In this document: positions 1 to 34,007 of the stretch, one piece after another
Position numbering within the stretch: the stretch's first letter is position 1
Layout of the letters: every line of letters begins with the position of its first letter
Origin: a virus
Lineage: Duplodnaviria > Caudoviricetes
Length of the DNA stretch: 34,007 nt
Strand: one strand, 5' to 3'
IMG/VR virus record: IMGVR_UViG_3300034073_000494
Location: 1 to 34,007 of that record
Notes under the pieces: model-generated
What the model was told of the DNA's origin: nothing
Database searches by the model: none
The model's input: only the letters and a program-made list of their open reading frames with translations
Program-made: the position numbers and the translations under genes

Positions 1-14
1 ACGAGGGTAATACC

Positions 15-398
15 GTGAGTGCTTTTTCAAACTATTTAGAGAATAAGGTTTTAGACCATGTGTTTGGTGGGGTGGCGTATAGCGCGCCAGCCACGCTGTA
101 CTTGGCGCTGTATACCAGCGACCCCGGCGACGATAACTCGGGCACCGAGTGCAGCGGCACGTCTTATGCTCGGCAGACTATTGCCTTTACCGTGACCAAT
201 GACACGGCATCGAATACGTCAGCGGTGGAGTTTCCGACCGCAGGCAGCGCGTGGGGCACCATCACGCATGTCGGCATCTTGGACGCTCTGACCAGCGGCA
301 ACCTGCTTGCTCATGGCGCACTGACGGCCAGCAAGACGGTGGCGCAGGGTGACGTGTTCCGCGTGCCGGCCGGCGACTTAGATATTACGTTGGCTTAA
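15..398 (+). CDS. virion structural/tail-associated protein
   Basis: GTG start after GAGGG; SNYLENKVLDH...YLALYTSDPGD...YARQ...WGTITH pattern is typical of small beta-rich phage tail-region proteins; lies upstream of the tail fibre. Confidence 0.7.
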   Translation: MSAFSNYLENKVLDHVFGGVAYSAPATLYLALYTSDPGDDNSGTECSGTSYARQTIAFTVTNDTASNTSAVEFPTAGSAWGTITHVGILDALTSGNLLAHGALTASKTVAQGDVFRVPAGDLDITLA

Positions 399-401
399 CG
401 C

Positions 402-1007
402 ATGGCCGGTTTCGGCTCTGGACTTTATGGGTATGGAAACTATGGCATAGACCCCAAGGAGGGGCAGGCCACCTTAGCCGCTGCGGCGGCTTTGGCGTGC
501 GAGGGGGTATTAGTCCAGCAAGGCGCGGCCACGCTTAATGCAGCCGCTACATTGACCGCAGACGCCGAGCGTATCCATCAAGGTGCGGCAGCGTTAGCGG
601 CAGCGGCGACACAGACGACTGTAGCCGAACGGATACACCAAGGCGCTGCGGCGCTATCGGCTGCGGCGGCACTCGCCTGCGACAGCGAGCGTATCCATCA
701 AGGTGCGGCGCTGCTGCCAGCGGTGGCGACACAGACGACGAGTGCCGAGAGGATTCACCAAAGCGGTTCCATCCTCTTGGCAGAAGGCTCCACGCTGGTG
801 GCGGGGCAGCAGATTGACATTGGCATGGCGCACTTGTTCGCCACGTCTACGTTGAGCTGCGCAGGGCGCTTGAAGTGGGAGACGGAGCCTGACACCGCAG
901 AGGTGTGGACGGTGCAGGACGATACGGCAGAGGCGTGGACGCCGGTGAGCGACACGCCAGAGACTTGGACGACCAAAACTTTCCCAGCTTATTTAGAAGC
1001 TGCTTGA
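402..1007 (+). CDS. repeat-containing virion structural protein
   Basis: Four 20-aa repeats with the core ERIHQ(G/S), plus C-terminal 10-aa W-x4-DT-x-E repeats; tail module context. Confidence 0.6.
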   Translation: MAGFGSGLYGYGNYGIDPKEGQATLAAAAALACEGVLVQQGAATLNAAATLTADAERIHQGAAALAAAATQTTVAERIHQGAAALSAAAALACDSERIHQGAALLPAVATQTTSAERIHQSGSILLAEGSTLVAGQQIDIGMAHLFATSTLSCAGRLKWETEPDTAEVWTVQDDTAEAWTPVSDTPETWTTKTFPAYLEAA

Positions 1008-1018
1008 GGTAACTAGAG

Positions 1019-2410
1019 ATGGCTGACACGAATACTACCAACCTGTCCCTAATCAAGCCCGAGGTCGGCGCGTCTGCCGATACATGGGGCGGCAAGCTCA
1101 ACACGAACCTAGACACCATCGATGGCATCTTCAAAGATGACGGCACGGGTACGTCTGTGGGCTTGCAGGTGGGCAGCGGCAAGACGCTCAAAGTCACCGG
1201 CACTTGTAACCTTGATACCGCCGTCACCATCAACGACTCCGGCGCCGACGTTGACTTTCGCATTGAATCGGATACTAACGCCAATGCGTTTTTCTTGGAT
1301 GGGGCGACGGGAAATATCGGCATCAGCCTCACGCCTCGCGCATGGAGTGGGTACAGGGCAGTTGACATTGCTGGCCCCGGAGCAATTGCGTCCACCGATG
1401 GGGGGGATACTTTCACGCAAGTCGCACACGGTTCTTGGTTCGACGGGACAAACTGGATTTATCAATACACCGGAGTTGGTGCCGCTCGGTATCAGATGAC
1501 CGGCCCTTCTGGGGGAGGTAATCATTCTTGGTATGTCGCCGGAACCGGCACCGCAGGCAACGCCATCACGTTCACGCAGGCGATGACGCTGACGGCGTCG
1601 GGTCGACTTGGATTGGGGGTTACATCACCAACTAGCTTTATTCACGCAAAAGACCCTGCTGCTGCTGATACGACGTATCGGTTTGAGCCATCGACAAACT
1701 CATACAAAAGCACGCTGTATGTCAGTTCATCGTCGTCTGGTGACGGCGGTATTCGTTACGATTCAAATCTGAATCAAACTACGCTAATTTCTTACGGCAA
1801 CATGCTGTTCTGCGTAGGAACAACAAACATTTCTGGCTCTGTCGGAGACGAACGCGCACGCATCACGAGCGGGGGGGATTTGCTGGTTGGGACGACTTCA
1901 AACGGCACTTATGGTGGAGTTGTTGCTGCCGTAGATATTGTAAGAACAACAGCAAATCAAAGTGCGTTAAGCGTTAAAAACGCGACGGCTGCCCAGCAAA
2001 CAATTTCAGTGTGGAACGCTGTAGACACTGGGACAATATATTTTATTGAATTTGCCGATAAAGTAAGCCGTACAACAAGAGGGTCAATTACTAGCAACGG
2101 AACATTAACGGCATACAACACATCCTCTGATCGTCGATTAAAAGAAAACATTGCTCCAGCCGATGATGCGGGTTCAGTTATTGATGCTATTAAAATCGTC
2201 AAGCACGATTGGAAGGCTGGCGGGCATACGCGATATGGTGCAATTGCCCAAGACCTTCACGCTGTTGCGCCAGAAGCCGTTACGGTCGGAGATGATGGTG
2301 AAGAAGTAGAACGCGCTTGGGGCGTGGACTACAGCAAACTCGTCCCAATGCTGGTCAAGGAAATCCAATCCCTACGCGCAAGAGTCGCCGCACTTGAAGG
2401 AGCTAACTAA
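1019..2410 (+). CDS. tail fibre with C-terminal intramolecular chaperone (peptidase S74-type)
   Basis: N-terminal anchor [28 protein letters not shown]; G/T/S-rich shaft with ERARITSGG motif; [10 protein letters not shown] autocleavage motif; ends [25 protein letters not shown]. Confidence 0.9.
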
Positions 2411-2622
2411 TGGACATGCAAACTTTGAAAGGCGCACTCAAATCTAAGACGGTTTGGTGGAACGTGCTGCTGGCGTTGCTGGCTAGTCTGGAAATGTTCG
2501 CAGGAAATCTCACCGTGCTATTCGGGCAAGACGTTGCCGCCAGCATTTTGTTGGTCGGGGCGATGGCGAATTTGGTGTTGCGCGTGGTGACGACGCAGGC
2601 TCTAGCCGATAAAGCCAAATGA
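2410..2622 (+). CDS. small two-TM holin-like protein
   Basis: 70 aa, two hydrophobic segments, first gene of the lysis cluster; TAATG coupling to the fibre gene. Confidence 0.55.
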   Translation: MDMQTLKGALKSKTVWWNVLLALLASLEMFAGNLTVLFGQDVAASILLVGAMANLVLRVVTTQALADKAK

Positions 2623-2798
2623 CCGTTGAAACGAAAGACCTGCGGATCTTAAAGACGGACTATGGTCACAAGATCAAAGCCGTGGAGTCGCGGGTCTATC
2701 GTTTGGAACAACGCATGAGTTGGGTAGAGAAGCTGTTATGGCTTTCAGCAGGAGCAGTGATTAGTTGGTTAGCAACAGTCTTGGTACGGAGTTTATGA
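2619..2798 (+). CDS. small coiled-coil + C-terminal TM protein (not in ORF track)
   Basis: Read manually: MTVETKDLRILKTDYGHKIKAVESRVYRLEQRMSWVEKLLWLSAGAVISWLATVLVRSL; ATGA overlap with the previous gene and fills the gap exactly. Confidence 0.65.
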   Translation: MTVETKDLRILKTDYGHKIKAVESRVYRLEQRMSWVEKLLWLSAGAVISWLATVLVRSL

Positions 2799-2799
2799 G

Positions 2800-3024
2800 A
2801 TGGAAGACGGACAGATTCTCTTTAACATCGTTGTCGGTGTAGCCGGTATGTTTGGCGGCTGGATTCTAAACAACATCAGCCGCAGCATTGACCGTCTGGA
2901 CAAAGACGTGCGAAACATGCCACTGACGTATGTGACGCAGACCAGCTACCAGCGCGACATTGACGAGATTAAGGGCATGCTGCGCCTCATCTTTGACAAG
3001 TTGGACGACAAGGCTGACAAGTGA
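2800..3024 (+). CDS. N-terminal TM + coiled-coil lysis-region protein
   Basis: 74 aa, one TM helix followed by an amphipathic helix ending KLDDKADK. Confidence 0.6.
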   Translation: MEDGQILFNIVVGVAGMFGGWILNNISRSIDRLDKDVRNMPLTYVTQTSYQRDIDEIKGMLRLIFDKLDDKADK

Positions 3025-3176
3025 CCACCGCAGAGCTAGTCATCAAGGCATGGCCTATTTTCTTAGGCATCATTACGCTCATTATCATCCTCGCCAAGAT
3101 GGATGTGCGGCTGGCCGTGGTGGAGGAGAAGATTAAGACCTTGTTTGATTTGTTCAATAAGAAGGTAGACAAGTAA
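3021..3176 (+). CDS. small TM + coiled-coil protein (not in ORF track)
   Basis: Read manually: MTTAELVIKAWPIFLGIITLIIILAKMDVRLAVVEEKIKTLFDLFNKKVDK; GTGA and TAATG overlaps on both sides. Confidence 0.65.
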   Translation: MTTAELVIKAWPIFLGIITLIIILAKMDVRLAVVEEKIKTLFDLFNKKVDK

Positions 3177-3577
3177 TGTGGCAGCAGCTCTTACCGTTCG
3201 CGGCCAAGATTGTTGACAAGCTCATCCCTGACCCAGAGGCCAAGGCCAAGGCACAGATGGACTTGGCAAAGATGGCCCAAGAGGGCGAGCTTGCCAAGAT
3301 GGCGAATGAGACAGAGCTATACAAGACAGAGCAGGACAACATCACAAGCCGTTGGCAGGCAGATGCCGCCACAGACTCATGGCTTGCTCAAAATATACGC
3401 CCGATGACGCTGGCCTATATCTTGAGTGCGTACTTGGGGCTTGCCCTGCTAGACGGCTTTGGCGTGAAGGTGGCAGAGGCTTACGTCACGCTACTCGGCC
3501 AGTGGGGGATGCTCGTGATGTCGGCCTACTTTGGCGGCCGCACGCTAGAGAAGATTATGGACAAGAGGGGGAAATGA
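3176..3577 (+). CDS. holin (GTA-type 3TM holin family)
   Basis: DKLIPDPEAKAKAQ...RWQAD...SWLAQNIRP...AYFGGRTLEK pattern; immediately upstream of the endolysin. Confidence 0.8.
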   Translation: MWQQLLPFAAKIVDKLIPDPEAKAKAQMDLAKMAQEGELAKMANETELYKTEQDNITSRWQADAATDSWLAQNIRPMTLAYILSAYLGLALLDGFGVKVAEAYVTLLGQWGMLVMSAYFGGRTLEKIMDKRGK

Positions 3578-3951
3578 TGGACTGGAAGCTCTACCCCAAT
3601 TTTTCGGCCAAGGAATTCGATTGCTCGCATTGCGGCAAGAATGAGATGCAGCCCGAATTCTTGAGCCGCCTGCAAGCTTTGCGCATGAAGTACGGCAAGC
3701 CGATGCGGGTGACGAGCGGCTATCGCTGCCCAGAGCATCCCATTGAGGCCAAGAAGGCCAAGCCCGGTGCGCACGCAAGTGGCTGCGCCTGCGACATTGG
3801 CGTGGAGGGGGCTGACGCTCATCGCCTCTTGCGTTTGGCGCTAGAGCTGGGCTTCACGGGCATTGGCGTGCAGCAGAAAGGCACGGGGCGGTTTTTGCAC
3901 TTGGACACGTTAGAAGGCCCAACTCGGCCGGGCCTGTGGACGTACCCTTGA
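3574..3951 (+). CDS. endolysin, peptidase M15A-type Zn peptidase
   Basis: NFSAKEFDCSHCG, VTSGYRCPEH, H-x6-D (HASGCACD) and FLHLD motifs; start moved from 3352 to ATG 3574/3577, which overlaps the holin stop. Confidence 0.88.
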   Translation: MMDWKLYPNFSAKEFDCSHCGKNEMQPEFLSRLQALRMKYGKPMRVTSGYRCPEHPIEAKKAKPGAHASGCACDIGVEGADAHRLLRLALELGFTGIGVQQKGTGRFLHLDTLEGPTRPGLWTYP

Positions 3952-3958
3952 GGTTTTG

Positions 3959-5434
3959 ATGCTTATACCTATCAACATCCAGCCGGGCGTGTACCGCAAT
4001 GGCACTCAGTACCAAAGTAAGGGGCGTTGGTTCGATGCCAACCTCGTGCGCTGGTACGAAGGCACCATGCGGCCTGTGGGCGGCTGGCGCAAGCGTGCGA
4101 GCGGGCAGCTCTCGGGCAAGTGCCGTGGGCTACTGACATGGCGCACCAACGCCAATGCGCGTTGGATTGCGCTCGGCACGCACACGCATCTCTATGTGAT
4201 GAACGAGGCCGGTACGCTCACCGACATCACGCCAACGGGCTTCACGACAGGCAATGCAGATGCATTACTTAACCTTGCTTATGGCGGTGGCCCGTATGGC
4301 CTCTTTGCCTACGGCACGCCCAGAGCCGATACCGGCACGCTGACGCCTGCCACGACGTGGACGCTCGACAACTGGGGCGAGTTCCTGCTGGCGTGCAGCA
4401 ATGCCGACGGCAAGATATACGAGTGGGACTTAGACACGAACAATGACGGCGTGGCGTTAGCCAATGCGCCAATCAACAACAAGGCGGTGATGGTCACGGC
4501 CGAGCGGTTTGTGTTTGCACTCGGCGCAGGCGGTAACGCTCGCCGCGTGGCATGGTCTGACCAAGAAAACAACACGATGTGGACGGCGAGCATCACGAAC
4601 CAAGCCGGCGACATTGACTTGGAGACGTCAGGCTCTATCGTGACCGGCAAGCGCCTGCGCGGTGTCAATCTGATATTCACCGACGTGGACGTGCATGCCG
4701 CCCAGTACCAAGGCCCGCCCTTTGTGTACGGCTTTGAGCGTATCGCCACAGGCTGCGGCGTGATTAGTGCGCAGTCCGTAGCGGCGGTGGAGTCGGTGGC
4801 CTATTGGTGGTCACCGTCAGGCTTCTTCATGTACGACGGTTTTGTGCGGCCCCTCAAGTGTGACGTGCTGGATTACGTCACACAGAATCTGTCCAGCGTG
4901 CAACGCTCAAAGATTTATGCGGTTGCCAATAACCAGTTCGGTGAGGTGTGGTGGTTTTATCCCTCTGCGACCAGCACAGAGGTTGACTCGTATGTGGCCT
5001 ATAATTACCGAGAGGGGCACTGGACGATTGGCACACTAGGTCGCACCGCCGGCACTGACCGTGGCGTGTTTACTTACCCCATCATGGTGTCAACGGATGG
5101 ATACGTCTACGAGCATGAGGTGGGCGTGGAGTACGACAACGGTGCGCCGTATGCAGAGAGTGGCCCAATTGAGTTGGGCAACGGCGATAGGGTGCTAGTA
5201 GCCAAGCAGCTGATTGCGGATGAGAAAACGCAAGGCTCTGTCAGCGTGCAATTTAAGACTAAGTTCACGCCCAACTCATCCGAAGGCACTAAGAGCTACA
5301 CGATTGACAGCAATTACACGCCAGTGAGATTCACGGGCAGACAGATTGCGATGCGTGTCACAGGCGTCACGCCCAACACCGATTGGCGTGTTGGCGTGAT
5401 GCGCTTAGACGCCACGCAAGGCGGTGAGCGATGA
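3959..5434 (+). CDS. tail hub/nozzle protein (P22 gp10-like DNA stabilisation protein)
   Basis: About 490 aa, beta-propeller-like W/Y-rich sequence (WSDQEN, EVWWFYP, YNYREGHW); sits before the GNAT-like and ejection genes as in podoviruses; family is inferred. Confidence 0.6.
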   Translation: MLIPINIQPGVYRNGTQYQSKGRWFDANLVRWYEGTMRPVGGWRKRASGQLSGKCRGLLTWRTNANARWIALGTHTHLYVMNEAGTLTDITPTGFTTGNADALLNLAYGGGPYGLFAYGTPRADTGTLTPATTWTLDNWGEFLLACSNADGKIYEWDLDTNNDGVALANAPINNKAVMVTAERFVFALGAGGNARRVAWSDQENNTMWTASITNQAGDIDLETSGSIVTGKRLRGVNLIFTDVDVHAAQYQGPPFVYGFERIATGCGVISAQSVAAVESVAYWWSPSGFFMYDGFVRPLKCDVLDYVTQNLSSVQRSKIYAVANNQFGEVWWFYPSATSTEVDSYVAYNYREGHWTIGTLGRTAGTDRGVFTYPIMVSTDGYVYEHEVGVEYDNGAPYAESGPIELGNGDRVLVAKQLIADEKTQGSVSVQFKTKFTPNSSEGTKSYTIDSNYTPVRFTGRQIAMRVTGVTPNTDWRVGVMRLDATQGGER

Positions 5435-5805
5435 ACATGATGGACGATGAAATGCGCTGGATTGCGCCATTCCGCGAGCTAATTGAGCGTGCGCTGGCAG
5501 AGGGGTACGGCCAGCTTTCGTATCAGGACGTCATTACTGGAATCAACAAAGGCGAGTACCAGTTTTGGGCGGCTGAGAATTCATGCGTGGTCACGACCAT
5601 TGACGTGTTTCCGCAGATGAAGCAGCTCACGATTATTTTGGGTGCGGGCGACTTGGCCGAGATTGATACCAAGATTCGCCCTGTGATTGAGGACTGGGCG
5701 CGCGAGATTAAGTGTGACGCGCTGATTATCTTTGGACGCCCCGGCTGGCAGCGGGCATTAGAAGGTTACCGCCGCACGGCGGTGGTACTGGAGAAAAGAC
5801 TGTGA
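5431..5805 (+). CDS. GNAT-like virion assembly protein (positional analogue of P22 gp14/T7 gp13)
   Basis: 124 aa ending IEDWAREIKCD...GRPGWQRAL; position between the hub and ejection genes. Confidence 0.55.
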   Translation: MNMMDDEMRWIAPFRELIERALAEGYGQLSYQDVITGINKGEYQFWAAENSCVVTTIDVFPQMKQLTIILGAGDLAEIDTKIRPVIEDWAREIKCDALIIFGRPGWQRALEGYRRTAVVLEKRL

Positions 5806-7319
5806 GCAATTTATTCAAGTCTAAAAAAGAGACAACCCAAAAGACGGAGATTGACCCTAGGGTTTATAACGAGGTGCTGCAAAACTTGCAGCTCGCTCGC
5901 CAAATCTCTCAGATTCCGTTCCAGCCTTACGGCGGCATGATGGTCGCGCCGTTTACCCGCGATTACATGGTCGGCGAACAAATGACCCGCGACATTGCGC
6001 GACAGGGCGGCTTTGTTCCAGAGATTGAGGGTGCTGCACGGCAGGCCCAGCAGCTCATGGGCTTTCAGCCGCAGCAGGCGCAAGCCGAGCGTGTCGGCAC
6101 GCAGTTCACCCCGCAGCAGGTTGCCGCACAGCAGCTCGCCACCACGTTTGGTGCGCGGGATATTGGCAGCGCGTTAGCGGGCGGCCCCGAGCGGGTTGCG
6201 GCAGAGCGTCTTGGCACCACGTTTGGTGCGCGGGATATTACCGGCCCCGGCGCTGCGCCTGTCGCGCAAGCCGCCTCTGTGCTTGGCCCGCAAGGTGGCA
6301 CCAGCATTGCCGATTACATGAACCCCTTTCAGCAGGGCGTCATTGACGTAGGGCTGTCGGATATTGAACGCGCCGAGGACTTGGCGCGCCGTGAGCGTGC
6401 GCAACGTGCGACCGCAGCGCGGGCGTTTGGTGGTTCGCGTGCGGCGGTTGAGGAAGGCATTGCAGCAGGTGAGGCTGCGCGTGAGCGTAATCGATTTATC
6501 GCAGAGCAACGCGCACAAGCCTTCCGTGACGCCGCTGCGATGCGCGAGGCCGACGTGGGGCGGCAGCAGCAGACGGCGCTTGCCAATCAGGCGGCGGCTC
6601 AGGAGACGATGCGATTGGCGCAAGCCGGTCAAATCAGCAACCAAGAGCGAGACTTGCGCTTGCAGCAGCTTGGCCTCACGGCGGCACAGTCCAACCAAGC
6701 CGCCGCGATGGAAGCGGCTCGTGCCAACCAACAAGCCCAGCAGCAGTATATGCAGATGGGCCTCAGCGCAGAAGAAGCCAACCAGCGTGCGCAGCTCGAC
6801 GCGCAGCGCCTTGGCCTCACGGCAGGGCAGGCCAACCAAGAGGCCGCCATGCGCGCCGCTTTGGCAAACCAGCAGGCAGGCTTGGAGGCGGGCCGCATGG
6901 GCCTCACGGCGCAACAGGCGAACCAAGAGGCGGCACTGCGTGCGCAGCTTGCCAACCAGCAAGCCGGCATTGCTGGCGCAAACTTCCAGCTTGGTGCTGG
7001 ACGGCAGTTCGCCGACCTCGGCCAGCAAGCGCTGCAAAACCGTTATGGCGCGGCAGGCGCTATGACCGGCCTCGGCAGTGCGCAGCAGCAGCTTATGCAG
7101 CAGTATCTCAACGCCCAGCGCGAGGAGTTTATGCGCCGCGTCAACTTCCCGATGCAGCAGCTTGCCATCGCTCAGGGTGCCGTGTCGGCCAGCCCGTACA
7201 ATGTCACACAGTACGGCAAGACAGTTGGCACGCCCTCACCGATGCAGATGATTGGTCAGGCGGCCAGCACGGCAATGGGCATGGGCTGGGGCGGATTTGG
7301 CGGAGGCGGTGGCGGCTAA
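5802..7319 (+). CDS. internal virion/DNA ejection protein, Q/A-rich
   Basis: YMNPFQQGVID and AFGGSR motifs, many ANQ repeats, Gly-rich C-terminus; podovirus ejection-protein position. Confidence 0.7.
   Translation: MSNLFKSKKETTQKTEIDPRVYNEVLQNLQLARQISQIPFQPYGGMMVAPFTRDYMVGEQMTRDIARQGGFVPEIEGAARQAQQLMGFQPQQAQAERVGTQFTPQQVAAQQLATTFGARDIGSALAGGPERVAAERLGTTFGARDITGPGAAPVAQAASVLGPQGGTSIADYMNPFQQGVIDVGLSDIERAEDLARRERAQRATAARAFGGSRAAVEEGIAAGEAARERNRFIAEQRAQAFRDAAAMREADVGRQQQTALANQAAAQETMRLAQAGQISNQERDLRLQQLGLTAAQSNQAAAMEAARANQQAQQQYMQMGLSAEEANQRAQLDAQRLGLTAGQANQEAAMRAALANQQAGLEAGRMGLTAQQANQEAALRAQLANQQAGIAGANFQLGAGRQFADLGQQALQNRYGAAGAMTGLGSAQQQLMQQYLNAQREEFMRRVNFPMQQLAIAQGAVSASPYNVTQYGKTVGTPSPMQMIGQAASTAMGMGWGGFGGGGGG
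6140..6239 (+). repeat. 25-bp exact direct repeat inside the ejection gene
   Basis: CACCACGTTTGGTGCGCGGGATATT at 6140-6164 and 6215-6239 (TTFGARDI twice). Confidence 0.9.
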
Positions 7320-7337
7320 CCGCCGAAGGAGACAACC

Positions 7338-7625
7338 ATGATTGAAGGATTAGAAAACCCAGCCGGCGGCGATGGCCTTGGCGTATTCGGTAAAGAGCTG
7401 AAGAAGAAGCGGCGGCTATCCGACACGCTCAAGGCTTTGTCGGGGCTTGCTGATGACCCGATGGAAGACCCGAACAGCATGTTTTATCAGGACTTGTCTG
7501 CTGATATGGCAATGCCAGAGCCGGGCAGAGGGTCTGCGCCTATGTATGACCCAAATCGACTCTATGGGCGGATGTACCAAATGTATGGCGGCCGGCGCGT
7601 GCGCGGCGGGCTTTTAGGAGAATAA
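7338..7625 (+). CDS. small putative internal virion protein
   Basis: Strong RBS AAGGAG; lies between ejection genes; ends RGGLLGE. Confidence 0.6.
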   Translation: MIEGLENPAGGDGLGVFGKELKKKRRLSDTLKALSGLADDPMEDPNSMFYQDLSADMAMPEPGRGSAPMYDPNRLYGRMYQMYGGRRVRGGLLGE

Positions 7626-7628
7626 GAC

Positions 7629-8825
7629 ATGTCATTGCTTGATGTCATTCGTGGAATCCCAGAGCGGATGGGCCGAGGCATGGAACGCAACATTGGCGGC
7701 CTGCTCGGCATTGACCCAGAGGACATGACCGAGGAGGAGCGGCGGCAAGCGCGGCGCTTGTCCCAAATGGCCGTGTTCGATGCAATGGCACGCGGCACAA
7801 GTCCGATTGCGGGACTACGGCAGGCAGCAGAGTTGCTTGGGGCGCAGCGGGCAGAGCGTGAGCAACGCCGCGAGGCCGAGCAGCGTATGGGTGCAGCACA
7901 GCAGGCAAGCAGTCAAATTGCGGGTCGCTTGCTAGGCGGCGCGCCAATACCGACCGCACCGGGGGCGGCTGCGGGTGATGAGCTGACCGGCGTTAATGTG
8001 CAGTCCCAGTATCGGCGTGACCCGATGGATGCGCTGCGGATGTCAATGACTCCGGGCGGGATGGATGCCATGCAGCTGTCGCCTCAGCTCGGTAATTTGC
8101 TAACTCAAAACGTAGGGCAGCAGGTCGTTGGTGGTGCAATTTATGACCGTGCCACGGGGCAATTCATGCGGCCGCCGGAAGAGCCAAAGCCCGTCACAAG
8201 AATTGGAAGCGAAGACCTTGGCGACAGGGTTGTTACTTATTTCAGCGACGGCTCATCTCAAGTTCAAAGCAAAGGTGTTGCGCCATCCGCAAGAGTGGCA
8301 GGCCAACCAGACTTGAGCAAAGACGAAAGAGACAGAGTTTATAAAGCAAGAGACACCATTAGAGCGTCAGACGAAATTCTTTCGGGATTAGACTCTGCTT
8401 TGGCATTAAGTGACCGCGCATTTGAGGGGCCGCTTGCTGGAACCAGAGCCATGGCAGCAACAGCTCTTCCAGACATCATTGAGCCAGAGGGCGCAAAGGC
8501 CACAATTGAGTTTGATGCCTTGCTGAAGCAGCAAGTTTTGCCGCAGCTTAAAACAGTGTTCGGCGGCAACCCAACTGAGGGCGAAAGAAAGATTTTGCTT
8601 GACCTACAAGGCTCATCGTCAATGCCTCGGGCGGTTAGAAATAACATCATAAGAAGAGCGATTGAGGCTGCGCGTAGAAGGTCGCAAGCCGCAGCAGAGG
8701 AAGTGCAGCAGCTCCTTGGCGGGACTTACTTTGATTTGCCGCCAGCAGGGGCTACGCCAGCGCCGCAGGCTCCGAGTTATATCTTTAGCAATGGCCGCCT
8801 CGTACCATCAAGCAGAGGACAGTAA
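7629..8825 (+). CDS. putative DNA ejection/transfer protein
   Basis: 398 aa, helical; LKTVFGGNPTEGERKIL motif; ejection cluster. Confidence 0.6.
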   Translation: MSLLDVIRGIPERMGRGMERNIGGLLGIDPEDMTEEERRQARRLSQMAVFDAMARGTSPIAGLRQAAELLGAQRAEREQRREAEQRMGAAQQASSQIAGRLLGGAPIPTAPGAAAGDELTGVNVQSQYRRDPMDALRMSMTPGGMDAMQLSPQLGNLLTQNVGQQVVGGAIYDRATGQFMRPPEEPKPVTRIGSEDLGDRVVTYFSDGSSQVQSKGVAPSARVAGQPDLSKDERDRVYKARDTIRASDEILSGLDSALALSDRAFEGPLAGTRAMAATALPDIIEPEGAKATIEFDALLKQQVLPQLKTVFGGNPTEGERKILLDLQGSSSMPRAVRNNIIRRAIEAARRRSQAAAEEVQQLLGGTYFDLPPAGATPAPQAPSYIFSNGRLVPSSRGQ

Positions 8826-8827
8826 AA

Positions 8828-10507
8828 ATGCCAGTTGTTTATATTGAAGGGATTGGGAATGTTACTTTCCCGGACTCCATGTCCCCTCAAGAGATTGAGC
8901 GGCAAATCAACAGCATGATGCGCCAGCCGGAGCCGGCCCCGCAAATGGGCGGCCTTGAGGCTTTTGGCCGTGGCGCACTTCAATCTTTGAAGGATATTGG
9001 GTTTGGCGCGCAACAACTTGGCGCTGAAGCCGGTGAGGCTGTTGGCCTTGTTGAGCCTGAAACCGTGCAGCGATTGCGGCAAGAAGAGGCTGCTCGCCGT
9101 GCGGAAAATGCAGCGTTTATGGGCACCGGAGCAGGGCAAGCGGGTTATTTACTTGGCTCTGTCGGCTCTTTGTTGGTGCCGGGCGCTGCGCTTGGCAGAT
9201 TAGCTGGGGCGGCCGGAACAGTTGCTCGTGGAATATCTGCGCCAACAACTTTTGGGGGCGCGGCAGCAGGCGGCGGATTGCTTGGAGCCTTGCAGCCATT
9301 GGAGGAAGAAGAAAAACGCACGTCTGCTGTCGCGCTTGGCGCGCTAGGCGGCGCTGCTGGGCAAGGTATTGCTAGAGGCGTCAGCCGATTGGCGCAACCT
9401 GTTACTAGCGCGCCATCCCCGCAGCAAGCTCGTGCCGTTGAGCGATTGCTGGGCGCTGGCGTCCCTGTGGACATTGCAGAGCAAACAGGCTCAGAGAATT
9501 TGCGGCTTGTGCGTAGATTCTTAATGGATAATCCATTAACTACTGGCGGCATGCGCAAAGCTCAGGAAGCACAGCAGGCTGCTTTTAATCGTGCGGCGTT
9601 AAAGTTAGTCGGCGAAGAAGGTGACGCTGCAATCCCTGAAGTGCTGCAAGGCGCGCACGAACGCATTGGCGCGGTAATGGATGATGTTGCCCAAAAGTAC
9701 GACGTGAAGATTGATGACAAAATGATTGATGAACTTGCAAAAGTTGAAAGCGTTGCAAGAAAGACTGTTAGCAGTGATGCGTTTGCCCCAATAAAAAATC
9801 AGCTAGATGAGATTCTTCAAAAACTTGAAGTGGGTGACACAATCTCTGGCGAGGCTTATCAAAACATTAGGTCTGACGCAACGGCTCTTGCCAAAAACAA
9901 TCCTCAACTAACTGAAGCCACTAGACAGTTGCGGGAGGCTATTGACGGTGCGTTGGAACGTACTGCCCGAGGGGCTGACGCTGCTGCATTGAAAACAGCA
10001 AGAAAGCAATACCGCAACCTCATGAAGATTGAGGACTCTATTGGCGTCACTGAGCTTGGCGATATTAGTGTGCCTAAGCTTGCGGCGGTCACGTCCAGAA
10101 AAAGCGAGCGAGCGGCAGCCTTGCGTAACCGTGGAGACGCCGAGCTTGCGCGCTTGGCCCGCAGTGCGGCGACGGTACGAGAAACCTTCCCGCAGTCAGG
10201 CACGGCGCAAAGGGCTGCATTGCAAACTCTTGGCGGCACGCTGATTCCGGGGCTTGGTGCTGCGGGATACTCTGCGGCACAAGGCAATGAGCTGTCAGAG
10301 GCCGCTATGTTTGGGCTGGCCGGCGGGGCGCTTGGAGTGGCTACCCCATTAGCTATGTCCAGAGCCTTTAGAAGCCCAGCGGCACAGCAATACTTAATGC
10401 GTGGCATACAGACGCCGTTTCTGCGGCAGCCATTGCTTTCCCCCGCGTTAAGGGGTGGCCTGACCTATACGCCGGCAGCAATCGGCCTGCTGGACGTTGA
10501 GGAATAA
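8828..10507 (+). CDS. putative large DNA ejection/transfer protein
   Basis: 559 aa with Gly/Ala-rich hydrophobic stretches and PQSGTAQR near the C-terminus; last gene of the ejection cluster. Confidence 0.65.
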   Translation: MPVVYIEGIGNVTFPDSMSPQEIERQINSMMRQPEPAPQMGGLEAFGRGALQSLKDIGFGAQQLGAEAGEAVGLVEPETVQRLRQEEAARRAENAAFMGTGAGQAGYLLGSVGSLLVPGAALGRLAGAAGTVARGISAPTTFGGAAAGGGLLGALQPLEEEEKRTSAVALGALGGAAGQGIARGVSRLAQPVTSAPSPQQARAVERLLGAGVPVDIAEQTGSENLRLVRRFLMDNPLTTGGMRKAQEAQQAAFNRAALKLVGEEGDAAIPEVLQGAHERIGAVMDDVAQKYDVKIDDKMIDELAKVESVARKTVSSDAFAPIKNQLDEILQKLEVGDTISGEAYQNIRSDATALAKNNPQLTEATRQLREAIDGALERTARGADAAALKTARKQYRNLMKIEDSIGVTELGDISVPKLAAVTSRKSERAAALRNRGDAELARLARSAATVRETFPQSGTAQRAALQTLGGTLIPGLGAAGYSAAQGNELSEAAMFGLAGGALGVATPLAMSRAFRSPAAQQYLMRGIQTPFLRQPLLSPALRGGLTYTPAAIGLLDVEE

Positions 10508-10581
10508 CGCAACACGCAAGGAAGTTGTGCTAACCTCTTGCCAACCTTGGCAATGGACTGCCTAACACAGGAGGGTCAGCT

Positions 10582-10932
10582 ATGCCTGCCAAGTCGAAGA
10601 CGCCTAAAAAGCGTGCGCCGCGTAAGCCGCCAGCGCCGCGTGAGGATGGGGTGCCGAGCCAATTCCAACTGGCCGGCCATACCATCACCGTGGTCACGGT
10701 TCCAAAGAGCCGGTGGAAGTATAAGAACGCTGTAGCCTTGTGGATGCCAAACGAGTGCAGGATTGAGCTGCACGGCGGGCTGCACGGCAGCGCCCGTGTC
10801 CAAGCCTTTATGCACGAGGCCACCCATGCCGTGCTGGACGTGGCGGGCTACAGCAATACCCTTTCGATGGATGAGGAGTTGGTAGACAGGTTGGCGCACC
10901 TACTGCACCAGATGTTTACCACTATTGAATGA
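10582..10932 (+). CDS. small zincin-like metallopeptidase (HExxH)
   Basis: FMHEATHAVL followed by a downstream DEELVD acidic ligand; RBS AGGAGG. Confidence 0.7.
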   Translation: MPAKSKTPKKRAPRKPPAPREDGVPSQFQLAGHTITVVTVPKSRWKYKNAVALWMPNECRIELHGGLHGSARVQAFMHEATHAVLDVAGYSNTLSMDEELVDRLAHLLHQMFTTIE

Positions 10933-11672
10933 GACGGCACCTCATCATCCCCGACGTGCAAATCAAGCCGGGGAGTAGAACAGAGCATCTCAAGTGGGCG
11001 GGCGAGGCGATACTCGACTACAAGCCCGACATCATTGTGTGCCTCGGTGACTTCTGGGACTTGCCCAGCTTGTCCAGCCATTCAGCGCCCGGCAGCGCAG
11101 AGCTGGAGGGTGCGCGATACCAAGAAGATATAAAGGTTGGCAACGAATCCTTTAATAAGCTCGACTCTTATTTAAGGAAATCGCGCAGCAAGACGTGGCG
11201 GCCGCGCAAGGTGTTTCTTGAGGGTAATCACGAGAATCGTGCCAACCGTATCGCCACCAATGACCCGAAGTGGTCAGGGATTATCGGCTCACACAACTGC
11301 GAAACCTTGGACTGGGAAAGACACCGATTTCTCAAAATCGTGGAAATCGACGGCATCAAATATTGCCACTACTTTCCTAATCCATTTAGCGGCAAGCCCA
11401 TCGGCGGCACTATCGTGTCGCGCTTGAATAACATTGGGGCGAGCTTTGTGCAGGGCCACCAGCAGGGCTTTCTCTATGCCAGCAAGCAATACCCCGACCA
11501 CGTTAAGCATGGGCTAGTCGCTGGCCGCTTCTACCTTGACCACGAGGGCTACCGCCCCGACGACGTACAGCGTACCGAGTGGTCAGGCATCGTGGTGCTA
11601 AACGGTGTGCGCAAGGGGGACTATGACCTGATGCCGCTGCGCATGGACTACTTGAAGCGCAAGTACGGCTGA
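10929..11672 (+). CDS. calcineurin-like metallophosphoesterase
   Basis: IIPDVQ, LGDFWD, EGNHE, YCHY and QGHQQ motifs in canonical order. Confidence 0.88.
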   Translation: MRRHLIIPDVQIKPGSRTEHLKWAGEAILDYKPDIIVCLGDFWDLPSLSSHSAPGSAELEGARYQEDIKVGNESFNKLDSYLRKSRSKTWRPRKVFLEGNHENRANRIATNDPKWSGIIGSHNCETLDWERHRFLKIVEIDGIKYCHYFPNPFSGKPIGGTIVSRLNNIGASFVQGHQQGFLYASKQYPDHVKHGLVAGRFYLDHEGYRPDDVQRTEWSGIVVLNGVRKGDYDLMPLRMDYLKRKYG

Positions 11673-11764
11673 CGCCTACGTTTGCGCGGCTTGTGCTTCA
11701 CGAGCAGCACGCCCGTAATCAGGCCGCCCAGAAATCCAAAGGCCATCCAAGCCGCCTCAATCAT
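11648..11764 (-). CDS. 38-aa membrane micro-protein (not in ORF track)
   Basis: MIEAAWMAFGFLGGLITGVLLVKHKPRKRRRQPYLRFK; start overlaps the stop of 11757..12077. Confidence 0.45.
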   Translation of the reverse strand: MIEAAWMAFGFLGGLITGVLLVKHKPRKRRRQPYLRFK

Positions 11765-12077
11765 CGGCCAAAACATCGGCCAAGACCTCTGAGGCAATCT
11801 GGCCGGTCGCCCCGCCCATTGCCTCAAAAAGCCTTAGCGTGTCCTCATAGCGTGTCAGCTTAGCGCGCAGTGCCATCTCATTGGCCGAGCTTTCCACCTG
11901 CCAGCGCAGCATGTCGTCACGCTCCTTGGTTAGGCGGTCAATCTGCTCAAGGTAAGCGCGGATTCGCTCTTGCTGCTCTAGAACATGCGTGCGCCACTCA
12001 TGGCTGCTATGCGATTGGGCCAGCCATTCACGCAGCCAAGCGCCACTCAGTGATTCATTGTCGATTGTTGCTGTCAT
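11757..12077 (-). CDS. hypothetical coiled-coil protein
   Basis: 106-aa ORF in the leftward operon. Confidence 0.6.
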   Translation of the reverse strand: MTATIDNESLSGAWLREWLAQSHSSHEWRTHVLEQQERIRAYLEQIDRLTKERDDMLRWQVESSANEMALRAKLTRYEDTLRLFEAMGGATGQIASEVLADVLADD

Positions 12078-12140
12078 AAATAAACCGGCTGACGTAAGGG
12101 GGCCGGCACTCCCATTTTGTCCGCACGCCTCGGTCGGGGA

Positions 12141-12296
12141 TTAGTTCAGCTCCTTTCGCTCATGCTTTTCAATTACGGTCTTGGCAAACTCCATTAGCCA
12201 CTCGGGGTACACCGTCCACGATTCTTTGTGGATGGGCCGCAATGGCTTGGGGTCTTTGATATGTTCCGCAATACGGATCACTTCATCGCGGGTCAT
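12141..12296 (-). CDS. 51-aa hypothetical protein (MTRDEVIR...)
   Basis: ATG 12296 overlaps the upstream stop (ATGA); shorter than the track ORF. Confidence 0.6.
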   Translation of the reverse strand: MTRDEVIRIAEHIKDPKPLRPIHKESWTVYPEWLMEFAKTVIEKHERKELN

Positions 12297-12403
12297 GAAA
12301 AAGCCACCATAAATATAGCCGCAACAAATAAGCCTATGCCTGTTCCAAAACAAATAAGCGCCGACCAAAACATAGCTTCGTGAATGATGTCATCGCGGGT
12401 CAT
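12293..12403 (-). CDS. 36-aa TM micro-protein (MTRDDIIH...)
   Basis: MTRDDIIHEAMFWSALICFGTGIGLFVAAIFMVAFS; ATGA coupling on both sides. Confidence 0.55.
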   Translation of the reverse strand: MTRDDIIHEAMFWSALICFGTGIGLFVAAIFMVAFS

Positions 12404-12483
12404 AGCACCACCTTCATCAATACAAAACCAAGCACAAAAGACACTACACACAAGGCCGCATCTATCCATTCTTCGCGGGTCAT
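12400..12483 (-). CDS. 27-aa TM micro-protein (MTREEWID...)
   Basis: MTREEWIDAALCVVSFVLGFVLMKVVL; ATGA coupling on both sides. Confidence 0.5.
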   Translation of the reverse strand: MTREEWIDAALCVVSFVLGFVLMKVVL

Positions 12484-12761
12484 AAATTATCCCAATCAAT
12501 TTCGTCATCATCCTCGGCCCTCGCCACGATGTCCTCAGCAATGTACGCCGCCTTCATGCAGAACCATGCCGCCTTTTGAAAGTCTTGCTCGGTGGGCTGC
12601 CCCTCCTTTTTGCCAGCGCGGCTGAGGTACTTCAAGGCAGAGCCGCGACAGTAGGCCAGCGCACCCTCGTCGCCTAGCACCACTCGGATGTAATCGAACG
12701 CCTCAAACTTGAGGCCGTTAAATTCAAACTGGTAGTGCGCGGGGTTTATTGGATCAGCCAT
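12480..12761 (-). CDS. DUF3310/SaV-like protein (T7 gp1.7 nucleotide kinase-related)
   Basis: DPINPAHY...EAFDYI...YCRGSALKYLSRAGKK...DFQKAAWF signature. Confidence 0.85.
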   Translation of the reverse strand: MADPINPAHYQFEFNGLKFEAFDYIRVVLGDEGALAYCRGSALKYLSRAGKKEGQPTEQDFQKAAWFCMKAAYIAEDIVARAEDDDEIDWDNL

Positions 12762-12886
12762 GTGAATACGCTCCATGCTACGCCCAAGAAAAAGCCAATC
12801 AGTGCGGCGAATATCGCCAGCCCTGCAAAGCCAGCGAGCAATGCTACGCCAGCAAATAGGGTTGTCTCCCAGAATTCCTTGTTCAT
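12746..12886 (-). CDS. 46-aa membrane protein (not in ORF track)
   Basis: MNKEFWETTLFAGVALLAGFAGLAIFAALIGFFLGVAWSVFTWLIQ; ATGA overlap with the nuclease stop. Confidence 0.55.
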   Translation of the reverse strand: MNKEFWETTLFAGVALLAGFAGLAIFAALIGFFLGVAWSVFTWLIQ

Positions 12887-13590
12887 GCTGCCCTCTTCTT
12901 GAGCTTCAATGAAAGGTCATACAGTGCGCGCATGTGCAGGAACGCAGGCCATGCGTCCTCATCCAGCGACGGATAAAAGTGATGCCCAAAGTCGCCTGAG
13001 TCTTTACTGAATCTCAGCAGGTGATACCCGCCATCAATGATGTTGCCCGTGCACTCTTCATATGCCTTGGCGTAGGCTGCGAGCTGGCAGAGCATTTCGC
13101 CATACACACCGGAGCTGGTCTTAAAGTCTCCCAGCACCAGCTTGCCGTTGAGCTTGCCAATGAAATCTAACGTGCCGCCGTATTGATGCGTTTCAGAAAT
13201 AACCGGCACCTCAGTGTCAATGATGGTGAGCTGCGAGCCTTGGCACCAAAACTGGAACGCCGAGTAAGCCGACGCAGCCTGTGCGCGGAAACCAACCTTA
13301 TCCACCACGGTGTCAGCGTCTAGCGCCTTCTCTAAGACTTGCATAGGGTCTTCACCCTTTACCCAAGACTCGCACATGCTATGCACGCATGTGCCGATAG
13401 CGAGGATGTCATTGTCATAGAGGCCAGATGGGGCAGGTTTACCCTGCCCCTCCAGCACGCCATGCTCGCGACCAGTGCGGTACGCCCACGCAATCAATGG
13501 GCCGGGGTCTTTGGCCTTGCCCAAGATTGTAGTGACAGAGGGCAACTTCTTGCCGTCTGCTGCCCTGTAGCCTTGGCGTTGTGTAGGCAT
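12883..13590 (-). CDS. PD-(D/E)XK exonuclease
   Basis: LPSVTTIL, GTCVH, YGGTLD, GDFKTS and QLAAY motifs. Confidence 0.85.
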   Translation of the reverse strand: MPTQRQGYRAADGKKLPSVTTILGKAKDPGPLIAWAYRTGREHGVLEGQGKPAPSGLYDNDILAIGTCVHSMCESWVKGEDPMQVLEKALDADTVVDKVGFRAQAASAYSAFQFWCQGSQLTIIDTEVPVISETHQYGGTLDFIGKLNGKLVLGDFKTSSGVYGEMLCQLAAYAKAYEECTGNIIDGGYHLLRFSKDSGDFGHHFYPSLDEDAWPAFLHMRALYDLSLKLKKRAA

Positions 13591-14288
13591 TAGAACGTCA
13601 CCCCTTCAAGGTCATCAGGCACAAAGCTCGTGTCCACCGGCTGGTTGAGCTTGGGCTTGCTCGGGCCATTCGGCCCAGACTTGGCCCAAGTGTCTACCGG
13701 GTTTGCGGCGGGCTTTGCGGCAGCGGGCTGGTCAACCACGCGGTTGGCAATCTTGTCTTGCACCCACGCTGGCAGCTTGTCGAACACTGCCGGGTCAGGC
13801 TCGTCGATTGAGTACCATAAAGCCTCGCCTTCCAGAGTCGGTGCCGGCATGCCCTTGGGCAGCGGCATGATGCTGGTCAAGTTGGCATAAGTGCGGTCGC
13901 CCTTGGTGCTGTGCGTGACGTTGATGAAGGCGGGTTTGCCCAACACGTTCACAAGGTCAAACTTTTTCAGCTCTTCCGGCGTGAACGCTCTGCCGCGCCA
14001 GCTCTGCAACAACTGTCGCAGCGTGGATTTTTCGTTGAGCGACAGGCCCAGCGTGCGGGAGATGACCGCCGGCAAGTCTTTAGTCTCGCCGTCTTTGGTT
14101 ATCTCCACTCGTTCGCTTGGGATTTGGAAGCGCAGCAAGACGCTACGCTTGGCGGGGTATTGACTATTTGGCGAGGCTTGCACGCCTAAGTCCACGACCA
14201 TATCGCACACGGCGGGATAGGCTCCAGCCTCTAGCACCTTCTTCTCGAAGTTGCCGCCGCCACCAGACTCACTTATAAAAATAGGCAT
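13590..14288 (-). CDS. ssDNA-binding-like replication protein (NGO0469-like)
   Basis: GAYPAVCDMVVDLG...SLNEKSTLRQLLQSWRGRAF...YANL; flexible acidic tail ending in F; adjacent to the exonuclease. Confidence 0.7.
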   Translation of the reverse strand: MPIFISESGGGGNFEKKVLEAGAYPAVCDMVVDLGVQASPNSQYPAKRSVLLRFQIPSERVEITKDGETKDLPAVISRTLGLSLNEKSTLRQLLQSWRGRAFTPEELKKFDLVNVLGKPAFINVTHSTKGDRTYANLTSIMPLPKGMPAPTLEGEALWYSIDEPDPAVFDKLPAWVQDKIANRVVDQPAAAKPAANPVDTWAKSGPNGPSKPKLNQPVDTSFVPDDLEGVTF

Positions 14289-14320
14289 CTTGATTTACTC
14301 CGTAAAGTTATAACAACGGT

Positions 14321-14437
14321 TCACCAAAACTCTCGTCCGCCGCGACTGCTGCGTACGTTTGGCGGGGGAACCTGCCGCCAAGAATAATCTTTGTACTCTC
14401 TCCATCTTTTGAGCCAACGCTTAATCATGTTGATCAT
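14321..14437 (-). CDS. small basic hypothetical protein
   Basis: MINMIKRWLKRWREYKDYSWRQVPPPNVRSSRGGREFW after a GGTGGAG RBS. Confidence 0.45.
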   Translation of the reverse strand: MINMIKRWLKRWREYKDYSWRQVPPPNVRSSRGGREFW

Positions 14438-15557
14438 TCTCCACCTTGTTGATTCGTTCGCCAATCCAGCGCATGACGGGTACGGCCATTGAGTTGCCGA
14501 GGGCTTTGTATCTTGGCCCATCAGGTGACTCTGGCTTGTTGCGCCACGGGATGTTGGTGTAGCCATCGGGGAAGCCTTGCAAGCGTTCGCACTCAACGGG
14601 GGTGAGGCGGCGCACTTGCATGGCGGGAGTCATCACGCTGCCTTCAAACCCACCACCTTCTGTGCGTGCCTTAAGCGTTCCAAAACCATCAAGGCGTGCG
14701 TTCTGTTCTTCATCTAATCCAATGGCCACCGGCTGCGCCACCACATTCTGCCCACGGTCAGCGCAAGGTGAGCTGTCGTGCCGGGCGGTGAGACTGCCCG
14801 CCACGTCGCCAAATTGGGTGATGGGTTGCGCCACCGCCGGCACTTGATTGCGTTGCAGCATCGCTGTTTCTTTGGGGTCAAGTCCTCTGGCATCGCCGCC
14901 TGACTGCCAATCAAAGACTACGGGCAAGGTTTCGGTTTCTGAGTCGTAACGCTTTCCAACGCCTGCTGTAAGGCACTTGGCAGTTTCTTGCCGCGCTTCT
15001 CTGCTCGGCGGAGTATCCCGCCGCACGCTTTCGGACTCAAAAAGAACCTTGGCGGGATGTCTCCAATCTCCAAGGTATCCGACAACGAACACACGACGGC
15101 GGCGCTGGGCCACTCCGAACCACTGAGCGTCCAAGACTCTGTACGCCCACCCATACCCCAACTCCCCCAGCGCCCCGAGGAAGGTTCCAAAATCCCGTCC
15201 TCCGTTGCTCGACAGGACGCCGGGGACGTTTTCCCAGACAATCCATCTAGGCCGCTGACGTTGAGCGATTGCAAGAAAGGTAAGCATGAGGTTTCCTCTA
15301 GGGTCGGCAAGCCCTCGTCTGAGTCCGGCCACTGAGAATGACTGGCATGGGGTTCCTCCCACGAGAAGGTCGATTGAATCAAGGTTCCACTCCTCAAATT
15401 GCGTCATGTCACCAAGGTTAGGTACATCAGGATAGTGATGCGCCAACACGGCTGACGGGAATTTCTCAATGTCACTGAAGGCCACGGGCTGCCAGCCCAT
15501 GTGATGCCACGCTACGGTGGCGGCCTCAATGCCAGAGCAGACAGAGAGATACTTCAC
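14421..15557 (-). CDS. DNA (cytosine-5) methyltransferase
   Basis: Motif I variant CSGIEA, IV GGTPCQSFS, VI WENVPG, VIII QRRRRVF, IX RRLTPVECERLQGFP and X YKALGNS; GTG start at 15557 overlaps the upstream stop. Confidence 0.95.
   Translation of the reverse strand: MKYLSVCSGIEAATVAWHHMGWQPVAFSDIEKFPSAVLAHHYPDVPNLGDMTQFEEWNLDSIDLLVGGTPCQSFSVAGLRRGLADPRGNLMLTFLAIAQRQRPRWIVWENVPGVLSSNGGRDFGTFLGALGELGYGWAYRVLDAQWFGVAQRRRRVFVVGYLGDWRHPAKVLFESESVRRDTPPSREARQETAKCLTAGVGKRYDSETETLPVVFDWQSGGDARGLDPKETAMLQRNQVPAVAQPITQFGDVAGSLTARHDSSPCADRGQNVVAQPVAIGLDEEQNARLDGFGTLKARTEGGGFEGSVMTPAMQVRRLTPVECERLQGFPDGYTNIPWRNKPESPDGPRYKALGNSMAVPVMRWIGERINKVENDQHD
14918..15397 (-). CDS. nested alternative-frame ORF, M.EcoHK31I beta-like
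   Basis: 159 open codons on the same strand in a shifted frame; SSGRWGSWGM...CSLSDTLE...FFLSPKACGGILRRAEKRGKKLP resembles my recollection of the EcoHK31I beta N-terminal region; start uncertain. Confidence 0.55.
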   Translation of the reverse strand: MRSGTLIQSTFSWEEPHASHSQWPDSDEGLPTLEETSCLPFLQSLNVSGLDGLSGKTSPASCRATEDGILEPSSGRWGSWGMGGRTESWTLSGSEWPSAAVVCSLSDTLEIGDIPPRFFLSPKACGGILRRAEKRGKKLPSALQQALESVTTQKPKPCP

Positions 15558-15667
15558 CAGTATCGCTCCACTGCCATACCAACGAGTGCGATGCCGGCGA
15601 GTACCCAACAAGCCTTGGCGAGCATCCACCATTCTTGCGGGGAGGCCGCTGCGGTAATTACATCCAT
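15554..15667 (-). CDS. 37-aa membrane micro-protein (not in ORF track)
   Basis: MDVITAAASPQEWWMLAKACWVLAGIALVGMAVERYW; RBS GGAGG; stop overlaps the MTase GTG. Confidence 0.55.
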   Translation of the reverse strand: MDVITAAASPQEWWMLAKACWVLAGIALVGMAVERYW

Positions 15668-15885
15668 TTGCGTGCCTCCTCTGGGCAGTAACGAGTCCAG
15701 AGCCGTGCCACCTCCTCAGCGTGGCCTGTCTCGCTCAACTCTCGGCAAGCCTTGACCAGTTGCGCCTCGGCGGCTGCGCCTTTGCCCCATGCGTTATAGT
15801 CGTCTGCGTAGCCGTAAAGCCAATCGTGGCGGCGCATCATTTGCTCTAGGGTTTCAAGCGTGATGGTTTCTTTGGTGGTTGTCAT
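15658..15885 (-). CDS. hypothetical early protein
   Basis: HDWLYGYADD motif recurrent in small phage proteins; RBS GGGGA. Confidence 0.65.
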   Translation of the reverse strand: MTTTKETITLETLEQMMRRHDWLYGYADDYNAWGKGAAAEAQLVKACRELSETGHAEEVARLWTRYCPEEARKWM

Positions 15886-15909
15886 GGTTGTCCCCGAGGG
15901 AGGGGCGGC

Positions 15910-16290
15910 TTACGCCGCCACCCCGCGCTCTTCCATAAAATCACGGTAATCAATACCCTGACTGATGTATTCATCTGATCCGTAAGCAGGTCTAACCTCG
16001 TACCAATGATCGAAGTTGACCGAGCGACCAGCAGCAAGATGAGCTTCGACGCGAGCGACCAATTTACCGACTTTGGCTTGAGCCTCTGCGCGGTTGTCTT
16101 GATAGAACGGGCCTTCACCTAATTCGTCGTAACCCAAGTTAATCGCACCGCTAACCGCGAAGTTATGCCGCCAGCGGCGACCGCTTGAATTGGTGAGCTG
16201 GGCGAAATATCGCTCGGAGACATAAGGATGACCGTCATCTCGGCGGCCAGCTTCGTACAGGTCTGAAACCAGTTCCACTTCGTATCGCAT
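15910..16290 (-). CDS. hypothetical protein, first gene of the leftward operon
   Basis: ATG 16290 preceded by AGGAG; MRYEVELVSDLYEAGRRDDG...; start trimmed from track ORF 16518. Confidence 0.7.
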   Translation of the reverse strand: MRYEVELVSDLYEAGRRDDGHPYVSERYFAQLTNSSGRRWRHNFAVSGAINLGYDELGEGPFYQDNRAEAQAKVGKLVARVEAHLAAGRSVNFDHWYEVRPAYGSDEYISQGIDYRDFMEERGVAA

Positions 16291-16339
16291 TGTTTTCTCC
16301 TGTTTACCACTTTGTGGCGGCACCGCCGCCGGGTCTTTT

Positions 16340-16367
16340 ATTCTCCACATCTGCAATAGAGTGTCAA
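16340..16367 (-). promoter_or_regulatory. sigma70-type leftward promoter
   Basis: Minus strand reads TTGACA-16 bp-GAGAAT, about 50 bp upstream of ATG 16290. Confidence 0.6.
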
Positions 16368-16412
16368 GAACTTCTTGAAAAATAATTTCTACACAGGGCA
16401 AGGATGTCTTGA
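16364..16412. promoter_or_regulatory. two putative operators CAAG-N5-CTTG
   Basis: TCAAGAACTTCTTGA (perfect 7-1-7 palindrome, 16364-16378) and CAAGGATGTCTTG (16399-16411) in the divergent intergenic region. Confidence 0.6.
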
Positions 16413-16426
16413 TAGGATTTAAGGGT

Positions 16427-16648
16427 ATGAACAACCACCGCATATCGCCGCAGAAGGCGGCCTTACTCCATGCTGTCTCGCAAGCCGGCGGGCAGGCAGA
16501 ATTGGCTCGTAAACTCAAGGTAAAGCCGCAAGCCGTGCATCAGTGGCTTACCGCTGGCAGAGTGCCACCCCTGCGCGTGCTGGCCGTAGAGGCCGCCACA
16601 GGCGTTTCTAGGACGGCGCTTAGACCAGACTTGTATCCGGGGGATTGA
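16427..16648 (+). CDS. Cro-like HTH regulator (YdaS family)
   Basis: AGGQAELARKLKVKPQAVHQW...VPPLRVLAVEAATGVSRTALRPDLY. Confidence 0.9.
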   Translation: MNNHRISPQKAALLHAVSQAGGQAELARKLKVKPQAVHQWLTAGRVPPLRVLAVEAATGVSRTALRPDLYPGD

Positions 16649-16650
16649 CC

Positions 16651-18897
16651 ATGGCAACCAAATCAATAACCAGCGTGGACGACAACGGCCCGCTCATCAC
16701 CTACACCGTTTTTACGGCAATTACGGCGAGGGACAAGACAGAGTATTCGGACGCACCGTGGACTGACCTTGTGCGCATGCTCGCCGACCCGCCGACGTAT
16801 CTCGCCAAGCGGGACTGCCCGCTGTTATCGCTCTGCGAGTACGGTGACGCTACAGGCGAGGGTGGCGGCCTGCGCCACGCTAGTAACGTGCGGCGTGTCT
16901 ACGGCATTGAGGTGGATTATGACGGCGAGGAGGTGAGCGTTGACGAGGGCGAGAAGCGGCTGCACGCGGCAGGACTGGCGGCGCTTATCTACACGTCAGC
17001 CTCGTACACCGACGGCGCACCAAGGTGGCGGGCGATCCTGCCACTGTCTGAGCCGGCGGCGCCGATTGATCGTGCCAAGTTCGTGGCGAGGGCTAACCGT
17101 GCGCTAGGCGGTATCGCCAGCCGGGAGTCGTTCACGCTGTCCCAGAGCTTCTACTTTGGCAAGGTGCGTGGTGCGAAGTACATCGTGCGGGAGACTCGCG
17201 GTCGCTGCATCGACCAAGCCGTAGACCTTGAGCCGCTATTTCACCAATCGCAAGGCACTGACCCAAAGAGCGGCCGCGACACTCGCAGCAATCAGCAGCT
17301 CATCGAAGCCTTTGGTCGTGGTGAGGGGCGGTATGAGGCGATGCTGAAGCTGTCCAGTCGGTGGGCGGCACGCGGCATGGAGTACGACGATGTGGTGGCG
17401 GCGCTTGAGGACTTGCTGGCCGGCAGTGGCAGCAGCTTGAACGCTGACGGCATCGACCTGCGCAGCCGTGTTAAGCCGATGGCAGCGAGTGCCGTGCGCA
17501 AGTTTGCGGGGACTGTGGTAGAGGCGCGCATTGGTGCGTCCGTGCCGGAGGTACCGGAGGACTTGCCGCCCTTTAATGTCAACGATTGGCTGGATGTGCC
17601 CGAGGCTCAGGGCATGGTTAGGGTGCGTGAGCCGGAGGTCACGCTAGGTGTGACACTTAGTGGCATAGTTGAGACGATGCCCGGCATGACGGGCGACACG
17701 CTCATCACCGCCAAGCGGTGGTCGCCAATTAAGCCTGCCGACATTCCGCCGCGTCAGTGGCTCTACGGCTTCCATTACATGCGGCGCATGGTAAGCATGA
17801 CCGCAGGCGCGGGCGGCGGTGGTAAGTCAAGCATGGTGATGGTGGAGGCGGTCAGCATGTCAATCGGCCGCGACTTGCTGCGCGGCAAGTGGATGCTGCC
17901 TACGGGCAGGCTTGGTGTGTGGGTGCATAACGGTGAAGACCCAGAGGACGAGTTGCAGCGCAGGCTGGCCGCGATCTGCATGCATTATGGCGTGGATGCC
18001 GAGGAGGTTGCCGAGCGGTTCTACTTGACTAGTGGACGTGATACGCGGGTTATCGTGGCCGAGGAGATTGACGGGCAGGTGGTGCAGATACCGGGCGTGC
18101 GCGAGCAGCTCGTGCAGCAGATGCGTGAGCAAGAGATAAGCGTGCTCATTCTTGACCCGTTCATCAGCACCCATGCCGTGAACGAAAACAGCAACCCGGC
18201 CATGGAAAAGGTCATGTGGGAGTGGCGGGCGGTTGCCGAGCAGGCCAACTGTGCCATTGAGTTGGTGCATCACTTCCGCAAGGGCAACGGCAACGAGTCC
18301 ACGGGCGATGACGTGCGCGGTGCCAGTGCCGTGGCAGGGGCGTGCCGCAGTGTGCGCATTGCTTCGCCGATGACAAAGGGCGAGGCCGAGCAGTACAGCG
18401 TCAACCCTGATGAACGGCGCAGACACTTCTGGTTGCAGAACCCCAAGGCCAACATGCGGCCGCCCAGCGATGAGCGGGTATGGCGCAGGCTGGAAAGCGT
18501 GGAGCTGGGCAACGCCACGGGCATCTATGAGGAGGGGGACAAGGTGGGCGTGGTCATCGACTGGTCGCCGCCTACTGCCGAGTCTGCCATCACGCCGGGG
18601 CAGAAGGCGGCCGTGCTGCGCGATATGGAGCAGGCCGCAGCCAAAGACCCGCTGGCCAATCGTATCGACCCGCGCTCAAGTCTCTGGGCAGGGCGGGTGC
18701 TGGCGCGGCATATGGAGTATGACCCGGACGATGCGCAGGCTAAGAACACCCTCAAGCGCATCCTAGAGAGTTGGGTGAGCGATGGCACGCTCAAGCGCGG
18801 TCAGGCGCGTGACCATGTTAAGGCGCGCTACTGCCCGGTCTTCTATGTCGCAGAATCGCAACAGGGCAAGGAAGCGGACGAGGAGACGCCCTTTTAA
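16651..18897 (+). CDS. primase-helicase (N-terminal prim-pol-like domain, C-terminal RepA/AAA_25 helicase)
   Basis: EVDYD and YTSAS...PRWRAILPL primase-like motifs; Walker A GAGGGGKS, Walker B LILDP, LVHHFRK and RGASA. Confidence 0.88.
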   Translation: MATKSITSVDDNGPLITYTVFTAITARDKTEYSDAPWTDLVRMLADPPTYLAKRDCPLLSLCEYGDATGEGGGLRHASNVRRVYGIEVDYDGEEVSVDEGEKRLHAAGLAALIYTSASYTDGAPRWRAILPLSEPAAPIDRAKFVARANRALGGIASRESFTLSQSFYFGKVRGAKYIVRETRGRCIDQAVDLEPLFHQSQGTDPKSGRDTRSNQQLIEAFGRGEGRYEAMLKLSSRWAARGMEYDDVVAALEDLLAGSGSSLNADGIDLRSRVKPMAASAVRKFAGTVVEARIGASVPEVPEDLPPFNVNDWLDVPEAQGMVRVREPEVTLGVTLSGIVETMPGMTGDTLITAKRWSPIKPADIPPRQWLYGFHYMRRMVSMTAGAGGGGKSSMVMVEAVSMSIGRDLLRGKWMLPTGRLGVWVHNGEDPEDELQRRLAAICMHYGVDAEEVAERFYLTSGRDTRVIVAEEIDGQVVQIPGVREQLVQQMREQEISVLILDPFISTHAVNENSNPAMEKVMWEWRAVAEQANCAIELVHHFRKGNGNESTGDDVRGASAVAGACRSVRIASPMTKGEAEQYSVNPDERRRHFWLQNPKANMRPPSDERVWRRLESVELGNATGIYEEGDKVGVVIDWSPPTAESAITPGQKAAVLRDMEQAAAKDPLANRIDPRSSLWAGRVLARHMEYDPDDAQAKNTLKRILESWVSDGTLKRGQARDHVKARYCPVFYVAESQQGKEADEETPF

Positions 18898-18909
18898 TGC
18901 ACCCCGACC

Positions 18910-19069
18910 TTCCCCAAACTTCCCCAAAATTCCCCAAACTTCCCCAAAGTGCTCCATGTAAGGGAAGCCGCCTTTTAAGGCTTCCCCCAACATGGTTTTA
19001 CCTTAGGGGGTTTTGGATTGGGGAAAATGAAAATCAAGGACTTACAGATTCCCCAAAGTTTCCCCAAAG
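18910..19069. repeat. iteron-like TTCCCCAAA repeats, putative replication origin
   Basis: TTCCCCAAA at 18910, 18920, 18930, 18940, 19049 and 19060; inverted TTGGGGAA at 19018; hairpin 18962-18986; IHF consensus at 19032-19044. Confidence 0.7.
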
Positions 19070-19086
19070 TGTGGGGAGGAGGCTTG

Positions 19087-19320
19087 ATGCGCACCCCAAA
19101 AAACCCCAACAAGGTTTGGCCTACCAAGGCCAAGAAGATACCCGAGCTGGAACCCGCTAACCTTGAGACGGACTTAGCTAAGAGGTTAGCCCACTGCCAC
19201 GGTGTTGAATGGGTCAGGGTTATGCGTACCCTGCAAAAGCGGTTTGATGCAAAGTTGATTTATCACGAGGACTCAAATGGAACGGTTGGAAAGAAACCAA
19301 GTTGGGCTGACTTGGATTGA
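19087..19320 (+). CDS. hypothetical protein
   Basis: ATG after GGAGGAGG; start trimmed from track ORF 19018. Confidence 0.55.
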   Translation: MRTPKNPNKVWPTKAKKIPELEPANLETDLAKRLAHCHGVEWVRVMRTLQKRFDAKLIYHEDSNGTVGKKPSWADLD

Positions 19321-19519
19321 GAATGGGCTGGATGACTTCTGGCTGTGGACGACGGCGTGCCGTAGGTACTCCATCAATCCCAGCACGGTGAACAAGGAGA
19401 CGGTGTTCACGCTGGTCAGGCGAGATAGGCACAAGGCGCAGCCTCGTGTCATCGACCGATTACAAACGCTGGAGGCGGCTAAAGAGAGGGCTGAGGTACA
19501 TGCGCGTTATGGCGAATAG
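19277..19519 (+). CDS. hypothetical protein
   Basis: 80 aa ending TLEAAKERAEVH, a common small-phage-protein ending. Confidence 0.5.
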   Translation: MERLERNQVGLTWIENGLDDFWLWTTACRRYSINPSTVNKETVFTLVRRDRHKAQPRVIDRLQTLEAAKERAEVHARYGE

Positions 19520-19820
19520 ATGCCCTGTATGCTTTGTGCCTAAGCGTGGCGGCAAGCGTTGCGGCTACCATGCCGAGCAACGTGCCAGAGGGATGAGTGA
19601 CGATTACATCCGTGAGTCGGTAGCCAAGACGCTGGAACGCAATCAGGTCATCCAGATTGTCTGTGAGGCTGTCGATGATGCTCGGCTGAGTTCTAAGCCT
19701 GAGTCGAGGCAGCGGTCACGTCGCAAGCCTAAGCCGCGTGAGGTCTTGACCGTTCGTGGTTACCTGATACGAGAGTTGTGCAATGCTGTAGACCTTGGAA
19801 GGCAAACAGCGAGCTGGTAA
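19509..19820 (+). CDS. hypothetical protein with N-terminal CxxC...CxxH
   Basis: MANRCPVCFVPKRGGKRCGYH; stop coupled to the resolvase start (TAATG). Confidence 0.5.
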   Translation: MANRCPVCFVPKRGGKRCGYHAEQRARGMSDDYIRESVAKTLERNQVIQIVCEAVDDARLSSKPESRQRSRRKPKPREVLTVRGYLIRELCNAVDLGRQTASW

Positions 19821-20143
19821 TGGGACTGAGACAACGGCAGAGAGGCGCTGAGACAGAGCGTGAGGTCTGCAAAATCATCACGGAAAAGACCGGGTGGCAA
19901 ACTAATCGAATCTTGGGGCAGGCTAGAGACGGCGGCGCTGACGTGCGCCTTGGCCAGTTTCTGGTTGAGGTCAAGAGGCGGAAAGGCATAGCCGTCTACG
20001 AATGGCTTGAGCAGTGCCAGAAAGCCTGTGGCGAGAATGACAAGCCGGTTGTGATTGCAAGAGGCGACCACAAAGGGTTTATCGTGATTCAGCCGCTGGA
20101 TGATTGGCTGGACATGGCCAAGAAAGAATTGCCGGAGCGGTAA
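19820..20143 (+). CDS. Holliday junction resolvase (Hjc-like PD-(D/E)XK)
   Basis: RQRGAETEREV...GGAD...LVEVKRRK...PVVIAR. Confidence 0.8.
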   Translation: MGLRQRQRGAETEREVCKIITEKTGWQTNRILGQARDGGADVRLGQFLVEVKRRKGIAVYEWLEQCQKACGENDKPVVIARGDHKGFIVIQPLDDWLDMAKKELPER

Positions 20144-20144
20144 C

Positions 20145-20444
20145 GTGCGTTGTCCGAAATGCTCCAAGCCAAGCGAGGTCGTCAAGGTCTATCAGTTTGA
20201 GTGTGAGGCGAGGCGGCGACGGCAATGCACTCGCTGCGGCCATCGGTTTACGACGAGCGAGCGGCTCTGGCGGCGCGTCTACGCCGATGAGAAAAAGGCT
20301 GTGGTGCCTAAGACCAGAAAGACCCGAAACAAGCCCGAGCTGATTTACCGAACGCAATACAGCAACTTTGACGTGGTGTCCGTGACTGATTACGACATGG
20401 ATGCCGAGGACGTATCAACCTATGTTCACTGGAAGGATGACTGA
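20145..20444 (+). CDS. Zn-ribbon protein (NrdR N-terminal-like)
   Basis: MRCPKC...RRRRQCTRCGHRFTTSE; no ATP cone. Confidence 0.75.
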   Translation: MRCPKCSKPSEVVKVYQFECEARRRRQCTRCGHRFTTSERLWRRVYADEKKAVVPKTRKTRNKPELIYRTQYSNFDVVSVTDYDMDAEDVSTYVHWKDD

Positions 20445-20962
20445 TGCCGGGCACACCGATTAAGCGCGCCAAGCGAGAGAAAGCTCGGCAAATAATGGAA
20501 ACTACCGACTTTTGGGAACAGCTCTGGGAGCATCTTGCTGAGGGCAACACGCTTAGGAGCTTTACGGGTGACGGCTCAACCGTGACTTACGGCCAGCTCT
20601 TGAAACGCATCCAGAGCGACCCTGAAATGAATGAGCGATATGAGACGGTGCGCAATGCTCGTGCCTTGGCTAACGCTGAGAGGATTGAGCAGCTTGCCGA
20701 GAAGGTTGAACTGGAACAGATTGACCCGAACGCTGCGAAGGTTTCGATTGGGGCAAGGCAATGGCTGGCCGAGCGAATGGACCCGAAGCGATGGGGCAAT
20801 AAGATTCAGCAGGACGTGAAGATTACCGACACGACACAACTGCACCTTGAGGCAGTCCGTAACTTGATGCGAACGGTGAGCGTGCAGCAGCCCGAAAGGC
20901 TTACCAGCGACACATCGACGGACAGCGCCGCTGGCGCGCGCGGCACTACAGAACGCGAATGA
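20444..20962 (+). CDS. terS: terminase small subunit
   Basis: HLAEGNTLRS...RYETVR...ARQWLAERMDPKRWGNK (Sf6 gp1-like); upstream of terL. Confidence 0.8.
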   Translation: MPGTPIKRAKREKARQIMETTDFWEQLWEHLAEGNTLRSFTGDGSTVTYGQLLKRIQSDPEMNERYETVRNARALANAERIEQLAEKVELEQIDPNAAKVSIGARQWLAERMDPKRWGNKIQQDVKITDTTQLHLEAVRNLMRTVSVQQPERLTSDTSTDSAAGARGTTERE

Positions 20963-20963
20963 G

Positions 20964-20983
20964 AATGAGAATCATTCGCATTT
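20964..20983. promoter_or_regulatory. Fur-box-like site 1
   Basis: AATGAGAATCATTCGCATT matches AATGATAATCATTATCATT at 16/19 positions; extra GAATGA half-site upstream. Confidence 0.6.
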
Positions 20984-20993
20984 ACAGCTCTGG

Positions 20994-21025
20994 TTTATGC
21001 ACGGTTTTATGCAGGATTTTATGCA
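20994..21025 (+). repeat. three TTTATGCA direct repeats with 12-bp period
   Basis: Copies at 20994, 21006 and 21018. Confidence 0.8.
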
Positions 21026-21045
21026 CCGAATAAAACGCGAAATCG

Positions 21046-21058
21046 TAAGTGCTTGATG
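21046..21058 (-). promoter_or_regulatory. IHF-like site
   Basis: Minus strand CATCAAGCACTTA vs WATCAANNNNTTR (one mismatch). Confidence 0.45.
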
Positions 21059-21078
21059 CGTAAGGAGTTATTGCGAGG

Positions 21079-21106
21079 ACTGCGCATAATACCCATTATG
21101 TTAAAT
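21079..21106 (+). other. dif: XerC/XerD dif-like recombination site
   Basis: ACTGCGCATAA-TACCCA-TTATGTTAAAT vs E. coli dif GGTGCGCATAA-TGTATA-TTATGTTAAAT: XerD arm 11/11, XerC arm 9/11, 6-bp spacer. Confidence 0.9.
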
Positions 21107-21132
21107 CGACCACTGTGCGGACAGGCTATCCG

Positions 21133-21145
21133 CAACCCGTTGATT
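21133..21145 (-). promoter_or_regulatory. IHF consensus site
   Basis: Minus strand AATCAACGGGTTG, a perfect WATCAANNNNTTR match. Confidence 0.55.
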
Positions 21146-21165
21146 TACCTCGGGTTTTGAGTAGA

Positions 21166-21207
21166 TGCAAATGAGAATCATTCGCATTTGCAGTTGAGAA
21201 TCATTTA
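21166..21207. promoter_or_regulatory. Fur-box-like site 2 (extended palindrome plus partial third copy)
   Basis: TGCAAATGAGAATCATTCGCATTTGCA is a 27-bp palindrome with one mismatch; 21170-21189 is identical to 20964-20983; followed by TGAGAATCATT. Confidence 0.6.
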
Positions 21208-21417
21208 CACCCCCCCCGGCAGGTACCCCCACCGGGGGGCGGGCGCTGGCGTAACCCCACAGGCGCCGATTTTGGAGGTTTTTGCATGACCCTATGGCAA
21301 GGTACTATCTTGACCCTAAATCGCCCCAAAACGGCTCACAGGCCGTTATACGGCAATCTAGGCTAACCCCCCCCATACCACCCCATCACAAAACACGCCA
21401 CAGCGCAAAAAAATTTT

Positions 21418-22821
21418 ATGCCTCAAAACGTTTTCGCCGACTTCGTGACTCGCTACCACCAAGACCCTGTGCTATTTGTGCAGGAGGTGCTGGGCATTGA
21501 CCCGCAGCCGTGGCAGGGTGAATTTCTTAAAGCCATCGCCCGTGGCGAACGCCGCATCAGCGTCAAGTCTGCTCACGGCGTGGGCAAATCCTCGGCCTGC
21601 TCGTGGGCCATGCTCTGGGTCATCCTGACGCATTACCCCAGCAAGCAGGTCTGTACCGCCCCGACCAGCTCGCAGTTGTTTGACGCCCTGTGGGCAGAGC
21701 TGCGCGCCAACATCACCAAGCTGCCTGACGCGCTGCAAACGCTGCTGGACGTGACCGCTGACCGCGTGGCATTGAAAGCAGCCCCCGACGAGTGTTTTAT
21801 TTCTGCCCGTACCGCCCGCGCCGAAAAGCCGGAAGCCTTGCAGGGGGTGCACTCCACAGGCCGCGTGGTGCTATACGCCGACGAGGCATCGGGCGTGGAC
21901 GAGCAAGTATTCGAGGCGGCCATTGGTTCAATGTCGGGCCACAGTGCCACGACCGTGTTGACCAGCAACCCGACCCGCACAAGCGGCTTCTTCTTCGAGA
22001 CGCACAACCGCGCCAAGGATGAATGGTGGCGCATGACCATTGCCGCGCCAGATTGTCCGTTTGTGTCGCCAGACTATGTGCGCCAAGTGGCGATTCAGTA
22101 TGGCGAGCACAGCAACGTGTACCGAGTGCGCGTCTTGGGGGAGTTTCCTTTAGCGGATGACGACACGCTGATACCGCTGGAGTTGGCGCAGATGGCCGTC
22201 AACCGCGACGTTATCCAAAACCCAGATGCGCCAATCCTGTGGGGCGTAGACGTTGCACGCTTTGGCACGGATAGCTCGGCCTTATGCAAGCGCCAGCAAA
22301 ACGTGATACTAGAACCCATCAAGACATGGAAAAACCTAGACCTCATGTCCCTCACGGGCGCCATCCTGCACGAGTACGAATCGGCCGACTTTAAGCAACG
22401 CCCCGCCGAGATATTGGTGGACAGCATCGGCCTTGGTGCAGGCGTGGTGGATCGATTGCGCGAGATGAAACTACCCGTTCGCGGCATTAACGTGGGCGAG
22501 TCGCCTGCCGTAAAGGGCCAATACATGAACCTGCGTGCTGAGTTGTGGGGCAAGGCCAAGGCGTGGTTGGAGGCACGCGATTGCAAGCTGCCGCGTGATG
22601 AGCAATTGGTCAATGAACTGTCATCACCGCGCTATAGCTTCATGAGCAATGGTAAGCTCAAGCTAGAGTCCAAGGATGACATGAAGCGCCGAGGGTTAGC
22701 CTCGCCCGACCGCGCTGACGCCTTTGTGCTGACCTTTGCAAGCGAGGCTGCGACCGTGGGCGGCTCGTACACGCCGACGTGGAATAAGACGGTAAAGCGA
22801 CAGATTCGAGGTGTGGTATGA
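21418..22821 (+). CDS. terL: terminase large subunit
   Basis: PQPWQ Q-motif, Walker A SAHGVGKS, Walker B LYADEASG, LTSNP, nuclease GVDVARFGTD and SPDRADA. Confidence 0.95.
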   Translation: MPQNVFADFVTRYHQDPVLFVQEVLGIDPQPWQGEFLKAIARGERRISVKSAHGVGKSSACSWAMLWVILTHYPSKQVCTAPTSSQLFDALWAELRANITKLPDALQTLLDVTADRVALKAAPDECFISARTARAEKPEALQGVHSTGRVVLYADEASGVDEQVFEAAIGSMSGHSATTVLTSNPTRTSGFFFETHNRAKDEWWRMTIAAPDCPFVSPDYVRQVAIQYGEHSNVYRVRVLGEFPLADDDTLIPLELAQMAVNRDVIQNPDAPILWGVDVARFGTDSSALCKRQQNVILEPIKTWKNLDLMSLTGAILHEYESADFKQRPAEILVDSIGLGAGVVDRLREMKLPVRGINVGESPAVKGQYMNLRAELWGKAKAWLEARDCKLPRDEQLVNELSSPRYSFMSNGKLKLESKDDMKRRGLASPDRADAFVLTFASEAATVGGSYTPTWNKTVKRQIRGVV

Positions 22822-23483
22822 AATGGCAAGACTTCTTTTTGACTGACCCCTACGAGGGGGCCAAGCTGGTACCGCTAGACCTACAGGGCTGGGCCTCCGA
22901 TGACCCCATCCTTGAGGCGTGCATCAAGAACACGCAGCCCAAGCTGATTATCGAGGTCGGCTCATGGAAAGGGGCCTCTGCTATCCACATGGCAAAAGTT
23001 TGTAAGCGCCTCGGCCTAGACACCAAGATTTTGTGCGTCGATACATGGCTCGGCGGCGTCGAGACGTATCAAATGCACGACGGCATCAACCGCTGGATAC
23101 ACGAATCTTTGCGCCACCAAGCGGGCTATCCGCGCCTGCACGAAACCTTCATGTCAAACGTCATCCGCGAGGGCTTCAAGGATGTCATTCTGCCGCTACC
23201 GTTGCCCTCCACGGTAGCCGCAGAGGTTATCCGGCATCGTGGCATTGAGGCCGAGTTTATTTACATCGACGGTTCGCACGAGTATGACGACGTGGTGCTG
23301 GACTTGAAGGGTTATTGGAAGCTCACGAAAAACGGCGGCATCATGGGCGGCGATGATTATCTGTCATGGCCCGGCGTGACCCGCGCGGTAGACGAGTTTT
23401 TGCAGCAAGAGGGCCGCGCCTCGGTGCGCCGTGACCGTAAGTTTGCCATCTCCAAGGGGGCATCACTTGAGGGCGTGGTGTGA
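22818..23483 (+). CDS. class I SAM-dependent methyltransferase (Methyltransf_24-like)
   Basis: IEVGSWKGASA, CVDTW, YIDGSHEYDDV and GDDY motifs. Confidence 0.85.
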   Translation: MKWQDFFLTDPYEGAKLVPLDLQGWASDDPILEACIKNTQPKLIIEVGSWKGASAIHMAKVCKRLGLDTKILCVDTWLGGVETYQMHDGINRWIHESLRHQAGYPRLHETFMSNVIREGFKDVILPLPLPSTVAAEVIRHRGIEAEFIYIDGSHEYDDVVLDLKGYWKLTKNGGIMGGDDYLSWPGVTRAVDEFLQQEGRASVRRDRKFAISKGASLEGVV

Positions 23484-24082
23484 AGTATTACTGCATTACT
23501 TTGCGCGAAGTACCAGAGCGCACCGAGCACGCCAAGCGCGAGGCCGCCAAGGCCGGCATTGAGCTGGATTTTATATATGGCTTCTTTGGCAAGACGCTTG
23601 AGGTGGTGCCGCGCATCCCGATGCACACGGATTATTTTTTGAACCGTGGCGTGACCTGCATATTTTTGACGTGGCTCATGGCATGGCAGATGGCCTACCG
23701 CGACGGGCACGATGAGTTCATCATCTTTGAGGATGACTTATTTTTGCCCGAGGACTTCAAAGAGCGATTTGCCAAGATACGCGCCGACATCCCAGAATCG
23801 TGTGATATGGTGTTTTTGGGAAGCTGCTGCACAGAGGACAAGGCCAAGGTGCCGGTGGCGGGCGACTTGTACGACGTGCGTTATCCCATGTGCCTGCACG
23901 CTTTGTGGTTCAGGCGGCGCGCTGTGGAGGTGTTGCTAAAGCAGCAGCACCCTGCCAACACGCCGATTGACATTGTGCTGGAGTGGCATTGGCTGAAGCA
24001 GCTCAATGTATTGACGGTGCTGCCCGAGTTGGTCGGGCAGGGTAGTAACGGACGCGGCATTGAGTCTGCCGCGCACATGTGA
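23480..24082 (+). CDS. glycosyltransferase family 25-like
   Basis: YCITLREVPER N-terminus, IIFEDD motif, PID motif. Confidence 0.75.
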   Translation: MKYYCITLREVPERTEHAKREAAKAGIELDFIYGFFGKTLEVVPRIPMHTDYFLNRGVTCIFLTWLMAWQMAYRDGHDEFIIFEDDLFLPEDFKERFAKIRADIPESCDMVFLGSCCTEDKAKVPVAGDLYDVRYPMCLHALWFRRRAVEVLLKQQHPANTPIDIVLEWHWLKQLNVLTVLPELVGQGSNGRGIESAAHM

Positions 24083-24117
24083 GTAAAAATACTCACGACA
24101 CTGAGCAAAAGGAAATT

Positions 24118-25137
24118 ATGAATGTTAAAACCAAGCGACGTGCTGCTGTTTCAAAAGCGCTTAGACAAGAAAGTGCCGCAGAAATCAGCACAGCCGAAAC
24201 CCGACAAGCCGCCCCCGCCGAAGAAGCCGCCGCCCGATTTGCCCCCGGCCGCCTGATTCTCTCGGAGGCACTGCCTGCCTCGCGCTTTGTGCGCCTTGAG
24301 GTGCCTTGCGGCGACTATCAGCCGTGCAACCCATCAATCGCCAAGGACGGCAAAGGAGGGCTGGCCTTCATTGTGCGCACGGTCAATTATCTGCTGGGCG
24401 ACGAGGACGGCATCTGGTTCCGTGAGGAAGGCAAGCCCAACACGGTCAACTACTTTGGCACGCTGGATCAGAATTTGACCCAGACGGGCATCACCAAGAT
24501 TGACGACGAGGAAATCCGCAAGACCCGCCCGCCTGCTCAGCATGGCCTAGAGGATGCGCGGCTCTTTTGGTGGGAGGATGATTGGTGGCTGCTTTGCACC
24601 TCACTGCACCACGGCGCAAAGGTGCGCGGCACGATGAGCTTGGGCCGCTTGCGCGATAACCGCGTCGGCCACTTTGAGTTTCTGCACAGCCCGCACGGCC
24701 AAGACATTGAGAAAAACTGGGCGGTGCGCGTGGACGGCAAACAGTTAACAGTGGTCTATCAGCACCACCCTGCCGAATCCTACGAGTTAGCCCCCGCCCG
24801 CCGCCGGTTACACATCGGACACTTCCAGCCCTTGGAGAAATGGTCAGGCGGCTCGCAGCTCATCCGCCACGGCGAGGGTTGGGTGTCGGTGGTGCATCAG
24901 CGGCGCAAGGATAGGAACCGCGTGTATTACGCTCACCGTTTGGTTAGGTATGACGACAATCTCGCCCCCACCCATGCGGGGCGTGAGTTTTACTTCCGTG
25001 GCAACCAAGTGGAATTTTGCGCAGGACTCGTGCAGCACGGCGATGACTTTGTGCTGTCATTCGGAGTCAAAGACCGTGAGGCGTGGCTGGTCAGGCTAGT
25101 CAGGGGAGAATTTGACGCCCTATTGGCCGCAGAATAA
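24118..25137 (+). CDS. five-bladed beta-propeller glycoside hydrolase-like protein (GH130/GH43-like)
   Basis: NPSIA, RTVNY, GLEDARLF, EKNW, VEFCAGL and LSFGVKD motifs; start is 24118 (RBS AAGGA) or GTG 24079. Confidence 0.7.
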   Translation: MNVKTKRRAAVSKALRQESAAEISTAETRQAAPAEEAAARFAPGRLILSEALPASRFVRLEVPCGDYQPCNPSIAKDGKGGLAFIVRTVNYLLGDEDGIWFREEGKPNTVNYFGTLDQNLTQTGITKIDDEEIRKTRPPAQHGLEDARLFWWEDDWWLLCTSLHHGAKVRGTMSLGRLRDNRVGHFEFLHSPHGQDIEKNWAVRVDGKQLTVVYQHHPAESYELAPARRRLHIGHFQPLEKWSGGSQLIRHGEGWVSVVHQRRKDRNRVYYAHRLVRYDDNLAPTHAGREFYFRGNQVEFCAGLVQHGDDFVLSFGVKDREAWLVRLVRGEFDALLAAE

Positions 25138-25173
25138 TAGAATCCCCCTTTTCGGCACGGGTGGCGGTATCTC

Positions 25174-27453
25174 ATGGAATATGGCAACGGCTCGCTGATT
25201 GAACAATCCGAGGCAGAGATGGGCTTGATTGAGCCTATGGACGATTCGGAGCTTGAGGCTTTGGTGGGCATGGAGCTGACCGATGCCGTCTCGTTCATTG
25301 ACGCTGAGTTGTCGCCGGTTCGTGCACGCGCCATCCAATACTACCGTGGCGAGCCGTTTGGTAACGAGGAAGAGGGCCGCTCGCAGGTCGTCAGCACCGA
25401 CGTGCGTGACACCATCAACGGCATCATGCCGTCCCTTATGCGGGTCTTCTTTGGCTCACGCTCGGTGGTGCAGTTTGTCCCTCGCTCCATCGAGGACATC
25501 CAGACGGCCGAGCAGGCGACCGATTACGTCAATTACATTTTCAACTCGGACAACAACGGCTTTCTCGTTTGTCACTCTGCCTTCAAGGATGCACTGCGCG
25601 GTGCGCTGGGTATCGTCAAGTATTACTGGGAGGAGAAGGTAGAGGTCAAAACCGAGATGTTTACGGGGCTGGATGAAAACGCCCTGACGGTTTTGTTGGA
25701 TGAGCCAAACGTGGTGGGCAGTGCCATTGAGTCAATGGACGACCCCTCTTATCAGCCGCCCGTTGACCCGATGACAGGGCAGCCGATGGTTGACCCCATG
25801 ACGGGGCTGCCGTTTCCGGTGCCGCAGATTTATAACGTGGAACTGAAGCGAGAATACCGCGACGGCCGCGTGAAGGTGTGCGCCGTACCGCCCGAGGAGT
25901 TCCTGATTGACCGCCGTGCCACCACGGTGGACGACGCCACCCTGATTGCCCATCGCCGCATGATGCGCGTCTCTGACCTCGTAGCCTTGGGCTATGACAA
26001 GGACGAGGTTGAGGAGCAGATGGGCGTCTATGAGCTAGACACGAATGACGAGTATCTAGCGCGCAACCCCTATGCCGAGAGCTACGGCCCCGGCGGCACT
26101 CAAGACGATAAGCGTGTGCTGTACGTTGAGGCGTACATGCGCATTGACTACGACAAAGACGGCATCTCTGAGCTGCGCAAGGTCTGCACGATTGGCCCAT
26201 CGTACAAGGTGGTAATGAACGAGCCTTGCTCGCATCGCCCGTTTGCCACCTTCTGCCCAGACCCAGAGCCGCATGCCTTCATTGGCATGTCTATCTTTGA
26301 CATGACCGCTGACCTGCAAAAAATCAAGTCAGCCATCATGCGCAACATGCTGGACTCGCTTTCCCTTGCCATCCACCCGCGTGTCGGTGTGGTCGAGGGG
26401 CAGGTCAATATGGATGACGTGCTGAACACGGAAGTGGGGGGCGTGATTAGACAGCGCGCACCCGGAATGGTTCAGCCGTTTTCGGTTCCGTTTGTCGGGC
26501 AGGCGGCCTTCCCGATGTTGTCCTACTTGGACGAGGTGCGTGAGACCCGCACCGGCATGTCCAAGGCATCGATGGGCCTTGACCCCGGCGCGTTACAGAG
26601 CACCACCCGTGCGGCGGTCGCTGCGACGGTAAGCGCGAGTCAGCAACATCTTGAGCTGATCGCCCGGATATTTGCAGAGACCGGGATGCGCACCCTGTTC
26701 AAGGGTATTCTCAAGTTGGTCGTTGAAAATCAAGATCGCCCACGGGTGGTGCGCCTCCGTAATCAGTGGGTGCCGATTGACCCACGCTCGTGGCACAGTG
26801 AGATGGACGTTGAGATTAACGTCGCGCTTGGCTCGGGCACGGAAGAGCAGAAGATGGCAATGCTGTCGAGCATTGCGCAGAAGCAAGAAAGCATCTTGCA
26901 GATGATGGGGCCGCAGAATCCTCTGGTCACGCCGCAGCAGTATCGCAACACGCTGGCACGGCTCACTGAGGTATCGGGCTTTAAGAATCCAGATGAGTTC
27001 TTCTTGAATCCGTCCATGCAGCCGCCGATGCCACCGCCGCAGCCACCGCCTGACCCAACCGCGATGTTGGCGCAGGTGGAGATGCAGAAGATTCAGGCTG
27101 ACATCCAGAACAAGCAGGCGGAGCTTGAGCTGAAGCGCCAGCAGACGCTCTTGCAGGATGACCGCGACCGTGACAAGCAGGAAGCGGAAATCATGCTGAA
27201 GGCGTATGAGATTCAGTTGAAGTACGGCTCACAAATCGACATGAGCGAAATCAAGGCGATGATGGATGCGCCACGCTCGGCCAGCCCTAGCGTGCAGAAT
27301 CCGCCCATGCCTGAGATTGTGCCGTTCCAGCCGCAGCCGCCTTTGGCCCCACAGCCTGATATGGGCATGATGCCGCCTGACATGGGGATGGCCCCGCCTG
27401 TAGCGCCTGACGCCACAATGCAGCCGCCCATGAACCCACCGCCAGTGGTGTGA
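25174..27453 (+). CDS. portal protein (P22-like)
   Basis: YYRGEPFGNEEEGRSQVVSTDVRDT, AEQATDYVNYIF and VPPEEF motifs; C-terminal coiled-coil barrel and Pro-rich tail. Confidence 0.92.
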   Translation: MEYGNGSLIEQSEAEMGLIEPMDDSELEALVGMELTDAVSFIDAELSPVRARAIQYYRGEPFGNEEEGRSQVVSTDVRDTINGIMPSLMRVFFGSRSVVQFVPRSIEDIQTAEQATDYVNYIFNSDNNGFLVCHSAFKDALRGALGIVKYYWEEKVEVKTEMFTGLDENALTVLLDEPNVVGSAIESMDDPSYQPPVDPMTGQPMVDPMTGLPFPVPQIYNVELKREYRDGRVKVCAVPPEEFLIDRRATTVDDATLIAHRRMMRVSDLVALGYDKDEVEEQMGVYELDTNDEYLARNPYAESYGPGGTQDDKRVLYVEAYMRIDYDKDGISELRKVCTIGPSYKVVMNEPCSHRPFATFCPDPEPHAFIGMSIFDMTADLQKIKSAIMRNMLDSLSLAIHPRVGVVEGQVNMDDVLNTEVGGVIRQRAPGMVQPFSVPFVGQAAFPMLSYLDEVRETRTGMSKASMGLDPGALQSTTRAAVAATVSASQQHLELIARIFAETGMRTLFKGILKLVVENQDRPRVVRLRNQWVPIDPRSWHSEMDVEINVALGSGTEEQKMAMLSSIAQKQESILQMMGPQNPLVTPQQYRNTLARLTEVSGFKNPDEFFLNPSMQPPMPPPQPPPDPTAMLAQVEMQKIQADIQNKQAELELKRQQTLLQDDRDRDKQEAEIMLKAYEIQLKYGSQIDMSEIKAMMDAPRSASPSVQNPPMPEIVPFQPQPPLAPQPDMGMMPPDMGMAPPVAPDATMQPPMNPPPVV

Positions 27454-27457
27454 TGCG

Positions 27458-28810
27458 ATGCGAGAGCTTATTGTCCCTGCGCCGCCAAATCCGAATTTGG
27501 CCCCGCAGCAATACTATCCTCATTATCACAACCAGCTTAATAACCAGCTCAAGCTGTATCTCAACACGTTAAGTGCCAACCAGCTTGAGATTGTCAAATT
27601 TATCAATAGCCTGACTAACTTGAACCTACTCAGCAAAACAAACTTTGACGCTTTTGGACGGTTGCGCACGTCGCAGCCGTTCACCTTGTTTGATTCACAG
27701 AATCGATATGGCAAGGACGCACAGTTTGACGAGTCCACGAGTGGCTCAGGCTCGGCTACGCATTTGGCGAACGAATCCTCAGTCAAGCTAGAGGTGACAT
27801 CAGTCTCGGGCGATGAGGTCATTCGGCAGAGCAAGCGCGTGTTTCCGTACCAGCCCGGCAAGTCTTTGCTCGTGCTGGCAACATTTGCGATGGCGGAGGG
27901 GGAGGAAGACTTACGCCAGCGGGTGGGGTACTTTAACGCCAACAACGGTGTTTTCTTAGAGCAAGACGACGATGAGCTGGCGTTTGTTGTGCGTACTTAC
28001 ACAAGCGGCTCGCCAAGCGATGCGCGCAAGGTGACGCAGGCCAACTGGAATGGTGACAAGCTAGACGGTTCTGGCGCGAGCGGCATCACGCTAGACGAGA
28101 CTAAGACGCAAATCTTGTTTATGGATTTTGAGTGGCTTGGTGTTGGCTCTGTGCGTTGTGGATTTATTATTGATGGGCAGTACATTGTGGCGCACACATT
28201 CCACAATGCTAACTCTCTGTCCTCGGTGTACATGCAGACGGCCATCTTGCCGGTGCGGTATGAGATAACGACCAAGGGCGCTATCTCTGGCACCAAGAGC
28301 ATGAAGCAAATTTGCTCTTCTGTGATGAGCGAGGGGGGTTACGAGCAGAGGTCAGCGTTGGAGTGGGCGAGAGAAACCTCGGCCACGACTGGCATTGGAA
28401 CGTCTTTTATTCCGTTGGTGTCTATCCGCTTGAAGTCAACTAACCTTGGCGCGGTGGTCATTCCAAACGGGTTTTCTTTTATGCCCACCTCGGCCTCGGA
28501 TTACTTTGAGGTGGCGCTAATCAAAAACCCCACGCTGACCTCGGCCTCGTTTACAAGTTTGTCCAACAACGTGGAATTTGATACTGCCGCCACCGCATTG
28601 TCAGGCGGCACGATTGTCAAGTCTGATTTTGTGTCGTCCGGTGTGCTGGCGTCGACTCCGTTAAACGAGCCAAGCTCGTACAACTTTGATTCGCAGCTCG
28701 GCGTCACGATTGGCGGCACGAGCGATATATACACCTTGGCCGCACGAGTCATCACCGGCACAGGGGACGGCATTGGGGCACTTTCTTTTTGGGATTTGAC
28801 TGACCCGTAA
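27458..28810 (+). CDS. virion structural protein
   Basis: DAFGRLRTSQPFTLFDS, YQPGKS and FEWLGVGSVRCGF motifs known from aquatic phage structural proteins. Confidence 0.65.
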   Translation: MRELIVPAPPNPNLAPQQYYPHYHNQLNNQLKLYLNTLSANQLEIVKFINSLTNLNLLSKTNFDAFGRLRTSQPFTLFDSQNRYGKDAQFDESTSGSGSATHLANESSVKLEVTSVSGDEVIRQSKRVFPYQPGKSLLVLATFAMAEGEEDLRQRVGYFNANNGVFLEQDDDELAFVVRTYTSGSPSDARKVTQANWNGDKLDGSGASGITLDETKTQILFMDFEWLGVGSVRCGFIIDGQYIVAHTFHNANSLSSVYMQTAILPVRYEITTKGAISGTKSMKQICSSVMSEGGYEQRSALEWARETSATTGIGTSFIPLVSIRLKSTNLGAVVIPNGFSFMPTSASDYFEVALIKNPTLTSASFTSLSNNVEFDTAATALSGGTIVKSDFVSSGVLASTPLNEPSSYNFDSQLGVTIGGTSDIYTLAARVITGTGDGIGALSFWDLTDP

Positions 28811-28826
28811 GGGTGAGGGTAGAGCA

Positions 28827-29516
28827 ATGGCAAACGCATTTTCTGGCAGCCGACAAGCAATGTATTCACCTTACTCCCAGATTGGGACTGACCCATTTGG
28901 CTACAGCGCCGGCGGCACCTTTATGGGTGGCGGAATGGGTGGCTTTGGGGGTGGTTTTGGGATGCCGAGCTACGGCATGCCGAGTTACGGCGGCGGCTTT
29001 GGAATGGGCGGCATGCCGAGCTTTACTAACCCCTTCAGCGGCGGTGGCTTTGGATTTGGTAGCGGCATTGGCGGCTTTGGCGGTGGCGGCTACGGCACGA
29101 GCTTTGGCGGCATGAACATGGGCGGCGGTTCGCAGGGCTATCAATTTCCCGTGCCACCGCAGCCGAGCGTCAATGACCTATTCGGCCAGTACATGATGAA
29201 CCAATACTATAGTGGCGGTGCCTTTAATCCGTACCAGACGCCGGGCTTTGGCTACGGCGGTGGTGGTGGATTCTTTGGCGGTGGCTTTGGCTCGCTTCCG
29301 CCAACGCCGGGCGGCAATGACGTCAGGTATCCTCGCGGCCCCGCCTTGCCTGAGCCGGTAATGGTGCCGGGAGGCGGCTTGCCCCAAGACCCCTTTGCGA
29401 CTCGCTCGCAAATCCCATCAAACCCGGCACCTAGCTTGGATTTGATGGGGCCACCAACCATCTCGCAACAGCAGTTGCGGCAGCTCACAGAATCACTCGG
29501 CAACCTAAGATTTTGA
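28827..29516 (+). CDS. Gly/Phe/Met/Pro-rich low-complexity protein
   Basis: GGFG and GMPSY repeats; co-oriented with the operon and fills the gap. Confidence 0.65.
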   Translation: MANAFSGSRQAMYSPYSQIGTDPFGYSAGGTFMGGGMGGFGGGFGMPSYGMPSYGGGFGMGGMPSFTNPFSGGGFGFGSGIGGFGGGGYGTSFGGMNMGGGSQGYQFPVPPQPSVNDLFGQYMMNQYYSGGAFNPYQTPGFGYGGGGGFFGGGFGSLPPTPGGNDVRYPRGPALPEPVMVPGGGLPQDPFATRSQIPSNPAPSLDLMGPPTISQQQLRQLTESLGNLRF

Positions 29517-29524
29517 GGTGAATC

Positions 29525-29671
29525 ATGCGCGGACTCTATTCAAATATTCATGCTAAACGCGAACGCATCAAAGCCGGCAGCGGCGAGAAGATGCGCAAGC
29601 CCGGCACTAAGGGGGCGCCTACGGCATCAGCCTTTAAGGCAGCCGCCAAGACAGCGAAAAAGCGCAAATGA
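29525..29671 (+). CDS. small basic protein (not in ORF track)
   Basis: MRGLYSNIHAKRERIKAGSGEKMRKPGTKGAPTASAFKAAAKTAKKRK; RBS GAGGTG; familiar phage head-region peptide. Confidence 0.75.
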   Translation: MRGLYSNIHAKRERIKAGSGEKMRKPGTKGAPTASAFKAAAKTAKKRK

Positions 29672-30126
29672 AATGCCCTGACGCTACTCAAGACATCAAG
29701 CTGAATCTTAAAAAGCGCAACTGGGCTTTTAAGAATGTTGGCTATGGCCCTGCGAATCCAGAAGAGCCAAACGATGAGTTTTGGCAGGAGCGTGCCGATG
29801 AGTGGCAGACCGACGTAGACCAAGCGCGCACGATGCGCTGCGGTAACTGCGCGGCCTTCATCCAAACGCCTGAGATGATTCAGTGCATCGTGAGTGGCAT
29901 TGAACCCGAGGAGGCCGAGCAAGACTTGACCGAGGAGGTCATTGACGCCGCTGACTTGGGTTATTGCGAGCTGTTCCATTTTAAGTGCGCGGCGGGGCGT
30001 ACCTGCTCGGCTTGGCTATCGGGTGGCCCGATTACCAAGAGCATGACCAATAAGCAAAAGGACATGCTGGCGATGGCGCGCACCGAGTACGAGATGGACG
30101 ATGATGACGAGGATGAATACTCGTGA
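29668..30126 (+). CDS. Cys-motif acidic protein, HiPIP-like ligand pattern
   Basis: RCGNCAAF...GYCELFHFKCAAGRTCSAW. Confidence 0.65.
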   Translation: MKCPDATQDIKLNLKKRNWAFKNVGYGPANPEEPNDEFWQERADEWQTDVDQARTMRCGNCAAFIQTPEMIQCIVSGIEPEEAEQDLTEEVIDAADLGYCELFHFKCAAGRTCSAWLSGGPITKSMTNKQKDMLAMARTEYEMDDDDEDEYS

Positions 30127-30449
30127 AAACGCCGGCATGGCAGCGGGCTGAGGGACAGTCAAAATCCGGCGGATTAAATGCCAAGGGCCGTGCCAGCTAC
30201 AAGGCCGAGACGGGTGGCACGCTCAAGCCGCCAGTGAAAGGTGTGCCGAAATCTCCGCAAGAAATGCGGAGAAAAGGATCGTTTTTGACGCGCATGGGGT
30301 CGATGCCGGGGCTGTTGTTTGACGATGATGGCGATAAGACACGGCTCAAGTTAAGCCTTGAGGCGTGGGGGCATCGTGGGGACAAGGCGAGCGCCGTTGC
30401 CAAGGGGCGGCGGCTCTTGGAGCAATATAGGAAGCGCAAAGATGGCTGA
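30123..30449 (+). CDS. basic conserved phage protein (DUF6321-like)
   Basis: PAWQRAEGQSKSGGLNAKGRASY...SFLTRM...SLEAW. Confidence 0.65.
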   Translation: MKTPAWQRAEGQSKSGGLNAKGRASYKAETGGTLKPPVKGVPKSPQEMRRKGSFLTRMGSMPGLLFDDDGDKTRLKLSLEAWGHRGDKASAVAKGRRLLEQYRKRKDG

Positions 30450-31662
30450 GAGGCGACTGCCTAGAGGTTTGCTTGACCCAGAGTCTCAGGCGATTGCCGA
30501 GGCTTATGAGGCAATTCCGTCTGTACGGCGGCAAACCCGTGGGCTGTTATCTTTAGAGCCGCAAGAAGACCAGAGCATGATGCAGACCGCTATTGAGGCG
30601 GCGCTTGGGTTTATCCCCGGCGTGGGACAATTGCTTGCTGGACGTGACATCGAACGCGCACGCCGTGCCGGCGACCCTGCTGCGGCTGCGATGGCGGCCA
30701 CGGAGTTTTTGCCGTTTGGTAGGTTGGCGGGGATGATGCGCCGCCCCGGCCCCATCATGTCAGAGATTGATGTGTACCACGGCAGCCCGCACCGCTTTGA
30801 GGAATTTGACGCAAGCAAGATTGGCACGGGCGAAGGCGCACAGGCGTATGGGCATGGCATCTACTTTGCGGAAAACCCCGATGTTGCACGCACATATCGT
30901 CAAATACCCGAATTTGATGATTCGGGCTTGGGCGGTTACGTCATGCCGCGAGCCGCATCAGACGAAATACTCGCTTTATACAACGATGCTCAAAAACTTA
31001 ACGACGCAAATTGGGAAAGCGGCTTAGGTGAGGCGTCGATAAAGGTCTACAACGAAATACTGCATGGCGAATACGGCCCGCAACAGCTAAAAAAGAAGGT
31101 TGAGCAATGGTATTGGGATGACCCAACGAAATTAGCCGAAGCGCAAGACGCAGTGAGAAAGGCTGCAAAAGTCGAAAGCCGTTACAAAGGCAACCTTTAC
31201 AAAGCCGACCTCCCCGACGAAATGGTAGATCGGATGCTGGATTGGGATAAGCCGTTGAGTGAGCAACGCGAACTCGCAACTCCAATTTTAAAAGAACTGG
31301 GATATTTGCGTCCTAATGACAACGGCCCACGGCAATTCGCGCAAGCCGTAAAAGCATTAAACATGGAACACGGTGGATTTGGAGAAAGCGGCGCAAATGG
31401 AATGGTGTTATTTAAGGCGATTTATAAAGGACTTGAGCAAGGGAATCCAAAAGCCATTGATTTTGCAAAACGAATGAATCTTGGCGAGCAAGCTATGTTT
31501 ATGGAAGCCTCTCCATTAGCGTCAGAGGTTATGAAACGCATGGGCATCCCCGGCATCAAGTACCTTGACGCAGGCAGCCGAGGCCAAGGCGGTAGCGGCA
31601 CCCGCAACTTTGTGGTGTTTCCGGGCGAAGAAAAGAAAGTCAAAATCTTAAAGAGAGAGTGA
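30442..31662 (+). CDS. ADP-ribosyltransferase-fold (polyvalent-protein ART-like) protein
   Basis: VYHGSPHRFEEFD...GTGEGAQAYGHGIYFAE...GIPGIKYLD...NFVVF; start trimmed to ATG 30442. Confidence 0.65.
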   Translation: MAERRLPRGLLDPESQAIAEAYEAIPSVRRQTRGLLSLEPQEDQSMMQTAIEAALGFIPGVGQLLAGRDIERARRAGDPAAAAMAATEFLPFGRLAGMMRRPGPIMSEIDVYHGSPHRFEEFDASKIGTGEGAQAYGHGIYFAENPDVARTYRQIPEFDDSGLGGYVMPRAASDEILALYNDAQKLNDANWESGLGEASIKVYNEILHGEYGPQQLKKKVEQWYWDDPTKLAEAQDAVRKAAKVESRYKGNLYKADLPDEMVDRMLDWDKPLSEQRELATPILKELGYLRPNDNGPRQFAQAVKALNMEHGGFGESGANGMVLFKAIYKGLEQGNPKAIDFAKRMNLGEQAMFMEASPLASEVMKRMGIPGIKYLDAGSRGQGGSGTRNFVVFPGEEKKVKILKRE

Positions 31663-31852
31663 CATGTCTAATGCTTTAGGCGACTTTGCAAAGCGTGAAT
31701 GGCTTGGTTTGACCCACGAAGAGTTTAACGATTGTCTTGTTGAGGGCGACCCATGCGAGGCATTAGCAGAACCAGAAGCGTGGGAAGTGATGCGCCAAGT
31801 TGAAGCCAAGCTACGAGAAAAGAACGCATAACCCGAAAGAGAGAGTGACATG
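31650..31852 (+). repeat. 17-bp direct repeat flanking an inserted micro-gene
   Basis: AAAGAGAGAGTGACATG at 31650-31666 and 31836-31852. Confidence 0.9.
31664..31831 (+). CDS. 55-aa hypothetical protein (REWxGLT...EAKLREKN type; not in ORF track)
   Basis: MSNALGDFAKREWLGLTHEEFNDCLVEGDPCEALAEPEAWEVMRQVEAKLREKNA. Confidence 0.7.
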   Translation: MSNALGDFAKREWLGLTHEEFNDCLVEGDPCEALAEPEAWEVMRQVEAKLREKNA

Positions 31853-32026
31853 CCAAGCAAATCAAACAAACAAGCACGCTTCATGGCAATGCTTGCGAAC
31901 AACCCAGAGATGGCGCGTGAGGAAGGCGTCCCCATGAAGGTTGCCAAGGATTACGTCAAGGCCGACAAAAAGTCAGGCCGCTTGAAGAAAGCCATGCGCG
32001 GCGTGAAGCGCGGCCTCTTGGCATGA
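31850..32026 (+). CDS. small basic head-region protein (not in ORF track)
   Basis: MPSKSNKQARFMAMLANNPEMAREEGVPMKVAKDYVKADKKSGRLKKAMRGVKRGLLA. Confidence 0.75.
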   Translation: MPSKSNKQARFMAMLANNPEMAREEGVPMKVAKDYVKADKKSGRLKKAMRGVKRGLLA

Positions 32027-32292
32027 GCGAAAGCAACCCGTATTTAATTGCTCAGCGCGCCAATGAGGCCAAGGAGCTGCTAGAGAATCCGTTATTGGAA
32101 GAAGCCTTTGCGCAGATGGAGGCGGCGTATCTTGCCGACTGGCGCAGCAGCGGGCTTGCCGACCTTGAGGAGCGTGAGCGGGTATGGCTCGCCATCAAGG
32201 TCTTGGAGGAGGTCAGGCGCCACCTGCGGGTGGTCGTTGAGAATGGCGTCATCGCCAAGCGCGATATTGACCGCATTGCGGGTCGCCGCTAA
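32023..32292 (+). CDS. conserved helical protein upstream of the scaffold
   Basis: AKELLENPLLEEAF...ERERVWLA; typical position. Confidence 0.7.
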   Translation: MSESNPYLIAQRANEAKELLENPLLEEAFAQMEAAYLADWRSSGLADLEERERVWLAIKVLEEVRRHLRVVVENGVIAKRDIDRIAGRR

Positions 32293-32318
32293 CGGCTTGA
32301 ATCCTTCAAAATAAAAGA

Positions 32319-33296
32319 ATGGAAACAACCGGCACGGGTACACCCCCCGGATCATATACATCCCCGCAAGACGCTTTTGAGCAAATGCTCGCCGCCGAAG
32401 AAGGCGAAAACGAGCCGCAAGAAAGCCAAGCCGAGGGAGAGGGTGAGGAGATTGATTTTGGTCTTGACGGCGAGTCGGATCAAGATGCAGTCGAGGACAC
32501 CGACAGCGATGAGGTGGCTGAAGAAGCGCCCCAGCAGTCCCAGACTTTCCGCGTCAAGGTTGACGGGGAAGAGGTCGAGGTGCCGCTGGATGAGCTACTG
32601 AAGGGCTACTCACGCACCGCAGACTATACGCGCAAAACGCAAGCGATTGCACAGGCTCGTAAAGAGACCGAGGCAGAGCTGGCTCAAGCGCGGGAAGAGC
32701 GGCAACGATATGCGGCCACGCTGCAAGTGCTGAGTCAGCAGTTGCAGGCGATGCAGCCGCCAGAAATCGACTGGGACAGGCTCTACCAAGAGAATCCCAC
32801 CGAGTGGGTGCGGCAGCGAGAGCTGGCACGAACGCGGCAAGAGCAGATGATGTGGGTACAGTCCCAGCAGCAAGCCTTGCAGCAGCGCCAGCAGGTTGAG
32901 GAGCAAGAGCAGCAAGCTCGCACTCTGGAAACAGAGCGTGAGAAATTGTTGGATGCGTTGCCTGATTGGCGTGACAGCGATAAAGCACGCGCCGAGAAGG
33001 CTAAGATTGTCGAATATGCCACAGGGAAACTGGGCTTCAGCGCCGAGGAAATCTCTGACATATACGACGCTCGCGCGGTCGTCGCGTTGCGCAAGGCATG
33101 GCTCTACGATGAGCTGATGTCAAAGCGTGACAAGATGCGGCCCACCATCCAGCAGAAGGCCAAGCCCATGAAGGGTGGCACGGCTGGTACGCCTCAATCG
33201 ACCAAGGTACGCACGTCAAAGGACGCTCTTTCAAGACTCGCCAAGTCCGGCAGCACGCGAGATGCGGCTGCTGTTTTTGAGCAATTCATTGATTGA
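32319..33296 (+). CDS. capsid scaffolding protein
   Basis: Acidic N-terminus, VKVDGEEVEVPLDELLKGYSRTADYTRKTQ, coiled coil; directly precedes the capsid gene. Confidence 0.88.
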   Translation: METTGTGTPPGSYTSPQDAFEQMLAAEEGENEPQESQAEGEGEEIDFGLDGESDQDAVEDTDSDEVAEEAPQQSQTFRVKVDGEEVEVPLDELLKGYSRTADYTRKTQAIAQARKETEAELAQAREERQRYAATLQVLSQQLQAMQPPEIDWDRLYQENPTEWVRQRELARTRQEQMMWVQSQQQALQQRQQVEEQEQQARTLETEREKLLDALPDWRDSDKARAEKAKIVEYATGKLGFSAEEISDIYDARAVVALRKAWLYDELMSKRDKMRPTIQQKAKPMKGGTAGTPQSTKVRTSKDALSRLAKSGSTRDAAAVFEQFID

Positions 33297-33307
33297 GGTA
33301 ATTTAAA

Positions 33308-34007
33308 ATGTCCCAGACTAGTAACACTTTTGATACCTTCAATGCGAAGGGTATTCGTGAGTCTCTTTCAAATGTGATCTACAACATATCACCGGAAGAA
33401 ACTCCATTTATGAGCAACATTGGCCGTGAAAACGTCAAGAACACTTATTTTGAGTGGCAGACCGATTCTTTGGCCGCAGCCTCCACGACCAACGCGCAAA
33501 TCGAAGGCGACGACGTGTCGGCCTACGACAGCACCGCTGCGACCGCCCGCATCGGCAATTACACGCAGGTCAGCCGCAAAACGCTCATCCTCTCCGGCAC
33601 GCTGGAGTCGGTGGACAAGGCGGGTCGTCGCTCTGAGTTGGCCTATCAGCTTGCCAAGCGTTCGGCTGAGTTAAAGCGCGACATGGAGAGCATCATGCTC
33701 ACGAACCAAGCGGCTGCCGCTGGTTCGGCTGGTGTTTCTACTGCGTTGCGCAAGACGGGTTCGCTCTTGGCCTTCTTGAAGACCAACACGAACAAAGGCA
33801 CGAGCGGTGCTGACCCGTCTTACACCACCTCGCCCAACGCGACCCGCACGGACGCTTTGGCCGCCGACCAGCGCACCTTCACGGAAGTCATCCTCAAGGA
33901 TGTCATCCAGCAGGTGTGGACTGAGGGTGGCACGCCAAAGATTTTGATGGTTGGCCCCGTCAACAAGCAGCGCGTCTCTGGGTTCGCTGGTATTGCCGAA
34001 GTGCGGC
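33308..34007 (+). CDS. major capsid protein (DUF5309/SU10-like), 3' truncated by the window
   Basis: Read manually: MSQTSNTFDTFNAKGIRESLSNVIYNISPEETPFMSNIGRENVKNTYFEWQTDSL...NYTQVSRK...ELKRDME; RBS GAGG; open to the window end. Confidence 0.92.
   Translation, partial: MSQTSNTFDTFNAKGIRESLSNVIYNISPEETPFMSNIGRENVKNTYFEWQTDSLAAASTTNAQIEGDDVSAYDSTAATARIGNYTQVSRKTLILSGTLESVDKAGRRSELAYQLAKRSAELKRDMESIMLTNQAAAAGSAGVSTALRKTGSLLAFLKTNTNKGTSGADPSYTTSPNATRTDALAADQRTFTEVILKDVIQQVWTEGGTPKILMVGPVNKQRVSGFAGIAEVR

Follow-up and report, generated by a model that had tools for sequence, protein, structure and literature searches.

The gap between the terminase genes terS and terL in the phage genome described here carries a dif-type XerC/XerD site with IHF-like sites beside it. 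Across a family of related tailed phages this site is accompanied in most members by an IHF motif at helically phased distances, and the outer position of the block, held in our genome by Fur-like boxes, appears from its sequence to accept several unrelated host motifs. The block as a whole is not a conserved iron switch. The reading that we prefer, at a probability of about 0.5, is that host XerCD would recombine two terminal copies of dif, circularising or joining phage genomes, with IHF as the architectural helper.

The window, that is the whole stretch of DNA that was analysed, is an entire virus record of 34,007 nt (estimated completeness 95%) and represents a near-complete podovirus-like genome. 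Its ORFs include those for portal, scaffold, head, tail fibre and DNA ejection proteins, a primase-helicase-like protein, an exonuclease and a RusA-like resolvase, with no DNA polymerase among the ORFs scanned, and our guess at its host, from motif matches and genome bins, is a betaproteobacterium. The motif block occupies the whole terS-terL gap, the left Fur-like cluster overlapping the terS stop codon, and comprises, with its neighbours:

19778..20143, plus strand: RusA-like Holliday-junction resolvase, two genes 5' of terS (phrog_244, E 8e-17)
20444..20962, plus strand: terS, Sf6-like terminase small subunit (phrog_1482, E 7e-19; PF20901, E 6e-15)
about 20895..21253, no strand assigned: predicted direct terminal repeat, projected from the phiM5 limits via the C-run and covering the whole block
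20955..20983, plus strand: left exchangeable slot, two overlapping Fur-like boxes 6 nt apart
20994..21025, plus strand: TTTATGCA three times with a 12-nt period (starts 20994, 21006 and 21018)
21046..21058, minus strand: IHF-like site on the XerC side, 20 nt from dif, 1 mismatch
21079..21106, plus strand: dif-type XerC/XerD site of 11-6-11 bp layout (XerC arm 21079-21089, core TACCCA 21090-21095, XerD arm 21096-21106)
21133..21145, minus strand: second IHF site, 26 nt from the XerD arm, 0 mismatches
21166..21209, plus strand: right Fur-like palindrome (20-mer 21170-21189) with a partial third Fur-like copy (21195-21209)
21210..21260, plus strand: conserved C-run/G-run element ending in AACCCCAC, near-invariant in the alignment of relatives
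21418..22821, plus strand: terL, terminase large subunit (phrog_2, E 2e-43; 53.8% identity to phiM5 TerL)

Elsewhere in the window, a Cro/YdaS-like HTH gene (16409-16648, plus strand) faces the leftward early genes, and no CI-type partner was found for it. One ORF of 434 aa in the structural region (30358-31662, plus strand) shows a weak ART-PolyVal match (E 6e-7, just under the cut-off), and another, of 159 aa (14918-15397, minus strand), lies in a different frame inside a DNA cytosine methyltransferase gene (14421-15632).

Each of the motifs that an earlier sequence-only reading had listed in the block, the three TTTATGCA repeats included, was found where that reading had placed it, and the two IHF sites do share one orientation, both lying on the minus strand. 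The nest is not symmetric, since the IHF pair is centred near dif (21095.5 versus 21092.5) and the Fur pair is off-centre (21076.5). The earlier reading had missed the overlapping Fur-like repeat 6 nt further left, which starts at 20955 and runs over the terS stop, as well as the third Fur-like piece (21195-21209) and the conserved C-run/G-run element from 21210 on. The Fur-like 20-mers at 20964-20983 and 21170-21189 are identical, and at up to 3 mismatches this 20-mer has three matches in the window (one of them being the second box read on the reverse strand) versus 0.02 expected, with none in 100 shuffles. The dif site differs from that of Escherichia coli (reference sequence from the accessible part of PMC3603311) at 2 of the 22 arm positions and is the sole such match in the window, again with none in 100 shuffles. 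It is set apart from a chromosomal dif by its core, TACCCA, and by its surroundings, the window holding only three KOPS, without polarity towards dif. The TTTATGCA repeats are degenerate DnaA-box-like sequences (1, 2 and 1 mismatches). Taken alone, the IHF matches are statistically weak (24 in the window at up to 1 mismatch versus 15.3 +/- 4.2 by chance), and the support for these sites therefore comes from their conserved spacing to dif and not from match counts. No match to the ARG-box consensus used was found at up to 3 mismatches within 19400-22920. A hairpin at the C/G element was considered and rejected, as it folds no better than shuffles (z -1.3).

To follow the block through the family, loci were gathered by TerS (35), by TerL (the best 80 of 388) and from genome bins (the best 80 of 119). 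The tabulated set comprised the window, 115 viral loci and 3 bin loci, and once duplicates and loci without a TerL start or C/G element in the flank were left out, 83 distinct loci remained, each with at least 300 nt of flank; as these loci share kinship, counts over them are not counts of independent events. A dif-like site is present in 81 of these 83 TerS/TerL-selected loci and missing from two, always 58-191 nt before the C-run, in the orientation of the window at 38 sites and inverted at 43. An IHF motif stands on the XerC side of dif at 67 of the 81 sites in three gap classes, 19-20 nt (25 loci), 31-32 nt (25) and 42-43 nt (17), in steps of approximately one helical turn; at two further sites the gap is a different one, and at 12 no such motif is seen. 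Whenever dif is inverted, the orientation of IHF follows dif and not terL, so IHF belongs with the Xer site and not with the terminase or with terL transcription. The XerC-side IHF site is thus the most conserved accessory element, and the earlier proposal of IHF as a partner of the Xer site is borne out in its geometry, by the side on which it lies, the phased gaps and the joint inversion. Of the 77 relatives compared for the outer slot, 62 also carry a second IHF-like site.

The core also differs from what is found in hosts. Phage cores end in CCA at 65 of the 81 sites, while only 3 of the 150 listed Burkholderiales matches (out of 239) have such a core, none of them with the phage layout. 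As this core is frequent in phage sites and rare in host matches, it suggests that selection acts on the exchange region and not on binding only. A motif-only scan of viral contigs gave 117 matches, 110 of them adjoining terS or terL homologues; its pattern required both the IHF motif and the CCA core, and it is thus not evidence for either. The same 20-nt gap between IHF and dif recurs in a distant clade that was found by motif alone. Chromosomal dif loci of Burkholderiales show a phage-like IHF/DnaA flank in 4 of 31 cases, with one isolated match each and the 20-nt gap in none, some of the 31 being chance matches to dif. As a pointer to host tropism, XerC arms of the ACGA/ACAG type were of little use, being matched in only 2 of 150 further genomes. 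Outside the family, most TerL relatives below approximately 60% identity are without the block, and no such block precedes terL in Venkman and three Manatee Spring genomes.

Some variants of the arrangement were also seen. In one clade of the family (L042-L044, L047, L048, L056-L058, L063, L065 and L073) the cores read CGGGCA or CGGGCG and IHF is missing; in most members a DnaA box takes the place held elsewhere by IHF, at 19 nt from the XerC arm, and another lies beyond the XerD arm, so that DnaA may substitute here for IHF. Four AT-rich virus records of 37-39 kb without PF00589 (L252, L303, L323 and L362) have a dif site with a TATCCA core (at approximately 2527 in L303) and an IHF motif 21 nt from it on the XerC side, with no homologues of the window's terS or terL beside it. 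Their dif arms look like those of Acinetobacter plasmid dif, and these records are a possible independent case of the IHF-Xer geometry. One named member of the family is Phage C72C1 (OQ984150; L119:1245-1430), whose terS-terL gap holds a Fur-like box, an IHF-like site and an inverted dif-like site (dif read by eye) with a core ending in CCA, and then the C-run.

As to the position of the block in the virion DNA, it likely lies in repeated genome ends, by analogy with Sinorhizobium phage phiM5 (MF074189), the closest named isolate by TerL (53.8% identity; portal 45.1%). phiM5, which is described as temperate (PMC10386132, accessible part), carries according to its GenBank annotation a 357-bp direct terminal repeat directly before terL, which reaches 315 nt upstream and 43 nt downstream of the C-run start. 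At the right end of this repeat stands a C-run/G-run element similar to ours, which by the same analogy likely marks the right genome end, the region of the terminase cut. Like the window, the phiM5 repeat has an IHF-like site; unlike the window, it lacks dif, and it shows no box of the Fur, Zur or DnaA type. The phiM5 ORF at the position of terS does not align with the TerS of the window. In the 83 loci, scanned from -2000 to +1000 around the C-run, the 300 nt before it hold 155 of 156 DnaA matches, all Zur and all XerD matches, 7 of 9 Fur and 76 of 83 IHF matches, a boundary partly imposed by the terS coding sequence. The placement in a terminal repeat is favoured because this boundary agrees with the limits of the phiM5 repeat (-315 to +43).

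Another example of dif in an end repeat comes from a blastn search of 50,697 phage records with the IHF-dif-IHF stretch. It matched 11 records, 8 of them Ralstonia T7-like phages, and the cultured Ralstonia phage RpT1 carries dif with a CCA-ending core in both copies of its 208-nt end repeat; no IHF or Fur match accompanies this dif. In the four best sequencing runs, which were available as unitigs only and may be where the window came from, no genome ends were discernible, and there was no pile-up of contig ends near the site. A rise in depth at 20672-21216 in runs X1 and X2 was rejected as an end signal, being confounded by strain variants, and X4 is flat; the end overlaps of 81 or 127 nt in five records classed as 'DTR' were read as assembly k-mers. 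As TerS is Sf6-like, headful packaging is possible, and a pac site near terS could still duplicate the site in the first headfuls. In Stenotrophomonas phage BUCT700 (L203:20-55) the first 55 nt of the genome start with a DnaA-like 9-mer and include an IHF-like stretch that matches window positions 21044-21065 at 21 of 22 positions.

On the reading that we prefer, virion DNA would carry the dif-IHF block at both ends through the terminal repeat, and host XerC and XerD would recombine the two dif copies, closing the incoming genome as a unit-length circle; alternatively, sister genomes would be joined head to tail and the dimers resolved later. IHF would take the place that PepA has at cer and psi, bending the XerC-side arm so that an accessory complex forms. 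The outer slot would recruit whichever host protein binds DNA tightly, Fur in the window and Zur or DnaA in relatives, to stabilise the synapse, its exchange paralleling that of ArgR and ArcA at these two sites. The core, unlike the chromosomal one, would favour self-recombination over integration. Speculatively, the RusA-like resolvase could complete an exchange begun by XerC only. The reading is weakened by the supercoiling that favours cer-type accessory synapses (PMC5357621, accessible part), since incoming linear DNA has none, and because the end position leans on one isolate, phiM5, with 53.8% TerL identity and without dif. A bolder version, in which the family consists of lytic podophages that close their linear genomes by XerCD with phased IHF, holds that each lineage fills the slot with its own host sensor (iron being read through Fur, zinc through Zur and replication state through DnaA), and that host state would thereby license circularisation and the start of infection; we offer it as a conjecture of low probability.

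The family bears on two questions: by what means short-repeat phages that have no recombinase circularise or link up, and what brings host-regulator boxes together at phage ends. For both it provides a natural series, with one dif-IHF geometry, three kinds of outer box, two orientations and three helical spacings. If XerCD closure is true, XerCD would be a borrowed Cre-like enzyme of lytic tailed phages and IHF would join PepA as an Xer accessory protein; if it fails, the series still bears on the idea of end-capping.

According to that idea, which we consider rather unlikely, the block would be an end cap or docking pad at which XerCD, IHF and Fur, Zur or DnaA coat the first-entering or free DNA end without any recombination, shielding it from nucleases or end-sensing defences, or helping or pacing DNA entry. 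The acceptance of unrelated host motifs in the outer slot fits this, as does phiM5, where only the IHF-like site is retained. Docking without recombination does exist, since the end regions of T5-like phages combine Fur, DnaA and LexA boxes but show no match to dif. One such case is the T5-like terminal repeat of Salmonella phage Sepoy (9520-9780; L204:721-980), whose injection-stop region lines up one LexA-type box, a pair of DnaA boxes and several Fur-like ones in a row. Davison suggests that DnaA binding is what halts T5 injection (bioRxiv 10.1101/866236, accessible part). Likewise, gel shifts show Fur binding upstream of the lambdoid terminase gene nohA (PMC2189734, accessible part). The nohA/nohB and T5 boxes resemble our block in placing host regulator boxes by terminase genes or terminal repeats, while the accessible parts of these two sources describe no Xer site, phased IHF or slot exchange. 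However, an end cap leaves unexplained both the constrained CCA core (65 of 81 sites) and the way in which IHF stays in helical phase with the XerC arm through inversions.

The lack of integration functions bears on a further alternative, in which the site would be the attP of a tailed IMEX, integrating at chromosomal dif via host XerCD and thereby splitting terS from terL. A tyrosine integrase (PF00589) was found in none of 23 family records, and an S24 (CI-type) repressor (PF00717), a serine recombinase (PF00239) and ParA (PF13614) each in none of 21. The missing integrase is what such an element would show, and gokushoviruses integrate in this way (PMC7062461, accessible part). In addition, 32 of the 81 cores read TGTCCA, matching the host core near XerC and differing near XerD, like VGJ-phi (PMC5357621, accessible part), the core is host-like in one distant clade, and the integrated relatives L128 and L130 have no XerD arm before terL. 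The known IMEX attP sites (VGJ-phi, TLC-phi, CTX-phi and the gokushovirus dif motifs), as far as the accessible sources describe them, are similarly integrase-less, with a dif-like site and an altered core, but they belong to filamentous phages and microviruses integrated at chromosomal dif, whereas no integrated form was found here and the phage site goes together with terS-terL and with phased IHF. Against integration stand the missing CI-type repressor and the lack of any provirus-class record among the 23. The closest TerL matches from genome bins (the best 80 of 119) are on short bin contigs and keep terS-dif-terL intact, and neither a dif-split prophage nor a hybrid site was found in bins, Burkholderiales matches or viral contigs. 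Searches for hybrids of phage IHF and host core gave no viral matches and four metagenome matches, all with the free-phage layout (ORF, IHF, 20 nt, dif, C-run; terL homologue in two) and forming a distant clade. These missing integrated forms are weak evidence, since the hosts are probably uncultured, and taking the two sides together we consider an attP function clearly unlikely. A separate locus (L242:8461; G299:C1:2182460) has a dif-like site with a CCA-ending core just 3' of a 353-codon ORF that looks integrase-like by eye.

The block lies between terS and terL and adjoins the likely cut element, and it could thus be a packaging architecture in which terminase would assemble on a scaffold of IHF and the repeats, in the manner of lambda cosB, dif being incidental. 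IHF has a role at lambda cos. However, in our family IHF moves and inverts with dif and not with terL or the C-run, and the outer repeats vary among three host consensus types while TerS stays 68-81% identical among relatives, which makes this reading very doubtful. The narrower suggestion of outer repeats as TerS-binding sites was rejected for the same reason, as three unrelated host consensus types alternate beside a conserved TerS.

The exchange of the outer slot also decides the fate of the iron-gated switch that the sequence-only reading had proposed, in which Fur at both boxes would control recombination, packaging or terL expression. The boxes themselves are of host grade. At up to 2 mismatches the left box is matched at 13 loci in two of five Burkholderiales genomes, with no control matches, and 8 of the 13 lie upstream of TonB-dependent iron receptors, so that by sequence it reads as a host-type Fur box. 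In the window, Fur-like boxes stand on both sides, and 8 relatives share this feature among 77 distinct ones that were selected by motif and had enough flank (7 non-family matches and 6 short loci were dropped). However, 41 of the 77 have a DnaA-type left slot, 21 a Zur-like and 13 a Fur-like one, and in 2 the slot is empty, so that 64 are without Fur on the left; the right Fur-like palindrome is not present in most relatives, and the complete Fur-IHF-dif-IHF-Fur nest occurs in only two. One example is locus L013, which shares 96.6% identity with the window across 320 nt of spacer, yet has the Zur-like TGTTATAACATAACA in place of the left Fur box. On a TerL tree of 42 rows the slot type changes 8 times (minimum 3), and Fur alone changes 5 times without clustering (122 of 500 shuffles gave as low a count), the long branch of the window being uncertain. 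TTATGC is present in one to three copies in the Fur and Zur lineages and in none of the DnaA-array lineages.

The Zur label is the weaker of the two, judged by matches in host genomes to an assumed Zur consensus. The motif gave 13 matches in 6 of 61 host genomes versus 16 control matches, with no overall excess, and a single match in the five-genome search. Five of the 13, two of them duplicates of a single element, stand before genes of kinds typical for zinc regulons, namely those for a Fur-family regulator, CobW, DUF4198 or TonB receptors. The anticipated co-occurrence of the motif types in relatives thus stands for dif with IHF (dif 81/83, phased IHF 67/81) and largely fails for Fur (left slot 13/77). 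As the slot holds several unrelated host motifs, with the DnaA-type (41) and Zur-like (21) versions dominating and the full nest confined to 2 of 77, iron sensing is not the conserved function, and iron gating as the purpose of the architecture is not supported. Control of terL transcription, another part of the proposal, finds no support in 20850-21450, where there are no sigma-70-type promoters versus 0.6 expected and, for this promoter type, no Fur box overlapping a repressed promoter. We thus consider the switch most improbable for the family, and iron may modulate the site in the window's own lineage.

A mimic of an origin or of a DnaA-regulatory locus (oriC, datA or DARS) paired with dif, to which DnaA boxes with IHF in most relatives and the lack of a DNA polymerase among the scanned ORFs might point, has hardly any chance of being correct, as a consensus DnaA box is missing on the left in the window and in the Zur and Fur lineages, and the phage has a primase-helicase-like protein of its own.

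With regard to known systems, the nearest likeness is to the plasmid sites cer (ColE1; PepA with ArgR) and psi (pSC101; PepA with ArcA), in which an XerC/XerD core with a non-chromosomal centre is likewise accompanied by flanking host-protein sites within approximately 180 bp (PMC5357621, accessible part). In both, as in our family, the outer regulator varies between versions and the accessory sites stand at fixed geometry beside the core. Unlike in these plasmids, the phage accessory set consists of IHF and Fur, Zur or DnaA motifs, with no ARG box found, and the site is that of a tailed phage: it stands at the packaging locus, is likely part of a terminal repeat and would probably act on linear DNA. 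By this analogy the phage block may at most work like cer and psi, and we do not class it as a member of that group. Another system is the loxP/Cre of P1, also a site-specific recombination site of a tailed phage, which serves circularisation through terminal redundancy. Unlike P1, which encodes its own recombinase, our family encodes none and would borrow host XerCD. Among tailed phages, phiPLPE is reported to carry a dif site. Dimer resolution is mentioned for the P1 prophage (PMC5357621, accessible part), and phages using Xer are known among filamentous phages and microviruses (PMC7062461, accessible part). In the mostly open-access literature searched, we found no description of a dif site together with phased IHF, be it beside terminase genes or in a terminal repeat.

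A final observation concerns the terL side of the block. Between the C/G element and terL there are approximately 140 extra nt (window 21261-21417) common to the window and L013; the TerL of the window is only 76% identical to its best relative, versus up to 81% for TerS; and a variant in sequencing run X2 departs from the window at 21258. Because of the extra stretch, the gap between the TerL and TerS identities and the point of divergence in X2, this suggests that terL alleles have been swapped at the C/G element.
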